A stretch of DNA of 64,000 nucleotides, from the IMG/VR virus record IMGVR_UViG_3300021962_000032; one strand, given 5' to 3'. Source of the DNA: a virus. The translations under genes and the position numbers were made by a program. Position 1 is the first letter of the stretch; each line of letters begins with the position of its first letter. Below, piece after piece: positions 1-64,000 of this stretch. The notes below the pieces were generated by a model, which saw only the letters and a program-made list of their open reading frames with translations, had not been told where the DNA came from and did not search any database.

Positions 1-425
1 TTAGTAGTATAATCTTGAATCGTAATTAGAAGAATTTCTTCGATACAATCTTTTGGATCGGGGAATCCATTCTCTGAAGCAACCTCAATATCAATAGTGT
101 AAAGTTTAATTTTACCAATATCAAACTTTATTTCATCCTCTGGATACTTATCGGAAATATATTGGTAGATATACCGATCATTTCCATAAATTTTAAAATT
201 GTCTACATCATCATATTTTTTATAAAATTCCCTACAATCTTTTACGGATCCAGGTTTAATCTCCTGGACATATTCGCCCTCAAGAGTTTTATGCTTTGTT
301 TTTTTATTTGATTTTATAAAAAGAGTTGGAGAATACTCTTCTTTAAACATTACTTGTTTTCCATTTTCATAACCACGAACGAGAAATTGATTCCCGATCA
401 TTTGCACATTGGTATAAAATCTCAT
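1..425 (-). CDS. gp43: Family B DNA polymerase gp43, N-terminal part (runs off the window)
   Basis: Hand translation from ATG at 425: MRFYTNVQMIGNQFLVRGYENG...YGNDRYIYQYISD...KLYTIDIEVASENGFP (ExoI DIE motif). Sits downstream of regA. ATGA overlap with the upstream ORF. Confidence 0.95.
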   Translation of the reverse strand, partial: MRFYTNVQMIGNQFLVRGYENGKQVMFKEEYSPTLFIKSNKKTKHKTLEGEYVQEIKPGSVKDCREFYKKYDDVDNFKIYGNDRYIYQYISDKYPEDEIKFDIGKIKLYTIDIEVASENGFPDPKDCIEEILLITIQDYTT

Positions 426-709
426 TTAGTAAGTTCTTCGTATTTTTCCAGTAATGTTGCTCTTGGTTTAAAAAGAGTAAGAATTTTATCAGAATGAATA
501 TCAAAATAAGATACACCCGGAGGAGTATAATTATCTAACCAAGATGACATTTCCATATTGGTTTGATCAACCAAATATGGATTGACTAATCGACAATCTG
601 GTTCCCCAAGTTCTGATGAAATCTGCTCAACTTCAGATATCAGAAGTTGATTGTTCATCAACATTAACATCATTATCATTTTGAGATTCTGTTCCGTCTG
701 TTGTTCCAT
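422..709 (-). CDS. Hypothetical protein, Sm/LSm-like paralogue
   Basis: Pattern L-x-NP...W...I-x-S-DKI-x-T-x-x-P shared with ORFs at 633, 4030 and 11039. Translationally coupled to gp43. Start uncertain. Confidence 0.75.
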   Translation of the reverse strand: MEQQTEQNLKMIMMLMLMNNQLLISEVEQISSELGEPDCRLVNPYLVDQTNMEMSSWLDNYTPPGVSYFDIHSDKILTLFKPRATLLEKYEELTK

Positions 710-1019
710 TTCCTAATACCTGTTTATTATACATTTCTTCCAATTCTGGAGTCGGATTAACAAAGGTTACAACCCAATCCGAAGGAATTTCTACTTCTTC
801 ATCTTTAGACAAAGAAGGCCAAGGATATAAAGATACACTTAATTGATTAACTTTATTAAGTAATTCAGTATCTCCTTCTTTAATCTGAAATTCACCATTT
901 ATAACCACAGAACATGGTCTATTGAATTGATACTTGACGAGTGTTTCTCCTGCAAATAATCCCATTGCATCGGTAATTAGTTGCTCACCACTCTTTAAAA
1001 TTGCAATTTTAACTGCCAT
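633..1019 (-). CDS. Hypothetical protein, Sm/LSm-like paralogue
   Basis: MAVKIAILKSGEQLIT...RP...YPWP...EIPSDWVVTFVNP. Start at 1019 chosen because GGAG lies about 10 nt upstream; the 1028 ATG is only 1 nt from the SD. Confidence 0.8.
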   Translation of the reverse strand: MAVKIAILKSGEQLITDAMGLFAGETLVKYQFNRPCSVVINGEFQIKEGDTELLNKVNQLSVSLYPWPSLSKDEEVEIPSDWVVTFVNPTPELEEMYNKQVLGNGTTDGTESQNDNDVNVDEQSTSDI

Positions 1020-1040
1020 AAATTTCATGCTCCTAACGAT

Positions 1041-1069
1041 ATTATATCAAGAAAAAAGAGGGGTGTCAA
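1041..1069 (-). promoter_or_regulatory. Consensus sigma70-type early promoter for the Sm-like genes and gp43
   Basis: Minus strand TTGACA-N17-TATAAT with extended TG (TGATATAAT). Confidence 0.85.
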
Positions 1070-1121
1070 CTGGATTTTGCCAGTGTCCCCTCGGCCGACG
1101 ATATTTGGGTAATCCCCAAAT
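1052..1121 (-). ncRNA. Candidate ~70-nt late small RNA (two hairpins, U-tail)
   Basis: TATAAATA at 1123-1130, then hairpin ATTTGGG-GATTA-CCCAAAT, linker ATCGTCGGCC, stem GAGGGG..ACTGG-CAAAAT-CCAGT..CCCCTC and T6. No ORF. Confidence 0.45.
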
Positions 1122-1122
1122 T

Positions 1123-1130
1123 TATTTATA
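1123..1130 (-). promoter_or_regulatory. T4-type late promoter TATAAATA
   Basis: Exact gp55 consensus immediately after the FkbM stop. Confidence 0.7.
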
Positions 1131-1721
1131 CTAGTAGTTTAATTTTTCAAAAGCCCAATCATATGGATGGAGAGCTTGAACTTGAGTATACCTCATTCCA
1201 TGAAGCATATTTCTTATAGGATCACCATAGTATTCTAAATGTATAAATTCAAATTCTATTCTTTTTATATCATATTTTTTCCAATCAAAAGTCAACATGA
1301 CTTCACCATCCATCCCCTCAACATCAAGATATAACCAATCCAAATAATTTATTTTATGTTCCATCAATAAATTATCAAGTGTAATACACGGAGATTTAAA
1401 AGAATTTATCTCAGTATCACAACCAGGACAATGCATATGTTTGTACAAATGCTCAATCTTAGATGATGCCTTTTCATAGGAGGAAATAGAATCTCCTTCA
1501 AAATAGAAGATTTCCATTTCCTCTTCTTTTTGAAGGGGAGTTTTTATAGCTCTCTGATCAAAAATGCAATTTTCGTACCTACTATAACATTCCTTTAAAG
1601 AATCTATAAGTAGGGGATTTGGTTCTACAAAAATTCCCAAGTCAATTTGTTCATAATTTGATAGCAAATAATTCGATAGATCATCGTAACCTTTATTTGC
1701 ACCAACTTGCACTATTCTCAT
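1131..1721 (-). CDS. FkbM-family SAM-dependent methyltransferase
   Basis: VQVGANKG, FVEPNP, ITLDNLL, YLDVEGMD, IEFE motifs typical of FkbM/Methyltransf_21. Confidence 0.85.
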   Translation of the reverse strand: MRIVQVGANKGYDDLSNYLLSNYEQIDLGIFVEPNPLLIDSLKECYSRYENCIFDQRAIKTPLQKEEEMEIFYFEGDSISSYEKASSKIEHLYKHMHCPGCDTEINSFKSPCITLDNLLMEHKINYLDWLYLDVEGMDGEVMLTFDWKKYDIKRIEFEFIHLEYYGDPIRNMLHGMRYTQVQALHPYDWAFEKLNY

Positions 1722-1748
1722 TTTTATTAATAAAAAATAATTACCCTT

Positions 1749-1756
1749 TATTTATA
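1749..1756 (-). promoter_or_regulatory. Late promoter TATAAATA overlapping the hsp20 stop
   Basis: CTA TAA ATA on the minus strand. Confidence 0.65.
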
Positions 1757-2189
1757 GGTAATCTTTTCGTTTATGAGATTCTGGGACAATTTTACCAAGA
1801 ACAACACTCAACAATCCATCCTCAAATTCAACTGATCTAACTTCTGTGTCATCTGCGAGAGTCCAAGATCTGGTGAAGGATCGTTGCGCCAATCCTTTGT
1901 GTACGTAGGTGGACTCCGTTTCCTTGTCTTCTTTTTGCCCTTCCACAAAGAGTTTTCCGTCTTGCGTGTAGACAAAAACTTCCTTTTTCTTAAATCCTGC
2001 GAGTGCGATTTCCAAACGTGATTCGACATTGCTTAACGTAACTAAGTTATATGGGGGATAATTTGAAGTTGTTTCGTGAAGATTCCAGAATCTATCAAAA
2101 AAGTAATCATCAAAACCAATACCATATCGATGAATCCTATCCATAAGGGTAGGAAGATCCGACGTAGTTAATCGTGCGAGATTAGTCAT
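1752..2189 (-). CDS. hsp20: Small heat-shock protein (Hsp20/IbpA-like)
   Basis: NYPPYN, EIALAGF, HKGLAQRSFTRSWTL, FEDGLLSV alpha-crystallin motifs. Start at 2189 with AGGAG 8 nt upstream. Confidence 0.95.
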   Translation of the reverse strand: MTNLARLTTSDLPTLMDRIHRYGIGFDDYFFDRFWNLHETTSNYPPYNLVTLSNVESRLEIALAGFKKKEVFVYTQDGKLFVEGQKEDKETESTYVHKGLAQRSFTRSWTLADDTEVRSVEFEDGLLSVVLGKIVPESHKRKDYL

Positions 2190-2280
2190 TATAGTAGCTC
2201 CTTTTAAAGCGAGTTTGTATTTTGTGGACCCCGAAGGCATCCTTTAGCGAATGGGGGGGTAGATCTACCTCTCACCCATC
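2190..2280 (-). promoter_or_regulatory. Structured hsp20 5' leader with ROSE-like SD-sequestering hairpin
   Basis: Hairpins GGUA-GAUC-UACC and GGAU(G)CC-UUCG-GGGUCC, then CUC(G)CU-UUAAA-AGGAG covering the SD. Confidence 0.6.
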
Positions 2281-2302
2281 ATTATTATATATCACAAAGC
2301 AT

Positions 2303-2327
2303 AAAAAAAGGGAGTGTGGAACTCCCT
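2303..2327 (-). terminator. Intrinsic terminator after regA
   Basis: AGGGAGT-TCCAC-ACTCCCT followed by a T-run. Confidence 0.85.
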
Positions 2328-2333
2328 ACAAAA

Positions 2334-2771
2334 TCATTCGGGTACTACCCTTTTTTTAACACCGATATTATATTTTTGCTCAAGAATCCAATCATTCTTT
2401 TCTTTATAAGCAATAACTTTGATTTGATTCAAAGGTGCAATGTCCATTACTTTATCTTCGTTTACGACTTCAATTAATCCCCAATCGGAAAGGAGTCGAA
2501 TAATTCTGTTTCTGCGTTGAACATCATTCACAGTAAGATTTGCATGTTTGCCATCAAGAGCAAACAGTTCTTTGAAGTGAGTGATGTAATATCTTCCCTG
2601 CTTGTGAAGAATATGAGCACTTTGGTATAGCTTTTTTTCCTTTCTGGATGCTACACCAATTCTCGTAAGTGTTTCCCTTACTTTCAAGAAATCGTCTGGT
2701 TCCCTAAGGGTAACTTCCACCATCATATCGGGAGACCAATTTACTTGAGGTTCAATAGTTTGTGTTGTCAT
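2334..2771 (-). CDS. regA: Translational repressor RegA
   Basis: PDDFLKVRETLTRIGVAS...LYQSAHILHKQGRYYITHFKELF. Confidence 0.97.
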   Translation of the reverse strand: MTTQTIEPQVNWSPDMMVEVTLREPDDFLKVRETLTRIGVASRKEKKLYQSAHILHKQGRYYITHFKELFALDGKHANLTVNDVQRRNRIIRLLSDWGLIEVVNEDKVMDIAPLNQIKVIAYKEKNDWILEQKYNIGVKKRVVPE

Positions 2772-3151
2772 TTTGTTCCACCAGTATCAAGTCGTTGTTT
2801 AATCCAATTAATTTGATCATTTCTAAGGATCTTCAAAGCCTGGGATGCCTTTTCATTACTATAACCATAGTATTGCTTAACACATTCCAAATCCTTTACA
2901 CTATCCTTACGGAGCCAGGGAGAAAATCTCTTCTTTTTCCTCAAAGTATTTAGCAGAAAAGAATATTGCATATCTTTGTCTAAGTCAGAATACTTATTCA
3001 TTTCATTGACAAAAAGAACGCAGTCTATGTGTCCAGAAAGACATCGATTAATAATATATGGATTATATTCTTTTTTAAGAGATGGATCTTCCTCCATCAA
3101 ATTCTTTTTTGAAGAATTAATTGAATTTAACCAATCCTTAAGTTCAATCAT
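2768..3151 (-). CDS. gp62: Clamp loader small subunit gp62
   Basis: YNPYIINRCLS, NEMN, KKKRFSPW, YYGYSNEKA; directly upstream of regA. Confidence 0.92.
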   Translation of the reverse strand: MIELKDWLNSINSSKKNLMEEDPSLKKEYNPYIINRCLSGHIDCVLFVNEMNKYSDLDKDMQYSFLLNTLRKKKRFSPWLRKDSVKDLECVKQYYGYSNEKASQALKILRNDQINWIKQRLDTGGTK

Positions 3152-4028
3152 AAAGTAATTTTTCTAATGGATTCTTTTCTTCTATAGTGTAATTAGTTAC
3201 AAGTAATTCAGTTTTTAAATTATCATCTGTACCCTTTTCACCTCTATGTGCCATAGAGTAACGAAGCTTCCATTCCTTGCAATTATAATCTTTATAGAGA
3301 TCCAACAATCTATCATTAAGATTGTACGTGATCATAAACTTATGGGGACAATCATAAACATCTTCAGCAAATTTGATGTGATCAAATCCTTTATGCATTT
3401 CTCTATTTTTGCCATAGAGAAAATCTTTGATGTCATATGGAGGATCTAAGAAAACAAATACGTTTTCTCCATCGGCATTCATAACTTCGGAATAATCAAT
3501 ATTTGTGATCTTCCAATTTTTAATCAGACGAGAAAACTTTTTAATTTTTTCGGCACCCATTAAAGAGAAATTAGCATTTGCTGCAGTGACTGAGAATGTA
3601 CTGTTTTCAGTAAGACCAGAAAAGCTGCATTTGTTCATAATAAAAAATGCAACTGCCTTCTCAAGATTATCATAGGTATCAATTTCAATTTGATACCTAT
3701 CAAATAATTCTTTGGCAAACTTATCCATTTCGTCTTGGGTTTCTTTGTCAAGCATATTTTGCTTTTCTTCTTTTACCCGTTCAGAAAGTTCTTCTCCATG
3801 ATCACGAAGTTGAATCCAAAAATTGTAGAGAGGAACGTAGAGATCATTAATCCAAATAGGAACTCCTCGATATGCTTGTGCGGTATAAATTGCCATTGAT
3901 CCACCACCAATGAATGGTTCGCGATATTCCTTAAATGAAATAGGATACCATTCAGAAAGTGTTTTTATGGCTTTTGATTTACCACCAGGATACCTTAAGG
4001 GAGTTTTTAATGGATAACGTGACGACAT
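3144..4028 (-). CDS. dam: DNA adenine methyltransferase (Dam/D12 class)
   Basis: LRYPGGKS, EPFIGGGS, DPPY catalytic motif, TELLVTNY. Confidence 0.92.
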   Translation of the reverse strand: MSSRYPLKTPLRYPGGKSKAIKTLSEWYPISFKEYREPFIGGGSMAIYTAQAYRGVPIWINDLYVPLYNFWIQLRDHGEELSERVKEEKQNMLDKETQDEMDKFAKELFDRYQIEIDTYDNLEKAVAFFIMNKCSFSGLTENSTFSVTAANANFSLMGAEKIKKFSRLIKNWKITNIDYSEVMNADGENVFVFLDPPYDIKDFLYGKNREMHKGFDHIKFAEDVYDCPHKFMITYNLNDRLLDLYKDYNCKEWKLRYSMAHRGEKGTDDNLKTELLVTNYTIEEKNPLEKLLYD

Positions 4029-4029
4029 A

Positions 4030-4323
4030 TCAAACGATTAATTTTTTATTAGGAGTCATGAGTTTACTGCCAAACATTTGATTATATTGTTCAACGATAC
4101 CTTCGTCTGGATCAGCAACGTAAATAATAAACTTTAAAGATACTTCAATTTCTTGATTTTCTTTACTCAAAAGTGGAGACCAAGGAGCAAATCCGATCTT
4201 TCCCATTTCAGATGGAAAAGCAACAATAGGATTCTTGAATTTTAAGTAAGTATCTGTTTCTTCTACAATATTGGTGATTACATCTTCACCAGTGGAAAGA
4301 CGAACCAATTTTACATTTAACAT
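4030..4323 (-). CDS. Hypothetical protein, Sm/LSm-like paralogue
   Basis: VKLVRLSTGEDVI...KNP...FAPW...IIYVADP. Confidence 0.8.
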   Translation of the reverse strand: MLNVKLVRLSTGEDVITNIVEETDTYLKFKNPIVAFPSEMGKIGFAPWSPLLSKENQEIEVSLKFIIYVADPDEGIVEQYNQMFGSKLMTPNKKLIV

Positions 4324-4332
4324 TTTAAAACC

Positions 4333-5280
4333 TCATTTGAACTCACATTCTACCATGATTTCAGTCAATGCTGCAAGAAGATTAATTTCTTGGTCAGCAA
4401 CAAAAGCAGATTGATATTGATATTTTGCAATGATCAAAATTGCTGCTGGGACTGTATTTGGAGTTAGATATTGATAGCAGGCATCATAAATCTTACGAAG
4501 AATAATTCCCGAATCATTATCAAGATTAGAAACTACCCATTTACGAACATCATTAAACTTCTTCTCTTTAAGATTTTTAACCAGTTCATCTACAGCAACG
4601 TCAGAGAACATTGCAAGGATTCCCGTGTCAATTTTACCACTGACAGAATACCTTTGGCATTCATTCAGAATCCTTCTCCAATCTGGGAAGTGACTATTTA
4701 TGACTTGAATTAAAACTCTATCATCATATTCAATCAAGTTTTGATCCAGGATTGCTTTTAATCGTTCCATAAACTGAACTGCAAGTTTTGCCTTTTCCTT
4801 ACCTTTGATGGAAAAGTCAATAACTGCACATCGACTATGAAGTGGTTCAAGAATCTTATTCTTGTAGTTGCAAGTGAAGATGAACCTACAGTTATTACTA
4901 AACTGCTCGATGTTTGCCCTCAAAAGAAGTTGAACATCGTTTCCAGTATTATCAGCCTCATCAATAATAATAACTTTGTGCTTAGCATCTGATGTCATTG
5001 AAACTGTAGAAGCAAAATTCTTTGCCTGATTCCTTACAGTATCAAGAAATCTTCCTTCATCAGATCCATTGATGTAATAGTAATCAACTCCCAGTTCTTC
5101 ACACAATGCCTTTGCTACTGTGGTTTTACCTACACCAGGAGGTCCAGAGAGAAGCAAGTGAGGAATTTCACCCTTCTCTACGAATTGTTTGAATGATTCT
5201 TTTGTCTTTTCGGGAAGAATACATTCATCAATAGTTTTGGGTCGATATTGCTCAACCCAAAGAAAATCAGTTTTGTTCAT
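4333..5280 (-). CDS. gp44: Clamp loader AAA+ subunit gp44
   Basis: LWVEQYRP, GPPGVGKT, IIDEAD, SRC. Confidence 0.97.
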   Translation of the reverse strand: MNKTDFLWVEQYRPKTIDECILPEKTKESFKQFVEKGEIPHLLLSGPPGVGKTTVAKALCEELGVDYYYINGSDEGRFLDTVRNQAKNFASTVSMTSDAKHKVIIIDEADNTGNDVQLLLRANIEQFSNNCRFIFTCNYKNKILEPLHSRCAVIDFSIKGKEKAKLAVQFMERLKAILDQNLIEYDDRVLIQVINSHFPDWRRILNECQRYSVSGKIDTGILAMFSDVAVDELVKNLKEKKFNDVRKWVVSNLDNDSGIILRKIYDACYQYLTPNTVPAAILIIAKYQYQSAFVADQEINLLAALTEIMVECEFK

Positions 5281-5283
5281 AAT

Positions 5284-5796
5284 TTAGATCCATTCAGGTT
5301 TTCGTTGCGGCATACGAAGATAATTAGATGCAACCCAAGGTTTGGATGCGATATACATCTTGTAAGCAGTAAAAGTGTCAATGCTTGTATCAAATTTATA
5401 CTCATCTGGCATAGCACGGGTAAATTCGGTTACTTCAGTGATCTTCCCCTTAGGAAACAGATAATAAGCATCCACAAGTGTCTTGTAGCAAGAATGAGTT
5501 TTTCCATAACGGAGTGCATATTCATCACAGAGATTCATTCCATGCTTGATCAACCAATAGGCATTATGAATACTTTCAAGTGCCCATTTCGTACATGGAT
5601 GATTACGGAAAGCACCCTTCTCAGTTTTGTAGGGTGTATCATCAGATTTATAGAGATTGCCGTATCCATGCCCCCATTTGTCAGACGCAACAATGGAAAG
5701 CATTTGACAGCACTCCAGAGGCATCTTAACGATATGCTTATCGGGCAGACAGATGGCAGATTCTGCTGGCCAAGGAGAAGTCACAAAGATGTTCAT
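5284..5796 (-). CDS. Pyrimidine-dimer DNA glycosylase / endonuclease V-like
   Basis: MNIF...DKHIVKMPLE, NHPCTKWA, EYALRYGKTH, AMPDEYK. Confidence 0.8.
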   Translation of the reverse strand: MNIFVTSPWPAESAICLPDKHIVKMPLECCQMLSIVASDKWGHGYGNLYKSDDTPYKTEKGAFRNHPCTKWALESIHNAYWLIKHGMNLCDEYALRYGKTHSCYKTLVDAYYLFPKGKITEVTEFTRAMPDEYKFDTSIDTFTAYKMYIASKPWVASNYLRMPQRKPEWI

Positions 5797-6011
5797 AATG
5801 AAAGTTCAATGATTTTAGAGGCATCGATGACTGAGAAGAATGCTTCCAGACCAACTACGTCCCATGCCCGTATCTTAACAGCAAATGGGATCATTGCCAA
5901 GTTCCCGATCAGTCGTGCAATGCATCCAATCTTAACGTCAACATAAAGAATAAGGAAGTATCCCACTATAAGCAGGACACTTCCCAAAATTCTAAGAACA
6001 GTAGATGTCAT
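5793..6011 (-). CDS. Small membrane protein (about 3 TM)
   Basis: Three hydrophobic stretches in 72 aa; ATGA-coupled on both sides. Confidence 0.75.
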   Translation of the reverse strand: MTSTVLRILGSVLLIVGYFLILYVDVKIGCIARLIGNLAMIPFAVKIRAWDVVGLEAFFSVIDASKIIELSL

Positions 6012-6676
6012 TCAAATTCGCAATCTGGTTCCAAAGCAATATAATACATAAGATTCATATCTTTACTCTTAAAGCTTGAAATCAGTTTTTTGCCGATAAC
6101 TACTTCATAAGAACCGGGAAGAATTTTAATATTCTCAACTTTAAAATTCAAAACAAATTTAGAGTCAGTTTCTCCAACAATGATTGAATATTCATTTGAA
6201 GTATCATTCTTTTTGTCACGGACAACAAGTTTTACAACACCAGAATCACCAACTACAGATAAATCTGGAACACTGTAAACATTAGATGCTTTCAGAAGTT
6301 TATCAAGTTGATCAGTTTCAAGATTGAAAGAAACAATTTCATCTTCAACAGAAACTTTTTTATCTGGATTTGGAGTGACAATTACATTTTCATCCGCAAA
6401 GAAAAATTTGGTTCTAGATTTTCCTTCACGAATTACCACATAACCATCATTTTCAAAATCAAACTCTGGATTCTTATAAAGGCTTATGCCAGAAAGAAAT
6501 TGAGAAAGTTCATAGATTCCAAAGTTCTTTGGAATATCTTCTTCAATAACTGCTTCTGCAAGAATATTTTTCATTACGGAAACTGTACGAAGAGTATTTC
6601 CCTTTCTAAAAAGAATCGATTGATTGATAGTAGAAAAGTTTTTGAGCAGATTGTTAGTTTTTTCAGAAAGTTTCAT
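6008..6676 (-). CDS. gp45: Sliding clamp gp45
   Basis: MKLSEKT...LKNFSTINQSI, FGIYELSQFL, YYIALE. Start at 6676. Confidence 0.95.
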   Translation of the reverse strand: MKLSEKTNNLLKNFSTINQSILFRKGNTLRTVSVMKNILAEAVIEEDIPKNFGIYELSQFLSGISLYKNPEFDFENDGYVVIREGKSRTKFFFADENVIVTPNPDKKVSVEDEIVSFNLETDQLDKLLKASNVYSVPDLSVVGDSGVVKLVVRDKKNDTSNEYSIIVGETDSKFVLNFKVENIKILPGSYEVVIGKKLISSFKSKDMNLMYYIALEPDCEFE

Positions 6677-7343
6677 AACGGTCAGTAGTATTTTTGTGGA
6701 ATCCTGCGAAGTGGTACAGAAGAATACCATAATGGATAATCTTCAATGCGTCAAGCTTTGAAAAACCATTCTTTTTTCCAAACCTTGCGGAGTATTTGAT
6801 AAGGTTGTCTCGACAAAAAGGAACCCCATCCCCAATTGCTTCAATGATGTCAAGAACTTGTACCTTTGATTCTTCGGAAGTATAGTGTTGATGATAAGTA
6901 CTTGAAATATAATCTTCAGCTGCTTTTAAGGTCTTATCTTCATTAAATTTCCAAAATCCATTTTTATTATCACCACCATTCATAACATTATTATCAATTG
7001 CTTTGGGAGTTTCTGGTTTTTCATTTTTATATTTTTTGGGATCAAATTCATCCACTTTCATTTCCGTAGAGGGATAATTTTGATTGGCATATTCATTAAA
7101 ATTCATTGATGCCGTTTGTTGACTTTTTGCTTTTTTAATTAGTTCTTGTACCTGAGCTAAAGATTGTTTTTGCTCTTCTGGGATTTGCATATAACAATCG
7201 GAACAGGAACTTTCGTCTTCCATATTTTGTTCCAAAAGTTTTCTCAAATCTTCTGGAAGTTGTATTGGAGATTGATCTCTTGTGGGCATTCCACTCATAA
7301 ACATATTAATCCCTGGATAGGGCATTCCTTCATTTTGGTTCAT
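6663..7343 (-). CDS. DUF3310-like protein with long N-terminal extension
   Basis: C-terminal QHY...DII...FC..N.IKY..R.GKKNG...D..K..HY pattern. Confidence 0.7.
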   Translation of the reverse strand: MNQNEGMPYPGINMFMSGMPTRDQSPIQLPEDLRKLLEQNMEDESSCSDCYMQIPEEQKQSLAQVQELIKKAKSQQTASMNFNEYANQNYPSTEMKVDEFDPKKYKNEKPETPKAIDNNVMNGGDNKNGFWKFNEDKTLKAAEDYISSTYHQHYTSEESKVQVLDIIEAIGDGVPFCRDNLIKYSARFGKKNGFSKLDALKIIHYGILLYHFAGFHKNTTDRYETF

Positions 7344-7376
7344 AAAATTTCAATAGAATAATTTCCATCTTAATTC

Positions 7377-7405
7377 ATTGTATCAAAGTTATTCGATTTA
7401 GTCAA
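7377..7405 (-). promoter_or_regulatory. sigma70-type promoter for the DUF3310-gp45 operon
   Basis: TTGACT-N17-TACAAT with TG; -35 lies in hairpin TCGATTT-GACT-AAATCGA. Confidence 0.75.
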
Positions 7406-7411
7406 ATCGAC

Positions 7412-9121
7412 TTATGCAATTTGACTAAACCCCTTGCACTTTTCAAATTTTACAACGTTTTCAAATCTATCTTCCATACCAACTTTATGGGAGATTATAA
7501 AAATATTTGAATCCTTAACAACATATCTAATGATTTTGATGAATTCTTCCGTTCCATTTCCATCAAGAGAACTATCAAATACTTCATCCATAATCAAAAG
7601 ATTTGTATTTGTTGAGTTTTTAAGTTTGGCAACTTCTCTCCAAGTGAAAAGAAGTGCCAAATCGATTCGTTGTCTTTCACCCTCACTAAAAGATCCATAA
7701 GTAAAATCTTCATGAATAGGAGATTGAACTGTTTCGTTGAACTCTTCGTCCAGAGAAAAATTAATATAAAAATCCATCATTTGCAAATATCTGTTTACTT
7801 GCTGATTAATTAGTGGGAGATATTTTTTAATGATGGTAGTTTTTACACCAGAATCTTTTAAAAGACCGTAACAGAAATCGTAGTATGAAATTGTTTCTTT
7901 CTTTTCGGATAATTCCTCAAAGATGCTATTCAGTTTTTGTTTGAATTGAGCTAACTTCTCATGTTCAATATTCTCGTTTTCCAGGTTATTGGTAATTCTT
8001 TGAATTTCCTTTTCAAGATCTCCGATTCGTTTTTGGAATCCAGAGATTCTAAGATTATTTTGAGAAATTTCATGCGTTAGGTTAGTGACTTCTTTTGAAA
8101 TTTTAAGAAAATGACTTTCTCTAATTTCTTCATCACGAATTGTCTGCTCAAGTTCTTTATAACCAGATTGCAGTTCTTTTGCCTTGTTTATGGCATCACT
8201 AATTCTATTTAATCTAAAAGATTCTTCTATATTTTGTGTGCAGGTAGGGCATACCGAATTATTACGGAAAAACTCATGCTCTTCAGTAATCGTTGCTACT
8301 TTTTGTGAGAGTTTACCTTTAATTGAAGCAAGTTTTTTTAACTTATCTTTAGAGCTGGATAAATCTTCCAGTTCTTTTGTATATGAAAATATTTCTTCTT
8401 CGTACTTATTATTATATCCAAAGCAAACTTCCACTTGACTATTAATCAAATTTATTTCTTTTTTGTTTTCTTTTATTTTAGTTTCGCCTTCATTTTGAAT
8501 TTTTTGGATAAAATCTTCTTGCATTGAAATTTTATCCTTCAAAGAATCTTTCGATAAGTCCAAAGTTTTAACTTGATCTTTAAGTTCTTTGATTTTATCT
8601 TTAACCAAAGAATTCATAGACGAAAATATTTTTATATCCAAAAGATCTTCAATAACTTCTCGTCTATTTGATGCACTTAATTGCATAAACGGAACAAAAT
8701 TACTACTTCCAATAATTACAACTTGTGTAAAGGATTTGTAGTTCATTTTAAGAACGGATTGTTCAAACCATTTTTGTTGGTCCGTTACAGAGGATTGTTG
8801 ATCTATTGCCTTTCCATTTCGTTCGATCACAAAAATAGATGGTTTAATCCCACGAATTACTTTCCAAGAAACTGTTCCTATTTTAAATTCTATTTCTATA
8901 ACACAATCTTTATCATTTGCAGAATTGATTAGTTGAGATTTATTAATTCCACGAAATGATTTTCCAAACAATCCGAAAGTAATCGCATCAAGAATTGTAC
9001 TTTTTCCAGCACCATTTTGACCTATTATGAGGGTTGTTTTATTTTTTTCTAAATCAATTTCTATGAAATGATTTCCCGTACTTAAAAAGTTTTTCCAACG
9101 AATTTTTTCAAATAATATCAT
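7412..9121 (-). CDS. gp46: Recombination exonuclease ATPase subunit gp46 (Rad50-like)
   Basis: GQNGAGKS, CPTC zinc hook, FSEGE, LIMDE, ISH. Confidence 0.97.
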   Translation of the reverse strand: MILFEKIRWKNFLSTGNHFIEIDLEKNKTTLIIGQNGAGKSTILDAITFGLFGKSFRGINKSQLINSANDKDCVIEIEFKIGTVSWKVIRGIKPSIFVIERNGKAIDQQSSVTDQQKWFEQSVLKMNYKSFTQVVIIGSSNFVPFMQLSASNRREVIEDLLDIKIFSSMNSLVKDKIKELKDQVKTLDLSKDSLKDKISMQEDFIQKIQNEGETKIKENKKEINLINSQVEVCFGYNNKYEEEIFSYTKELEDLSSSKDKLKKLASIKGKLSQKVATITEEHEFFRNNSVCPTCTQNIEESFRLNRISDAINKAKELQSGYKELEQTIRDEEIRESHFLKISKEVTNLTHEISQNNLRISGFQKRIGDLEKEIQRITNNLENENIEHEKLAQFKQKLNSIFEELSEKKETISYYDFCYGLLKDSGVKTTIIKKYLPLINQQVNRYLQMMDFYINFSLDEEFNETVQSPIHEDFTYGSFSEGERQRIDLALLFTWREVAKLKNSTNTNLLIMDEVFDSSLDGNGTEEFIKIIRYVVKDSNIFIISHKVGMEDRFENVVKFEKCKGFSQIA

Positions 9122-9380
9122 TTTCTTCAGGCGGAATCACAAAATCAAAAGAAGTAAACACTGAATATTCATAACCATTTTCTTTACATGCGTGTAAAAT
9201 ATCTTCATCATCTATTTCAACGACTCTCATGGGAGGATATCCTCTATCAATTTCAAGCATCATAGCAAATCGTGTTGCATCATCTTCTTCTTCAAACATA
9301 TAAAGTATCTGATCTCCATATTCATTTGTTACACAATAAGCACCAGATTCTTCTCTATCTTTAATGGCGATGATAAACAT
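9108..9380 (-). CDS. Acidic hypothetical protein between gp47 and gp46
   Basis: GAY.V...LYMFEEEDDATRFA...FVIPP; coupled to neighbours; resembles cyanobacterial DUF3110 (from memory). Confidence 0.75.
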   Translation of the reverse strand: MFIIAIKDREESGAYCVTNEYGDQILYMFEEEDDATRFAMMLEIDRGYPPMRVVEIDDEDILHACKENGYEYSVFTSFDFVIPPEENDII

Positions 9381-9381
9381 T

Positions 9382-10422
9382 TTACACCATTTCGCAAGAT
9401 TCTTTGTAAAGATCCCTCATAATATTTTTAATTTTTGTTTTATCCATAGTAATTTCTGAATCTTCAATATATCTATCCAATATAGAAACAGTATCTTCGG
9501 ATTCAATTTCTTCAATTTCTTCTGAGAGAGTAATATCAAAATTTTCTACTATTTTAACTTCAGATACATTTGAACTGTAAAGTTTGTCTAAAAATTTTTC
9601 AAATTCAAATTGATTAGATTTAGTTTTAACAACTACCTTGACAATTTTATTCTCATACTTAGAAAAATTAAATTTTTTAATCGAAGTATCATCATAATTA
9701 ATAACTTCAAATATATTATATGGATTATCTACATGAAAATGTTCAAGAGTTTCAGTATCTAAAATAGTAAATCCTCTCGTATCATTTACATCTGTCCAAT
9801 ATATTTCATAGGGATTTCCCAAGTAATAAATTTTTCCGTCAGTTGATCTGGTGTGATAATGACCAGAGTAAACACGCTTAAATTTATCAAATGGTTTAGT
9901 TTCCAAACCATGCTCCATAATGATTTGTCGATTAACTCGGAATCCTGCAAACTCAAGGTGCCCCATTGCACACTCACAAGTGCTCTTTTTAATTTCACTA
10001 AAAGTATTTTTTTGATTTTCCTCATTAATCCAAGGCAATAACAATACTTTAAGATCTCCAAGTTTAATTTCAGTTGGATCAGAATAAACTTTTACATTTG
10101 AATATTCTCTCAAAAGAAGATCAACTGCATTTACTTGATTGGTATTTTTATAATAAGCAGTATGATTTCCAACAATAGTATGGACTTGTACTCCCATTTC
10201 TTGAAGTCGATCATAATAGTGATTTTTTGCCCAAGAAAGAGCTGAAAAATCAATACCTTTACGACTATCAAAAGTATCTCCCATGTCAACGACAGTGGTT
10301 ATACTTTCTTTTTCTATGGTAGGAAAAAAAATATTATTGTAAAAATTTAAAAAATGATCATGAAACAATTTGGAATTTTTTCTTGCTCCAAAGTGTTGGT
10401 CAGTAATAATTGCTATTTTCAT
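9382..10422 (-). CDS. gp47: Recombination nuclease gp47 (Mre11-like)
   Basis: DQHFG, GDTFD, GNH, GHYH phosphoesterase motifs. Confidence 0.97.
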   Translation of the reverse strand: MKIAIITDQHFGARKNSKLFHDHFLNFYNNIFFPTIEKESITTVVDMGDTFDSRKGIDFSALSWAKNHYYDRLQEMGVQVHTIVGNHTAYYKNTNQVNAVDLLLREYSNVKVYSDPTEIKLGDLKVLLLPWINEENQKNTFSEIKKSTCECAMGHLEFAGFRVNRQIIMEHGLETKPFDKFKRVYSGHYHTRSTDGKIYYLGNPYEIYWTDVNDTRGFTILDTETLEHFHVDNPYNIFEVINYDDTSIKKFNFSKYENKIVKVVVKTKSNQFEFEKFLDKLYSSNVSEVKIVENFDITLSEEIEEIESEDTVSILDRYIEDSEITMDKTKIKNIMRDLYKESCEMV

Positions 10423-10920
10423 TCAACCACGAAGTTTAGAGTGAACGGAATCCTTGATCGAATTATAATCACTATAATTCATTCCGTCAATACCGGAATC
10501 ATCATGAAAAACTTCATCATAACCAGTGCGCTCAAGAATTTTATTTTTAATCTCTAGTTGACGTTTTTCTCTTTGTATTCTTCTCAAAAATGCGTAGTGA
10601 ATAATTTGAGTAAAATATGCAAATGGGTTGGTAGATTTTTCTGGATTGAAATTATGAATATATTGAATGCAATTTTCAATACCATCAGAAATCATATCAT
10701 CCTTAAAAATATAATTTACGAAATTTGGTTTAAAAGACAAGTGTGTTGCTATTTTTAAAAAGCATTCCCCAATATAATTATTAATTCTTGGTTTTGGATC
10801 ACCTCTTTCTTCAGATTCCTTTAATTGCTTTTTATATTCTATCAAAGCTTCTAAAAAATCTTTATTATTGACATAATGAACTGATCTCTTTCTTTTTGTC
10901 ATGGTTGCAGTATTAAACAT
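10423..10920 (-). CDS. gp55: Late transcription sigma factor gp55
   Basis: HYVNNKDF, PNFVNY, DMISDGIENC, NPFAYFTQI. Confidence 0.97.
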   Translation of the reverse strand: MFNTATMTKRKRSVHYVNNKDFLEALIEYKKQLKESEERGDPKPRINNYIGECFLKIATHLSFKPNFVNYIFKDDMISDGIENCIQYIHNFNPEKSTNPFAYFTQIIHYAFLRRIQREKRQLEIKNKILERTGYDEVFHDDSGIDGMNYSDYNSIKDSVHSKLRG

Positions 10921-10946
10921 AATTTATTTTAATGTATTATGTAGAC

Positions 10947-10975
10947 ATTATAACATTTTCATTGATATTAAACAA
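10947..10975 (-). promoter_or_regulatory. Promoter for gp55
   Basis: TTGTTT-N17-TATAAT with extended TG. Confidence 0.65.
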
Positions 10976-10979
10976 CCTA

Positions 10980-11009
10980 TTGACAGACCAGTTAGATTGT
11001 GATTATAAT
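10980..11009 (+). promoter_or_regulatory. Antisense-oriented sigma70 promoter
   Basis: TTGACA-N18-TATAAT on the plus strand with no plus-strand gene downstream. Confidence 0.6.
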
Positions 11010-11038
11010 AGGTTTGTTAACCGTAAAGATAATTTATA

Positions 11039-11428
11039 CTAAGATTTATTGAATATCTTTTCAAGTAGTATTTTAGCATCGTTTATATTTGTTATGTATC
11101 CCATTTCTCTAGTTACATCATTTCTATTTGATTTTGAATTATTAAATTTTCTAACAAAAGATTGATGTATTTTAATCATTTCAATATCATCGGTCTCAGA
11201 TATTGTAATAATTTTTTCCATGTTTAAAATAAACATGTCTTCTTTTGTTGTTTTTATCCATGGTTCTATTTTATATCCATTTGATCCATTTCTGGATTTC
11301 ATTTCAGTTATAGTAATTGGATTTGTAACTAATAAATTTATTCCAGTTTTTTCTTCACAAGGAACAACTCTGGCAAATATTTCCTCACCACTAATTAATT
11401 TTATAGACGCATAAAAATCATCTTCCAT
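11039..11428 (-). CDS. Hypothetical protein downstream of uvsW, Sm/LSm-like paralogue
   Basis: IKLISGEEIFA...NP...EPW...EKIITISE. Confidence 0.8.
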   Translation of the reverse strand: MEDDFYASIKLISGEEIFARVVPCEEKTGINLLVTNPITITEMKSRNGSNGYKIEPWIKTTKEDMFILNMEKIITISETDDIEMIKIHQSFVRKFNNSKSNRNDVTREMGYITNINDAKILLEKIFNKS

Positions 11429-12902
11429 CTATGGTTTCCTCTTTTTCTATATTAATTGGTATTATCTCATAGTTGAAATCTTCTTCCACATAAATTTTAA
11501 TTCTTTCTATGAAATGATTTAATGTATAGTTTTTCTTTGAATTGTACGTTGCATCATCTGCAATATCATAAAGGGTAGCTGTATCTTTATTTTTACCCTT
11601 TCTTAAAACTCTTCCAATACTTTGAAGATTTCTTATTCTTGATTTACTGGGAGATGCAAAAATGATATTATGTAATCTTTTTATAGAAATACCTGTACTA
11701 AAAACACCATAAGAAGCAACAATAATCGCATTATTTTCTTTTTCAGTAATTTGCCTTATTGCTTCTCGTTCTTCTGCATCCACTCCACCATGTACAAAGA
11801 AGATTTTTCTATTACCTTCTTTGCTATTATTTATTAAATTAAATAGTATCTCACCATGAGTTTCTACTCTTGAAAATAAAATAAGAGTATTTCCTTTTAA
11901 ACTAAGGGCTAAATTTTTTATAAATTTATTTCTTTTTTGACTTCTAATAATGAATTGAATTTCATCTTCATAGGTATCAAATTTTTGAGGTTTATGTTTT
12001 AATAATAAACAGAAAATATCTAATTGAGATGCTCTTCCCTTCTCAATCATCTCAGATGTTCCTATTGTCTTATAAGAAGGTCCAAATAAACCACATACAA
12101 CCCATTCATGAGTACTACTTCCAGATAAAGTTCCAGTAAATCCAAATCTATATTTTGCATTATGACACTTTTTCATAATGTCAATTAATGATTTAGATTT
12201 GGCAGTATGAGCTTCGTCTACAATTACGCAATCAAAATCCTCAAAGAACTTTTTGGGAAGAGTATAAAGAGATTGCCATGTAGAAAGAGTAACGGGCATG
12301 TCAGTATGCTTTTCTCTGCCAGAATAAATCAAGTGGCAATTATTTTCAGCATCCCACCCATAATCACTGAAGTCATTAAACATCTGACGAACAAGTGATG
12401 TAGTAGGAAATACAATTAATATTTTTTTACCTTTTGCAACATAATATCTTATGATCGAATAAATCATAAGAGATTTACCCGATGCTGTTGGACTCAATAT
12501 GAGTTTTCTATTGTATCTGAGGCACTCATAAACACCGTTTATTTGGTAGTCATATGGATCATGACTACAAATAGATTTCATGTACTCTGTGACTCCTTCT
12601 GGACATATCTCCTCGTTCACTTCAAAAGGAAGTCCGTAGTACTTGTTTTCTTTGAATGTATAATCGTAATTATATGTTTTTAATTTAGCAACAACTTTAT
12701 CAAGAAGACCAGCGTACACTTCTCCAGTATGTGTACTTAATAACCTAATCTTCCCATCCCAATGCTTGTTTCTCATGTGCGGCATAAACTTTGCCCCCTC
12801 AACATCAAATGTAAAGTGAGGTTCAAGTTCATACAAAACATGAGGTTCACATTCTAATTTAATGTAAACCTCATTCTTTTTAGTGATTGCCACATCAGTC
12901 AT
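11418..12902 (-). CDS. uvsW: RNA-DNA/DNA helicase UvsW
   Basis: SPTASGKS, DEAH, TGT, QSIGRVLR. Confidence 0.96.
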   Translation of the reverse strand: MTDVAITKKNEVYIKLECEPHVLYELEPHFTFDVEGAKFMPHMRNKHWDGKIRLLSTHTGEVYAGLLDKVVAKLKTYNYDYTFKENKYYGLPFEVNEEICPEGVTEYMKSICSHDPYDYQINGVYECLRYNRKLILSPTASGKSLMIYSIIRYYVAKGKKILIVFPTTSLVRQMFNDFSDYGWDAENNCHLIYSGREKHTDMPVTLSTWQSLYTLPKKFFEDFDCVIVDEAHTAKSKSLIDIMKKCHNAKYRFGFTGTLSGSSTHEWVVCGLFGPSYKTIGTSEMIEKGRASQLDIFCLLLKHKPQKFDTYEDEIQFIIRSQKRNKFIKNLALSLKGNTLILFSRVETHGEILFNLINNSKEGNRKIFFVHGGVDAEEREAIRQITEKENNAIIVASYGVFSTGISIKRLHNIIFASPSKSRIRNLQSIGRVLRKGKNKDTATLYDIADDATYNSKKNYTLNHFIERIKIYVEEDFNYEIIPINIEKEETIDGR

Positions 12903-12935
12903 GAAGTATTGCTATAACTGATATATTTAGATTTG

Positions 12936-13373
12936 TTATCCTAACCCACTCATGAATTTTTGATATTCAATTGCGTTTTTAATTTGATAAGTGCGATTAT
13001 GAATTGTTTTAATTATGTCTTCCAAATAACGAAGCATAATATCATAGTATTCTACTTTGAGTGAAACTTGAGCAAGGGTTTCATCCGCATCCAAATATTG
13101 TCGTAAAGTATCTTTATCACGTATTTTTTTAGGGAATGGATTCTCCACATACTCATCAGGATCCGCTTTTCCAGAATAATACTCATGACGATTTTTCCTT
13201 ACTGTTCTTTTTTTGTTTTCTGCACTTGCTCTGAGAATTGTTACTTTATTATATAAATCAAAATATTTTGCATGTAGGACTGGAACATTTAAAGATTCCG
13301 TATGAAGATTATCTATATCTATTTTTGAATCTTTTTCCCACATTGATTGTATTGTATCTAAATCAATTGCCAT
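12936..13373 (-). CDS. uvsY: Recombination mediator UvsY
   Basis: DSKID, LHAKY, YYSG, R.YQIKNAI; synteny between gp3 and uvsW. Confidence 0.92.
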   Translation of the reverse strand: MAIDLDTIQSMWEKDSKIDIDNLHTESLNVPVLHAKYFDLYNKVTILRASAENKKRTVRKNRHEYYSGKADPDEYVENPFPKKIRDKDTLRQYLDADETLAQVSLKVEYYDIMLRYLEDIIKTIHNRTYQIKNAIEYQKFMSGLG

Positions 13374-13376
13374 AAT

Positions 13377-13949
13377 TTAACTATATCTTCTTGGTAAATG
13401 TCTTCCTTCTTTATCTGTAATATTATACATCATATATTTAAAACTTACAGTAGCTGTAAAGTATGCCTCATCTGTATTTGTGGCATCAAATTGAAGTTCC
13501 GACAATCTGTAGGGAAACATTCTTCTGAATACAACTTGGTAATTTAAATTTAAATTACTATTTAATATGAATAATGTTCCGTCAGAATATAGATTCATTT
13601 CACCACCTTGATTTACAACATAGTTGTCTGCATCAGATTGGTAATCGTATATTTGAGCAAGAGATTCTGGAAATCCAAGACCTCTCATCCAATTTTGTAT
13701 TTCCATAAAGTTGGTCAAATCTTCATCAACTATAAAATCCAATTCAAAATCTTCAAATACCATATTATCACCAGGAACTGGAATAGGATTTGTGAGATAG
13801 TTTGAATGGTTTGCAACTCCCAAAGTAATTCCTGGAACTACTGCCTTGTTTGCATAGAATGCAGTTTTGGGAGAACGATTTAAAATAAAAGTAAAACCTG
13901 TACTTGATAGATAATTTCTATTCTCTATCTGCCCTCTTCTTGTAGCCAT
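13377..13949 (-). CDS. gp3: Tail completion / tube terminator gp3
   Basis: NYLSSTGF, PGITLG, FIVDEDLTN, SDGTL, FP..LS.LQF. Confidence 0.88.
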   Translation of the reverse strand: MATRRGQIENRNYLSSTGFTFILNRSPKTAFYANKAVVPGITLGVANHSNYLTNPIPVPGDNMVFEDFELDFIVDEDLTNFMEIQNWMRGLGFPESLAQIYDYQSDADNYVVNQGGEMNLYSDGTLFILNSNLNLNYQVVFRRMFPYRLSELQFDATNTDEAYFTATVSFKYMMYNITDKEGRHLPRRYS

Positions 13950-13979
13950 TTATGGAAAGACCCTTATTGGTCTATTTAT

Positions 13980-14066
13980 CTATTGGTATGCATGTGTAAG
14001 ACCCCAATAAACATATAACCCTATTGAAGAAAATAAGATTAAAGCATTTATTAATACCCTTGTCAT
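13980..14066 (-). CDS. 28-aa single-TM microprotein (not in ORF track)
   Basis: MTRVLINALILFSSIGLYVYWGLTHAYQ; TATAAATA at 14073-14080 just upstream; fills the gp23-gp3 gap. Confidence 0.6.
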   Translation of the reverse strand: MTRVLINALILFSSIGLYVYWGLTHAYQ

Positions 14067-14102
14067 TATCGGTATTTATACTCATGTACATATTTTATGT
14101 AT

Positions 14103-14131
14103 AAAAAAAGACCCCCCATTCGGGAGGTCTT
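14103..14131 (-). terminator. Intrinsic terminator after gp23
   Basis: AAGACCTCCC-GAAT-GGGGGGTCTT plus T-run. Confidence 0.9.
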
Positions 14132-14154
14132 GTATGAGAACCGTGACAATTAAA

Positions 14155-15612
14155 TCACATGAGGTTCTTAACAGCAACTCTTCTGTAGTAACGGTTGCTG
14201 TTTGTAAGAATACGTCCAAGACCCTGGCCTGTGCCTTCTGCGAATGGGTTTGCAACCATTCCATAACGGGTCTTAAAGCCGATCTTAGGCTGGAAAGTAT
14301 TCTCTCCAACTGCACGTACCATCTGGAGAGGTACATATGGGCAGTAGAAAAGTCCTGCGTCATAAGGTGAAGAACCCTTATATCCAATAACATAGTATTG
14401 GGTTGCAGCATTATTTGCCGAATAAGGATCGATATAAACGCGGAATTTGCCCATCAGAACACCAGCAAAGGTGTTACCAGTGTCATCAACGTTCAGGTTT
14501 GCGTTGAGTGCTGGGGTGTAGTCAAGTACTCCTGCCATGGTCAGTGCCGAAGCAACGTCAGCAGAGCACATGATTACGTTGCCCTTTCCTCTACGAGTTC
14601 TTTGTGCAATCTGGTTCGCATCTCTTTCGATTTGGAACAGAAGACCCTTGAACTTCTCAACTGACCAACGACCGTTGGAGTCAACGTCGAGGTCGAATAC
14701 ACCAGGAGTTGCAACGTTGAGGGTTGCACCCTGCTCAGCAACCTTGTAGATGGTTCTGATGACTTCACGGTTGATTTCAGCAAGAATCTCTGTTGAGAGA
14801 ATGTTTGCTAATTCCGCTTCAGCATTCAGACCATGGATTGCCTTCAGGTCTTGTGCAAGCTCAAGGCTGTATTCTGCCTTCAGTGCTCTTGACTTGGCTT
14901 CAACAAGAACCTTCTCGATTGAGAATGCCATCTCGTTGAACTGATCGCCACTTCCAAGTGCCTCAGAAGTTGCGGTGTCCATTGCCTGACCAACTTTATA
15001 GTCAAGCTCACTTGCTGTTGCAGTTGGGTTCAGGAGACCTGGGTTATTTTGTGATCCACCAGCTGCGGGAGGAGCATCGGCAGTAGTACCCATACCAACA
15101 GAAGCACCGGATCCTGCTTCTCTGGTGTACTGTCCAAGAGGACCATTGAATCCAGAATCTTGTCCGGAGAAAGATGTATCTGGCTCATTGAACAGAGCTT
15201 CTGCACCGTTCTGGTCATTGTAACGTGATCTCATTGCGAAGATGAGTCCTGTTGGTCCGTTCATTGGTTGAACGCCAGCAAGATCATATGCAACAAGGTT
15301 TGGCATTGAACGTCTGATCAATGAGATCAGTACGGGATCAAAACCTGCTACTGGACCTGCAGAATCTGCAGCTCCACCGAATCCAGGACCACCAACTCCA
15401 TTACCACCTACGGCGCCGGAATTTGTATTTACGGTTGGAGTTTCGGTGAGAAGACCACCAGCATTAAATGCTGATTGCTCTCTTAAAAACTTTTCTTGAT
15501 TTTCTAACAGGACTGCGGTTACGGCTCTTCTGTGGGAATCATTGATTGGATCGCATCCTTCGTGATTCAGAAGAGGTGCCCACTTTTCCTGCAATCTTTC
15601 TGATTGAAACAT
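14155..15612 (-). CDS. gp23: Major capsid protein gp23
   Basis: EKWAPLL, LLENQ, FDPVLISLIRR, GVQPM, SRALKAEYS, GRWSVEKFKGL, FKTRYG. Confidence 0.99.
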   Translation of the reverse strand: MFQSERLQEKWAPLLNHEGCDPINDSHRRAVTAVLLENQEKFLREQSAFNAGGLLTETPTVNTNSGAVGGNGVGGPGFGGAADSAGPVAGFDPVLISLIRRSMPNLVAYDLAGVQPMNGPTGLIFAMRSRYNDQNGAEALFNEPDTSFSGQDSGFNGPLGQYTREAGSGASVGMGTTADAPPAAGGSQNNPGLLNPTATASELDYKVGQAMDTATSEALGSGDQFNEMAFSIEKVLVEAKSRALKAEYSLELAQDLKAIHGLNAEAELANILSTEILAEINREVIRTIYKVAEQGATLNVATPGVFDLDVDSNGRWSVEKFKGLLFQIERDANQIAQRTRRGKGNVIMCSADVASALTMAGVLDYTPALNANLNVDDTGNTFAGVLMGKFRVYIDPYSANNAATQYYVIGYKGSSPYDAGLFYCPYVPLQMVRAVGENTFQPKIGFKTRYGMVANPFAEGTGQGLGRILTNSNRYYRRVAVKNLM

Positions 15613-15662
15613 TGCGTGTTACCTTTTACTAAAGTGCGTTTTTTGTTTGACTAATATTGAAT

Positions 15663-16913
15663 TCAGTTTTTTGCAACTGATGAAAGAGTTCTCAGATATG
15701 ATTCCATTGTTTGTGAATGGAATTCGGGAACGATTTCTGTACCCTCTGAAAGAGTTTCAGTTGTTGCCGATGGAGATACTACTCTTGAAGGAAAATATGA
15801 TTCCTTCAATGTCTCCAATTTTTCACGATATTCTTCTTCACTTTCAAACTCAACACTTTCGGAAAGTGAAGCGAGCTTTTCCTTCTGAGAAAGTGCAAGA
15901 CCCTCAGCTACATTATCAAAGATTCCTACTGCAACCGACTCTGCGAGACGCTTGTTTAAGGAGATATTTTTCTCAATTTGCTCGTTGAGTTTTGTCTCCA
16001 TGTCATCAAGTTTTTCTACCATACTCTCAAGTACATCATATTTCTCTTCAGGGATTTCTACATAATGTTCTTCAAAAAGATTCCTCATTCCTTGAATGAA
16101 GGATTCTGTCATTTCTGTTCTAAGTCCTTGCTCAACTGCAAGGGCATTTTCTTCTAACCATTCTTGAGCAACGTACTCAAGATAAGCATCTGTTCTTTCT
16201 TCAAGAACAGACTTAATCTCGGCAACTTCTTCTACCAATCTTTCTTCATAATGTGCCTCAAGAGATTCACGAATCTCTGAAACTTTAGAACGAAGTGCTG
16301 CCTCAAAAATGATTTTTGCTTTTTCTTGGAATTCTTCAGAGAGTTCCTCACCTTCAAGGAGAGCATTAACATCTTCTTCGATGTCAAACTCTTCCTTCTT
16401 CATTTCATCTTCATCATCTTCTTCATCATCTTCTTTCTTGGACTTCTTCTTAGATTCTTTTGAATCTTCCTTCTCATCCTCTTTTGAATCTTCTTCCTCT
16501 TCTGCTTCTGCAATTACTTCATCATACTCATCTTCCAGTTCTTCCTCTTCTTTGACTGGATTTGCCATCTTCTTCATGGACTCACCAGCACTACGAGAAA
16601 CTGTAGAACCTCCTGTTGTTGCATAGGCAGGAGCTTTCTTCATACCTTCAGCAGATTTTGCACCCTTTCCAACTACATCGCTTACTTTTTTAATTGGTGA
16701 TGCAGCATCTCCAAGTTTTGCTGGTCCATTTGCATCATTTGTGTAATTGTCTGGTGTTGGTCCACCAAGATCCGTCCAACTTGTTGATTGACCATCAGGA
16801 ATACCTGTGGTCAATTTGTGCATTGGCTCTGCTGCTTTTGAACCGGCATTGATAGCAGTTTTGGATTGTGTAGTGCCTGCTTCCATTTCCTGTAAATTTT
16901 TACCACGGGACAT
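15663..16913 (-). CDS. gp22: Prohead core scaffold gp22
   Basis: LSEEFQEKAKIIFEAA, YLEYVAQEW, acidic coiled coil. Confidence 0.95.
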   Translation of the reverse strand: MSRGKNLQEMEAGTTQSKTAINAGSKAAEPMHKLTTGIPDGQSTSWTDLGGPTPDNYTNDANGPAKLGDAASPIKKVSDVVGKGAKSAEGMKKAPAYATTGGSTVSRSAGESMKKMANPVKEEEELEDEYDEVIAEAEEEEDSKEDEKEDSKESKKKSKKEDDEEDDEDEMKKEEFDIEEDVNALLEGEELSEEFQEKAKIIFEAALRSKVSEIRESLEAHYEERLVEEVAEIKSVLEERTDAYLEYVAQEWLEENALAVEQGLRTEMTESFIQGMRNLFEEHYVEIPEEKYDVLESMVEKLDDMETKLNEQIEKNISLNKRLAESVAVGIFDNVAEGLALSQKEKLASLSESVEFESEEEYREKLETLKESYFPSRVVSPSATTETLSEGTEIVPEFHSQTMESYLRTLSSVAKN

Positions 16914-16953
16914 TTGAACTCTCCGTTAAACTATATTAGTAAATAACTATATT

Positions 16954-16961
16954 TATTTATA
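16954..16961 (-). promoter_or_regulatory. Late promoter TATAAATA for gp22
   Basis: Exact consensus in the intergenic gap. Confidence 0.8.
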
Positions 16962-16971
16962 AATTAATTAA

Positions 16972-17616
16972 TTACAACGAATTTAAAAACTCGTTGAAAA
17001 GATTAAGTTTATGCTCTTCAAGAGCACGTTGACTTACAAATCTTTCGACTTTGGATTGTAAAATGTGAACTTTTTGTTCTAAAACGCCATTATTCCAAAT
17101 CCATTCAACACCTTCCATGATCCCGTTTACGAATGCATCGGGAGCTGAAGGATCTGCAACAATATCTGCTGCAGTTGCTAACATAAAGTCATCATTAACA
17201 ACTTTTACTCCATTTCTTTCGACGAGAGAACCAACTCCTCTTGAAGAAACCCCGAGTTTTACACCTTCACCAATGAGTGATGATGCAATTTTTCCCATTG
17301 GAGTATCAAGAATTTTTGCTTTTCCTACAAAATTATTTCCATCTTCTTTTAAAGATGTAATCATATGTGAAACCCTATCCAGGTTTACTGTTGGACCATC
17401 TGGATGTCCGAGTTCACCAAGAGCTCGTCCTTTTTGAATATAATTTTCATTGTATCTTTGTACTTCTCTTTGCAGAGTTTCCATTGGATACATACGACCA
17501 TTACGGTTCTTTATATTAGCTTGAAGAAAAGTCCCTTCAATATGAAGAGATTTTTTGCCATCCTTACCTTCAGTAATAAAATTTACTGATTCTATTTCTT
17601 CTGTGATTAGTTTCAT
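16972..17616 (-). CDS. gp21: Prohead protease gp21
   Basis: NRNGRMY, GELGHP, GVSSRG, DIVADPSAPDA. Confidence 0.97.
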   Translation of the reverse strand: MKLITEEIESVNFITEGKDGKKSLHIEGTFLQANIKNRNGRMYPMETLQREVQRYNENYIQKGRALGELGHPDGPTVNLDRVSHMITSLKEDGNNFVGKAKILDTPMGKIASSLIGEGVKLGVSSRGVGSLVERNGVKVVNDDFMLATAADIVADPSAPDAFVNGIMEGVEWIWNNGVLEQKVHILQSKVERFVSQRALEEHKLNLFNEFLNSL

Positions 17617-17620
17617 GAGA

Positions 17621-17896
17621 TTAGTTAGTAAATCCTACTTGTGATCCCTTCACTGCAGCATTTGCAGCAAGAATGCAATGGGATGATTGCTTTTGTAAAT
17701 ATTCTGTAGTTCCTCTCATAAGAGTAAAAGACCCAATTCCTGGACCACTTTGAGATTCAACAACAGTCACCAGATAATCATCGGTGGTAGAAGTGTTAAC
17801 TAATCTAACAACAGTTGCCGCACTAAAACTGGTTGCAGTTCCAGTTGAAGTTGGTAAAGCTGCTTCTGACCCAAGTATTTTGATTCTATACGACAT
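17621..17896 (-). CDS. Small beta-rich late protein, possibly structural
   Basis: Clean ORF in the head cluster with TATAAATA at 17912-17919. Confidence 0.75.
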   Translation of the reverse strand: MSYRIKILGSEAALPTSTGTATSFSAATVVRLVNTSTTDDYLVTVVESQSGPGIGSFTLMRGTTEYLQKQSSHCILAANAAVKGSQVGFTN

Positions 17897-17929
17897 TATT
17901 ATATAAGATAATATTTATATTAATATTTA

Positions 17930-18079
17930 TCAATCGTTGGAATTAAAGAAACTTGCTGCAATTTCTGGCTTTACAGAATCTACTTTTTCTGCAGCTTTTG
18001 CAAAAAGAAGGTCTTTAATTTTATCACTAACTTGCGATGGTGATTCATCTGAAACAATTAAGTCAATAAGTTCTTCCAT
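17930..18079 (-). CDS. 49-aa prohead core protein, gp67-like position (not in ORF track)
   Basis: MEELIDLIVSDESPSQVSDKIKDLLFAKAAEKVDSVKPEIAASFFNSND, directly downstream of the portal gene. Confidence 0.75.
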   Translation of the reverse strand: MEELIDLIVSDESPSQVSDKIKDLLFAKAAEKVDSVKPEIAASFFNSND

Positions 18080-18090
18080 AGTTTTTTCTA

Positions 18091-19806
18091 TTATTTTTTG
18101 CTATTTATACCATTCACTGGTTTTGTTGTTGGAGGTTCTGCAACTTTTGCACTAAAATCTGGAGGTGTAGAATCCAAAGGGACTGTTCCAGAAGCACCAT
18201 TAATTGCATCACCTCCAGTAGGAAGAGGTAATCCAGTTTCTGGATCAATTGGTGCATTTGGATCTGGTATTTTTCCAGATTTAATTTCTTTTTTAATTTT
18301 TTGATCTTCTTCTATAATTTCTTGATCTGTTTGATGAAGAATCTTACTTCTGACATATTCTTGAGAAAAATATTTGCCAATATAAGGTTCTGCAGTTGCA
18401 GCAAGATTTAATCTTTCCGTCATAAGTTCTGCATCCTTAAGTTCAGAGAAGTGATTATCATAAAGAAAATCATATTGTATATGTTGGGACATTTCTTCCC
18501 AATCTTCAGGAGTGATAATGTTCTTAAGAACTAATTGTGTTTTTAATAAATCGTGAAAAAGATTTGAAAATCTTTTTCTAAGACGACCTACAAATTTAGT
18601 AAATTTAAGTTCATCCCTTAAAATTTCTGAAGATCTTCCAAGATTGAATCCACCTTCACCTTCCATTCTTGAGGGAGGAACATTTAATGATCTATAAAGT
18701 TTTGCTTGAAAATATTTAATATCTGTAATTTCTCCTAAATTTTGTCCACCAGGAAGAGTTGTAATTTCAGTTCCACGACCACCTTCTCTACGAGGTAACC
18801 AGAAGTCCTCAAGCATACTCATGAATTTTTTATCGTCACGAATTTCTCCGGTGTTTGCATCGTACACCATTTTATTTCTATAACGCATCATTACATCACG
18901 AAGGTATTGCTCGGCTTTCATTTTAGGAAGATTTCCCACATCGATGTAAAAAATTCTTCTTTCTGGCGCTCTTGATAATCTATAAATGACAAGAGAATCC
19001 TCAATCATGCGAAGTTGATTGAGAGATTTAATTGCTTTATTCAGATAAGACAAAACAATTTTTTTATTTCTATCTACTAATCCTGAAGTACAATAAGCTA
19101 CAGCATCTCTAGCAATCTTTATTCCAGATTTTGATGCTGAATGCATGTCCATTATTGTGGCATTTCTTCCAGCAGTCCCTTGTCCGGGAGTATATAAAAA
19201 ATATTCATAAATTTCCGGAAAAGGATAATTTAATGGATTCTCTTCTTTTCCTGGTGTATTAGTTGGTATAGATGCTCCAGAAGCATCTCTTTTCTTTTTT
19301 TCCTTTCTAACATAACGAATATTCATGGGATCAATATATCTTAACTCTTGAATCCCATCTTGTGGTCTTTTAAAATCAATTACTTTATGGTAAAAGATTC
19401 TTCCATCTACATACCAACTTCTATAAATCTCATGACACTTCTTATCAAAATCCAATAAATTTAAAATATGTTTAAATTCTTCTCTAATTTTAGTTTTAAT
19501 TCCATCACTTGCTTTCAAATTTGATAATTCAATTTGAACTGGCGCATCATTAGAATCTGAAACAATAGCTTCATTAACAATATCTTCAATGGCACTATCC
19601 ACCTCTGGATGAAGTGCCATCTCTCTATATCTTTTAATTAATTCAAATTCATTTCTATATACGCCTTCAATATCTACATAAGAACCAAAAAATCCAGACG
19701 TTAAATAATGATCAACCCCATCCTCGTTGTTGACGGGGACGGGGGATAATGCAGATTTTGGTAATTTATTATCGTCTTCAATAGAAAATCCGAACAATTT
19801 AGTCAT
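18091..19806 (-). CDS. gp20: Portal vertex protein gp20
   Basis: YRLSRAPERRIFYIDVGNLP, EDFWLPRREGGRGTEITTLPGG. Confidence 0.99.
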   Translation of the reverse strand: MTKLFGFSIEDDNKLPKSALSPVPVNNEDGVDHYLTSGFFGSYVDIEGVYRNEFELIKRYREMALHPEVDSAIEDIVNEAIVSDSNDAPVQIELSNLKASDGIKTKIREEFKHILNLLDFDKKCHEIYRSWYVDGRIFYHKVIDFKRPQDGIQELRYIDPMNIRYVRKEKKKRDASGASIPTNTPGKEENPLNYPFPEIYEYFLYTPGQGTAGRNATIMDMHSASKSGIKIARDAVAYCTSGLVDRNKKIVLSYLNKAIKSLNQLRMIEDSLVIYRLSRAPERRIFYIDVGNLPKMKAEQYLRDVMMRYRNKMVYDANTGEIRDDKKFMSMLEDFWLPRREGGRGTEITTLPGGQNLGEITDIKYFQAKLYRSLNVPPSRMEGEGGFNLGRSSEILRDELKFTKFVGRLRKRFSNLFHDLLKTQLVLKNIITPEDWEEMSQHIQYDFLYDNHFSELKDAELMTERLNLAATAEPYIGKYFSQEYVRSKILHQTDQEIIEEDQKIKKEIKSGKIPDPNAPIDPETGLPLPTGGDAINGASGTVPLDSTPPDFSAKVAEPPTTKPVNGINSKK

Positions 19807-19848
19807 TATTAAATATTTTTAGAATTTTCTACTATTTATTCAACTAAA

Positions 19849-20550
19849 TTACACTACTCTATTGTTAGGAGCTTCTCCACCAACTGTTTCATTTGGTGCG
19901 TCAGCATCGTCAATTTCAAACCAGTTGACTTGGAATTCAACTGTGAATTCTTCAATTGTGTCGCCAGTGTCATATGACAAGTCAATCTGAGAAACATTGG
20001 TTGGGAAGATGTCGTGCATCTTATATGCTCTCAGAACTGGTGGATTATATGCACCATTATTTGGTGGAGCATCATTTCCAAGGAAAGAAGTTGAAGTGAT
20101 AACTTCAGTACCATTTCTTGAATTTGATCTTCCAAGTTGTCTTACGATTGCATCAGTCATGTAGGACTGTGGATTTACAGCACCAGAAGCATTATCGAGC
20201 TTAGAAATGTGGTTCATCCACTGTTCAAATGCATGTCTGAGGTTGAAGTCCTCATCGTTGATGATGGTAACTGTCCAGGTGTCAAATGTTCTGTCACCAG
20301 CAACTTTCAAGATACGTCCTCTAAAAGGAACGTCAATTGGTGCTACGTTTGATGCAGGCAGAGCTGCTGATTTGCACAAGAAGTTGAAGTCGGTAACATC
20401 ATTATTTCCCCAATATTCGGTGATATTTGTTGGGAAACTTGGGATGGTTACTTCAAACAGATTTGGTCTTGCACCGCCACCACGCAATCTATTTTTAAAT
20501 TGCGAGATATTCTTTAATTCTGGTCTATTAGCATTTGCAAAAGCTGCCAT
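19849..20550 (-). CDS. gp19: Tail tube protein gp19
   Basis: GGGARPNLF, PFRGRILKVAGDRTF, IEEFTVEFQ. Confidence 0.97.
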   Translation of the reverse strand: MAAFANANRPELKNISQFKNRLRGGGARPNLFEVTIPSFPTNITEYWGNNDVTDFNFLCKSAALPASNVAPIDVPFRGRILKVAGDRTFDTWTVTIINDEDFNLRHAFEQWMNHISKLDNASGAVNPQSYMTDAIVRQLGRSNSRNGTEVITSTSFLGNDAPPNNGAYNPPVLRAYKMHDIFPTNVSQIDLSYDTGDTIEEFTVEFQVNWFEIDDADAPNETVGGEAPNNRVV

Positions 20551-20591
20551 TGTTAGGTCCTCCGTTGTTTGTTATTATTTGGTTACATTAA

Positions 20592-23279
20592 TTAAACAGT
20601 TCCGGCAACTTCACCGAAGCTTACTCCAGTTCTTGTCGCAACGAAGGTCAAGGTTACATAATTAATTGACTTAGTTGGCTTGAGGTAAATGTCAGCTCTA
20701 AATTCATTATTATCAATGAGGTCTGGAGTGTTGTTTGATTCATCGCAAACAATTAAATAACCATAGAGTCCTCTCTTAGCTTGAATTTCGGCAAGGAAAG
20801 GATCAACGAGAGATACAAAGTTTGCTCTAGTAATGTTATCGTTGATTTCAAAGAGTTGTGCATCTGCAAGTTTTTGCAGTGATTGCTCAACATAGAGGAA
20901 CAATCTTCTAACATTAATTCTATCGAATGCAGAAGCATATCCAAGAGCAGTTTTATCTCCGAAGAGAAGAGTTCCAAGTCCAGGTTGAGTGATGATTGGA
21001 TTTACTCTTGCTGTGTACAGAGAATCTCTTTGTGCCTTATTTGGATTGTATGCAAGTTTAACTGCGTTGTTCAGAATTCCTCTTTGCTGTCCAGCAGGTG
21101 AATACCATGGATATGCTTCAAGAGATGTTCTAACCATCAGACCAGCAACGTCTCCGTTACATGGAATGTATCTGAATGCATTGTTGAATCTATCATACAT
21201 GTACTTGTATCCACTATCAAATACTGCATAAGAAGAGGATGCAAGAGTGCTGAAGAACTCTACAACGTTATCCGTAATGTCATCAGTGCTAACGAATCCG
21301 AGTCCATCACCAAGAACATCTGTTCTGTGTGGTGAGATGCAAGCAATGCAATCTCCTCTGTCTTCGGCAATAGCAATCAGGTTTTGTGCTTTTGCTTGTG
21401 ACTCTTCCTTATCTTCAAGTCCTGGTCCCATCAGCAAGAAGTCGATTGCAATTTCGTCCTTATCAGCAAAGTAATCATATGCATTAAGAACTTGTCCCAA
21501 TGTTGCCTTCAAACTTCCTGTTGTGCTTGTTGATGCCAAACTTACAGTTGCAGCATTATTTACCGCAACAATTTGAGCTTGTACTACTGGATCAGCAGAT
21601 GATGGAGGAAGTTCTGGAGTATAATCCTTACCCCCAGTTAACTTATAAAGTTTTGGTCCAACGACTGCAAAAGTTCTTTCTTTTCCTTCTTGGAACCAAA
21701 GTCCATCTGCAGCTGGAACTGGAATCCAGGTGTAAGTTCCATCAGCATTTACTACAAATCCTGAAGCATAAGTTACTTCATTATTTGAAATATCTGATGG
21801 GTTTGCACCAGCAAAGATATACTCAGAGTAAACTGCAAGATAATCTTTGTAGAATAATCTTTGTGGGGGATTTATTGCAGAAATTGCATCAAGTGACTTG
21901 GAAAGTGATGTGTGCTTCTCAAGAAGATTTCCCTTAATTCCACTTACTGTTCCGAGATCATCGAAAATTGCAATGTGGAGGGCATCATTTCTTCCCTTTC
22001 TATCAGCAACCCACTGGTTGGTTGTTGGCTTCTGTGCGATTGACTTCCAAGAAACTGAACCAGTTTCAAGAGCAATAAATTGCTCATTATACCAGTCCTT
22101 AATATCACTTCCTTGATCCAATGTTACCGTAGCAACTCCAACACCAGAGGTGTTGCGAACTACAATTTGGTTTCCTGGTTTAAATGATGCGTGTCTTGAT
22201 CTGTTCTTATATTCGATTGGTGTCTCTGCTCCATCCGAATCAACTTTTGATGTAATTTTAACGTCAATTGTACCAAGAGTTGCATCTTTACCAGTAACGA
22301 TTGCTTTCAGATAACCGTTTTCGGTAAAGAATCCACCGCCCTGATCATTTCTTCCAGTTCTTCTAACTGGTCTTCTAACTTGATCGATTGATACAGTAAC
22401 ACCAAATCCAACTTGAGCAGCAGTTGCAGCAACTCCACCTACATTGAGAATTTGGTCTGCCTTGTCGTCAATTAAAGCAATAGTTAAATTATTAGACCAT
22501 GTTCCTGGATTCTTTCCAGCAAACATATACGGGATTACATCACCTTCTGTTCCAGCATAGTCATTGAGATTTTTAATCTTTAAATCTGGATCAGCAACGA
22601 CGGAATCTGCAGCATCTTGAATTCCATCTACAATAATTCTGATTGGATTATCATTTGCAGTATTTCCTAAAATACCATCATTAATGTAGATAATGTCATT
22701 AGATTCGTATCCTGAACCTCCATTAATTACACTTAAAGAAACAATTTCTCCAGTGGTTCCAATTCCAACAGAAATAATTGCACCAGATCCTGGAGATGAA
22801 GTTCCATCACTAGAAGAAACGGTAAAACCGTATCCTACTGCAGCAGTTGATGCTAACAGTGATGCAGCGTTTAATTGTGATAATTGATAAACACCTTCTG
22901 TTCTTGCACTGTCTGCAACATATTCTGTAGGACCACTTCCATATGCCGCAGTAATGGAGGTGAGTTCATCTTCTTGAGCGGTTCTTGTGCTGGAGTTTAC
23001 AATTGTCTCTCCATCTGTTCTCACAACTTTAACTATTCCACCGTATGAGAGGAATGAGGATGCGGTCATCCAATACTCATACTGACCATCAGTACTTTGG
23101 GGTTTTCCAAAAACCCGAATTAACTCTTCTTCTGTTTCAATAGTAACAGGATCTTCTACCGGACCTTTTACAAATGGTCCAGCAATAGCTCCGATGTTAT
23201 CTACGATGTTGTCGATCCTTCCTACCGTTAAATCAACTTCCCTGATTAATACACCAGGAGATAATTGAGGAGTCGCCAT
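20592..23279 (-). CDS. gp18: Tail sheath protein gp18
   Basis: LSPGVLIREVDLT, PWYSPAG, FGDKT, FDRINVRRLF; late-type AATAAATA at 23313-23320. Confidence 0.97.
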   Translation of the reverse strand: MATPQLSPGVLIREVDLTVGRIDNIVDNIGAIAGPFVKGPVEDPVTIETEEELIRVFGKPQSTDGQYEYWMTASSFLSYGGIVKVVRTDGETIVNSSTRTAQEDELTSITAAYGSGPTEYVADSARTEGVYQLSQLNAASLLASTAAVGYGFTVSSSDGTSSPGSGAIISVGIGTTGEIVSLSVINGGSGYESNDIIYINDGILGNTANDNPIRIIVDGIQDAADSVVADPDLKIKNLNDYAGTEGDVIPYMFAGKNPGTWSNNLTIALIDDKADQILNVGGVAATAAQVGFGVTVSIDQVRRPVRRTGRNDQGGGFFTENGYLKAIVTGKDATLGTIDVKITSKVDSDGAETPIEYKNRSRHASFKPGNQIVVRNTSGVGVATVTLDQGSDIKDWYNEQFIALETGSVSWKSIAQKPTTNQWVADRKGRNDALHIAIFDDLGTVSGIKGNLLEKHTSLSKSLDAISAINPPQRLFYKDYLAVYSEYIFAGANPSDISNNEVTYASGFVVNADGTYTWIPVPAADGLWFQEGKERTFAVVGPKLYKLTGGKDYTPELPPSSADPVVQAQIVAVNNAATVSLASTSTTGSLKATLGQVLNAYDYFADKDEIAIDFLLMGPGLEDKEESQAKAQNLIAIAEDRGDCIACISPHRTDVLGDGLGFVSTDDITDNVVEFFSTLASSSYAVFDSGYKYMYDRFNNAFRYIPCNGDVAGLMVRTSLEAYPWYSPAGQQRGILNNAVKLAYNPNKAQRDSLYTARVNPIITQPGLGTLLFGDKTALGYASAFDRINVRRLFLYVEQSLQKLADAQLFEINDNITRANFVSLVDPFLAEIQAKRGLYGYLIVCDESNNTPDLIDNNEFRADIYLKPTKSINYVTLTFVATRTGVSFGEVAGTV

Positions 23280-23342
23280 GTTTTTCTCCTAAGACTCAGT
23301 TTATCTAAAAAATATTTATTAAAATAATGTTTTTCAGAATGA

Positions 23343-24998
23343 TCAACTTATATAATCCCACATATATTCCATACCACCATATTCATCAACGTGCCATCTA
23401 TCCCCTTGCTTGTCTACAAAAGAGTGTTCCTCGCTTATTCCATCAGTAATAAACCCAAATGGAGACATGTCTTGCTCTATTTGATTTTTTTGTTCTTCGT
23501 ATAATCTTTTTCTAATATCTTGGTCCGTTAGTTCTCTAAAATAATCTTGTTGTATTAACCAAGAATAAATTACAAGGCACATCACAAGATCATCGTTCCT
23601 TCCTTCTTCGGCTTCAAATGAATTATTTTTTTGTATGAATGTAGTCAGTTCCGAAATAGTATCAAAATCAGAAATTAAAAGTTTGTCTTCTTCAATCAAT
23701 GCTTTTAAATTTAAACATCCAACTTTTTTGGTTGCTTTAGACATCTTAACTCCCAACTGACACTTTTTGCCAGAAAATCCTTGACCTAAAACTTGACCAG
23801 CTCTTCCTCTCATTGATGACATAAGAACATTTTCATATTCAAGGTCATAATGAAGGCCTGCCGCCACTTGATCTCCAACATCGTTTACTTCACATAAAAC
23901 ATAAGCTTTGTTGTAATTTACGGCAACTTCTTTTATTGTCTGTGGAAATACAATTGGTCTTATTTGATTATTTTTATATTTTGCTACCAATCTGTGCGGA
24001 AATTGTGATATGTCTATAACTGTAAAAGCGGAATAATCTTTTTCAACACCTCTTGCAACATCGACTGTTATTACATAACTATGATCTTCTTGTGGATATT
24101 CATATACATCCAATCCATTATGAGATTTTGATGGAGTGTCAAATGCAAGTGTATTTAATTTTGCTCCAGATATTAAAGTATCTGTTGATCCAAGAAACTG
24201 ACATTCAAATTCTTGTCTCCACTGAGATTCTGAAGTATTTGCAATTGTAGTTGCTTTAAACTTTTCATCTCTACCAGGAACATCAGTCCAATGGACATCT
24301 GTGGGAACGTAACTATTTTTTTGCTTTTGTGCATCATCCCAAAGTTTATAAAAATGATTCATTCCAAATGGAGTAGAAACAATTATAACTTTTGATGATT
24401 GTCCAGAAGTTATTGTTGGATATACTGAACTGAAAAAATTATCAGCAACAGTATTTGGAACGAACGCAAATTCGTCTAAAAAGATAATATTGAAAGTGCT
24501 TCCTCTGACAGATGATGCAGATGTTGAGGCAGCAAAAATCCTTGATTTATTTTCTAATTCTAAAGAACCTTTATTCCAAGATAAAACTCCCTGCTGTAAC
24601 CATTTTGGAAGATTTTCATATCCTGTTTGTAATCTTTGAAGAAGATCCCTTGCAGTATTTGCTTTGTTTGCAAGAATTGCTATATTTACATTGTCATTAA
24701 AAATGGCATAATGCAATAAAAATGCACAAACTGTGGTGGACTTTCCAGATTGACGAGGAAGTTTACATATATTAAAACGGTTATCATGAAACCGCCTAAT
24801 CATTTTCTTTTGAAAGGGATACATTTTGAAAGGTTGTAATCCTTTATCAATAGTTACAATTTGCACATAATTTTCGGCAAAATATAGAGGATCATCATAA
24901 CATTTTATGATTTCATCAATTTGCTCTTGAGTATATTCAATTGATATATTTGCTTTTTTTAGTAACGGATTACCAAGATAATGTTCATCATTACTCAT
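23343..24998 (-). CDS. gp17: Terminase large subunit gp17
   Basis: YLGNPLLK, RQSGKS, IFLDEFAF, STP.G, DDLVM. Confidence 0.98.
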   Translation of the reverse strand: MSNDEHYLGNPLLKKANISIEYTQEQIDEIIKCYDDPLYFAENYVQIVTIDKGLQPFKMYPFQKKMIRRFHDNRFNICKLPRQSGKSTTVCAFLLHYAIFNDNVNIAILANKANTARDLLQRLQTGYENLPKWLQQGVLSWNKGSLELENKSRIFAASTSASSVRGSTFNIIFLDEFAFVPNTVADNFFSSVYPTITSGQSSKVIIVSTPFGMNHFYKLWDDAQKQKNSYVPTDVHWTDVPGRDEKFKATTIANTSESQWRQEFECQFLGSTDTLISGAKLNTLAFDTPSKSHNGLDVYEYPQEDHSYVITVDVARGVEKDYSAFTVIDISQFPHRLVAKYKNNQIRPIVFPQTIKEVAVNYNKAYVLCEVNDVGDQVAAGLHYDLEYENVLMSSMRGRAGQVLGQGFSGKKCQLGVKMSKATKKVGCLNLKALIEEDKLLISDFDTISELTTFIQKNNSFEAEEGRNDDLVMCLVIYSWLIQQDYFRELTDQDIRKRLYEEQKNQIEQDMSPFGFITDGISEEHSFVDKQGDRWHVDEYGGMEYMWDYIS

Positions 24999-25005
24999 AA
25001 ACTAC

Positions 25006-26409
25006 CTACCATTTAACTTTATCTGCCCAATAAGCCGCACTCATTTTTCCTTTTGCAATATTTTTCGCATGTCTCGATTTAAATCTTTCACGACGATTTG
25101 CATATTCGTCAGATTCACCTTTTTTCTTAGGTGATCCTTTTACTCCAAGTTGACCAAATCGTATAAGTTTCTCTTTACCATTTGCACATGCTTTTACTAC
25201 ATGTGACTTGCCTTGTTCACCAGAACCATGTGCTTGTGATTTTGGTTTATTGCAAGGCATCTCGGACTTTTTTGCTTCCTCTATTTCAACCCCCTCTCCA
25301 ACTACTTTATTATTTAAAAGATAGTTTTTTGATGGAGTATTGGAAATTTGAATAAATGGCTCACCTGGATTTAATTCTGCAATTTTATATGCCACTACTC
25401 TTGAGTTTGGATATATTTTCTGAACTTCAAATGATACTTCTTCTCTTGATGGAAATTTTGATTGAGGGAAGAACATTTGAACATAATAATATTTTCCTCG
25501 CCATGATAAAGTCACAGCAACAATATTTCCAGATTGTGCTTTTATTCTTGTTGCCTCTGTCACGCTTTTTTTGGATTCTACCTTTTTCAATTTTGTATAA
25601 TAATCCGGAACTTCATCTAAATGTTGAAGTGCTGTAATTCTAGCTGAAGTTTTATTGGAAGTATGTTCTCCTTCAACCTTTATTCCAATTTCAAGTTGTT
25701 TTTTTATTGATTCTGGAGAAACTTTGTGCTTTTTTGCAATTTCTTCTGGGGATTTGTATGGTTGAACTGGACCTTTTGGATCCTTTTCCTCACTTACAGG
25801 ACATGCCTTTTTCCCATGAACGGAACATGATTCACCTTCTTTTGTGTGGGAACATTTTTCTCCGGATTTAGTCCCATCAACATTTTTGCCAATTCCAACT
25901 TCAGTTGGTTTTTTTGATTGTCCTGGAACATCAAATCCCTTTGGCATTGGTTTGCATTTTTTATCTGTATTGCACCAATACATTCCTTTACCGCACTTCT
26001 CTTCGCCAAGAATTTTTTCTACTAAAGATACTTCTTCTTTTTTTACTGACGGTAAAGATACAGATGCTGCCTTTTTCTTTTGAAGTTCTACTGCCTTTGA
26101 TCCAAGTTGTTTTGCCGCATCCGGTGTCAATGCACCAGCACCAGAAGATTTTTTAATTGCAAAACTTGGATCTTTTCCCTCTTCAATTCCTTCATCACTT
26201 TGAAGATACTCTGCTGCCGTATCAATAAAATCTGCTGCTCTTGTAATTTTTGATTGAACCCAAGCGGGAAGTTGGTGATCTGATGTTTTTATTACTGTAC
26301 GAAGTTTTTGAATAGATCTTTCAATTTGATCTAATTCAACTCTTGCCATATACCCTTCATCATCCTTCTTTTTGCCAGAAGCAACTTCTTTATGATCTTC
26401 GTTTAACAT
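25006..26409 (-). CDS. Modular Lys-rich late protein between gp16 and gp17; candidate internal head polyprotein
   Basis: Several short modules (DUF5661-like GIKVEGEH..HLDEVPDYY; C-terminal RFG..RFKSRH..SAAYW) separated by [ILV]-x-E sites. Confidence 0.8.
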   Translation of the reverse strand: MLNEDHKEVASGKKKDDEGYMARVELDQIERSIQKLRTVIKTSDHQLPAWVQSKITRAADFIDTAAEYLQSDEGIEEGKDPSFAIKKSSGAGALTPDAAKQLGSKAVELQKKKAASVSLPSVKKEEVSLVEKILGEEKCGKGMYWCNTDKKCKPMPKGFDVPGQSKKPTEVGIGKNVDGTKSGEKCSHTKEGESCSVHGKKACPVSEEKDPKGPVQPYKSPEEIAKKHKVSPESIKKQLEIGIKVEGEHTSNKTSARITALQHLDEVPDYYTKLKKVESKKSVTEATRIKAQSGNIVAVTLSWRGKYYYVQMFFPQSKFPSREEVSFEVQKIYPNSRVVAYKIAELNPGEPFIQISNTPSKNYLLNNKVVGEGVEIEEAKKSEMPCNKPKSQAHGSGEQGKSHVVKACANGKEKLIRFGQLGVKGSPKKKGESDEYANRRERFKSRHAKNIAKGKMSAAYWADKVKW

Positions 26410-26432
26410 TTCTATTAAAAAATCTATATAAT

Positions 26433-26867
26433 TTATTTAGCGTCTCCCTCACTTTTCTGCGATTTGATAAATTTAGTAAGTTCTGCTGTCGATCCAATAA
26501 ATAACGAATTATTTACAGTAGATGGTCCTTTTATTTCCCTTACTTCTTCTATATCTTTTAATTTTTTTTGCAAATCTAAAAGTTTTTCGGTAGCATCGGC
26601 AACATTTTTAATTAATTGACCAGTTACTTCATAAGCTCTTGGAGATTCAGTTTCTCTTGCCAATTCCAGTGCTCCATTAATTGCATCTTGACCTTTTTCT
26701 ATGATAGAATATATGTTGGATCTACTATATTTGTAATCTTTTTCTATATCTCTTTTTATATCTAAATCACTTGAAGAATCGATAGATTTAATATCTACAG
26801 TTTTTTGAATTGCAGTAATATCAGAATCTTCGATATTAAAAATAGAATCTAAATTATTATTTTTCAT
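26433..26867 (-). CDS. gp16: Terminase small subunit gp16
   Basis: DYKYSR, SPRAYEV, NNSLFIGSTAEL. Confidence 0.92.
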   Translation of the reverse strand: MKNNNLDSIFNIEDSDITAIQKTVDIKSIDSSSDLDIKRDIEKDYKYSRSNIYSIIEKGQDAINGALELARETESPRAYEVTGQLIKNVADATEKLLDLQKKLKDIEEVREIKGPSTVNNSLFIGSTAELTKFIKSQKSEGDAK

Positions 26868-26872
26868 AAGAA

Positions 26873-27892
26873 TTAAAATAACTTCCCATCAAAACCAAAA
26901 TCATCTCCCGGTTGAATTAAATCATTGTCAGCCTGAACAACCTTTTCTACTCCAGTTCCAGAAACATGATCTGTTGCTTTTGTTTTATAACTTCCTCTTA
27001 CAACGGTAACAGTTTTTTTGTTTGAATCGATATAAGTGACTTTTAAAGATTCAGAATTTATTGTTATTATTGATCCGACAGAAATATTACTAATTTCATT
27101 TAAACTCAACACGGTATCACTTCTTAAAACATCTTTTGTTAGATATGCAACTACTGTATCACTGTAACTCTTTGTTGCAGTTGGAGTAACTGAATATGTT
27201 GCGTCTCTTGTTATAGCATCTGGATTATCTGACGTAGTTCCAGCAACAAATCCAATTGTACTTTTTCTAATAATACCATCAGTAATTTTCTTAGTAGGAC
27301 CAAATAGATATGTTTTTGCAGTAAATTTAATAGTATATATTAAAGCTCTTCTTGTTTCAAAATTTCCCTCATAATCATCTTGCATTGTTATTCCTTCTAT
27401 TTGAAAAGGAATGTCTTTCTTCTCACCAATTTCTTTTTGCAAATCTATTGTAAGAGTGTATGCTGGTTGAAAATACGGAAGTATTTGTTCTATAATTTGG
27501 AGAGCATCATCGTTTATCTTTGTCATTATATTTAACTCAAATGCCATATTATATGGAACGGGAATAAATGTTTTAATCACAGAATTTGGATTATCTTTAT
27601 CTTTAACAGTAAAATATTCTGTCGTGGTTAATTTTCTATCTTGATCATAAGTTAATCCATTAAATTCAAATGACATCCTTGGCAATGTAATTTGAACTGG
27701 ATTATTAAGATCTTTTGGAGCTTCATTTAATCTTGCTAAAAACTTTTGTTTTGGTCCATAAGCAATAGGAACTTTGACAACAGATGTAACTATCCCTTCT
27801 GCATTTGTTTTTCTTAATTCGATACTATTAAATAAAGTTCCAAATCCTATTACAACTTTTCTAAAAATTTCAAAGTAAAAATATTCAAACAT
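26873..27892 (-). CDS. gp15: Tail sheath stabiliser gp15 with C-terminal extension
   Basis: FGTLFN, VPIAYGPKQK, LPRMSFE, QIIEQILPYFQP. Confidence 0.95.
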   Translation of the reverse strand: MFEYFYFEIFRKVVIGFGTLFNSIELRKTNAEGIVTSVVKVPIAYGPKQKFLARLNEAPKDLNNPVQITLPRMSFEFNGLTYDQDRKLTTTEYFTVKDKDNPNSVIKTFIPVPYNMAFELNIMTKINDDALQIIEQILPYFQPAYTLTIDLQKEIGEKKDIPFQIEGITMQDDYEGNFETRRALIYTIKFTAKTYLFGPTKKITDGIIRKSTIGFVAGTTSDNPDAITRDATYSVTPTATKSYSDTVVAYLTKDVLRSDTVLSLNEISNISVGSIITINSESLKVTYIDSNKKTVTVVRGSYKTKATDHVSGTGVEKVVQADNDLIQPGDDFGFDGKLF

Positions 27893-27902
27893 TTCCCTTT
27901 AC

Positions 27903-29348
27903 CTATGGTGTTCCAAATGGATTTTGCTCTGAAAAATCTATTATTAAATTTGCTTCTTGTTGAATGTTTTTGTTGTCGGCAAAAACGTCTTCCTTATTAT
28001 CTTTAAATTGATCTTGTGGGTCTGCAAGATTATCAGTATTTATAATTCTAACAGTATATCTAGCTCCAGATTCCTGACCAACGAGAACATCACCGTCTAT
28101 AAATTTCCCATTAAGATTGCCAACTTCAAGAAGATAATTATTAATATTCCATCTCTTTACTCTTGCAGTTGTACTACTAATTGTTCCAACAACAACTTCA
28201 TTAAAATCATATGTACCAGTTCCGCCAGCAGATGGTGATCCAATAATTATTTGCGGTGTTGTTGAATATCCAGCTCCGGCATTAGTGATATAGATTCCTT
28301 CTATAGATCCACTTGGAGTCAATCTTACCGTTGCTGCCGCAGATACTGTGGTTCCTCCTCCAACAAAGGTTATAGAGGGTCTTACGGAGTATCCAGACCC
28401 CGCATTTGATAATGTTATTATTCCAATAATACCATCCTTTAAATATGCTTTTGCCGTAGCACTTTCACCGCCACCATCAAGAATTGAAACTGATGGAGTT
28501 TGTGTATATCCATATCCGGGATTTATTAAATCAACCCTAACAACCTTAGATTTATTAGTGTCCATCTCACAAAAATCTGGCAGGTTTTTTTCAAGAACTG
28601 CTGTCGCAATTCCAGTTCTTCCTGCTGGAATAAATGTTGGATATCCCGTTCCTGGGAATGCAGAAGATATAGCCACTGTTGGGACAGATGTATAACCCCT
28701 ACCCATATTAGTGACTTCAATATATTGAATTCCATCATTTACAATTGATGTGTATGCAGTTGCCGTCACTGCAATTCCAATCATTTGTAAAGTTTGGATG
28801 TATCCAGCATCTATCAAATTATCATCAATTTCGTCAATACTTGTATCAACAACTTCTCCTTGCTCATATCTGTAAAGTTCACACTTTAATTCATAAGTGT
28901 AATTTCCTTTTAATGGATAGAAAGGTTGTTCGTGCTCTACAAATTTTATTTCAAATAACCTATCTCCCAATGGGAACCAAATTAAATCTCCTTCCTTAGG
29001 TCTATCCGGTAGTTTAATATTTGGAAGTTGTTTTATTAATGGAACTATGTACGTTTCAAATCTTTCCCTTGATATGGTTAAAGTGAGATCATCCATATCT
29101 TGGAGACCAAATTTTGATAAAATGGTTCCTTGTCCTCCATACCCTTCATAGTCATTTACATATGCTTCTAATGGGTATGCGTTTTCAAATTCTGATTCTA
29201 CTACTTCTTTAATTATTGTATTTTCTTTTTTAAATATTCTTGGAATATAATATACTTCAACGCCATACATTCTCAACTGTTCGTTGATTAAATCTTGAAC
29301 AAGTCCTTGCTCTGCTTTAGTTCCGTTGAGAAAAAATGGATTTAACAT
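27903..29348 (-). CDS. gp14: Neck protein gp14 with four inserted G-x-GY-x-x-x-P repeats
   Basis: E.LRMYG, LSKFG, RPKEGDLI.FP, FSEQNPFG. Confidence 0.93.
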   Translation of the reverse strand: MLNPFFLNGTKAEQGLVQDLINEQLRMYGVEVYYIPRIFKKENTIIKEVVESEFENAYPLEAYVNDYEGYGGQGTILSKFGLQDMDDLTLTISRERFETYIVPLIKQLPNIKLPDRPKEGDLIWFPLGDRLFEIKFVEHEQPFYPLKGNYTYELKCELYRYEQGEVVDTSIDEIDDNLIDAGYIQTLQMIGIAVTATAYTSIVNDGIQYIEVTNMGRGYTSVPTVAISSAFPGTGYPTFIPAGRTGIATAVLEKNLPDFCEMDTNKSKVVRVDLINPGYGYTQTPSVSILDGGGESATAKAYLKDGIIGIITLSNAGSGYSVRPSITFVGGGTTVSAAATVRLTPSGSIEGIYITNAGAGYSTTPQIIIGSPSAGGTGTYDFNEVVVGTISSTTARVKRWNINNYLLEVGNLNGKFIDGDVLVGQESGARYTVRIINTDNLADPQDQFKDNKEDVFADNKNIQQEANLIIDFSEQNPFGTP

Positions 29349-29349
29349 A

Positions 29350-30195
29350 TTATCCTATCATGTCTAATGGTGGTAATTCATAGGTAGAAGACATTTTTTC
29401 AATTAAAGTGTCTATTTCTCTTTGTGCATCATCATACATTTGTCTCCCATTAAATTCTATACCTCCAGGAAGTTTAACTCCTTGGAATTTAATTAAATTC
29501 TGACCCCACTGCTTTTTAATCAATGATGTTGTATACATCTTTAAGAATGAATCATTCCAAACTCTTGAATAATCATTTGGATCTAATAATCGATCACAAT
29601 CAATTACTAAATATTGCCCAACTGATAATGACGACCAATCAATATCCAAATAAAGCCTATCTTGTCTCTTATTGAATCTTATTTGTTTTTGAGTAGAAAG
29701 TAGCCAGTCGATATCTTCCAAATAAGTTTTTACCATCGAATAGGTTAATAAATCAACGGAACTCCAATAATAAACATCATTTAAAAATAGTTGATATTTT
29801 AAACTAAACATTCCGCTTGCAACGGAATTGGAACCTTCAAATGAAAATATTTTTCTTATTCCTAAAATGTGAGGTGGTATTGGAATATAATTTCCGGTCT
29901 CATAAAAATTAAAAGAAGTTGTTCCAATTCCAGGTATATTTGTTGATGTAGTCATTGTGCTGACACCAACTCCATTTGGGTTTTTTGCTCTTCCCCTATC
30001 AATATCTTGTTGAGTTATTTTATATTTTAAAAATGTTTGAAATGAACCATCAAAGCATCGTTCTTGATACAGTTGTAAGGCATCATCAACCAAATCCTCA
30101 ATTTGCTCTTCGGCAACGTTAATTTCCAAAACAGGCGCACCAAGTTTTCGTAAACAATAATCTATAAATTCTTGTCTAGTAGATGGTTGTGCCAT
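29350..30195 (-). CDS. gp13: Neck protein gp13
   Basis: YCLRKLGAPVLEINV, KQWGQNLIKF.GV.LPGG. Confidence 0.96.
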   Translation of the reverse strand: MAQPSTRQEFIDYCLRKLGAPVLEINVAEEQIEDLVDDALQLYQERCFDGSFQTFLKYKITQQDIDRGRAKNPNGVGVSTMTTSTNIPGIGTTSFNFYETGNYIPIPPHILGIRKIFSFEGSNSVASGMFSLKYQLFLNDVYYWSSVDLLTYSMVKTYLEDIDWLLSTQKQIRFNKRQDRLYLDIDWSSLSVGQYLVIDCDRLLDPNDYSRVWNDSFLKMYTTSLIKKQWGQNLIKFQGVKLPGGIEFNGRQMYDDAQREIDTLIEKMSSTYELPPLDMIG

Positions 30196-30221
30196 AAAAA
30201 TACTCTTTATTAATATCTATA

Positions 30222-30449
30222 TTATTTTGATAACAAAGATTTTAATAAATCTTTTATCTCATTAATGTCATCTTTTATTTCATTGAGATCATTTTCAAGA
30301 GTTTCTACACGTTTTAATTCTTTGGATTTTTGTTTATATGCCTCAATATAAGCATTATATGATTGAACGTCAGTATTTACGATTCCATTTGTATAAGAAT
30401 CTCTCACCAAATTGTCTTTTCCATGAACTGGAATATATCTATCATCCAT
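30222..30449 (-). CDS. Small coiled-coil protein
   Basis: LVRD...IVNTD followed by heptad repeats. Confidence 0.75.
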   Translation of the reverse strand: MDDRYIPVHGKDNLVRDSYTNGIVNTDVQSYNAYIEAYKQKSKELKRVETLENDLNEIKDDINEIKDLLKSLLSK

Positions 30450-30452
30450 AAT

Positions 30453-33400
30453 TTATATCTGCGGTTTAAGAGTTGCAATTGCTCTTAATGATTTGATCAA
30501 CGGTGGCTTTGCTTGATTTTTTGAAGCCATGATAATTTTGATTGCATAAGCATTAAACTCTGGGAGATTATCTACAGTATACTCAAGTTCGTCAAAAACT
30601 TCCTCAGATGTTGAAACTATTTTTCTATCTGAAGATCCATCATTTCTTGATGGATCAATAACACGTTTTACTCCCAAAGAATCAACTTGATAATTTGAAT
30701 ATCCGGGGAATAATTCAAAATTACTTACATCTGAATTTGAGTCGGTTCTTATCAATTTATATAAAACTCTAATATCACTATCCTCATTAGTAAATCCTTT
30801 CATTAAAACTTTTAATGAATTTGCTGGAAGTTTTAAAGATATTGGTTTTGAGATATAAACGCATTCATGCTCATCATTTGAACCTCTTACGTATTCAACA
30901 TCTGCAAAAGTAGAATTTTCTTTTACTCCAGCTGGAGCATTAATTATATTAGAGGTTAAAATTATCGAAGTTGTTACATCATCTATTACTGGAGAAACTC
31001 TACTATCGTTTGTAGTCATATTCAACTCTATGGTCAAACTTCTATTTCCAGGAGAACCCTCTATCAATCTCGATTCATTAACAGCAGATGCCACCAATCT
31101 TGGGGAATCAAATTGCTTTGTAGTTTCTAAAGAAATATCATCATATCCTTGATCTTCATACGAAGTTTCATCTCCATCAATACTTGTTCCACTAAAAGTT
31201 CTAACTCTTGCGGATAAAGATGTCTCACTTGGAACTATTGTTGCAAAGTTGGGAGTAATTAATTCAAATGGAATGTTATTTGATACCAAAGTTCCAGATT
31301 CTCCAACCGACTTGGTATTTTTGAAATTGATTGCACTTCCTCTAGAAAATCCTATTGGATTTGATTCAAAATCATCACTTCCTGATTCAATTTTTACATG
31401 GAAAGAATTGAATGTTGTTGGGTGAATTTCTTCATCTACTGCTAGTAATGAATGAACCTTGTTGATTCTTCTTAAAGAAATTCCATTAAGTTCATATTTG
31501 TATACTAAAATTCCAGAATCATAAGCTTGAGATTCTGATCCATCAATACCTCTCTGAATACTTTGAGAAAGACCTCCGAGAGTAGTTGAATTGGAAACAG
31601 TAGTATAACCAACAACCTCAGATCCAATTATTATATATCCTGGGTTACTTTCATCTACATTAAATCCTTCAAATTGTTCAAATCCAATTGTACTATCAAC
31701 GTTTATTGATGTAGTTTCGTTAGATGATAATGGTTGAATCAACTTTGTATTTAATGAATCACGCTCTGGTCTCAAATTACTAATTCTAACGTAATTTTGA
31801 CTTGAATGCATACCATGATTTAAACAATTTATTTTTAAATGCTGTCCGTCGTAATAATTATCGGAAATAATCTGTGTTGGAACTGCAAATGTTGAATTTT
31901 CCGTGCTAACTCCTACTTGAGAAGAAATTCCAACTTCATTAATATACAGAAGTTCCACTCCAACACTAAAATCAGATTCAATTACAGTAATGTTATCAAG
32001 GAACAACGTATTTTTAAATGATAAATTAGATACCGATACTTTAGCACCAAAACCAACATCTTGCCCAACATTGGGAACTAATAATGAATCGCCAATTTGA
32101 TATCCAAAACCACCATTAACAATATTGACTCCAGATATTATTCCATCAGTGACAACGATATCTGCAATTGCGCCACTTCCCAATCCAGTTTCAGTAATAA
32201 GAACTTTATCTTCAAATGTATATGTTCCAGAGGCTGGAGTATATCCAGTTCCAACACTAGAAATTGTCACTCCAAGTCCTGTAGATATACTTCCACCAAT
32301 TCCTATTAATTTGCCTTGAGATCTATTATTTTGATAAATTGTTACTCCCGGAACAACATTTGATTTAGGTTCTATATTTGTCTTTAATGCAAGTTTTTTA
32401 GATAATAATTGAATTTGATTTTCACCCAAAACACTAACTTTATTATTCTTTAAAGACAGAACCGGATTAAAATATCTAACAACACCTTGATTTGCAAAAT
32501 CTGCTCTATAAATTTTATACTTTAAATCTTGCAATTGAGATGGAGTCCAGGTAGTGCCATTTTGTGATTTAAACAAACTTCCTAAAGTTGGTTGTGATCC
32601 AACTTTTATGTTGGTTAATATATCATTTTCACCCAATTGGGCAATAAAAACTCTATAGTTTGCACTATTGGATAAAAGAACAATTGCATATTCTGCAGTT
32701 TGCTCACTTGCAATAGGGGCTCCTCTAACTTCTTGTGGCTTAGGTCCAGGTAAATATACTGGTGAACTAAATCTAAATCTGGTTGGAAGTATTCCATTAG
32801 TAGAAACATTTATTTCATCTGGAACCAAAGTAACTTCAGAAAATGGAATAACAACATTACTTGGAACTCCAGCAATCATTGTGCGAATTTGAAGAGTAAC
32901 TGGAATACTATCATCTACAGATTCAAAATAAACATCAACTCCAGTTAAGAATATTCCAGTTTCGTCTGGAACATAGAATGACTGCGCTAATGGATCCCTA
33001 ACCTCCCATCTGTTGACAAAATTAGTTTGGGTAGTTGATTGAGTTACTGTGGTAGTATTTGTAGTCGTATTTGTTATTACTGTAGTATTGACATTTCTTG
33101 ATGGAGTTATATTATAATTCCTTGTAGTCAATATTGTTTTTTCAGTTACATTAGTATTTGCAGTTGATGTAAAATCTTTTTCTGCGGAGCTTTCATTTAT
33201 AACATTTTTATCATTTGAAGATACTGATGCAAGAGAAGGAACATCAATAATGGTGAATGTGTTTTCTCCATTAATCCATTTTGGATTTCCTGGTATTTTC
33301 GGATCTGGAATGAACAAAGATCCAATCAATCTACCAACATTATCTGAAATTAATCTATTAGTTTTAACTCTTGCAACTGCTCCAGATGTTTTTCCAATAA

Positions 33401-36400
33401 TTTTCATATCCACAGAAATTTGACCATAATAATCTACTTCACTGCTCAACTCTAAAGATCTTGTATCTACGTTTAAATAACTTGAAGATTCTGTGTAATT
33501 ATCTGGGGGTGATTGTTGTGTATATGGTATAAGATTGAATTTTTCTACTGGCGATGCAAATGGTCCAGATTTATGATTTGGCTTACAAACTCTAAATCTA
33601 ATTTTACTGGCAGTAAAATGAGGATCAGTTTCTACCGTCTCTCCAATTTCAAACCTTCCAGATATCATATCAATTTCCAATAATTTTGGAATAATATATG
33701 AACTTACATCAATACCTTCAAAAAATGAGTAAAATCTTGTTCTTGGTCTTAATCCCTTAACATCAAATTCTATATTTCTTGATCTTAAATATCTTATAGG
33801 TTCAGTAAAGTTTGAAACTGATTCTGAAACTGAATCTTCTCCTACTGTTATATCTGGTGGTATAGTAGTTGTTGTTGTATTGCTGACTGTCTGAACTGAT
33901 GTGGTTGTTGAAGAATCTGTAGTGGTTGTTGTAAAGTTTGGAGAAAATTCCAAGAAAATTGCTTGATTTACTCCACTACTTTGAACTTGAGTGATGTAAC
34001 TATTTGCAATATCTTCTGGCAATACGGACCTTAAATAATTTTGGTCTGCAGAATCCAATCTTTTCCTAAATGCCCTGAATCTAACAACTCTTCTTCCATT
34101 GGATGTGACAATTGAACTATTTAAAGCACTACTATTTCTTGTTCTAAAACTATTCCACCATAAATTTAAAGATGCAACACTTGATCGATTAGTTATCCAA
34201 ATATTATTTGCTACTCCAGTTCTAGTGTTGACGTTTTCTCTAAAAACTACCTTATTTTCTACAACGTCATTTGTTGTTGATATATTAATATCAGGAAGAG
34301 CATTTAATATATTATATTTTTCATTGGATAATCTATTAACAACCTCCCTTTCTTCTACCCAAGAATCAAGTGGTGGACGCAATTCAATTGTTCCAGTCCA
34401 GTACTTCACTAAGAATGGAGTAACACTTTCAGTTCTTGTTGCATAGGGTTGTTCAAAATATAATACATCCGAATAATTTAATGTGATCAAATCTCCGGTT
34501 TTTCTAACATTAATTGACCCCAAATTTGTAACAAAATCATGATCTTTTGATTGATCGAACTCATTTGAAATTCCTAATATAACTTCAGACCCCAACTGCA
34601 TATCTAACGCAGTTGTATAATGAGTTGGTCTTAATGTTTTTAATTTTGTATCTATTGATACTTTATTATTTGGGTCTGAAAAATCTTGCAAATCCGTATT
34701 AATAAAGCTATCGGCAAAAAATCCACATTTAAATCTATCTAATCCTGTTTCTGCGTCTTTTAACGTTAAGTTTTCAGTTTGAGTTTCTAATGAATTTAAA
34801 ATAGTATACTCTTCAAGTTTTCTTATTCTATCTTCTAATGAAGATATATCTTTCATAGTATATTTTTTATGTTTTGTGACATCAACTTCAATGCTATTGA
34901 TATTAAAAATATATGGAGGAAGATTAATAGTTGCTACATCTAAACAATTATCTGATAAAGACGGGGCTAATGGTAAAGTTGATGGTACTCCTTGAATTAC
35001 TTCAAATGAACCATTTGGCTTTAAACATATTTTATCGATTCTTCCAAGATAATGCTTATAACATACTTGTAAATTTTCTCCTGGAGCTAAGATATATTTT
35101 GAATATTGACCATCTCCAGTAAAGTTTCTCTGATTAAATTCAAAAGGTGAATATTGATTTAAAGTATATGGAGAAACTCTAGGTCTTATATCAATGTAAT
35201 CCGATACTCTTGAAGAGTCGAATGTTGGAATATCATGCTTAAATCCTGATGTTGAATAACTATTGATTGTAAAAATTTCTCCAGTATCTGAAGAATCAAC
35301 TGTGTAATTTTGAAATACTACTTTAATTTTTCTTTCTGGTTCGTTTGAATTTTTCTTTTTAATTATTCTTGAATAATCATAATAAGTGCTTCTTTGACCA
35401 TTATCAAATGAATAATTTTGAGTGATATTTTTATCAGATTGAAAAATATCAAGTACACCCATCAACTTATTCGATTCTTTAAATACAACATTTTCACCAT
35501 TTTGCAAAGGAAAAGAATTTAAATAAACATATTCAATTAAATCTGTTCCTATTTTTTTAACGACCAATCCAACAAATCCAGATTGTTCTCCTACAAATTG
35601 CTCTCCTACAATAATGTCTGAAGTATTCTGATTGACTTGAATTCTTGGCAATTGTGGATCATTTGTGCTTGTAGATTCATATATTGCTAAAACACGTATT
35701 GCATCTGGCACATTTAATGAAATTTCTTTATCTTGAACTCTAGTTCCATAAACTCTACTATAAGTCAATCCATCATCTTTTGTGCCATCACCCGTACCAG
35801 AATAATCATATTTTGAATTTGATACAGTTAAAGTTGATACTCTATTTAATTTTTTAATTTTTGAATTTGGTTTGTAGTTAATTACGGTAACTATTACATC
35901 AGCAAATCCACTTGAAGATGGAGAATTTGTCAGGTCTACAAAAGTAACTCGTTTTCCATTATTACTTACATTAAATTTATCAAATCTAATAATTTCTTTT
36001 TTCCCATTAGAATATGTAATTACATACCTATCTTCATCGAAAGATGCAAAATAAACATCAGTATCTTCTGGATTAATGTCAACATTTAATGTTCGATTGC
36101 TAAATGCAACATTAGTAAATAATCGTCTTTGAGTTAAGGTATTATTTTCCAAGTCCAAAGATGCTACGTTTGGATAGGATAATCTTGTCATAAAACTTTC
36201 ACTATTTCTAGATCCATAGACAGATGGTGAAATTTTAATTATATTCGTTGAATCATAATAATCAGATGGATTTGATATATTTGTATATAAAGCACCATCA
36301 GCAACTCCAGAAACAGTTGAAATTGCTACAACTTCAATTTCTTTTCCGTTAACATTGACCTTAGAAACTTTATTATAAGTTGGTAGAGTATTAGAAACTT

Positions 36401-38810
36401 TAAATGGATTGCTATATGAAATAATGTCGCCTTCCTTCAAAAATTCTGCAAAATTAAAAAATGTTGAAGAGCTAATTGTTGAAACGCCACTTAGTCCATT
36501 TGTGATTCTAAAAATAGTTCCAGGAGGAGCTATTGATGTTACTTTTGCAAGTTCTAAATCAGCCGCAAATGTAGAAATTCCAACAACAGAATCTGAATAT
36601 ATTGATTTTATATCTGAAATTGAATAATCTACAACTTCCTTTAAAATTCTTGAATCATTATCCAATCCATTAAAGGTTAATAATTCTCCTTTTGTAAATC
36701 TTCCAGAAACCTGATACAACCTTATTGTTGATATACCAAGAGTTGCATCTCCATTAACTGCAGAAACGGGACCATTATAATAATTTAAAGCAGTTACTCC
36801 ATTTAACCTAAAAGTATTTCCGCTTAAATTTGTTACAATAAAATTGTTATTGAACTTGATATTACTTGTATTTTCAATGTAAACTTCATCTCCAGTTTTA
36901 AAGGGATGTCCAGTTGAATTTACAGTGACTTGTGCTGTTGAATTTGTAAAGTTTCCCAATCCAATTATTGTACTTGGATCTTCAGGTGCTACTCCACCGG
37001 GCAATTGAACTGTAAATGCCGTTCCATTTGGAACAGTTGATGTGGTTGCTATTCCAAGAGAGACATCAAAATATGGAACGACTACACCAGTTGTTGAAAG
37101 TACAGTAAATGTTCCATTATTTTGATAATCTAATAATTCTTGCCCAGTGCCACTTATAAAAACTTTATCATTTACGTTAAGTCCATGTGCTACTTGACTA
37201 GCAGTAATAATAGTTGCTATTCCGGACAATGACTCCTGATCAAAATATATTGTTCCTATTCCGGTTGTTGGAAAGGTGATCGAATCTATTTCATTATCTA
37301 AAGAATAATCTAAAGAGTAACCAGAAGCGTTTGATTTCTTGCCCTCAATATAAGTTGGTCTTTTTATTGCCGCACTTTTAGTAAATGTTAATGTAGTATA
37401 TGTTTGTATATCATATAATCTCAAATGCATCCTACTGGATTCATTTTCATAATTACTTTCTGGAATATAATCATATACTCTTGCAACTCCAATTGTAGTT
37501 CCAGTAGCAACTTTATTCGTTGATAATCTTGAATCCAATAAACTAACAGTAGTATCTGTTCCCAATCCAATATATGGAGATCCCAGAGTGTTATTTAAAA
37601 CAAATAAATTTCCAGCATTATAAGGCAATAATTCTTTAATACACTCATTAGTTGTTCTTGGTTTTGGCGCATCTAATAATCTGGCCGAAGTTGTTTCTAC
37701 CTCATAACCATTAACGTAAGCTTTTCCTGGTCCTATTTGATATACAAGATTATCTTCTGATGGGGTGTTGCCTAAAACTGTGGTTTGATTTTCAAAATAT
37801 ATTCCATCGGTCAAAACTCTATCATTTAAACTATCTCTAGCATAAACAGTAAATGGTTTTATATAAAAATCTCCACTTGAATCCGCTAAACTTTTTGCTA
37901 CTTCATTTTTAACTACATTATATGGCTTTGTTTCATTCTTAATTGGAAATTCTGGAACTCCATTTGTAACTCTCATCAATTCTACAAAGTTATCAATTTC
38001 TACTTGATTGATATCTTTTTTACTTAGAATTAATTCAATTTTAAATCTATCTGCTCCAGGTGAAGTGTAATTTGAAAAACTTCTTGCATTGTCATATAAA
38101 GAATCGTCTTCATCCGCAGTTACAACTCTCTCTAATATATCAAATCCAATTTTATATGAAGGAGAAGATCCATATTGATCTAGAATTAAAGTTTGATTTT
38201 TTATATTTGCAAAAATTCCACGAACAAACGCAGTACCTTCACTTATTGAAACTGCCGAACCTTCTGATGAAGAATTTACTGGCAATGTATTTGCAAATCC
38301 TTGATTTTTTTGAACGGTAAATCGTAAATTTTCACCATATGAAATAGTATCTAGTAATATTAAAATTTCTCCGTCTTGAAATCTTTTTATATCAAAATTA
38401 TCTCCACCACTTTCTAAGTATTTGACATATAAAGTATAATTTTTTCTTTCAGATTCTTCGTTGTTAAGTATTTGAATTATTTCTGCTGTTACTCCACTTT
38501 GAGATCCTTTTATCTTTTTAAATCTCAATGAATTAAAATATAAAGATATCGGCAATCCATTAAATGTTGGTTCAATTTCAACCGCATAAATTGGATTTTC
38601 ATAAGCTAAAGTTCCAGGAATTACTATTTCACCATCCTTAAAAAATTTTTTACCCAGTTGCTCAACTTGATTTTGTAATATTGATTGCGATGTAGTTAAT
38701 TCTCTAGCTTGAACTGGTAATCCAGGCTTAAAAAGAACTCTATAATACTCTTTATCTTTATCAAAATCATCAAAATAAGGAGATACGTTGAAATTAGTTT
38801 CCTGTGGCAT
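30453..38810 (-). CDS. Giant virion structural protein, VrlC/DUF4815-like
   Basis: NVSPYFDDF, PVQARELT, PGADRFKI, GKAYVNGYE, YTM.DI..LE.RI, DPLAQSF, GSLFKSQN. Confidence 0.88.
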   Translation of the reverse strand: MPQETNFNVSPYFDDFDKDKEYYRVLFKPGLPVQARELTTSQSILQNQVEQLGKKFFKDGEIVIPGTLAYENPIYAVEIEPTFNGLPISLYFNSLRFKKIKGSQSGVTAEIIQILNNEESERKNYTLYVKYLESGGDNFDIKRFQDGEILILLDTISYGENLRFTVQKNQGFANTLPVNSSSEGSAVSISEGTAFVRGIFANIKNQTLILDQYGSSPSYKIGFDILERVVTADEDDSLYDNARSFSNYTSPGADRFKIELILSKKDINQVEIDNFVELMRVTNGVPEFPIKNETKPYNVVKNEVAKSLADSSGDFYIKPFTVYARDSLNDRVLTDGIYFENQTTVLGNTPSEDNLVYQIGPGKAYVNGYEVETTSARLLDAPKPRTTNECIKELLPYNAGNLFVLNNTLGSPYIGLGTDTTVSLLDSRLSTNKVATGTTIGVARVYDYIPESNYENESSRMHLRLYDIQTYTTLTFTKSAAIKRPTYIEGKKSNASGYSLDYSLDNEIDSITFPTTGIGTIYFDQESLSGIATIITASQVAHGLNVNDKVFISGTGQELLDYQNNGTFTVLSTTGVVVPYFDVSLGIATTSTVPNGTAFTVQLPGGVAPEDPSTIIGLGNFTNSTAQVTVNSTGHPFKTGDEVYIENTSNIKFNNNFIVTNLSGNTFRLNGVTALNYYNGPVSAVNGDATLGISTIRLYQVSGRFTKGELLTFNGLDNDSRILKEVVDYSISDIKSIYSDSVVGISTFAADLELAKVTSIAPPGTIFRITNGLSGVSTISSSTFFNFAEFLKEGDIISYSNPFKVSNTLPTYNKVSKVNVNGKEIEVVAISTVSGVADGALYTNISNPSDYYDSTNIIKISPSVYGSRNSESFMTRLSYPNVASLDLENNTLTQRRLFTNVAFSNRTLNVDINPEDTDVYFASFDEDRYVITYSNGKKEIIRFDKFNVSNNGKRVTFVDLTNSPSSSGFADVIVTVINYKPNSKIKKLNRVSTLTVSNSKYDYSGTGDGTKDDGLTYSRVYGTRVQDKEISLNVPDAIRVLAIYESTSTNDPQLPRIQVNQNTSDIIVGEQFVGEQSGFVGLVVKKIGTDLIEYVYLNSFPLQNGENVVFKESNKLMGVLDIFQSDKNITQNYSFDNGQRSTYYDYSRIIKKKNSNEPERKIKVVFQNYTVDSSDTGEIFTINSYSTSGFKHDIPTFDSSRVSDYIDIRPRVSPYTLNQYSPFEFNQRNFTGDGQYSKYILAPGENLQVCYKHYLGRIDKICLKPNGSFEVIQGVPSTLPLAPSLSDNCLDVATINLPPYIFNINSIEVDVTKHKKYTMKDISSLEDRIRKLEEYTILNSLETQTENLTLKDAETGLDRFKCGFFADSFINTDLQDFSDPNNKVSIDTKLKTLRPTHYTTALDMQLGSEVILGISNEFDQSKDHDFVTNLGSINVRKTGDLITLNYSDVLYFEQPYATRTESVTPFLVKYWTGTIELRPPLDSWVEEREVVNRLSNEKYNILNALPDINISTTNDVVENKVVFRENVNTRTGVANNIWITNRSSVASLNLWWNSFRTRNSSALNSSIVTSNGRRVVRFRAFRKRLDSADQNYLRSVLPEDIANSYITQVQSSGVNQAIFLEFSPNFTTTTTDSSTTTSVQTVSNTTTTTIPPDITVGEDSVSESVSNFTEPIRYLRSRNIEFDVKGLRPRTRFYSFFEGIDVSSYIIPKLLEIDMISGRFEIGETVETDPHFTASKIRFRVCKPNHKSGPFASPVEKFNLIPYTQQSPPDNYTESSSYLNVDTRSLELSSEVDYYGQISVDMKIIGKTSGAVARVKTNRLISDNVGRLIGSLFIPDPKIPGNPKWINGENTFTIIDVPSLASVSSNDKNVINESSAEKDFTSTANTNVTEKTILTTRNYNITPSRNVNTTVITNTTTNTTTVTQSTTQTNFVNRWEVRDPLAQSFYVPDETGIFLTGVDVYFESVDDSIPVTLQIRTMIAGVPSNVVIPFSEVTLVPDEINVSTNGILPTRFRFSSPVYLPGPKPQEVRGAPIASEQTAEYAIVLLSNSANYRVFIAQLGENDILTNIKVGSQPTLGSLFKSQNGTTWTPSQLQDLKYKIYRADFANQGVVRYFNPVLSLKNNKVSVLGENQIQLLSKKLALKTNIEPKSNVVPGVTIYQNNRSQGKLIGIGGSISTGLGVTISSVGTGYTPASGTYTFEDKVLITETGLGSGAIADIVVTDGIISGVNIVNGGFGYQIGDSLLVPNVGQDVGFGAKVSVSNLSFKNTLFLDNITVIESDFSVGVELLYINEVGISSQVGVSTENSTFAVPTQIISDNYYDGQHLKINCLNHGMHSSQNYVRISNLRPERDSLNTKLIQPLSSNETTSINVDSTIGFEQFEGFNVDESNPGYIIIGSEVVGYTTVSNSTTLGGLSQSIQRGIDGSESQAYDSGILVYKYELNGISLRRINKVHSLLAVDEEIHPTTFNSFHVKIESGSDDFESNPIGFSRGSAINFKNTKSVGESGTLVSNNIPFELITPNFATIVPSETSLSARVRTFSGTSIDGDETSYEDQGYDDISLETTKQFDSPRLVASAVNESRLIEGSPGNRSLTIELNMTTNDSRVSPVIDDVTTSIILTSNIINAPAGVKENSTFADVEYVRGSNDEHECVYISKPISLKLPANSLKVLMKGFTNEDSDIRVLYKLIRTDSNSDVSNFELFPGYSNYQVDSLGVKRVIDPSRNDGSSDRKIVSTSEEVFDELEYTVDNLPEFNAYAIKIIMASKNQAKPPLIKSLRAIATLKPQI

Positions 38811-38816
38811 GACTTT

Positions 38817-40388
38817 TTAAAATTGCAAAATAACTTTAATATCTTCTTTTTGATTTTGAGACCTAGTAATAGGTGGTCTATTATCAATATAAATCAAATC
38901 CCCAGAAAATTTTTCTACTTCGGGATTTGCTAACCCATTTACAAAAGATTGTCCAAGATAGTATGTTCTATTATTTATTGTAGTAGTTATACCCGGATTT
39001 ATTGCGGTTCCAAATTGAACATCTATTGGTGCGGCATCTCCACTTTCACTTACAATATCAAGATTTCCCCCAATACTTGGAGATGATGTAAATTTTAAGA
39101 CAGTATAACCATAAGTTGATGATATTTGTGATCCATCATAATCATATCCATAACTGGACCTGTCTTGCCAATATTTTAATATGCCTGTAGTTTTATCATA
39201 TGATATAACCCTTCCAACAGCTGTAGAACCCAATCCAACAGTTTGGAAAATATTACTATCCGCTGAAAATGAGATGTCTTGAAATCCAGTTCCTATTTTA
39301 ATGGAGGATACGGCACTTGCTTTATCTTTGGTTAAAATTTCATTTGTCCCATAAAATTTTGGATTTGCAAGTATTCCAATTTGAGATATTTCATTTCCAA
39401 TTATAAAATCTGGGTCTTGTACGTCATTTTCAAATCTTGAATATATTAATAAATTAGTAGCTCCAAGCTCTCTATAAATATCGAAACCATGTCCACCTTT
39501 GGGAGGAATAACAACTTCAAATTGTGGCAATCTTGTTACTCCAGTTGTAGGAAAGGAGCTATTTTCAAGATCAATACTTGCAAATGAATATCCTTTTCCT
39601 CCATTTGCAATTGTTATACTTTCTATTCTTGAATCATTATTGACTATGATAGTTGCTTCCGCACCGTTTCCATCACCTTTTATTGGTATTCTATTATATA
39701 CTTGATTTGGAATTCCTAATCCTTCTCCTCTATCTTTAATTACTATAGTTTTTAATTGACCACTTTCAGAAGCATTCTCTCTAATTGTTGCAACATCAAC
39801 ATTTGTACTCCAATCTCTAGGTACGGGAATATATTGTGTGGATTCAAATTTTATAACATCTGCTGGTGATATTGTATACAAATATTTCCAAATATATCCA
39901 TCATCACTATTTCCAGCAGTTCTTGGCTCTAAATCTGTAAATCTTGGCTCATCCAAAGATGGTTTTCCGTTTGGATTTTCTGGATTTTCTCCATTCTCTA
40001 AACAAATATAAACTCTATAGTCACTTGTTACAACATAATAATTTGAAGCATATAAACTTGTAGATGAAGATTGATTTGATAAATTATCTCTATCTATATT
40101 ATTTCTGTACCTATCGTATATTACACCAGAAATCCAATCTATTTTTCTTACAACTTGTTTGACATCACTACTATTAATTCTTTTCAATGATATCATATTA
40201 TCCCAAGTCAAATTTTCTTGGTCAAAACTATCTTTTGGCGATGGTGGGTTAACATCCCAATTAGGATCATAATCAAATGGATTTGCCAATCCAACAAAAG
40301 TATAATATGAGTTTGAAGGATTAATTATATCCGACAAAAAATTCTTTGCATTCAATATTCTTAATTGATCAGTAATAATTGCTGCCAT
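38817..40388 (-). CDS. gp8: Baseplate wedge protein gp8
   Basis: VYICL.N, DGYIWKYLY, P.GGHG, YIDNR, QKEDIKVILQF. Confidence 0.9.
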   Translation of the reverse strand: MAAIITDQLRILNAKNFLSDIINPSNSYYTFVGLANPFDYDPNWDVNPPSPKDSFDQENLTWDNMISLKRINSSDVKQVVRKIDWISGVIYDRYRNNIDRDNLSNQSSSTSLYASNYYVVTSDYRVYICLENGENPENPNGKPSLDEPRFTDLEPRTAGNSDDGYIWKYLYTISPADVIKFESTQYIPVPRDWSTNVDVATIRENASESGQLKTIVIKDRGEGLGIPNQVYNRIPIKGDGNGAEATIIVNNDSRIESITIANGGKGYSFASIDLENSSFPTTGVTRLPQFEVVIPPKGGHGFDIYRELGATNLLIYSRFENDVQDPDFIIGNEISQIGILANPKFYGTNEILTKDKASAVSSIKIGTGFQDISFSADSNIFQTVGLGSTAVGRVISYDKTTGILKYWQDRSSYGYDYDGSQISSTYGYTVLKFTSSPSIGGNLDIVSESGDAAPIDVQFGTAINPGITTTINNRTYYLGQSFVNGLANPEVEKFSGDLIYIDNRPPITRSQNQKEDIKVILQF

Positions 40389-40412
40389 TGGTATTGTTTT
40401 TATATGTATTTA

Positions 40413-43400
40413 TTAATTATTTTGAGTGTATCCTAATGCCTTTAATTTATTTTCTCTAATAACTGTTGCGGATGTTGAAAGACCTAAAATTCCATTCTTA
40501 TAATAATTAAATTGCTTTAGTTGAGTTCTCTTTAAATCACTTATCCTTCCCCATGAAAAATCACCAATATATTGTCCATATATATAACCCGAATTTCCAC
40601 CAATTGTTCCTATATTTCCTCCACTAGCAATGTCTAGACCGTTATATGAAGCAACAGGAACAACAACCCTTACAATTTCTGTTCTTCCGAGACCAACTGA
40701 TAATCCTGGAACTTCAGTAATTGCTACTCCAACAGATTCTACATTATATATTCCATCCAAATAAGAACTACCAACTGAAATTACACTACTATCATTGACA
40801 TCTAGAGAAGATACTCCAAAGACAGAATTTCCAATATTACTATTACTTATTTTAAAGTAATATCCTGGAAGTATTCCACTTTTATCAATTGGAATTCCAT
40901 ATGCAGATTCTCTAAGATATGAATTTTCTGGAATATATAATTCAAATACAAAATTTGTATTAAATCCAACTGTTGATGTTGTTCCTATTCCAGTTACCCA
41001 TCCAAAATCCCCCTCATAATTGACTTGATTAATTTTTTCATATGCTATTGTTGGAGGACCAACATGAACTTTGGTAATATCAGTTGTTGTATATCCATAT
41101 CCAGGATTATTTAATTGAACTGAAGAAATGGATCCAAATGAATCAATAGAGCATGTTATTTCTGCTCGATTATTTGTTGTAGTTCCAATTCCTGTAAATG
41201 ATGGGTATGATACTGTTATATCAGGTGGATCGGAGTATCCGAGTCCTTTATCTATTATATTTACTGAAGAGATTCTTAAATTATTTCCTATAGAAATAGA
41301 TACCTCGGCTTGTCTTATGGCATCATTTGAAACAATAACAATATTTCTTTGGGAATTTTTTAAAATTCCAATTGGTTCATATTCGTCGTCACTATCAAAA
41401 AATATTTTTACATTCTCCACAAATATTGATTCGGTACTTCCTATTCCAACACTTTTAATAATTTGTGTTTTGGGATATATTTCTGGCTCGTAAATTTCTC
41501 TCGATTTTCCTACAACATTTCCGTCAATAATTTTATCATACAATTGCTTACACCATGTAACAGGTCTTTGTAAGTTTGGATCGTTAGTAACACCAGTGTT
41601 TTGATAGACATTTGTTTCAACAATATCAGTGGCGATTATATCTGTCACTGTTCTTGATGTTTGCTGCAAAGAAAGTAAATTTGAATTTAATGTTATATTG
41701 TCTCCTATTTTTATAGTTTCAAGTATATCAACATTTCTTGTGTCAACTTCCTTAGTTCCGTAATAAAAAAGAATTACACATTTATCTCCTTGCTTTGGAG
41801 GTTCTAAAAATGTTATAATACTTCCTCCACTAAAAGTATATGATTGATTCGGTACTTGGTAAATATCATTTATGAATACAATTAAATTATATTCAAGTTC
41901 TAAAGTGGATCCCGGTCTTGCTCGTAATGTTGTTTGTAGTCCTCCCAACTTTAATGGAAACTCAACTCTCTTCCCATTAAATAATCTATCGAAACTATCA
42001 AAGACAACTAATTCACCAAAAACATAACCAGAGAATGAATCGGTAAATGTTTGGTCAATTGTTACCTGGAATTCATCAAAGGAAGAATTTCTCTCAAGAT
42101 CAAAAACTGACACAACTCCAGATGTACCTATTCCCGTAGTAGTAAATGAATCATATTGAGAACCAACAACCAATGATGTTCCGTTTGAAGGTAACTTAAC
42201 GGAAGTTCCAAAATTATCATTTAAATTTTTAGCATAAATTCCAGTTTGTATGCCGATGTTTACATAATCTGATCCAAGATAATTCTCAGTAATACGTTCA
42301 TATAGATAAACAATTCCACTTGAATCTTCAACTCCTGGATATTCATCTTCCTTTGTTCCAATGGCTATTAATTTACCATCACTTGTCATAGAAATTGAAG
42401 ATCCAAAAGCATCGTCAACATTATTTGCATACAGACCATTAAGTATTTGTATGATATAGTACTGATTTTCAATTTTTTCATAAACATATACAGTTCCGGA
42501 TCTTGCCCCACCTATACCACTATTATCATTAACTGCGCCAATAGCCAATATTTTCCCATCGTCATTAATTTCAACAGAATATCCAAATAATGTCGTTTGA
42601 ACTATATTATTTGGATTTGGTCCTGTTATTATCCCAACTTGAGTCCAATTTGATGATATATTTTGATATACGTACACTACTCCCTGAGATTCATCATTTG
42701 GTGCCCCACATATCAAAAATTCACCATTAGAACTCAATGCAATTGAACTACCAAAGTTATCTCCACTGTTATAAGCATAAAGTCCGGTTATAATTCCTAC
42801 AGTATTAAACCCAATTGTTGGACTATTTTGTCTTTCGTAAACATATACGACTCCACTAGATGTACTTGCATTTAAACTTGGATCTTCATCTCCAATAGCA
42901 GAAACTGCTATTATATTTCCATCATAACTTGTATCAACCTGCCATCCAAATGTATCAAATGCCCCAAATGCATAAGCACCTGTAATAATTCCCACATTTG
43001 TGAATGTAGGTCCTGAGGATCTATCAAAAACATATACAAGACCACTTGATCCTGGGTTGCCAGGATACTCATCATATGGAGCTCCGACAATAATTTTTGT
43101 TCCATCCCCACTTATAGCAACAGAATATCCAAAATTATCATCAGCATTTGACGCATACAATCCAGTTAAAATTCCAACTTGACTATATCCAATTCCAACT
43201 TTGTCAAATAGATAAACTAATCCAGATGAAGATCCTGAGTTTGGATCCTCATCATATGGTGAACCAACAACTATAAAATTCCCATCATCACTTGTCGATA
43301 CTGAAAAACCAAATCGATCATTAAATGTCGATAATGAACCAGTAAATATTCCTACTTCGTTGGTAATATTTTTAACAACCAAAGAACTAAATGTTGGTAT

Positions 43401-46400
43401 GCCAGTTACTCCACCAGTTTCTATAGTTAATATCTCACCTTGTCCATACGAACTTCCAAGAGATTTTAATTCAAATTGAGAAATTGTCCCATTATTTGAA
43501 ACTACTAAATCACATTTAGCATAGCTTCCAATACCTGGAGATGATTCGTTACTATAAATTAAATCGAGATCAAAATAAGAATTTGGACTATCTACTATAA
43601 GATCTAAAGAATCATACCTACGAACAATTACTTCAGATAGTGCTGGAGATATATTTTGAATTGTAATTGGTTGATTTATAGTAACTTCATTAGTTTTATA
43701 ATCAATATCAGTTATTTTAACGTCAGTAATTGCAGCTCCAACAACAGTGATATAATCTGTATAACTATTAATTCCTGCTATTGATCCCAGTTGAATAGAC
43801 GTATCGGTAGATTCAATCTCTTTTTGCAAATTGGTATTTAAAATTGTTATATAATTTGTAAATCCAGCTCCAACATTAGTAATTTCTGGTTCCAATAAAT
43901 GTCCATTTGAAATGGTAGATATTCCAATATGAACTGGAGTTTTTCCTCTTGTTATATTTTTAATAGTTCCACCATTAACATAAGTATGTTCAAAAATAGT
44001 TTCCCCTACGTATATTGTAAATGTATTCTCATGAGTATATAATACTTCAAATTGATACCCCAAGTTACCTGATGGAAATTCTAATGTAGCTAAGACAAGA
44101 GATCCCGATGAACTTAAAATACTAAACGATGGTGGTGGAACAGAAAGTTCATCAACATTAATTGTAAATGCGTTTACATTAGATCCAAAGGAAATTGGTG
44201 TTGACAACACAGTAAATACCTTGTCATCTAAAAATGTAGAAGTATTTTTAAATAAAACAAACCCATTTGTTGTTAATGTATTATTAACATCACCATCTGT
44301 GGTTATTGTTGTAATTCCCGTAGAATATCTGACTTGATTTGATCCAGATGGAACAAAAGTATGTGGAGAAGTATTTGTTCCGGCAGACCCAACATTAACT
44401 ACAATTGTTGTCGCAGTGGTTGATGCTATTCCTACAGTAGTATTATATGCTGCATCACCCGATCTTGGATAAAATGTTGTTGTACTATTTCCATCAAGAG
44501 TGCAAGTAAATCCAAGTGATTCTGGCTCAATTAAAATTTTTCCTCCTATTGGCAATGAGTGAGATCCAATAGTTAAAGTGGAAATTCCAGATACTGGATC
44601 ATATGTTGCGTTAGTGACAGTAAATAATTTTCTATTTACTGTTATCGATGATATTCCTATACTTTTATTAAATGTTGGAGAAGGATCACCAGAAGTTCCA
44701 CCACTATTACACTTATAAACTAACCCTCTTATTTCAACAATTTCTCCTGGTGAAGTGAAAAATTGATCAGAGGTTATTGTAACAATTCCAGTAGTATGAG
44801 TATATGTTGCATTCTCTACTGGATATTCTTTTAATACGTTTACATATATATTTGCAATTCCTACTACTGGATTCTTGACTTCTACATATACAATATCATT
44901 AACATTGGTCTGATCTATACCAGATTGGAATCTCTTAATAACCGCGGATGTGTTGTTAACATATCCATTAGTAGTTGGAGTATCTAATATGAATAAGTTA
45001 TTAATTTCATCAACATCAATTATTTCAATATTTTTAGCTACTGTTCCTATGCTTAAATAATATGGAGCTGATGTAGAAGTTGTATCAATTCCAGAAACAC
45101 TGGCAACTTCAATTATATCTGTTGATATTCCAGAAGCACTAGTTATACTTGTAGATTTAACAAATACAAATCCACTTGAATCATCGACTTCTATCCATGC
45201 ATCAACTGGATTTGCTATTTGAACATAATATCCAGTTTCACCATATCCAACTGATGTTATTTGATTAAATCCATTATTCTCTATTCTATTTCTTCCGATA
45301 CTATTTTTAACCAATAATCGACAATCCGATTGTGAATACAAATAATTTAATTTGTTCCTAATACCATTTATGTCTTTTAAATAAAATGTTCCGCCATTTG
45401 GACCAAATGATGGAGATGATATTTCCGTTTCAAACGTATAATCGTTTTCTGCTCTGTATCCGGATCCAGTATAACCAATAAAAATTGATTCTATAGTCCC
45501 CCCATAAGACACTTTAGCAGTGCCTCCGGCAGCAACTAATGGTTGATATCCTAATCCTGGTTTGGTGCCAACAGAAACGATTATTCCACCTCTTGGAATT
45601 GATGCTGTATTAATATCTTCCGGATTTGAAGATGGGGAACCAGTAAATTTAATAGTAGTAATTCCAGCACTTTCAGATAATCCATAATCAATAAAATCCG
45701 GAGTTTGGAACACATTGTTAATTAAAACTAATGCATTTCCTGTAGAGAATCCTGCAATATTTTCACCTCTTTCCGTTAATACTGCTTGGGTAGATATTCC
45801 CGTGAACTGTTGAGATATATCATCCAATAAGAAATTATAATCATATGGACCAATAGAACTATCTTCAAATCCAGATCTTAAAAATACCCTTGCATCAAAT
45901 GTAGAAAAAGTTTCTAATCCAACGTAATCTCTATCTTCCGGATCCGTTCTTTCAAAATCTGTGGTTGGACTTTTTTCAAATGGGGGGACGGGGAAATATA
46001 TGGTATTTTCAGAAATTTGATAATTGCCAGATAATTTTACAACGTCTGATCCAGATTGATGATCAGCTAATTTTGAGCCCAACATGGGTCTTCTGACAAT
46101 AAAATTATTATTACCTGCAAATTTTACATAATTTATTCTCATTATTTCATTGTCAATTCTAATCAAATCTCCACTAAAAAATGATGTAACACCAGTAACA
46201 TTTATTAAATCTTCAGCTCCAGATAAATTATTAACTAATTGAGTTTTTATTGTACTATCAATAGTTGGCGATTGTACTACGTTATCAATAGTTACGAATG
46301 TTCTTGTATTTTGCTTTTCTCCTATAAATTTATGAAACGTTCCAAATCCTAATCTAGTTAAATCTAAAACATCAGGTATTCTTTTTAAAGCACCTTCTTT

Positions 46401-46748
46401 TGTGGCAGATAATTTGATAAATCTGTCGTTTAATTTTACGGCATAAACTGTTGAAGGTAAAACTGAAGAAATTCCAATATTTGGAATACTTGTAGATGCA
46501 ATACCTATAGCATTATTACTACTTGTCAAAAATCCATCATATTCATAAGTCAATTCCTCACCAGTTCTAAAAAAATGATTAGGTAAAAAAATTGTATTAT
46601 TTGAAAGATCTACATCACTGTCCGAACTACCCAAAAAGAATTTCTCAAAAATAGGTTGGCTTCTATGTCTAAGCTCCGCACTTAGTTGAACGTCAAATCT
46701 TCTTCCTACATAATCTCCAGAACCGCTATTAATGATTATTTCTGCCAT
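40413..46748 (-). CDS. Large baseplate structural protein (gp7-like, distal part) with FG-GAP propeller
   Basis: NHFF.TGEEL.Y, IDNVVQSP, seven FG-GAP repeats, FSWGRI; lies between gp6 and gp8. Confidence 0.8.
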   Translation of the reverse strand: MAEIIINSGSGDYVGRRFDVQLSAELRHRSQPIFEKFFLGSSDSDVDLSNNTIFLPNHFFRTGEELTYEYDGFLTSSNNAIGIASTSIPNIGISSVLPSTVYAVKLNDRFIKLSATKEGALKRIPDVLDLTRLGFGTFHKFIGEKQNTRTFVTIDNVVQSPTIDSTIKTQLVNNLSGAEDLINVTGVTSFFSGDLIRIDNEIMRINYVKFAGNNNFIVRRPMLGSKLADHQSGSDVVKLSGNYQISENTIYFPVPPFEKSPTTDFERTDPEDRDYVGLETFSTFDARVFLRSGFEDSSIGPYDYNFLLDDISQQFTGISTQAVLTERGENIAGFSTGNALVLINNVFQTPDFIDYGLSESAGITTIKFTGSPSSNPEDINTASIPRGGIIVSVGTKPGLGYQPLVAAGGTAKVSYGGTIESIFIGYTGSGYRAENDYTFETEISSPSFGPNGGTFYLKDINGIRNKLNYLYSQSDCRLLVKNSIGRNRIENNGFNQITSVGYGETGYYVQIANPVDAWIEVDDSSGFVFVKSTSITSASGISTDIIEVASVSGIDTTSTSAPYYLSIGTVAKNIEIIDVDEINNLFILDTPTTNGYVNNTSAVIKRFQSGIDQTNVNDIVYVEVKNPVVGIANIYVNVLKEYPVENATYTHTTGIVTITSDQFFTSPGEIVEIRGLVYKCNSGGTSGDPSPTFNKSIGISSITVNRKLFTVTNATYDPVSGISTLTIGSHSLPIGGKILIEPESLGFTCTLDGNSTTTFYPRSGDAAYNTTVGIASTTATTIVVNVGSAGTNTSPHTFVPSGSNQVRYSTGITTITTDGDVNNTLTTNGFVLFKNTSTFLDDKVFTVLSTPISFGSNVNAFTINVDELSVPPPSFSILSSSGSLVLATLEFPSGNLGYQFEVLYTHENTFTIYVGETIFEHTYVNGGTIKNITRGKTPVHIGISTISNGHLLEPEITNVGAGFTNYITILNTNLQKEIESTDTSIQLGSIAGINSYTDYITVVGAAITDVKITDIDYKTNEVTINQPITIQNISPALSEVIVRRYDSLDLIVDSPNSYFDLDLIYSNESSPGIGSYAKCDLVVSNNGTISQFELKSLGSSYGQGEILTIETGGVTGIPTFSSLVVKNITNEVGIFTGSLSTFNDRFGFSVSTSDDGNFIVVGSPYDEDPNSGSSSGLVYLFDKVGIGYSQVGILTGLYASNADDNFGYSVAISGDGTKIIVGAPYDEYPGNPGSSGLVYVFDRSSGPTFTNVGIITGAYAFGAFDTFGWQVDTSYDGNIIAVSAIGDEDPSLNASTSSGVVYVYERQNSPTIGFNTVGIITGLYAYNSGDNFGSSIALSSNGEFLICGAPNDESQGVVYVYQNISSNWTQVGIITGPNPNNIVQTTLFGYSVEINDDGKILAIGAVNDNSGIGGARSGTVYVYEKIENQYYIIQILNGLYANNVDDAFGSSISMTSDGKLIAIGTKEDEYPGVEDSSGIVYLYERITENYLGSDYVNIGIQTGIYAKNLNDNFGTSVKLPSNGTSLVVGSQYDSFTTTGIGTSGVVSVFDLERNSSFDEFQVTIDQTFTDSFSGYVFGELVVFDSFDRLFNGKRVEFPLKLGGLQTTLRARPGSTLELEYNLIVFINDIYQVPNQSYTFSGGSIITFLEPPKQGDKCVILFYYGTKEVDTRNVDILETIKIGDNITLNSNLLSLQQTSRTVTDIIATDIVETNVYQNTGVTNDPNLQRPVTWCKQLYDKIIDGNVVGKSREIYEPEIYPKTQIIKSVGIGSTESIFVENVKIFFDSDDEYEPIGILKNSQRNIVIVSNDAIRQAEVSISIGNNLRISSVNIIDKGLGYSDPPDITVSYPSFTGIGTTTNNRAEITCSIDSFGSISSVQLNNPGYGYTTTDITKVHVGPPTIAYEKINQVNYEGDFGWVTGIGTTSTVGFNTNFVFELYIPENSYLRESAYGIPIDKSGILPGYYFKISNSNIGNSVFGVSSLDVNDSSVISVGSSYLDGIYNVESVGVAITEVPGLSVGLGRTEIVRVVVPVASYNGLDIASGGNIGTIGGNSGYIYGQYIGDFSWGRISDLKRTQLKQFNYYKNGILGLSTSATVIRENKLKALGYTQNN
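42095..43330 (-). repeat. Seven FG-GAP (integrin-alpha-like beta-propeller) protein repeats
   Basis: D.FG.SV..S.DG....VGAP.DE....SG.VYV[FY] occurs seven times. Confidence 0.85.
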
Positions 46749-46760
46749 TTTACTTTTCGA

Positions 46761-49700
46761 TTAGAATCGTCCAATGTTTACTTGAATACCTTGTATTTTA
46801 AACTGTGTGAATGGTGATGGTTTAAATAGCAATTTAGTTAAAGATCCCTCTAACCTTGATGAAAAAGTTCCAACCCCAACTGTACCAATTCCACTCGTTT
46901 CTGTGGGAGTGGGAACTACCAACTTTCCATATTCCGTAATATATGAATTGGCTTGATTATTAATTAATTGAATTTCTTGTGATACATATTGTTTATTTAT
47001 TTGTCTTTCAGTAAAACTACTTGAAAAACCTAACATTTCAGTTTCTGCGTTGGCGCTATCATTAATAAACAATGCAAATGGATTGTTTCCTTCAAATTTC
47101 CACAAATTGGCACCTCCAGCAAAATTGTTCGCAGTTCCAGAGAGCTCTGCAGCATTTCCAAAAAATGTAAGATTAACTCCAAATCCAGATGTTCCAGATC
47201 TATACGCACTATCTGGGGTTTCTATTGAAGTGCCATTTAAATCATGCTGTTCACCAAGAACCCAAGAACTTCCATTCCAATATGAAACTCTAACTGTTGT
47301 ATTTGGATATGGGGCGATTAAAGCATAATCCGACAAAGTTTCTCCATAAGAATAAGTATTTGAAATATATTCTATTGGAATACCTTGTTTCATATCGGAT
47401 CCAGATCCATCATCAGTTTCAACAGATATGATTGTCTGCTGATTGAAAGCAGAAACTGCGGTATAATCTGAAACTGACAATGGTTGATCATAAGCTGTGC
47501 GAATTCTATCAACTCCAAGTCCAGTAAAATATTTGGTCATTGTCGAATTATTAATAGAAATTGCTGGACTTAAAAGACCTTTATCTAAAATAGGGGATGA
47601 ATCTGCAGAATCATAATAATATGTTGTCATAATAACTGGACTTGTTGATGTAAAAAATACCCAATCATCATAAGTTGTTGTTGTAAGCACACCAGATTTT
47701 CCTGGTTGAATTGTTACTGTTGTGACACCTATTCCAGTAGTGTTTCCAATTCCCATAGTATTACCAAATCCTGTCTGGTTTTGATCATACAAAGTAACAA
47801 TAACATTATCATTATTTTGATTTGGAAGAGCAAAAATATTAAAATAAGACACTCCAGTTTCTGTTGGTATTCCAACTGAACTTCTATCTGCAATATAATG
47901 TCCAAATGTGGTTGATGCATAAGAAACTGGCGATATTCTATGCTGATTTCCTGGTTCAATAAAATGAATAGGTTTGTTTGCAAAATATCTACTTCCCGAT
48001 GTTATAGAAATAGTCCCTCTCTGTGGGTTAGATCCAGTGGTTAAAAGAACATTTTCAAATCCATCATTTGTGACTTCAATTAGTTTAGTATTTGGATATA
48101 TTGCCGAATATGTTGCAGTTCCATTTTCAAACGCATACCAATCAGAAATTCCATGATTTTGTGGTCCGGCATCGTATGCAAGAACATTATCAGTTTTTAC
48201 CCCAACAACGGTAAGGAATACATATGCACATTTATATTGGGTACTATAATTCAATATTTCTGTGAATGATGGTATAGTTGTTCCTATTCCTACCTGTTCA
48301 AATGATATCACTTCTCCGGTGTCGAACCCTAAATTATCGGTCAATGAATAATCTGTATTTGCAATGGAAACCGTAACAGCTTTTATATTATAATCATCTT
48401 CCAAAGTATTATATGGTGTCATTACTATATCATAAGTTGTTCCGCCTATTCCCATTCGTGCTGAGTATGAAGCTATACCAGAAACAGATCTATCTGGAAA
48501 ATTATCTTGAGTTTTAGTTATGAGTTCACCATATTCCAAAAGTCTTATGTCATCAGAATCATCATGAATTATTGAAAGTTCATTTATTTCATAGTATGAG
48601 GTAGTTGCAGATCCAACCAAAATGAATATCTTACTTGCTCTATATGTGGAAGCTATTCCCACAACAGCAGTTCCAATTCCGGGAAGAACTCCAGAAGTTA
48701 AAATTCCAGTTTGATTATAAATTCTACCAACGTCTCCAAGAGCAACATCTTCAAGTTCTTCGGGATCATCACTCATCTCAAATGAAACATAATCTACTAT
48801 ATAATTGTTAAAGTCAAATTTTGTTGGGAAAAATAAAACATTTTGATTTGAACCTATAATTTCAGATTCAAAAGATCCAAGATCAGATGCAGTTTCTAGC
48901 CTTCCATACTGACCACAAAAAACATCAGTATCATCATGTACTGTGGTAAGTATTAACATTTGTTTTTCATTAAAGAATCTTCTATCTTGAATATAGAAGA
49001 AATGTTTTCTTGCTCTAATTTTTGTAGATGGATTTCTTGATACGATTGAATAAGTAGTTTCTCTTGGAAGTGGGTTGAAATTTTTACTAATATCATCTAT
49101 ACTTAAAACTCTATTATCGATAGATTCAATATAATCTTGAAGTATTCTTGAATTAAAAATTACCTGATTTGATTTTAAAGTATTGTTTGAAAGGAATGAT
49201 AACTCTCTTGCCAAATCAAAATCATAAGTGCAGTTTACACTTGCAGAAGATATTAAATCGGTAATAGGAGTAACTGCCCCATCATTTTGAGATGTGGAGA
49301 TTCCTGAGAAATCTTTTTGTCTTGAAATAACTTCTAAATTTGAAAATCTTTTAAATCCTGCGGTATGATTTAATGTTGCTACCGGATCATCCCATTTATT
49401 AATAGGTACTTCCGACTTCAATGAGTATGAAAAATATTGATAGTAATCACTATCATGAATTCTTTGAAGATCGAGATTAAGTTTTCCAGTATCTTTAGTC
49501 CACCCTTTATTAACAACTGATGTAGAATCTATATTGTAAAATGCATCAAAATTTATTTTTTTAAGTATTATCGCTTTCGTTTTGCTCGATTCTCCAATAA
49601 TTATATCACCAACATTAAAATCTTCAAATATTCCAACTTTTAAATAATCATTTGCAGAATCCCATTGATCCACAATTCCACGACCAGATAAAATATCACT

Positions 49701-52700
49701 TTCATTTCTAATAAATTCGTCTTCGGAAAAATTATTTTTTAATAATGTAATAGTGTATTTTGGAAAATATTTAACTGGAACTATTCTTGCAGCTTCAGAT
49801 AAGAAGTCATCAACTTTATATGAATCACTGTCTTCGGGATTTTCTACATCTGGATCCAAATATCCTTTGAAATCTAAAGTAACGGATGCACCAGCACCAC
49901 CAATATTTGGATCTCTTCTAATAACTTTATAAAATGCAAATCCATTAGATTGAGAATTGAATCCTTTAGATTCCAATCCTTGAGATTCTGCTATAGTTAC
50001 AACATCCTCTATGAAAACAAAATCGCCTAACTGGAAAGGAAAATCATATATTGTACTATACTCAGTTTTTAAAAATACTTGTATTGTTGGTAAATTACTA
50101 AATTGAATGCTATCTGGGAAATTATATTCACTATCATCAGCATCTTCACTAAGTAAGGCATTATCTATTCCATTAACAACTTCTTGTGGAACAGCATTAT
50201 TATTTACATCAAGAATTATAATATCTTGCTGATTCAATAGTAATGGTATTGCATTGCTATTATTAATTGGAACTAATCTTGGCTCTATACTTGAAAGATT
50301 TTTTGTATTTTGATCTATTGTTACAAAGTTATCGCCAAGATTATATCTTAAAACAACGTCATCAACAATTTTTCCTGTTTTTTTATCTATAACAACAATA
50401 TTTGGTGCAGTTAAATAATTAATTCCAACACTGTCAATTCTAATTCTATCGATAGAATATAAAGGTTCAACTTTAAATATTGTAGGAAGTTTTGCAATTG
50501 GTCTTATAGATAAATCAGAAGAATAGTTAAAACCTATATCTGTTATATCAACACTTTTAATCTTACCTACACTAGTACTATTTCCACCCAAAATTGCACC
50601 ATTTCCTAAGGTACTGTTTATAATTGTTTCTTTTGGTAACGTATAGAAATATCTTCCTCTATTATTTAAAGATATTTTTGAAATTGGACCAAAGGCATGT
50701 ATTGAATTTGTTGAATATTCAATGGTACAATTTTCATTAGTATAAGAATCTTGTTCTGGATCTAGTGGTATTTGATATTTAAATACTGCGTCAGAAAATG
50801 GAGGTTCATTTGGATTATTATCAATAATACCAAATACTTTATAAACTCCATTATACTTACTTTCTATGCAAGTTATTCTATTATTCTTTGTTTGTTCAGA
50901 ATCCACTAATATTTCCAATTTTGACGATAAATTATTTTCAAACAATATTGGGGTTAATTTATAAAATAAATTATTTGGAGCATCATCCGAAAGATATAAT
51001 TTCAATCTAGCATTATTACTAACTCCAATTGAACCTGTTTTTATTACATCAAAATTCTTTGTGTTTCCACTTGAAAAATACTTATAGTTAAAGTTTGCAT
51101 CAGAGTAAATATCAAAAGTAAATGAACTTGTTCTAACTAAACTATTTCCAGAAGCTATCGACAATGATGGATGACTGAGATCAAAATTTATTGTTTGATT
51201 TTTAAATGTTAAAATTTGAGGATTTATTTGATATATTTTTCCGGGTTGAGGATTGGATAAATTTATATAATTTGGAAATTCTAATCTTGTTTCATATAGA
51301 GTATCGCAAAGAGAAATCGTATTTCTATCTATTGCAACTACATAATATACTTGATTATCAATCAAACCAGAAATAGCTGGAACATTGTCTCCATTTTGGT
51401 TAATAGATCTGTATAAGATTTTATCTCCGGTTGACAATTTGTGTGCTGGTATTACTATACTATCTGTTACAGCATCAACATTGACACTTAAAAATGTCCT
51501 TGGATTTAATACCATTAATCTATTTTCATCATTATATTCAACTATGACATTTAATTCATTTTTTGGTTTTAATTTAATATCAATAAAATCATTTTCAAGC
51601 AATCCATGTGTAGATCCAACAGAAACAGTTACTATATTTTGAGATACTATTGCATTAAAAACATTTGTTTTGAGAGTTTTTAAAGAATTTTCTGTGTTAT
51701 TAATTGCCGGGTTAAAGTACAATAAAGGATCCGAATTGTCTAAAAGGTTTACTACATTTCCAGTAGTTCCAAATCCAACTCTAGTAGTAGATAATCCTAT
51801 TAAATCTTTGCTTATCTTTACGGAATAAACAATACTATCCTGAAGAAGTATGTTTGCAGGATTTCCAACTTTGTTATATGCTAATAATCCTTTAAAATAT
51901 AAAGGTTGATTAGTTTCAAAGTTATGATTTGGGAGATATATTGATCTTATTGGTATAGTAATTGATGATATACCACTGCCAGTATAAACTACACTGGTTA
52001 TTCCTGAAGAAATATTAGTACCAAACCCTACAGAATTTTTAGAATTGAAATAATATTCATAATTTGTTCTAGAATTGTAACTTGTTTTTATTCCTAAATC
52101 AGATTCAAATTTTCTTGGGAGTTCTTGTAATATTGTTCCACTATAAACAGTAGATAAACCACTATTTGCATTTACCGACCTTTCAATTCTAATTATAGAT
52201 TTTTGTGTATCTATATTTAATATTCTTATAGTTTCATAACCATTTTCTTCATCAGTAAATTTATAGATATCGTTTTCTCTAACATCTGGGTATTTAATAT
52301 TTCCAGATACTTGAATATATGTTGAAAGTCCAGTTTGAGCAACAGTATTTAAAGTACTAGTTAATACTAAATTGTTAGATTTTACTTTAATTTTTTGGAA
52401 CGATATTCTTTCTACTGGAGTAGTGATAGAAACAACGTCACCATCACTGTAGTTATGTGGAGTACTGGTAAATCCAATAAATCCGGATTTATTGGAATTT
52501 TTTTCAAATTCAACATTTGAAAAAGATGACCTTGCAACGCCAATGTTAGTGACTTCCTTTCCTTTGATATGTGAAATAGATGCAGTTGCATCTTGCCCAA
52601 TAACATCAGAATTCTTAAACAATATTGTATCGTTTACTTTGTAATCCTCACCACCTACAACAATATCAACAAATTCAATTTCACCGTAATTTGCATATTT

Positions 52701-55700
52701 GATTTTACTAATCGGCTCTTTTATTTTATTTGATTGATTCAGATATCTATAAGATGAATCGATATTGTTTAAAAGATATGGACTTGTATTTTTATACCAA
52801 GATGTTTTATTAATATCTACAGTATCTTGATTGATTTTTTGATCAAAGTTAAACTCTATAGGTAAAGATTCATAAAAATCTCCAATCACATAAGGAAACT
52901 GTGGTATAAATGTTTGAGCAGGTTCTTTTCTGATTGATGGATTTACAGTGCAAAAATATGCATACACTCCATTTGGATATTCTGGTGTTTTACAATACCT
53001 TCCATTATGAATGTCCAGATATTCACTACCTTCACTTGTAAAATCTATATACTCATAATCTTCTACAAAAAATCCAAGTGGAAACAACAGCTCTGATGGT
53101 CCGTCTGTTCTTTGAGAAATTAATTTATAAGAAGATTGCATTGGAACAATAGTTCCTGATAATCCATTTTTATATCCATAAGGACCATAAATTGGATTTC
53201 CGTCATATGCCCATCCAACTATTGGAGAGTGTTTTGCCTCGTTTCCTACTCTGTCTGATTCTATGTCAGGATAATATAAAGAATTTTCTTCAGAATGGAA
53301 TAAAAGTCGTAGTGTATTTGAAAGGTAGATATGCGTATACTGAAGATCATCCGTTCCAAGATCAGAAAAAACAAATCCCTCATCATTTGTTAATCTTGAA
53401 TTTAATTCATATCGTTTTAATAGATTTATATTCCAAGATTTTATTTTTACCGATGTTCTAAGTCCTTCACCTCTATCAATGATGTCAATTATTGTGCTTG
53501 ATCTATCATATCCGTTACCTCCATATAAAACATTAATTCTTATCAATTTTCCATCTTCAATCTCCGGTACTAAAACAGCTCCATTTCCAAATCCCCTAAC
53601 AATTACATCTGGAGTACTGTAGTAATTTTTTCCCGAATTTAAAACCAATACTTCTTTGATGGATCCATCTGTAATTAATGGTATTGCTTGGGCATTTATT
53701 CCCTTTACCACTTCAACTGATGGTTGTTTAACATAATTTACAATATCTGATGAACCATAATTATTTCCAGATTCGGAGATAAAAATAGAACTTATTTCAC
53801 CTCTAAAAATTGGATTTACTTTTGCGTTTAAATCTTGACCCGCAGAGGTTGACACTCCAATAAATCCTTTTATTTCAACATTAATTGGCTCATAATTAAA
53901 ATAATGAGTTCCAGATCCTTGACTTGTTATATTGACATATTGCTTTGTCAAAAAATAAAAATCATTAGTTTTATCCGATCCAGTAAAAGTTTCAGATAGT
54001 TTAATATTATTGTTATCTATTTTAGTAACATAATATGAAGTATTCTCTTGTAACCCACCAATCAAAGAACCAGTACTAAAATGAACTAGTAGTTCACCAT
54101 CAGAATATCCATGATTGGGAATATTAATTATATTGGAGATTACATTTACATTTTCTGGTAAAGTAGATACTTTTCTATTTTTATATCCAGAACCGGGATT
54201 GACAATGGAGATATATCCTATTTTTGATTTATTTTTTGATGACTTTAAATAATGTCTACCAGATGAATATCCATCAATACCTACTGTGTTAATTCCAGAA
54301 ATAGCATCAGTTTTTGATTTATATAATTTAACTGATGAAGAATTTTCAACAGAGATGATATATCTACTTCCATTTTCAAGACCTGGAACTGAACTTGTTG
54401 AAGAACTGAAATATACAATTTCCTCATAATTTTCAAAATTATGATAAGTAGAAAATCCAATAATATTATTTTGTGTATCTAGTATTCCATTATTTGAAGA
54501 TGCTGGAAATTCAATTTGATAAGAAAAACTTTCCATAACTGGTTCAGCTATGGCATCAAATCCATTGCCACCAGTTATGTAAATTTGCGGTTTCCCGATA
54601 TAATTAAATCCTGGATAGATTATATCCATTCGTTCCAGTGATCCAGTTACGGAAGGAAATGCTACACAACCTACACCAAGGTCCCCAATGGTTACAGATT
54701 TATCACCTACTCTTACCTCAGATCCTCCTACACCACCAACAGAAAGTTGAGTTCCTCCTACACCACCAACAGTAGCAACTAATCCATTAATTCTTAAAAC
54801 AGATCCACCAATTTGATTAATATAAAGATTTTTTTCTCCAAGATTAAGAGTTTTTCCTTCTACAATTATCAATTCTCCACCTTGACCATCGTATGTTATA
54901 ACATCTCCTCCAACAGCACCAAATTTAATAGGTACTGAGTTTGAAAAATTAAATATTGGCGTTGATTTGTTGGCATTATATCTTACTTGAGTGCCAGCAG
55001 TATCTAAAACATTTAATTCTGGAGGATTAATTACATCATATCCAAATCCAGGTGATGTAACTTCTATTGATTGAATATCTCCAAAAAATATTGAACTTCT
55101 TGATTTATAATTTAATATCTCAACTCCATTTTTAAATATTCCAATTTTTCCATAATTAGTTTTAATTTTTTCTTGACCTTTAGTTGGACTTGATATTTTT
55201 TTAATTAGTTTTTTTGGCCCAATATCACTTGGTAAAAGATAGTTTGGACTATTTACATCTACATTACTATACTCAAAGAATTGTATAGTGCATCTACACT
55301 CCCTAAATTCTGGCACATTGAATGGGGGTATAAGATCTAAAGTTTCATACCTTTCATTTAATATTAATGATGTACTTCTTGCAAGTTTAAATCCATAAAG
55401 ATCTCCTTCTATTCTAAAATCTTTTATAAAATAAATTCCATCGGGAATTGGACTTTTATCATTTTCCAATGATCTAAAAATTATTTGATCTCCCGTGTAA
55501 AACCCATGCTTTAATGCATTATCAATTCCGTTATTACTTTCTCTAAAGCAAGTTATATAAGAGTAATCTATAGTCCCATCAGTAAATTGTTTGTCAGATA
55601 ATGAGTTCACACTTCCATCGGAAGTTATTTTTCCAAACAAAAATAAACCAGAAATTGATCCATCTTTAATATCCAACTCTACGGGAATTCCAGTTTCATC

Positions 55701-57989
55701 AGTATATGATGGCAATGAAGAAGACATTATGTATAGATTATCTTCTTTATCTAAGTAGGTATTTTGAATGTTACTTGAATAATTTTCAAGATTTGGTTTA
55801 TTTAATAAATTGACTTTTGTTATTTGCTTATTTAAAATATAATTTTTGACTAAAATTGTTAACGAAATATCAGTAACAATATTTCCATTATCTTGAATAA
55901 ATTGTACGTTTAATTTTTTATTTGATATTATTTTTGTAGCATAACATTTTAAATTTGGAGCTTCATCGAAATAAAAGAAATCGGATCTATGGAAATTATG
56001 CTGATCGTATAATTCTAATTCAAATATCCCACTTATACTATCTTTTAAAATAACATCTTTTATTCTATAAGAAACTGGAATATTATATACCCAGTCGTTA
56101 TCCTTTTTACGAGTAGATAATTTTCCTAAAGATTGTATTCTAATTTTATTTCCCTTTTCAAACAAATAGGTATCTTCATTTTGAATAAAATTCGATAAAA
56201 CTCCCGTTATTCTAACTTTTATTTTTTTATCTAAATTTTTACTAGAAAATCCAAAAGCATAAGAATCATTATGAACAATACTACCCTCAAAAATTTCATT
56301 GTTAATAACATCAGTAATTGAATCTAAAGTTTTGCACCCATAGAATTGAGTATTGGATTTTGATTCATAAGAAATAGAAAATGTCAATGGACCACTTAAA
56401 GATTTTGTTGTTATTTCCAATATTCCCGAAGGAGGAAAACTAACAGTAGAATCGACATTTATTACGGTAGATCCGGGTTCAATTTTTTCAGTTACTATAG
56501 TTTTGGGGTGAATTGAAAATTGACTGAATAGTGTGCCTCTATAATTAATATCCCTTTCATATCCATCGTCAATACTTATTACATAATAACTAGTATAATC
56601 TCTTTCTATTCTTTCAACAAACGATACAGTTCCCCTTGCAGCAGGTATAAAAGGTGTTTGCTCTTGATATAATGTTTGATTTTTTAATTCTTCAGGATTG
56701 CCTTCCAATACTTCCACAACCAAATTTCTCAAAACACTATAAGAAGCATTAGATGGAGAAATTAAAAAGTCACTTGGCCTAATAACTGAAACTTTCTTAT
56801 CGTATAAGGCAGAAAACAAAATTTTAAATGATGTTTCAGTTCCTTTAGATGAATAAAAATCTTTTCCTTGCTTAATGAACAATGATTCATTTAATTTGGG
56901 ATCTAATTCTCTATTTTCAAATCCCGGAAGAATTTGATATTTTATCTTCTTTAAAAATTCTTTAAAGAAGATAGAATTTAGATTTAATACCTCAGTATCA
57001 ATTGAATGAAACGTTGCAGAAGTTTTTTCAAACGTTAATTGATCTTCATTATCAACCAAAGAGGTGATGCCACTAAATCCCCTAACACAACCAAGAAGTT
57101 TTAATCCCTTTACATCATTACCTTTTATTTTAAGATCTATTGTATTTTTATCAATACTCTTATATAAAATTATTTCGTCATCAATTTTAAGCAGTCCATA
57201 TGAAATCGGTAGTGATCTTCTATCGTTATTTTCAGAATAAATTATTATTTCATTGGAAACATCAGATATATTTTTATTAGATGAATTTCCTAAAACTACA
57301 TGTGATATTTTTTTAATAAGTCCTTGATTTCTATCTCCATTAAATCTAATGCCCAAGTCAATAGAAATACCGACATCAAATCCCCTTCCAATAACTGTTA
57401 ATATTATTTGATTTAAATCAGATGGATCATATAAATCTATTTTTTGACCAACTGGAATAAACAACTCATCTTTATCAGATACAAAAATATCCGTATCATC
57501 TGTTTCATATTCAGTAACTGCTTCAGTAATAAAATCTTTGACTTTTAATGGATTATAATTTTTAAGTTTATATCTTTTTTCGGTATTTTTTAATTCAAAT
57601 ACAGTCCCATCTTCAGATATATTTGTTATTGTAAAATATTTTCCATCAATTTCAGAATCATTTGTATTATCAATTAATACTACATCATCATTAATGTAGG
57701 TGTCATTTTCAACTGTGGTAATTTTTATATTACTAGTAATATTTTCTTTTATTATTTTTGTTATATTAATTTGTGGATTATATAAGTAATATAAATCATT
57801 TACTTGATTTAAAACATCTATTTTGATGTAGTTGCTTATATTTCTTAATATGTCAACGCTGCCAAAATTAATTTCTGTTGAATTATAGTATTCTTTTAAA
57901 AACTCACCAAGTAATGGAAATTCTACTCTAATAAATTCTGGAAGTTGGTATTCAACTATAGAACTTATTTTTATTGTGGAGTTTTTCAT
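46761..57989 (-). CDS. Giant baseplate wedge initiator (gp7-like, proximal part)
   Basis: QLPEFI..EFP...EFLKEYY, FYSSKGT..S..ILF, HSPIVGWAYDGNPIYGPYG, DSDYYQYFSY, HTAGFK.F; follows gp6. Confidence 0.82.
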   Translation of the reverse strand: MKNSTIKISSIVEYQLPEFIRVEFPLLGEFLKEYYNSTEINFGSVDILRNISNYIKIDVLNQVNDLYYLYNPQINITKIIKENITSNIKITTVENDTYINDDVVLIDNTNDSEIDGKYFTITNISEDGTVFELKNTEKRYKLKNYNPLKVKDFITEAVTEYETDDTDIFVSDKDELFIPVGQKIDLYDPSDLNQIILTVIGRGFDVGISIDLGIRFNGDRNQGLIKKISHVVLGNSSNKNISDVSNEIIIYSENNDRRSLPISYGLLKIDDEIILYKSIDKNTIDLKIKGNDVKGLKLLGCVRGFSGITSLVDNEDQLTFEKTSATFHSIDTEVLNLNSIFFKEFLKKIKYQILPGFENRELDPKLNESLFIKQGKDFYSSKGTETSFKILFSALYDKKVSVIRPSDFLISPSNASYSVLRNLVVEVLEGNPEELKNQTLYQEQTPFIPAARGTVSFVERIERDYTSYYVISIDDGYERDINYRGTLFSQFSIHPKTIVTEKIEPGSTVINVDSTVSFPPSGILEITTKSLSGPLTFSISYESKSNTQFYGCKTLDSITDVINNEIFEGSIVHNDSYAFGFSSKNLDKKIKVRITGVLSNFIQNEDTYLFEKGNKIRIQSLGKLSTRKKDNDWVYNIPVSYRIKDVILKDSISGIFELELYDQHNFHRSDFFYFDEAPNLKCYATKIISNKKLNVQFIQDNGNIVTDISLTILVKNYILNKQITKVNLLNKPNLENYSSNIQNTYLDKEDNLYIMSSSLPSYTDETGIPVELDIKDGSISGLFLFGKITSDGSVNSLSDKQFTDGTIDYSYITCFRESNNGIDNALKHGFYTGDQIIFRSLENDKSPIPDGIYFIKDFRIEGDLYGFKLARSTSLILNERYETLDLIPPFNVPEFRECRCTIQFFEYSNVDVNSPNYLLPSDIGPKKLIKKISSPTKGQEKIKTNYGKIGIFKNGVEILNYKSRSSIFFGDIQSIEVTSPGFGYDVINPPELNVLDTAGTQVRYNANKSTPIFNFSNSVPIKFGAVGGDVITYDGQGGELIIVEGKTLNLGEKNLYINQIGGSVLRINGLVATVGGVGGTQLSVGGVGGSEVRVGDKSVTIGDLGVGCVAFPSVTGSLERMDIIYPGFNYIGKPQIYITGGNGFDAIAEPVMESFSYQIEFPASSNNGILDTQNNIIGFSTYHNFENYEEIVYFSSSTSSVPGLENGSRYIISVENSSSVKLYKSKTDAISGINTVGIDGYSSGRHYLKSSKNKSKIGYISIVNPGSGYKNRKVSTLPENVNVISNIINIPNHGYSDGELLVHFSTGSLIGGLQENTSYYVTKIDNNNIKLSETFTGSDKTNDFYFLTKQYVNITSQGSGTHYFNYEPINVEIKGFIGVSTSAGQDLNAKVNPIFRGEISSIFISESGNNYGSSDIVNYVKQPSVEVVKGINAQAIPLITDGSIKEVLVLNSGKNYYSTPDVIVRGFGNGAVLVPEIEDGKLIRINVLYGGNGYDRSSTIIDIIDRGEGLRTSVKIKSWNINLLKRYELNSRLTNDEGFVFSDLGTDDLQYTHIYLSNTLRLLFHSEENSLYYPDIESDRVGNEAKHSPIVGWAYDGNPIYGPYGYKNGLSGTIVPMQSSYKLISQRTDGPSELLFPLGFFVEDYEYIDFTSEGSEYLDIHNGRYCKTPEYPNGVYAYFCTVNPSIRKEPAQTFIPQFPYVIGDFYESLPIEFNFDQKINQDTVDINKTSWYKNTSPYLLNNIDSSYRYLNQSNKIKEPISKIKYANYGEIEFVDIVVGGEDYKVNDTILFKNSDVIGQDATASISHIKGKEVTNIGVARSSFSNVEFEKNSNKSGFIGFTSTPHNYSDGDVVSITTPVERISFQKIKVKSNNLVLTSTLNTVAQTGLSTYIQVSGNIKYPDVRENDIYKFTDEENGYETIRILNIDTQKSIIRIERSVNANSGLSTVYSGTILQELPRKFESDLGIKTSYNSRTNYEYYFNSKNSVGFGTNISSGITSVVYTGSGISSITIPIRSIYLPNHNFETNQPLYFKGLLAYNKVGNPANILLQDSIVYSVKISKDLIGLSTTRVGFGTTGNVVNLLDNSDPLLYFNPAINNTENSLKTLKTNVFNAIVSQNIVTVSVGSTHGLLENDFIDIKLKPKNELNVIVEYNDENRLMVLNPRTFLSVNVDAVTDSIVIPAHKLSTGDKILYRSINQNGDNVPAISGLIDNQVYYVVAIDRNTISLCDTLYETRLEFPNYINLSNPQPGKIYQINPQILTFKNQTINFDLSHPSLSIASGNSLVRTSSFTFDIYSDANFNYKYFSSGNTKNFDVIKTGSIGVSNNARLKLYLSDDAPNNLFYKLTPILFENNLSSKLEILVDSEQTKNNRITCIESKYNGVYKVFGIIDNNPNEPPFSDAVFKYQIPLDPEQDSYTNENCTIEYSTNSIHAFGPISKISLNNRGRYFYTLPKETIINSTLGNGAILGGNSTSVGKIKSVDITDIGFNYSSDLSIRPIAKLPTIFKVEPLYSIDRIRIDSVGINYLTAPNIVVIDKKTGKIVDDVVLRYNLGDNFVTIDQNTKNLSSIEPRLVPINNSNAIPLLLNQQDIIILDVNNNAVPQEVVNGIDNALLSEDADDSEYNFPDSIQFSNLPTIQVFLKTEYSTIYDFPFQLGDFVFIEDVVTIAESQGLESKGFNSQSNGFAFYKVIRRDPNIGGAGASVTLDFKGYLDPDVENPEDSDSYKVDDFLSEAARIVPVKYFPKYTITLLKNNFSEDEFIRNESDILSGRGIVDQWDSANDYLKVGIFEDFNVGDIIIGESSKTKAIILKKINFDAFYNIDSTSVVNKGWTKDTGKLNLDLQRIHDSDYYQYFSYSLKSEVPINKWDDPVATLNHTAGFKRFSNLEVISRQKDFSGISTSQNDGAVTPITDLISSASVNCTYDFDLARELSFLSNNTLKSNQVIFNSRILQDYIESIDNRVLSIDDISKNFNPLPRETTYSIVSRNPSTKIRARKHFFYIQDRRFFNEKQMLILTTVHDDTDVFCGQYGRLETASDLGSFESEIIGSNQNVLFFPTKFDFNNYIVDYVSFEMSDDPEELEDVALGDVGRIYNQTGILTSGVLPGIGTAVVGIASTYRASKIFILVGSATTSYYEINELSIIHDDSDDIRLLEYGELITKTQDNFPDRSVSGIASYSARMGIGGTTYDIVMTPYNTLEDDYNIKAVTVSIANTDYSLTDNLGFDTGEVISFEQVGIGTTIPSFTEILNYSTQYKCAYVFLTVVGVKTDNVLAYDAGPQNHGISDWYAFENGTATYSAIYPNTKLIEVTNDGFENVLLTTGSNPQRGTISITSGSRYFANKPIHFIEPGNQHRISPVSYASTTFGHYIADRSSVGIPTETGVSYFNIFALPNQNNDNVIVTLYDQNQTGFGNTMGIGNTTGIGVTTVTIQPGKSGVLTTTTYDDWVFFTSTSPVIMTTYYYDSADSSPILDKGLLSPAISINNSTMTKYFTGLGVDRIRTAYDQPLSVSDYTAVSAFNQQTIISVETDDGSGSDMKQGIPIEYISNTYSYGETLSDYALIAPYPNTTVRVSYWNGSSWVLGEQHDLNGTSIETPDSAYRSGTSGFGVNLTFFGNAAELSGTANNFAGGANLWKFEGNNPFALFINDSANAETEMLGFSSSFTERQINKQYVSQEIQLINNQANSYITEYGKLVVPTPTETSGIGTVGVGTFSSRLEGSLTKLLFKPSPFTQFKIQGIQVNIGRF

Positions 57990-57990
57990 A

Positions 57991-59913
57991 TTATCTTCTT
58001 ACTAATAAATCTCGGTCTGAATAACTTGATGATGCTTTAAATATACTTCCAGATGTATCATTTCCAGAAACTATGGAATCTTGAACAGCATTGATTAAAG
58101 AATTTGACACATCCAATTGCAAGTATAAATCTTGTAATGCAATAATATCATTTGATCTTGGCCTTAATGATAATTCTATGATGTTTTCATTTCCAAAAAC
58201 TTTATCTGTTTGAATAATATTTATCGGATATAAAAGAATCTCTCCTTTATTGTAATCTATTTCTCCCGCATTCTTCCTTACTATTAAAGGTTTATTTTCT
58301 TCGGTTAATTTAAATACAACTAATTTTCCTGTTCTTAAATCCGAATTTGGAATATCACTTATATAAACAGTATCGGATACTCCAGAAATCTTAAATCCAC
58401 TAGATTTTAAATTATATCCTGACTCACATTCAATAAAAAAACTATTTCCGTAACAAATTTCATAACCAGCAAATTGATTCAATGCTGCTCTCAAATCTCT
58501 TCGGATTTCAATTTTTGTAATATTGGAAGTAATAGATTCATTAGTTTTATCAATAATATTTAAAAATTTACTATATTTAAATCTTGCCCCATACGAATTT
58601 AATTCTGGAGATTTAGAATACTTTAATACATTTTTGCTAATAGAATCAATAAGTTTAGAAGCACTTTCTATTTTATTCGTATTATAGTAAGCAATTGTTG
58701 AAAATTCAACATAAAGATATTTCAAATCTAATATTTCTGGTACAATTCCTGCAACTGTGTATTTTCTTAATGAAGATTTGAGATTGTCTTTAACAAAATT
58801 TGGAACAAACTGTCCATTTATTGGTTTAATAGTAATAAAAACCCTTCCATATTGGGGTGGATTTAAAACTTCTCCACCAAAAACAGATACAGATTCTGCC
58901 TCTGGATACAATTTGGGTATTAACGCTTCATAGTCCGATGCCGTGACTGCTCTGTATTGAGATGCGTATATTCTGGGAGCATAATTTCTAATTGAATTTA
59001 CGCTTTCAATTTGCTTACCACCTCTTGATGGTGTATTTGTAATAACTATCGATACACCGCTAGTGACTATTGCATCATTATTGGTAAATAACCTTCCACT
59101 ATATCTAAAATCATTAACTCCGTTTGAAGTTTCACCATTGGAAATTATATAAGATACTTCTATAAAATTATTATTTTCTAATTTTTCTCCAAAAATTCCA
59201 TCTCCAAAAATTAACTCATATCTTTCATCGGACACTTCTTGTATAAAAAATACCTTTGAGTTTGAGTTTACCTCAAATATACTATCCGATAGATTAAACT
59301 TTCTACCAAATGATCTATTCTTTTCGTCTCTAACATTAACTCTAATCGTAGAAACGTCAATTCCGGCATTACCTAGAATAAATCTCTGCCCAGGAATTCT
59401 TGCATCTACAACAAAGTTCTCTGTTACGAAAGTCCCTTCTACAACTTCTATATTTTTAAATTGTGCAACATCATTAATTACAGGAACCGTAATATCATCT
59501 AGGACAGAAAACACACCACCAGAAGATCCTGTTTGTCCCCTACTTGACCCAGATACGGCAATGCCCCTCTTCAAGGTCAATGTAATTGGTCTAGGTCCAG
59601 CAAAATTTTCAGTATCAACTTCAAATGTTACGTTTGCTCTTGATGAAGTTTTTGATCTTGGTACGTATCCAATGTTTCTTGCCAATGCAACAACATTCTC
59701 TCTCAGTGTTGCACTGTCTATAAAAACCTCATTTGCAATCATGTTTGCATTGAATGAGGTTATATAAGTATTGTAAGCTAAGACATCAACAACATTCGAT
59801 AAGGTAGATCCCTCAAAATCATAATCCGTAAATTCACTATTAGATCTTAAATAATCTTTAAGTGTTGTCTTGATTTGATTAAAATCAAGATTAGAAAAAT
59901 TAACTAATCCCAT
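57991..59913 (-). CDS. gp6: Baseplate wedge protein gp6
   Basis: LDFNQIK, FTDYDFEGS, LAYNTY, FGDGIFG, RAVTASDY. Confidence 0.95.
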   Translation of the reverse strand: MGLVNFSNLDFNQIKTTLKDYLRSNSEFTDYDFEGSTLSNVVDVLAYNTYITSFNANMIANEVFIDSATLRENVVALARNIGYVPRSKTSSRANVTFEVDTENFAGPRPITLTLKRGIAVSGSSRGQTGSSGGVFSVLDDITVPVINDVAQFKNIEVVEGTFVTENFVVDARIPGQRFILGNAGIDVSTIRVNVRDEKNRSFGRKFNLSDSIFEVNSNSKVFFIQEVSDERYELIFGDGIFGEKLENNNFIEVSYIISNGETSNGVNDFRYSGRLFTNNDAIVTSGVSIVITNTPSRGGKQIESVNSIRNYAPRIYASQYRAVTASDYEALIPKLYPEAESVSVFGGEVLNPPQYGRVFITIKPINGQFVPNFVKDNLKSSLRKYTVAGIVPEILDLKYLYVEFSTIAYYNTNKIESASKLIDSISKNVLKYSKSPELNSYGARFKYSKFLNIIDKTNESITSNITKIEIRRDLRAALNQFAGYEICYGNSFFIECESGYNLKSSGFKISGVSDTVYISDIPNSDLRTGKLVVFKLTEENKPLIVRKNAGEIDYNKGEILLYPINIIQTDKVFGNENIIELSLRPRSNDIIALQDLYLQLDVSNSLINAVQDSIVSGNDTSGSIFKASSSYSDRDLLVRR

Positions 59914-60315
59914 TTATCGAATTGGTTGAAGGGCAAAATTTAGCTCTTGTGGCGGGACATCTATGCCTACAATTTTATAAGTTATTGTGACATTAAATTC
60001 TTGGTTGTCAAAATTTGCATCTACAATGACCTTATTTAATTTCACTCTTGGTTCATACAATGTAATTGTAGTAGATATTTGGTCTTTTATGTCCGATGCT
60101 GTTAAACTGTCAAAATTTTCAAATAAAGACCTTGTAATCTCAGATCCCAATCCAGGAGAAAATGGTCTCTCTCCTGGATATGTGGATATTAAATTACGAA
60201 TAGAACGCGCAATAGCAACCTCATTTTTAATAGAAAGAAGATCTCTATTAATAGGATTTGCCCTAAATGTAAGGCTAACATCCTTAAAAGATTTACTTGA
60301 GCGTTCTACTGGCAT
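59914..60315 (-). CDS. gp25: Baseplate wedge protein gp25
   Basis: AIARSIRNLI.T.PGERPF.P..GS, YEPRV. Confidence 0.93.
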   Translation of the reverse strand: MPVERSSKSFKDVSLTFRANPINRDLLSIKNEVAIARSIRNLISTYPGERPFSPGLGSEITRSLFENFDSLTASDIKDQISTTITLYEPRVKLNKVIVDANFDNQEFNVTITYKIVGIDVPPQELNFALQPIR

Positions 60316-60360
60316 TTAAATTTAATTAACCTTTGGTTATTTATTCAACTTTTATATAAA

Positions 60361-60585
60361 TTATCCGAAAATAGGTTCAGTTCCGTACTCCCAATCATCA
60401 TAATCATCATCATTACGAATTTTTTCGTGAATTTCGTTCTGAGTTTTGAATTTATTCAAATTTTTTCTATTTTTTTCATGATCAACCTCTCTTAGAAGTT
60501 GATTTTCTTGATAATCAGTGATTAATTTTGTGGTTCCCCACATTTCTCTCATGTAATTTTGATCTCGATCCGATTGTTTGCCCAT
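60361..60585 (-). CDS. Hypothetical protein
   Basis: AGGAG SD; acidic C-terminus NDDDYDDWEY. Confidence 0.75.
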   Translation of the reverse strand: MGKQSDRDQNYMREMWGTTKLITDYQENQLLREVDHEKNRKNLNKFKTQNEIHEKIRNDDDYDDWEYGTEPIFG

Positions 60586-60616
60586 TTTTGCTCCTGATTG
60601 ACTAAATCAGAACTTT

Positions 60617-61081
60617 TTAAGGGGTTTCTATCCCTTTATCGAGCAAATTTATGTCCTCTTCCAAGATTTCCTTCAAATAATCGTTGGACCAGTAGTTGTA
60701 GTAGTTGGTTTTTGCCAAAATTTCACGAAATTTTCTTAATTTTTCTCTTGGTTGAGCTAAAATAAGGTTATACTTGCCATTATTTGATTGAATACCATTA
60801 ATATAGGTGTCATAGGAAGCACAATCTTCAAAAAACTTCCATTCTGAATACCTCTTATTATATATTTCTACCCACTTTTGCACTTCATCAAGGTTAAACT
60901 CATTTTCTACAACATAAATGAGTACTTCATAACCTTCAATTGGTATAATCTCACATGCTTTACACTCAATAATATCATATTTTGATTTTTTTGCAAAGGG
61001 ACAAATAGCAAATCCCCCAAGATCTGGTCTTAATTCAGAAACATGCTGAATCCATTGTAAAATATCGTTTCTTATAGTCAT
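60617..61081 (-). CDS. Hypothetical protein with CPFA motif (DUF1415-like N-terminus)
   Basis: W...V......LGGFAICPFA. Confidence 0.7.
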   Translation of the reverse strand: MTIRNDILQWIQHVSELRPDLGGFAICPFAKKSKYDIIECKACEIIPIEGYEVLIYVVENEFNLDEVQKWVEIYNKRYSEWKFFEDCASYDTYINGIQSNNGKYNLILAQPREKLRKFREILAKTNYYNYWSNDYLKEILEEDINLLDKGIETP

Positions 61082-61163
61082 AGAGAGACATTGGGGTATA
61101 GAGATATTTAATAGAGAGTAACGCGTAGCGGTGCTTTATATTCATAAGAATTCATAAAGACAC

Positions 61164-61187
61164 AAAAAAACAGGGGTTGCCCCCTGT
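61164..61187 (-). terminator. Intrinsic terminator
   Basis: ACAGGGG-GCAA-CCCCTGT plus T-run (GNRA loop). Confidence 0.88.
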
Positions 61188-61197
61188 AACTTTGTAA

Positions 61198-61344
61198 TTA
61201 TTTTCCTTGTCCCCTATATTTTTTTCTTGCCCTATTTCTACTTGTTGCAGCATACTTGGTATTTTTCCCTGCACCCTGTAGAGTTTTCTTGGGTATAGAT
61301 TCCAAGAACACTGTTCCGATTAGTGATTTTTTAACAGCAGCCAT
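61198..61344 (-). CDS. 48-aa very basic protein (not in ORF track)
   Basis: MAAVKKSLIG...SRNRARKKYRGQGK; GGAGG SD; TAATG coupling. Confidence 0.8.
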   Translation of the reverse strand: MAAVKKSLIGTVFLESIPKKTLQGAGKNTKYAATSRNRARKKYRGQGK

Positions 61345-61496
61345 TAGTCAATTGCCTCCAATTCAAGAAATTCTGGATCAAACTCTCCCTCATTATAAAA
61401 CTTTTCTGCCAGTTCGTCAAGGACTTCTGTAGATTGTTCATAGGAAAGGTCTTTGTGAATGATTCGACCCTTATACAGAATATTAAACTTTCTCAT
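61344..61496 (-). CDS. 50-aa acidic protein (not in ORF track)
   Basis: MRKFNILYKGRIIHKDLSYEQSTEVLDELAEKFYNEGEFDPEFLELEAID; fills the operon gap. Confidence 0.78.
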   Translation of the reverse strand: MRKFNILYKGRIIHKDLSYEQSTEVLDELAEKFYNEGEFDPEFLELEAID

Positions 61497-61502
61497 AAGA
61501 TA

Positions 61503-62384
61503 TCAGATAACTCGGGTTTTCTCATGTCCAACACGAATACGTGGATCACACCAGATTTCAAAACCAATGTCCTTTGCGTCGAGACAGAATGAAACATCTT
61601 CTCCGCACATATCTTGTACTGCACCGGATTCAAATACTTGCATCTTAGGAGCAAACCAAGGATACTTCATTTCTGGATGTTCAAATACACCATTCTTAAT
61701 CATCACCCAACCAAACCCAGTATAATCAACAGTGAATGGTTTCTTACGCTTACTGATGCCATCAACCATCTCATGATTCATCACACCTCCGTTATTGCGG
61801 AAGTCATCTTCATCCAACCAATGAGCAACAGAAGTGGTTCTTCCATCTTCTGTGCAATACCAACCAGCTGCAATGGGGTGATCCTTCTCAGGATTCACTT
61901 TTAATGATTTGGAGAATACGTTTCCATTTTGATCGAGTTTTTCTTCAAAAACTACAACCTCATTTCCATCTTCATCAGTTTCATAAACAACTGCATCATC
62001 GGGAAATGAAAGGTCACAGAGTTGCCAGAATTTCTCAGTGTTGAATACAATGTCACTATCGATCCAAAGTTGGTAATCATAAGGAAGTCGTCCATCCCAG
62101 GGAATCTGATCAGGTCCTCGGAGAACATTCGCACCTAAACACTTACAACGTGCAAAATTAACCATCGATGAGTAATCTTGAGAGATCTGAATACTCATGC
62201 CATTTTGCACAAGATCAAATGACAGTTGCACAAAAGATTTGAGAAATTGGAACGAGCATCCTCTGCCGGGCAAGCAGAAAACAATCGTCTTCCCTCTCAT
62301 GCGCTCTTTGATTCTGTCATAATTCCATTCTGGTCCATTATCAACCTGTGGGGGTTTTGCCTTTACCGTAAATCCTTTTGCCAT
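61503..62384 (-). CDS. GT-A fold (GT2-like) glycosyltransferase-like protein
   Basis: NFAR, WIDSDI (DxD), TGFGW, GEDVSFC, VGH. Confidence 0.75.
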   Translation of the reverse strand: MAKGFTVKAKPPQVDNGPEWNYDRIKERMRGKTIVFCLPGRGCSFQFLKSFVQLSFDLVQNGMSIQISQDYSSMVNFARCKCLGANVLRGPDQIPWDGRLPYDYQLWIDSDIVFNTEKFWQLCDLSFPDDAVVYETDEDGNEVVVFEEKLDQNGNVFSKSLKVNPEKDHPIAAGWYCTEDGRTTSVAHWLDEDDFRNNGGVMNHEMVDGISKRKKPFTVDYTGFGWVMIKNGVFEHPEMKYPWFAPKMQVFESGAVQDMCGEDVSFCLDAKDIGFEIWCDPRIRVGHEKTRVI

Positions 62385-62407
62385 AATAGTATCAATGTTC
62401 AGTTATA

Positions 62408-62436
62408 ATTTTAAAGTATTTTGATATAACAGTCAA
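62408..62436 (-). promoter_or_regulatory. sigma70-type promoter for the GT operon
   Basis: TTGACT-N17-TAAAAT. Confidence 0.7.
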
Positions 62437-62437
62437 G

Positions 62438-62635
62438 TCAATGAGAAGATTCTAATACTATTTTCTTATTGACTACGAGTTCCTCATAAGACAAATCAGC
62501 GACTTCATAATTACCCCCCAGCAATTCTGTGAGGTACTTTAATGTATCCCAATTTTTTTGAAATTCTTCTTCGGGCAAACTATGATATACACACTTACCT
62601 TTTAAGTAGATATGATAGATCTTCGTTTCACTCAT
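62438..62635 (-). CDS. Small hypothetical protein
   Basis: MSETKIYHIYLKGKCVYHSL...LSYEEL; start could be 62635 or 62656; CATAAATA at 62662-62669. Confidence 0.75.
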   Translation of the reverse strand: MSETKIYHIYLKGKCVYHSLPEEEFQKNWDTLKYLTELLGGNYEVADLSYEELVVNKKIVLESSH

Positions 62636-62694
62636 GAATCTTATTCGGTCTCTCACTGGGTTATTTATGAGGGGGGTCTGGGGGAATTTTTTAC

Positions 62695-62734
62695 CCTCGG
62701 AAATTTTTTTATGACCTCGGAAATTTTTTTATGA
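62695..62734. repeat. Tandem 20-bp repeat CCTCGGAAATTTTTTTATGA x2
   Basis: Exact adjacent copies; a partial third (GGAATTTTTTA) lies upstream. Confidence 0.9.
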
Positions 62735-62820
62735 GATTGATATATATCGACCCATTTTGAAGATTTGTAGGTTAGAAGGACCCATTAATTTTAGCTACGG
62801 GGATCGGGGGCATCGGCACC

Positions 62821-62931
62821 GACCGATAAGGACTGCTAATCAATCACGAAGGACCGATAAGGACTGCTGATCGATCACGAATGCTTATCAGTGCTCCGGC
62901 ATACCCATAAGAACTGCTGATGTATCACAAA
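62821..62931. repeat. Three 30-bp iteron-like direct repeats
   Basis: gaccgataaggactgctaatcaatcacgaa (62821), gaccgataaggactgctgatcgatcacgaa (62852), tacccataagaactgctgatgtatcacaaa (62902). Confidence 0.88.
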
Positions 62932-62950
62932 GGGGGCAATGTGTGCCCCC
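62929..62950 (-). terminator. Hairpin/terminator ending the early cassette array
   Basis: GGGGGCA-CACAT-TGCCCCC-TTTGT. Confidence 0.6.
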
Positions 62951-62964
62951 TAAGTATACCTAAC

Positions 62965-63231
62965 TCACACCTCGGTTTCGATAGCAACGAGGTTGCCATT
63001 TGCCCGTGCTTGTGCAATCAAACGACCGAGGGAGATACCCTTACAATCAGTGTAAGAGATGATCTCAGTGAGATCAGCACAGAACTCAGGATTGCTATTG
63101 AAACCGTAGGCACGTTCGGTGTTGCTTTGGAAGATCACCTCAACATAACCTTCCTGCTCAATGTGCAGGTTGTGGATTGCACTCGACTCCTCACGGGTGA
63201 AGGTGCGGTAGACGGGGGACAGGGTGCTCAT
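62965..63231 (-). CDS. 88-aa protein, KTSC-like
   Basis: ESSAI...VEVIFQS...Y...ISLGRLI resembles the KTSC pattern; start at 63231 after the cassette leader. Confidence 0.65.
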   Translation of the reverse strand: MSTLSPVYRTFTREESSAIHNLHIEQEGYVEVIFQSNTERAYGFNSNPEFCADLTEIISYTDCKGISLGRLIAQARANGNLVAIETEV

Positions 63232-63243
63232 GGTGCGTTGTGC

Positions 63244-63289
63244 GGTTGACTTGTTAATTGTAGCATGGATCGGGGGCAGTGGTGCCCCC
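63244..63289 (-). promoter_or_regulatory. Cassette module 1: GC hairpin + TACAAT + shared leader
   Basis: GGGGGCA-CCAC-TGCCCCC..ATGCTACAATTAACAAGTCAACC. Confidence 0.75.
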
Positions 63290-63296
63290 ATAAGGG

Positions 63297-63521
63297 TCAG
63301 GGTTCCAGGATGATCTGAGAGAAAGAACCCTTGCCGTGGGTTGCCTCGCACCATGCCTCGGCAGCAGCCTCCATTTCTTCGATCCACTCATCCTCAGTGC
63401 CGATGGCAAGGGTCTCAGCACTCACCTGGAGATCGACGTTTGCAACCCCGTTGGGGATCCAGTGACGGGCATCGGTGGGGAGGAAGAACTCGACGCAGAC
63501 GTTGACGGTGGTGGTTTCCAT
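63297..63521 (-). CDS. 74-aa acidic hypothetical protein
   Basis: METTTVNVCVEFFLP...; start follows the cassette leader and AAGGGA. Confidence 0.7.
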   Translation of the reverse strand: METTTVNVCVEFFLPTDARHWIPNGVANVDLQVSAETLAIGTEDEWIEEMEAAAEAWCEATHGKGSFSQIILEP

Positions 63522-63534
63522 GGGGTGTTCCCTT

Positions 63535-63587
63535 GGTTGACTTGTTAATTGTAGCATCCTGGAAGGGGGGATCGTGGATGATCCCCC
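63535..63587 (-). promoter_or_regulatory. Cassette module 2
   Basis: GGGGGATC-ATCCAC-GATCCCCC..ATGCTACAATTAACAAGTCAACC. Confidence 0.75.
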
Positions 63588-63600
63588 GTTTGTTCGCAAA

Positions 63601-63879
63601 TCAGAACATGGTGGCAACGATGCGGTCACGTTTGCGGATGCGGTTGCCCCAGATGAACCAGAGGTCCCGTTTGCCGGTCTTCTGGTTGCGGGTGGAACCC
63701 AGGATGCCCTGGTTCTCCATTTGCACCAGCACGGCATGGATCGTGCCTTTGTGCTCACGGGGGTTCAGACCCATGGCACGGGTGAGGTCGGAGAGGGTTT
63801 TGGGACCCTGCTGGATCAGGATGCCACGGGTGAAGACCCGCACGGGCAGGGTCAGGACGGGGGTGAGGTCGAAGGTCAT
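63601..63879 (-). CDS. 92-aa winged helix-turn-helix protein
   Basis: GPKTLSDLTRAMGL...KGTIHAVLVQMENQGIL...LWFI fits the wHTH pattern. Confidence 0.7.
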   Translation of the reverse strand: MTFDLTPVLTLPVRVFTRGILIQQGPKTLSDLTRAMGLNPREHKGTIHAVLVQMENQGILGSTRNQKTGKRDLWFIWGNRIRKRDRIVATMF

Positions 63880-63894
63880 GGGGTTGGTTCCCTT

Positions 63895-63942
63895 GGTTGA
63901 CTTGTTCAGTATAGGGCATGGGGAGGGGGCACTGCTGCCCCC
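63895..63942 (-). promoter_or_regulatory. Cassette module 3
   Basis: GGGGGCA-GCAG-TGCCCCC..TATACTGAACAAGTCAACC. Confidence 0.72.
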
Positions 63943-63963
63943 CGTGTGCAACTTAACGGACTG

Positions 63964-64000
63964 TCACACTCCCAGTGCTGCCCGCAGTTCCTTCTTGACT
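63964..64000 (-). CDS. 3' end of an upstream cassette gene (partial)
   Basis: ...VKKELRAALGV-stop just before module 3. Confidence 0.4.
   Translation of the reverse strand, partial: VKKELRAALGV

Follow-up and report, generated by a model that had tools for sequence, protein, structure and literature searches.

A conserved single-copy element of T4-like cyanophages: a candidate late small RNA gene with a seed complementary to host 5S rRNA

The window, a stretch of 64,000 nucleotides, is part of a T4-like cyanomyovirus and belongs to a 91-kb IMG/VR record with an estimated completeness of approximately 48%. The minus strand carries, in this order, the gp44 clamp loader, an LSm-like gene, a DNA methyltransferase, gp62, regA, hsp20 (1752–2189), an FkbM-type methyltransferase (1131–1721; stop codon TAG at 1133–1131), a gap, two DUF6561 genes (633–1028 and 422–709) and the gp43 DNA polymerase. 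The gap between FkbM and the first DUF6561 gene is 102 nt long and is ORF-free on the minus strand. A second hairpin, accompanied by an extended −10 element, is located between regA and hsp20 in the same window.

A sequence-only reading of this gap had described a late promoter followed by a short hairpin, a single-stranded linker and a terminator with a U-tail, with an early promoter superimposed on the terminator. All of these features are present on the minus strand. The late promoter TATAAATA, a TATA box of the T4 gp55 type, occupies positions 1130–1123, immediately 3′ of the FkbM stop codon. The first hairpin (1103–1121) has 7 bp in the DNA, formed between 1121–1115 and 1109–1103, and its 3′ arm reads CCCAAAU; the linker AUCGUCGGCC comes next (1102–1093). 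The seed CCCAAAUAUCGUCGGC (1094–1109), which includes the box AAUAUCGUCG shared by the family (1105–1096), is unpaired in the predicted folds. The terminator hairpin as a whole (1058–1092) has two tiers, with an outer stem of GAGGGG (1092–1087) and CCCCUC (1063–1058), an inner stem of ACUGG (1084–1080) and CCAGU (1073–1069) and a conserved apical loop, CAAAAU (1079–1074). A U6 tail (1057–1052) completes the intrinsic terminator, and the same bases form part of the spacer of an early promoter of the sigma-70 type (1041–1069), which consists of the −35 element TTGACA (1069–1064), a 17-nt spacer and the TG-extended −10 element TATAAT (1046–1041).

The predicted late small RNA spans 1050–1117 on the minus strand and would be approximately 61–68 nt long, its start being placed by the T4 rule and its 3′ end in or just past the U-run. 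The strand folds as the earlier reading had it, at −25.5 kcal/mol (z = −2.7), and the z-score of the window's own fold is modest (−1.8 to −2.7). Folded from 1117, the RNA of the window is predicted to consist of a short 5′ stem, the unpaired seed and the terminal hairpin. The first hairpin stands as a feature of the DNA but not as an intact part of the RNA: the start predicted by the T4 rule, at about 1117, falls within it and cuts it, so that only three G–C pairs would be left in the transcript. Nor does it hold as a feature of the family, since it is an insertion found in a minority of copies (about 15–18%) and is absent from most relatives. The insertion is lineage-specific and takes several sequence forms; similar ones occur in S-SKS1, L076 and L117.

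The two genes that follow the gap had been taken to be Sm-like. The first, together with its Shine–Dalgarno sequence AGGAG (1034–1030), covers 633–1034 on the minus strand and matches Pfam DUF6561 with 25 bits; its start is probably the ATG at 1019 (MAVKIAIL...), which gives a protein of 128 amino acids, with 1028 as the alternative. The second (422–709, minus strand), with 83 amino acids as called, matches DUF6561 with 84.5 bits, and the gp43 DNA polymerase lies directly after it. The AF2 model of the second protein has a mean pLDDT of 93, and its best PDB matches are 3BY7 and TIP60 (TM 0.74–0.83), followed by Sm/LSm proteins. TIP60, a designed particle, includes a sequence nearly identical to that of 3BY7. 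The model of the first protein has a pLDDT of 76, with a folded core above 90, and 3BY7 is again its best PDB match (TM 0.82–0.89). By sequence, 3BY7 is matched by the DUF6561 family profile with E = 7e-5 and by a third paralogue, the LSm-like gene after the gp44 clamp loader (4030–4323, minus strand), with E = 1e-7. Judged on these models, the Sm-like fold proposed for the two genes holds, a small bent barrel of five beta-strands that can be superposed on Sm/LSm proteins, with 3BY7 as the best PDB match ahead of Sm/LSm chains.

The element in the gap is a conserved family and not a local accident, and its conservation as a whole is far above chance. The family was sampled in three independent ways: by a 16-mer of the hairpin, which gave 100 cyanophage copies; by the late promoter together with the box; and by the neighbouring protein alone, for which 80 loci were retrieved by alignment of the second LSm-like gene. 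In this last sample the LSm-like proteins are 43–54% identical to that of the window, and 70 of the 80 loci carry the element upstream of the LSm-like gene on the same strand. A BLAST search with the gap revealed a 66-nt core that is 76–92% identical across approximately 290 cyanophage records, whereas the DNA of the hsp20 flank is just ~65–80% identical. The element occurs once per genome in most of the T4-like cyanophages sampled, which amounts to some 300 isolate records and to metagenomic contigs in the hundreds. With a covariance model, a single strong copy was found in each of S-RIM8, P-SSM7, S-SM2, S-SKS1, Syn9, S-PM2 and the window's own record; the top match scores 75–100 bits and the next one in the same genome at most 27 bits (ten genomes tested). 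A multi-copy repeat was considered and rejected, as neither the window nor the 91-kb record contains a further copy. The covariance-model search detected no element in P-SSM2, P-SSM4 and P-HM2, and the RNA would thus be dispensable in some lineages. Rfam 15 gave no family at the gathering threshold anywhere in the window (including the abiF motif RF03085, manA, wcaG and PhotoRC-II), and at E-values up to 10 the whole window yielded just two chance-level matches of 13–15 bits. A link to IsrK (RF01394) was also rejected: the 16-mer ACTGGCAAAATCCAGT coincides with the first hairpin of IsrK, next to C4 RNA, in 24 contigs of unrelated phages, which we take to be a coincidence because the database is large.

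Members of the family share one layout, in which N[A/C]TAAATA is followed by AT-rich nucleotides (modally five), a conserved G, the box, an optional mini-hairpin, the two-tier hairpin with 6–7 pairs in its outer stem and the U-run. The unpaired family box reads (G)AAUAUCGUCG-N-CGC, the conserved apex of the hairpin reads GGCAAAAUCC, and the loop CAAAAU has the variants CACAAU, CCAAAU and CAAAAA. Among 65 protein-anchored copies, 45 have an identical 11-nt box and 47 an identical loop. The linker, to which the initial interpretation of the gap had drawn attention, is better conserved across the family than any other part. A T-run lies 3′ of the hairpin in 72 of 74 box-anchored copies, the remaining two being chance matches. 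The element occupies two alternative genomic positions, either between hsp20 and the LSm-like genes or in the hli to psbA region, and FkbM or small inserts of 140–290 nt are found directly upstream of it in ~40% of the loci. The proximity of the RNA to LSm-like genes, which had suggested a connection in the window, is not a rule: such genes are present in ten of ten genomes, three of them without the RNA, and in Syn9, S-PM2, S-RIM8 and P-SSM7 the RNA lies 24–28 kb from them, near hli/psbA. Adjacency therefore says little about a partnership.

On the protein-anchored alignment the hairpin covaries, which bears out the structure on the point that had been singled out for checking. Pairing is seen in 92.3% of cells compared with 82.8% in shuffles, none of 500 shuffles reaching the observed value; cells with a double change number 87, against 28 in shuffles, and controls slid along the alignment pair in 49–66%. 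Compensatory changes are seen at six of seven pairs in the outer stem and at two of five in the inner stem. Thus the outer stem is found as GAGGGGC/GCCCCUC, GGGAGGU/ACCUCCC, GGGGAA/UUCCCC, GAGGAG/CUCCUC and GGGGAC/GUCCCC, and the inner stem, which is closed by an invariant UGG/CCA, as ACUGG/CCAGU, CCUGG/CCAGG, UAUGG/CCAUA and GUUGG/CCAAC. In the predicted folds of all representatives, the 5′ box is unpaired and a hairpin stands at the 3′ end. An anti-terminator pairing, CGUCG with UGACG, was dropped, as the box is unchanged where TTGACG has become TTGACA.

The late promoter is constant as a motif: 97 of 99 hairpin-found copies and 60 of 65 protein-anchored copies have N[A/C]TAAATA at a fixed spacing, with a modal gap of 5 nt to the conserved G. 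Within the window, TATAAATA alone occurs at chance frequency (eight found, 11 expected). The shorter form [A/C]TAAATA has 23 matches on the gene strand and three on the other, and 14 of the 23 gene-strand matches fall in the 4% of the DNA that is non-coding, 15–40 nt before long ORFs. In sequence terms, [A/C]TAAATA is clearly a signal in the window phage and behaves like a late one. The late TATA box of T4 spans −13 to −6, with AT-rich DNA after it (PMC2988020); this geometry, combined with the modal spacing, makes the conserved G the predicted +1. RNAs that start there would be 53–68 nt long in the family, with a mode of 57 nt. In Syn9 the predicted RNA would run on the plus strand of NC_008296 from about 164,131–164,133 to about 164,185, and in S-PM2 it would lie near 124,970–125,027 of NC_006820. 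Start sites in Syn9 were reportedly mapped by Doron in 2016. Attributes of a small RNA gene that can be read from sequence are present, namely a late-promoter motif of its own, an ORF-free strand and a covarying hairpin with a U-run. Comparison among relatives lends support to the unit originally suspected in the gap, a discrete putative transcription unit that runs from a late promoter to a terminator and would yield an RNA with a U-tail and a conserved, single-stranded seed.

The early promoter is, as had been claimed, a perfect sigma-70 promoter with its −35 element in the 3′ side of the hairpin; it agrees with the consensus at 12 of 12 positions and is the sole perfect match in 6 kb. TTGAC is conserved in 51 of 65 protein-anchored relatives and the −10 element in 63 of 65, and the sigma-70 overlay on the 3′ arm and the U-run is found in ~90% of box-anchored copies, that of the window included. 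Syn9, S-PM2 and approximately ten metagenomic variants have no sigma-70 overlay, yet they keep the late promoter, the box, the hairpin and the U-run; six or seven of the variants without sigma-70 have a second late promoter after the U-run. In S-PM2 the gene after the element is convergent, so that nothing lies downstream to be promoted. The single copy per genome, the position of the box outside both promoter and terminator, the intact copies without sigma-70 and the convergent neighbour in S-PM2 together argue for an RNA gene in its own right and against a simple fusion of terminator and promoter. The apex GGCAAAAUCC is retained mainly in copies with the sigma-70 promoter and falls at −44 to −40, the position of an UP element, so that some of its conservation may be due to promoter function. 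TGGCA...TTGA was also considered as a sigma-54-type element, but its spacing is wrong. Late transcription through the −35 element might, as had been speculated, also occlude the early promoter.

A target resembling GGCCGACGAU, for which a search had been proposed, was found in host 5S rRNA. 5S genes were located with RF00001 in Synechococcus MIT S9451, RCC307, PH41509 and Cyanobium N.Huapi. Nucleotides 65–82 of 5S rRNA in the host family read GCGGCGACGAUAUUUGGG, and the 5′ end of the consensus RNA, GAAUAUCGUCGCCGC, pairs with them over 15 contiguous positions. The seed of the window is antisense to nucleotides 67–82, with 14 contiguous Watson–Crick pairs to the majority 5S and 16 to 5S of the GCGCC type; the additional pairs of the window are contributed by the 3′ arm of its first hairpin. 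The 5S segment was found in 99 of 121 host-family genomes, at one to three sites each, and these sites fall within 5S genes wherever 5S was mapped by RF00001, while a reversed control pattern had no match in the 121 genomes. Across five host-family genomes, 11 of the 13 sites of the 11-mer complement are 5S genes, and 5S is the sole recurrent site. A phage-encoded target was rejected, as a search of five phage genomes for the 9-mer complement of the box gave no further site that is conserved. The contiguous pairing of 61 distinct seeds with some 5S variant has a median of 16 nt (range 13–18), compared with a median of seven pairs for shuffled seeds, of which just 2% reach at least 11.

Variation in the seed mirrors variation in the 5S segment. 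The invariant 5S positions (core A, A, U, A) lie opposite invariant positions of the RNA, and the variable ones correspond allele by allele: 5S nucleotide 68 G to C (10 of 99 genomes) is opposite a seed change of C/U to G at the N position, nucleotide 72 C to A (23 of 99) is opposite G to U, nucleotide 77 U to G (28 of 99) is opposite A to C, and nucleotides 70 and 73 G to A are opposite C to U. All three seed transversions that would break the pairing have an exactly complementary 5S allele. This is a comparison of phage and host pools and not of matched phage–host pairs. G at the N position is commoner in the phage pool than its match in the host pool: it occurs in 20 of the 61 distinct seeds, and the matching 5S C in 10 of 99 host-family genomes; on the majority 5S, seeds with this G would form 11 pairs, a mismatch and three further pairs. 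In cofolding, the heterodimer is 8–12 kcal/mol better than the two monomers and the terminator hairpin is kept. Full-length duplex energies were not used as evidence, as shuffles give similar values. In mature 5S rRNA this segment is engaged in base pairs and bound by protein, which makes its accessibility uncertain.

The reading that we favour, at somewhat better than even odds, is that the gap is a late sRNA gene whose 5′ seed would target host 5S rRNA, and whose terminator would also insulate the upstream genes and, in this lineage, supply the LSm-like genes and gp43 with an early promoter. Transcription by RNA polymerase with the phage late sigma factor gp55 would start approximately 6 nt past TATAAATA, near 1117, and run for ~60–68 nt before stopping at the two-tier hairpin and the U-run. 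The 5′ region of the product would be unpaired, exposing CCCAAAUAUCGUCGGC in the window, while in most relatives the RNA would start directly with GAAUAUCGUCGNCGC. The seed would then act as an antisense to nucleotides 65–82 of 5S rRNA, which make up the 5′ strand of helix V, loop E and helix IV. The most plausible substrate is nascent or free 5S rRNA, with folding or assembly blocked or the molecule marked for cleavage, and the production of host ribosomes would be shut down late in infection. The same hairpin would terminate transcription coming from hsp20/FkbM, and its 3′ arm and U-run, as a consensus sigma-70 promoter, would fire early for the LSm-like genes and gp43. We are more tentative, at a little short of even, about the broader proposal that a late cyanophage RNA pairs with 5S or pre-5S rRNA so as to stop or redirect ribosome biogenesis, or to feed nucleotide recycling, and that its seed co-evolves with host 5S rRNA.

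T4-like cyanophages kill a sizeable share of the Synechococcus and Prochlorococcus in the ocean, and what the window offers is a compact, highly conserved, single-copy candidate RNA gene whose hypothetical target, host 5S rRNA, is both concrete and unusual. If 5S rRNA is indeed its target, the RNA would represent a new viral way to take over the translation apparatus and, to our knowledge, the first viral RNA shown to target a bacterial ribosomal RNA. The match between seed and 5S would then be a sequence signature that could help to assign uncultured cyanophages to hosts, and, should the seed co-evolve with 5S, it would mark host range at the molecular level and might help to determine it. 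The overlap between the terminator and the promoter of the next operon shows how tightly signals for different phases of infection are packed. The antisense RNA CfrI of S-PM2, as cited in PMC2984593, is the one ncRNA of T4-like cyanophages described by experiment that was found in the accessible literature.

These features can be explained in other ways. An unlikely explanation is that the gap is a terminator/early-promoter cassette of the PeSL kind to which a late promoter adds read-through, ‘middle-like’ expression of the polymerase operon, with no functional sRNA and an incidental match to 5S. Its parts list is indeed that of a PeSL (stem-loop, near-consensus sigma-70 promoter, Shine–Dalgarno sequence and start codon), the promoter overlay is present in ~90% of copies, different module borders seem to host the element in different phages, and another hairpin, followed by an extended −10 element, is seen between regA and hsp20. 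Moreover, cyanomyoviruses lack MotA and AsiA, and their replication genes are thought to have tandem early and late promoters (PMC2984593). However, the element is single-copy and not a repeated family, its most conserved part is the box, which lies outside promoter and terminator, and read-through is opposed by a strong terminator that separates the late promoter from the genes. Copies without sigma-70 or without a downstream gene nevertheless retain the late promoter, the box, the hairpin and the U-run, and the variation of the box mirrors that of 5S.

We give as little weight to an origin by processing, in which the seed-bearing sRNA would be released by cleavage from the mRNA 3′ end of the gene before it (hsp20, FkbM or hli) and not started at TAAATA, the motif being conserved for another reason. 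Terminator-proximal 3′ ends of mRNAs are a common source of sRNAs, a co-oriented gene always precedes the element, and TAAATA often overlaps the stop codon of that gene; hsp20 abuts the element in ~36 of 63 loci, and the stop codon of hli03 overlaps TAAATA in S-PM2. Against such processing, the upstream gene varies (hsp20, FkbM, hli, gp212 or small inserts) whereas TAAATA and the 5-nt spacing are constant, the spacer is AT-rich as it is after T4 late TATA boxes, and the identical motif marks late genes elsewhere in the window. The late sRNA could also be real and have a partner other than 5S, either another target RNA or a protein, such as phage LSm-like rings, for which it would be a ligand or a sponge; this too seems improbable. 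Hfq-type rings bind a module of hairpin and U-tail, which the element possesses, and both downstream genes and a third gene of the window have the 3BY7 LSm-like fold in prediction. Most Prochlorococcus lack hfq (PMC2518516), and pairing with 5S leaves the conserved apical loop unexplained. Against a partner of this kind, LSm-like genes occur in each of the ten genomes, three of which lack the RNA, and they lie 24–28 kb away from it in four. No other conserved complement of the box occurs in the five phage genomes, the sole recurrent site in the host family is 5S, and the allele-by-allele mirroring of 5S would be left unexplained.

Several known systems resemble parts of the element. PeSL cassettes have been described in the T4-like phages RB49/phi1, PST/T4 and nt-1/KVP40 (PMC2839356, PMC4122927), in papers that leave cyanophages unmentioned. 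Like the element, they are intergenic units of ~100 bp that join a terminator stem-loop to a near-consensus sigma-70 promoter, a Shine–Dalgarno sequence and a start codon. PeSLs are situated at borders where relatives differ in gene content, as the element may be too. Unlike the single-copy element, PeSLs are many-copy repeats, mostly in hyperplastic regions, and they have neither a late promoter nor a conserved 5′ box, both of which the element has; its stem-loop, box and late promoter also persist without an early promoter. The tandem-promoter ‘middle mode’ proposed for RB49 and the cyanomyoviruses (PMC2984593) shares with the element a late TATA box upstream of a sigma-70 promoter before homologues of T4 middle genes (gp43). 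In that model the late transcript has to extend into the genes, whereas here a strong, covarying terminator stands in between and the intervening sequence is itself conserved.

3BY7, an LSm-like protein from a 2009 study cited in PMC3710371, has the fold common to the three proteins of the window. A C-terminal helix replaces the usual N-terminal one in 3BY7 and likewise in the three proteins; the likeness concerns the neighbouring genes and not the RNA. The enterobacterial RNAs RybB and OmrA/B are trans-acting, base-pairing sRNAs with a 5′-terminal seed and an intrinsic terminator. The phage RNA as predicted has in common with this type a short ORF-free transcript with its own promoter, a conserved unpaired seed near the 5′ end and a terminal hairpin with a U-tail. 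It differs in being phage-encoded, in its late promoter of the gp55 type, in having no known chaperone, in the proposed target, which is an rRNA and not an mRNA, and in a terminator that houses another promoter. A counterpart with respect to the target is the chloroplast RNA AS5, overexpression of which destabilised 5S rRNA and slowed growth (PMC3017836). AS5 likewise is an antisense RNA to 5S rRNA, in a genetic system derived from cyanobacteria, but it is cis-encoded opposite the 5S gene, whereas the phage RNA would be encoded in trans by a virus and would pair over just 13–18 nt.

Likely late promoters of the window can be mapped through the motif [A/C]TAAATA, of which the gene strand carries about eight times as many copies as the opposite strand; the mapped copies stand 15–40 nt upstream of long open reading frames. 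On the minus strand, these likely promoters lie at 62668, 60344, 40413, 26440, 23319, 19839, 17930/17918, 16960, 13979, 12930 and 1755. The FkbM methyltransferase gene is flanked on both sides by the 10-mer TATAAATAAA (1121–1756, minus strand), with one copy at the hsp20 stop (1756–1747) and the other following the FkbM stop (1130–1121). In most relatives the hsp20 stop directly overlaps the late promoter of the predicted small RNA, and in approximately 40% of the loci other inserts of 140–290 nt occupy this same point. Because TATAAATAAA brackets FkbM and other inserts occur at the same position, the late-promoter sequence looks like a recurrent insertion site.

The seed, the unpaired 5′ part of the predicted RNA that is complementary to host 5S rRNA, varies between phages, and its alleles may bear on the likely hosts. 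Complementarity links the seed variants AUAUCUUCGCCGC and AUAUCUUUGGCGC, in the IMG/VR contigs L016, L036 and L073, to the 5S variants GCGGCGAAGAUAU and GCGGCAAAGAUAU of small host-family genomes (1.1–1.9 Mb); the small size of these genomes suggests Prochlorococcus-type hosts for the three phages. The seed of the window best fits a GCGCC-type 5S rRNA, found in larger genomes carrying three rRNA operons. The 186 kb contig that encodes P0087, a protein with 87% identity to the first LSm-like protein of the window, was deposited under a 'Candidatus Nanopelagicaceae bacterium' MAG and is probably a mis-binned freshwater cyanophage. Together with the 5S fit, this assignment hints at a freshwater or estuarine host for the window phage.

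Three LSm-like paralogues (DUF6561, 3BY7-like) are encoded on the minus strand within one replication module, at 4030–4323, 633–1028 and 422–709. A search of ten cyanomyovirus genomes gave two to four DUF6561 matches per genome. The regA–hsp20 gap (2283–2333, minus strand) holds another hairpin (2327–2309) with a T-run, followed by an extended −10 (TGTGATATATAAT). Together they make up a generic PeSL-type (promoter-early stem-loop) terminator/promoter cassette, which scores only 14 bits against the model of the predicted RNA.

The inner hairpin of the predicted RNA contains a 16-mer, ACTGGCAAAATCCAGT, that recurs exactly as the first hairpin of IsrK, an Hfq-binding sRNA (RF01394), in L009, L012, L026, L033, L084 and about 20 other IMG/VR contigs. 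In these contigs, from unrelated and apparently enterobacterial phages, IsrK adjoins the C4 antisense RNA. Given the size of the database, the sharing of ACTGGCAAAATCCAGT is probably coincidental; stem and loop are identical in the two phage sRNA contexts.

Follow-up and report, generated by a model that had tools for sequence, protein, structure and literature searches.

Classical ROSE elements of alpha-proteobacteria control class A small heat-shock protein (sHSP) genes, and an RNA thermometer that acts through alternative structures is known in a phage, in the cIII gene of lambda. Short two-hairpin ROSE-like thermometers were described upstream of the ibpA genes of Pseudomonas (Krajewski, Nagel, Narberhaus, 2013; PMC3669281). 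Hairpin I of these leaders is stable and unresponsive to temperature, and it was suggested to serve as protection from 5'-end-dependent decay (Krajewski et al.; PMC3669281). Hairpin II pairs the Shine-Dalgarno sequence (SD) imperfectly with U(U/C)GCU, leaves the AUG free and suffices by itself to raise expression 4- to 6-fold from 25 to 42°C (PMC3669281). Removal of the extra G abolished expression, the element being locked shut, and in P. putida a loop-proximal G-C clamp was needed for repression (PMC3669281). An RNA thermometer was also reported on a cyanobacterial sHSP gene, hsp17 of Synechocystis (PMC3669281). In the viruses of cyanobacteria, the marine cyanomyoviruses share 25 core genes, of which hsp20 is one (PMC3037559), and chaperone activity was shown in vitro for a cyanophage Hsp20 (PMC5028025).

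The leader described here precedes hsp20 in a cyanophage; it has the ROSE layout, is conserved among phages and covaries in both of its helices. The DNA analyzed (the window, 64 kb) comes from an IMG/VR virus record of 91 kb, about 48% complete, and the source virus is, by gene content and nearest relatives, a T4-like cyanomyovirus, with the Synechococcus phages S-T4 and S-SKS1 as its closest named relatives. The hsp20 gene (145 aa; 1752..2189, minus strand; AUG at 2189-2187) was recognized by a PF00011 Hsp20 match with an E-value of 3.3e-14. In NCBIfam, its product matched IbpA (E 2e-25) and IbpB best, neither at a score that reaches the equivalog cut-off, and on these matches the phage protein is an IbpA-like sHSP, the class found under ROSE control. 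Immediately 3' of hsp20 is an ORF for an FkbM-type methyltransferase (PF05050; 1131-1721, minus); in S-T4 and S-SKS1 this position is taken by small hypothetical genes, followed by the DNA polymerase gene.

The upstream neighbor of hsp20 is regA (PF01818 ORF; 2771-2334, minus), which ends in an intrinsic terminator (2309..2327, minus; AGGGAGTTCCACACTCCCT followed by a T run) with a 7-pair stem and a T tail that sets the hsp20 transcript apart from regA. Downstream of this terminator, a -10-like TATAAT box (2284..2289, minus) without a recognizable -35 is the probable hsp20 promoter, and may belong to the sigma-70-like class or be a variant form of the T4-late box TATAAATA; no full sigma-70 promoter was found on the hsp20 (minus) strand of this region. 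In the relatives, a TATAAT or NTAAATA box was located at most 22 nt upstream of hairpin I (of 210 distinct leaders, 106 have NTAAATA and 50 have TATAAT). The full-text literature searched yielded neither a transcription start nor an expression class for cyanophage hsp20.

Read 5' to 3' on the minus strand, the region is composed of TATAAT, a 35-nt insert, hairpin I, a linker, the anti-SD, the loop UUAAA, the SD, a spacer and the AUG. Hairpin I (2226..2242, minus; GGAU-G-CC / UUCG / GG-GUCC) has six pairs and an invariant bulged G at 2238; it is stable and presumably insensitive to temperature, and its probable role is that of a folding scaffold and/or 5' stabilizer. The linker (2214..2225, minus; ACAAAAUACAAA) is A/C-rich and, judging from its sequence and the comparison of 208 leaders, single-stranded. 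Among those 208 leaders the linker measured 6–13 nt and was composed of 56% A, 21% C, 19% U and 4% G; being A-rich and nearly free of G, it could act as a ribosome standby site beside a structured ribosome-binding site. Hairpin II (2198..2213, minus), the proposed sensor, consists of the anti-SD CUCGCU (2213-2208), the loop UUAAA (2207-2203) and the SD AGGAG (2202-2198), with the pairs C2213-G2198, U2212-A2199, C2211-G2200, C2209-G2201 and U2208-A2202 in the ROSE register and with G2210 bulged. The unpaired spacer CUACUAUA (2197-2190) and the AUG (2189-2187) follow (together 2187..2197, minus, from the sequence), so that the distance from AGGAG to the hsp20 AUG is 8 nt. The first-pass annotation of this DNA had placed a paired SD with a bulged G at 2198-2213, and these coordinates proved exact, on the minus (hsp20) strand. 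The motif CTCGCT-N3-8-AGGAG, searched on both strands of the 64 kb, gave this single match at the hsp20 ribosome-binding site, with 0.02 matches expected per window (dinucleotide shuffles, a match occurring in 2 of 100).

The same annotation had also drawn two stable hairpins further upstream and a second UCGCU..AGGA copy. The hairpin with the cUUCGg loop turned out to be the conserved hairpin I (2242-2226), and the one with the GAUC loop is present but not conserved. The latter is contained in an insert of 35 nt specific to this phage, which parts the promoter box from hairpin I (2243..2277, minus) and in which GGG..CCC (2277-2253) encloses a perfect palindrome, GGTAGATCTACC (2269-2258), with GAUC in the loop. 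Read as RNA in the leader, the palindrome is GGUAGAUCUACC; it contains GATC and is flanked by GGG..CCCCCCC. The fold of the insert was predicted at -8.5 kcal/mol (z -0.78 against shuffles). The second copy exists as letters, UUCGCU-AAA-GGA, with its non-conserved UUCGCU (2251-2246) inside the insert, but it cannot adopt the drawn fold: AGGA as the 3' arm would leave a 2-base (AA) loop, and its GGA already forms the 5' side of hairpin I. The insert as a whole is absent from the relatives, including four (L001-L004) whose Hsp20 is 95–99% identical, and a 19-nt stretch of it gave no exact match in IMG/VR. By this comparison of sequences, the GAUC hairpin and the second UCGCU belong to an insert that is particular to this phage and lies outside the conserved element. 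Differing extra hairpins were observed in other lineages (S-PM2, S-CAM1, S-CAM9/S-PRM1, S-T4, L322), at the same site or between the core hairpins. When the leader and its parts were folded as single sequences, the z-scores ranged from -0.03 to -1.4, no better than shuffles; hence, the significance of the element derives from the comparison among phages and not from thermodynamics.

Furthermore, the leader carries the features by which ROSE elements are recognized: it is the 5' leader of a gene of the IbpA/Hsp20 class, U(U/C)GCU can pair with its SD and leave a G bulged, and a stable hairpin lies on the 5' side. When it was compared with the Rfam models, the top match was ROSE_3 (RF02523), with 22.5 bits and an E-value of 0.047 (per-genome E 9e-4). 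The alignment was full length and on the correct strand, running through hairpin I, anti-SD and SD from AUG to AUG; no match in the window was obtained with ROSE_2 (RF01832) or ROSE (RF00435) at E ≤ 10. The comparison thus favored the proposed ROSE assignment in the identity and length of the best match, but not in its score, which stayed below the 43-bit gathering threshold of ROSE_3. This threshold was reached by none of the phage leaders tested (the best, that of Melnitz, scored 34.1 bits), which is why automatic annotation misses the phage elements. The validated E. coli ibpA leader scored 100 bits with ROSE_2 and only 20.8 bits with ROSE_3, and therefore a sub-threshold ROSE_3 score separates sub-families and is no argument against function.

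The closest likeness was to the Pseudomonas ibpA/ROSE_3 leaders, which share the stable G+C-rich hairpin I, the single-stranded linker, the short hairpin II and the IbpA-type gene; the Rfam ROSE_3 consensus reads GGAUGCC...GGGUCC, with a bulged G as in the phage hairpin I. In contrast to Pseudomonas, hairpin II of the phage is shorter (5–6 pairs) and lacks a loop-adjacent G-C clamp, and the element is viral, resides in a cyanobacterial cell, follows a phage promoter box (TATAAT or NTAAATA) and is preceded here by an extra 5' hairpin. The ibpA leader of E. coli K-12 (ROSE_2) has the identical CUCGCU...AGGAG core with the bulged G, but is longer and possesses an extra G-C pair next to the loop. 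Classical ROSE (RF00435; Bradyrhizobium ROSE1) agrees in the U(U/C)GCU anti-SD, the bulged G, the 3'-proximal position of the hairpin and the stable 5' hairpins, and differs in its number of hairpins (three to four) and in the greater length of the sensor hairpin. Synechocystis hsp17 and lambda cIII, set apart by their descriptions, have other architectures without U(U/C)GCU and the bulged G.

The conservation of the element was analyzed in a close set of 80 IMG/VR loci, with Hsp20 77–99% identical, plus S-T4 and S-SKS1, which yielded 69 distinct leaders including that of the window. All followed a common order of terminator, promoter box, hairpin I, A/C-rich linker, CUCGCUU, variable loop, AGGAG, spacer and AUG. 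CTCGCTT and the GAG of the SD were invariant in the 69 leaders, and the loop differed in both length and sequence. The identical core was present in all of 20 more distant phages with Hsp20 30–74% identical, among them Prochlorococcus phages, P-SSM7, Syn9, S-PM2, the Methylophilales phage Melnitz and jumbo phages of Sinorhizobium, Agrobacterium and Pseudomonas. These distant leaders were aligned by covariance model, MAFFT having set the SD wrongly in about a dozen of them.

A covariance model built from 66 leaders (R1) found one match in the 64-kb window, with 73.6 bits (next best 6.3 bits), and one in the whole 91-kb record, at hsp20. It was then applied to 242 further loci, taken from around three divergent Hsp20 clades and from two metagenome-assembled genome (MAG) contigs and nearly all outside the training of R1 (one, L234, is Syn9 itself). 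In 236 of them it detected one element per locus, always on the strand of hsp20 and with its end at the AUG of that gene. The six misses comprised five loci cut at the contig end, three with a partial element, and one divergent but recognizable copy. A weak R1 match at 2687-2728 of L005 was rejected, as it lies inside a coding region. Over the 211 distinct leaders, N-U-(C/U)-G-C-(U/G) was found opposite the SD in every one; the bulged-G hairpin I with the motif Y-G-C-C occurred in 208, and the spacer between SD and AUG differed among relatives in sequence and length.

Several variants of the layout were observed. In the S-H9-1 clade (L093, L103-L182) the SD, which is weakened, abuts the start codon with a spacer of 0–1 nt instead of 6–8, and the N-terminus of Hsp20 is shorter. 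Two IMG/VR leaders (L322 and L328, at about 470-555) have three hairpins, with an extra GCCGGU...ACGGC bearing a bulged G between hairpin I and the SD hairpin; the R1 match on this middle hairpin was discarded as a misalignment, the true SD hairpin being CUUGCU...AGGAG.

Outside recognized phage genomes, the two MAG contigs were the sole returns of a genome-contig scan. They were assigned to Acidibacter (L343) and Psychromonas (L344), encode Hsp20 proteins 70–78% identical to that of the cyanophage and carry the leader at 76.6 and 48.7 bits, respectively. Both are probably phage DNA binned into MAGs, and are therefore uninformative on a cellular origin. A scan of 150 Gammaproteobacteria genomes with R1 under strict filters retrieved one genuine cellular ibpA leader (L348; genome G144, C1:2824525-2824591). 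It is a two-hairpin leader with CUUGCU...AGGAG directly 5' of a typical IbpA, and it scored 29 bits with R1 and gave no match with Rfam ROSE_3. Two other matches (L349 and L350) were marginal and without Hsp20 downstream, and were not retained. In E. coli K-12, a weak R1 match (16.4 bits) fell in the ibpA-ibpB intergenic region, just upstream of ibpB (L355:2902-2974, minus), driven by a hairpin I-like GCUCGCC-GUCA-GGGAGC with a bulged G; a bulged-G first hairpin may, from these sequences, be common to ibp leaders. Since both gene and leader are present in phages of cyanobacteria, Methylophilales, Rhizobiales and Pseudomonas, hsp20 and its leader appear to move together as a module.

Evidence for selection on the pairing was obtained from covariation. 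In the 69 close sequences, the six core pairs of hairpin I form in every leader; three of these pairs have both partners substituted (G-C to A-U, A-U to U-A, C-G to U-A) and a fourth alternates between U-G, U-A and C-G. Pairing in this close set was 91.6%, versus about 33–52% when the partners were slid by one to three columns. In an independent set (A6), 7 of the 8 pairs of hairpin I change on both sides, and in the most diverse independent set 10 of 13 pairs do so, counts that come from independent-loci alignments fitted to R1. Of the cells in the independent set, 95.6% were paired, versus 51–63% (about 55%) when slid, and its covariation score of 0.399, versus 0.150 in shuffles, was reached by none of 500.

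Hairpin II is not free to covary in the same way because one of its arms is the SD. In the ROSE register, all five of its pairs form in 206 of 211 distinct leaders, and the outer pair is C-G in 162, G-C in 45 and U-G in 4, with no mismatch. The G-C form characterizes the S-H9-1 clade, in which all 45 distinct leaders read GU(C/U)GCU...AGGAC, both strands having changed from the outer C-G. Likewise, an extended SD, AGGAGG, goes with an extended anti-SD, CUU(C/U)GCU. Most of the covariation in hairpin II traces to one or a few ancestral events.

The stability of the SD helix was estimated in two registers. RNAfold, applied to the sequence of the window, prefers GCUUU/GGAGC (-3.6 kcal/mol at 37°C), a register in which the SD is likewise masked but no G is bulged. 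The predicted SD occupancy was flat against temperature because RNAfold chose this register, and both were then evaluated explicitly. The closing G-C of GCUUU/GGAGC requires a C after AGGAG, which occurs in 69 of the 211 leaders, and by sequence comparison the changes in hairpin II fit the ROSE register and not this one. The phage SD helix was predicted at -3.8 to -4.6 kcal/mol at 20°C and at -1.7 to -2.2 kcal/mol at 37°C. The bulged G is invariant in 211 of 211 distinct leaders, and its deletion in silico shifted the mean ΔG at 37°C from -1.3 to -5.1 kcal/mol, a gain of about 4 kcal/mol. On these calculated energies, selection appears to hold the SD helix at marginal stability. The core helix of E. 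coli ibpA was predicted at -4.6 kcal/mol at 37°C, the phage helix being about 2.5 kcal/mol weaker; by the nearest-neighbor estimate in the ROSE register, the latter would have at about 14–25°C the stability of the E. coli helix at 37–42°C, a range that would suit hosts living at about 10–30°C.

The reading that we favor, and hold to be reasonably probable, is that this ROSE-like leader is a cis-acting thermometer on hsp20 translation. The RNA would present, behind an extra non-conserved 5' hairpin in this phage, the stable bulged-G 5' hairpin (2242-2226), then an unstructured A/C-rich linker and then a weak SD hairpin of five to six pairs. At low temperature the SD would be sequestered and little Hsp20 made; upon warming, the marginal helix would open gradually, the 30S subunit would bind and Hsp20 synthesis would rise, with the AUG free throughout and with neither a protein sensor nor a heat-shock sigma factor needed. 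Since the NTAAATA box before about half of the leaders indicates phage-programmed transcription, the thermometer would act at translation only. We infer the 5' end of the transcript, the masking of the SD in vivo and the temperature response from this layout, and that the phage senses temperature through its leader follows by analogy with validated ROSE elements and from the nearest-neighbor energies. By the same analogy, the helix might, without the loop-proximal G-C clamp, be too weak to repress at all. Temperature changes in the open ocean are, moreover, slow and small, and it is not obvious what advantage a thermometer would confer there.

The serious rival is a constitutive translational throttle, in which the SD is masked to keep Hsp20 low or at a fixed ratio, perhaps with the linker as a standby site, and temperature is not a signal. 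We consider it possible but clearly less probable than the thermometer. Conservation and covariation show selection for pairing and not for thermosensing as such, the marine hosts live in a narrow temperature band, and the T4-late-like NTAAATA, which precedes about half of the leaders, suggests that expression is programmed and not driven by stress. Nevertheless, a throttle would need neither the bulged G nor the exact U(U/C)GCU, and the G is kept in 211 of 211 leaders despite its cost of about 4 kcal/mol; a throttle thus accounts for the pairing and leaves both the bulge and the thermometer-type word unexplained. The same core is a proven thermometer in E. coli and Pseudomonas ibpA, and a helix so weak must respond to temperature physically. 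An mRNA-stability device, with the 5' hairpin I blocking 5'-end-dependent decay and the SD pairing incidental, is improbable, although in most relatives the inferred transcript start is only a few nt from hairpin I, whose UUCG or GNRA loops are stable and whose covariation is the strongest, and although such a role was suggested for hairpin I in Pseudomonas (Krajewski et al.; PMC3669281). This explanation does not account for the invariant CUCGCUU, the G-C flip with AGGAC or the extended anti-SD with AGGAGG, and in the phage of the window the 35-nt insert parts hairpin I from the promoter box, so that it is not 5'-terminal. As a stabilizer, hairpin I plausibly complements the thermometer and does not replace it.

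RegA of T4 binds translation initiation regions, and regA adjoins hsp20 upstream, here and in many relatives, which would suit a leader that served as the operator of this translational repressor. We regard such an operator as highly unlikely. The element is carried by the jumbo phages Phosso, Atu_ph07 and Paride, which have no PF01818 homologue genome-wide, the upstream neighbor is not regA in P-SSM7, Syn9, S-CAM8 and P-TIM40, and the spacer between SD and AUG, the expected RegA site, is variable in sequence and length. On these three grounds the operator was excluded for practical purposes. The probability was judged negligible for a chance resemblance, or for an N-terminal coding extension of hsp20 from the in-frame AUG in GGAUGCC (2240). 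A 162-aa ORF does run from 2240, and the single-sequence folding was not significant, as would be expected by chance. Against both stands covariation of the RNA type; chance is further opposed by the rarity of the motif in shuffled sequence (0.02 expected). The coding extension was excluded by length differences of loop, linker and spacer that are not multiples of three, and the homologues start with MTN....

Taken as a whole, the interpretation offered by the first-pass annotation was partly supported. Its proposal of a ROSE-like, SD-masking leader on a phage hsp20 gained support from the ROSE_3 top match, the conserved two-hairpin core and the covariation in both helices, and its supposition that no ROSE element had been characterized in a cyanophage agreed with the literature searched, in which none was found. 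No paper linking a phage or cyanophage hsp20 to a ROSE element or RNA thermometer was retrieved from the full-text literature; phages are absent from a recent survey of ROSE-like elements, the leader goes unmentioned in the biochemical work on a cyanophage sHSP (PMC5028025), and no description of how cyanophage hsp20 synthesis is controlled was found in the literature searched. The leader is of the short two-hairpin ROSE-like type, in a viral and cyanobacterial setting and with a minimal sensor helix that is, on predicted energies, probably cold-shifted.

We give about even credence to a broader reading, taken as a whole, in which phages carry their own minimal ROSE module with an ibpA-like gene and sea temperature directly sets the level of the viral chaperone. 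In this same reading, the module would have spread through phages of cyanobacteria and of several proteobacterial lineages, its sensor would melt, by calculation in the ROSE register, some 17–22°C colder than that of E. coli, and it would be fixed in hsp20, a core gene of ocean cyanomyoviruses, without recourse to a host heat-shock sigma factor. If the leader were only a fixed throttle, it would still represent a cis-regulatory RNA of very wide conservation that has so far escaped annotation, its scores lying below the Rfam thresholds. The minimal five-pair sensor is also a potential cold-shifted part for the engineering of RNA thermometers. Should the leader prove to work as a thermometer, it would be the first known viral sensor of the ROSE type and a proteobacterial-type RNA switch operating in the cyanobacterial cytoplasm, and it would provide a simple molecular link from sea temperature to the infection programme of very abundant ocean viruses.
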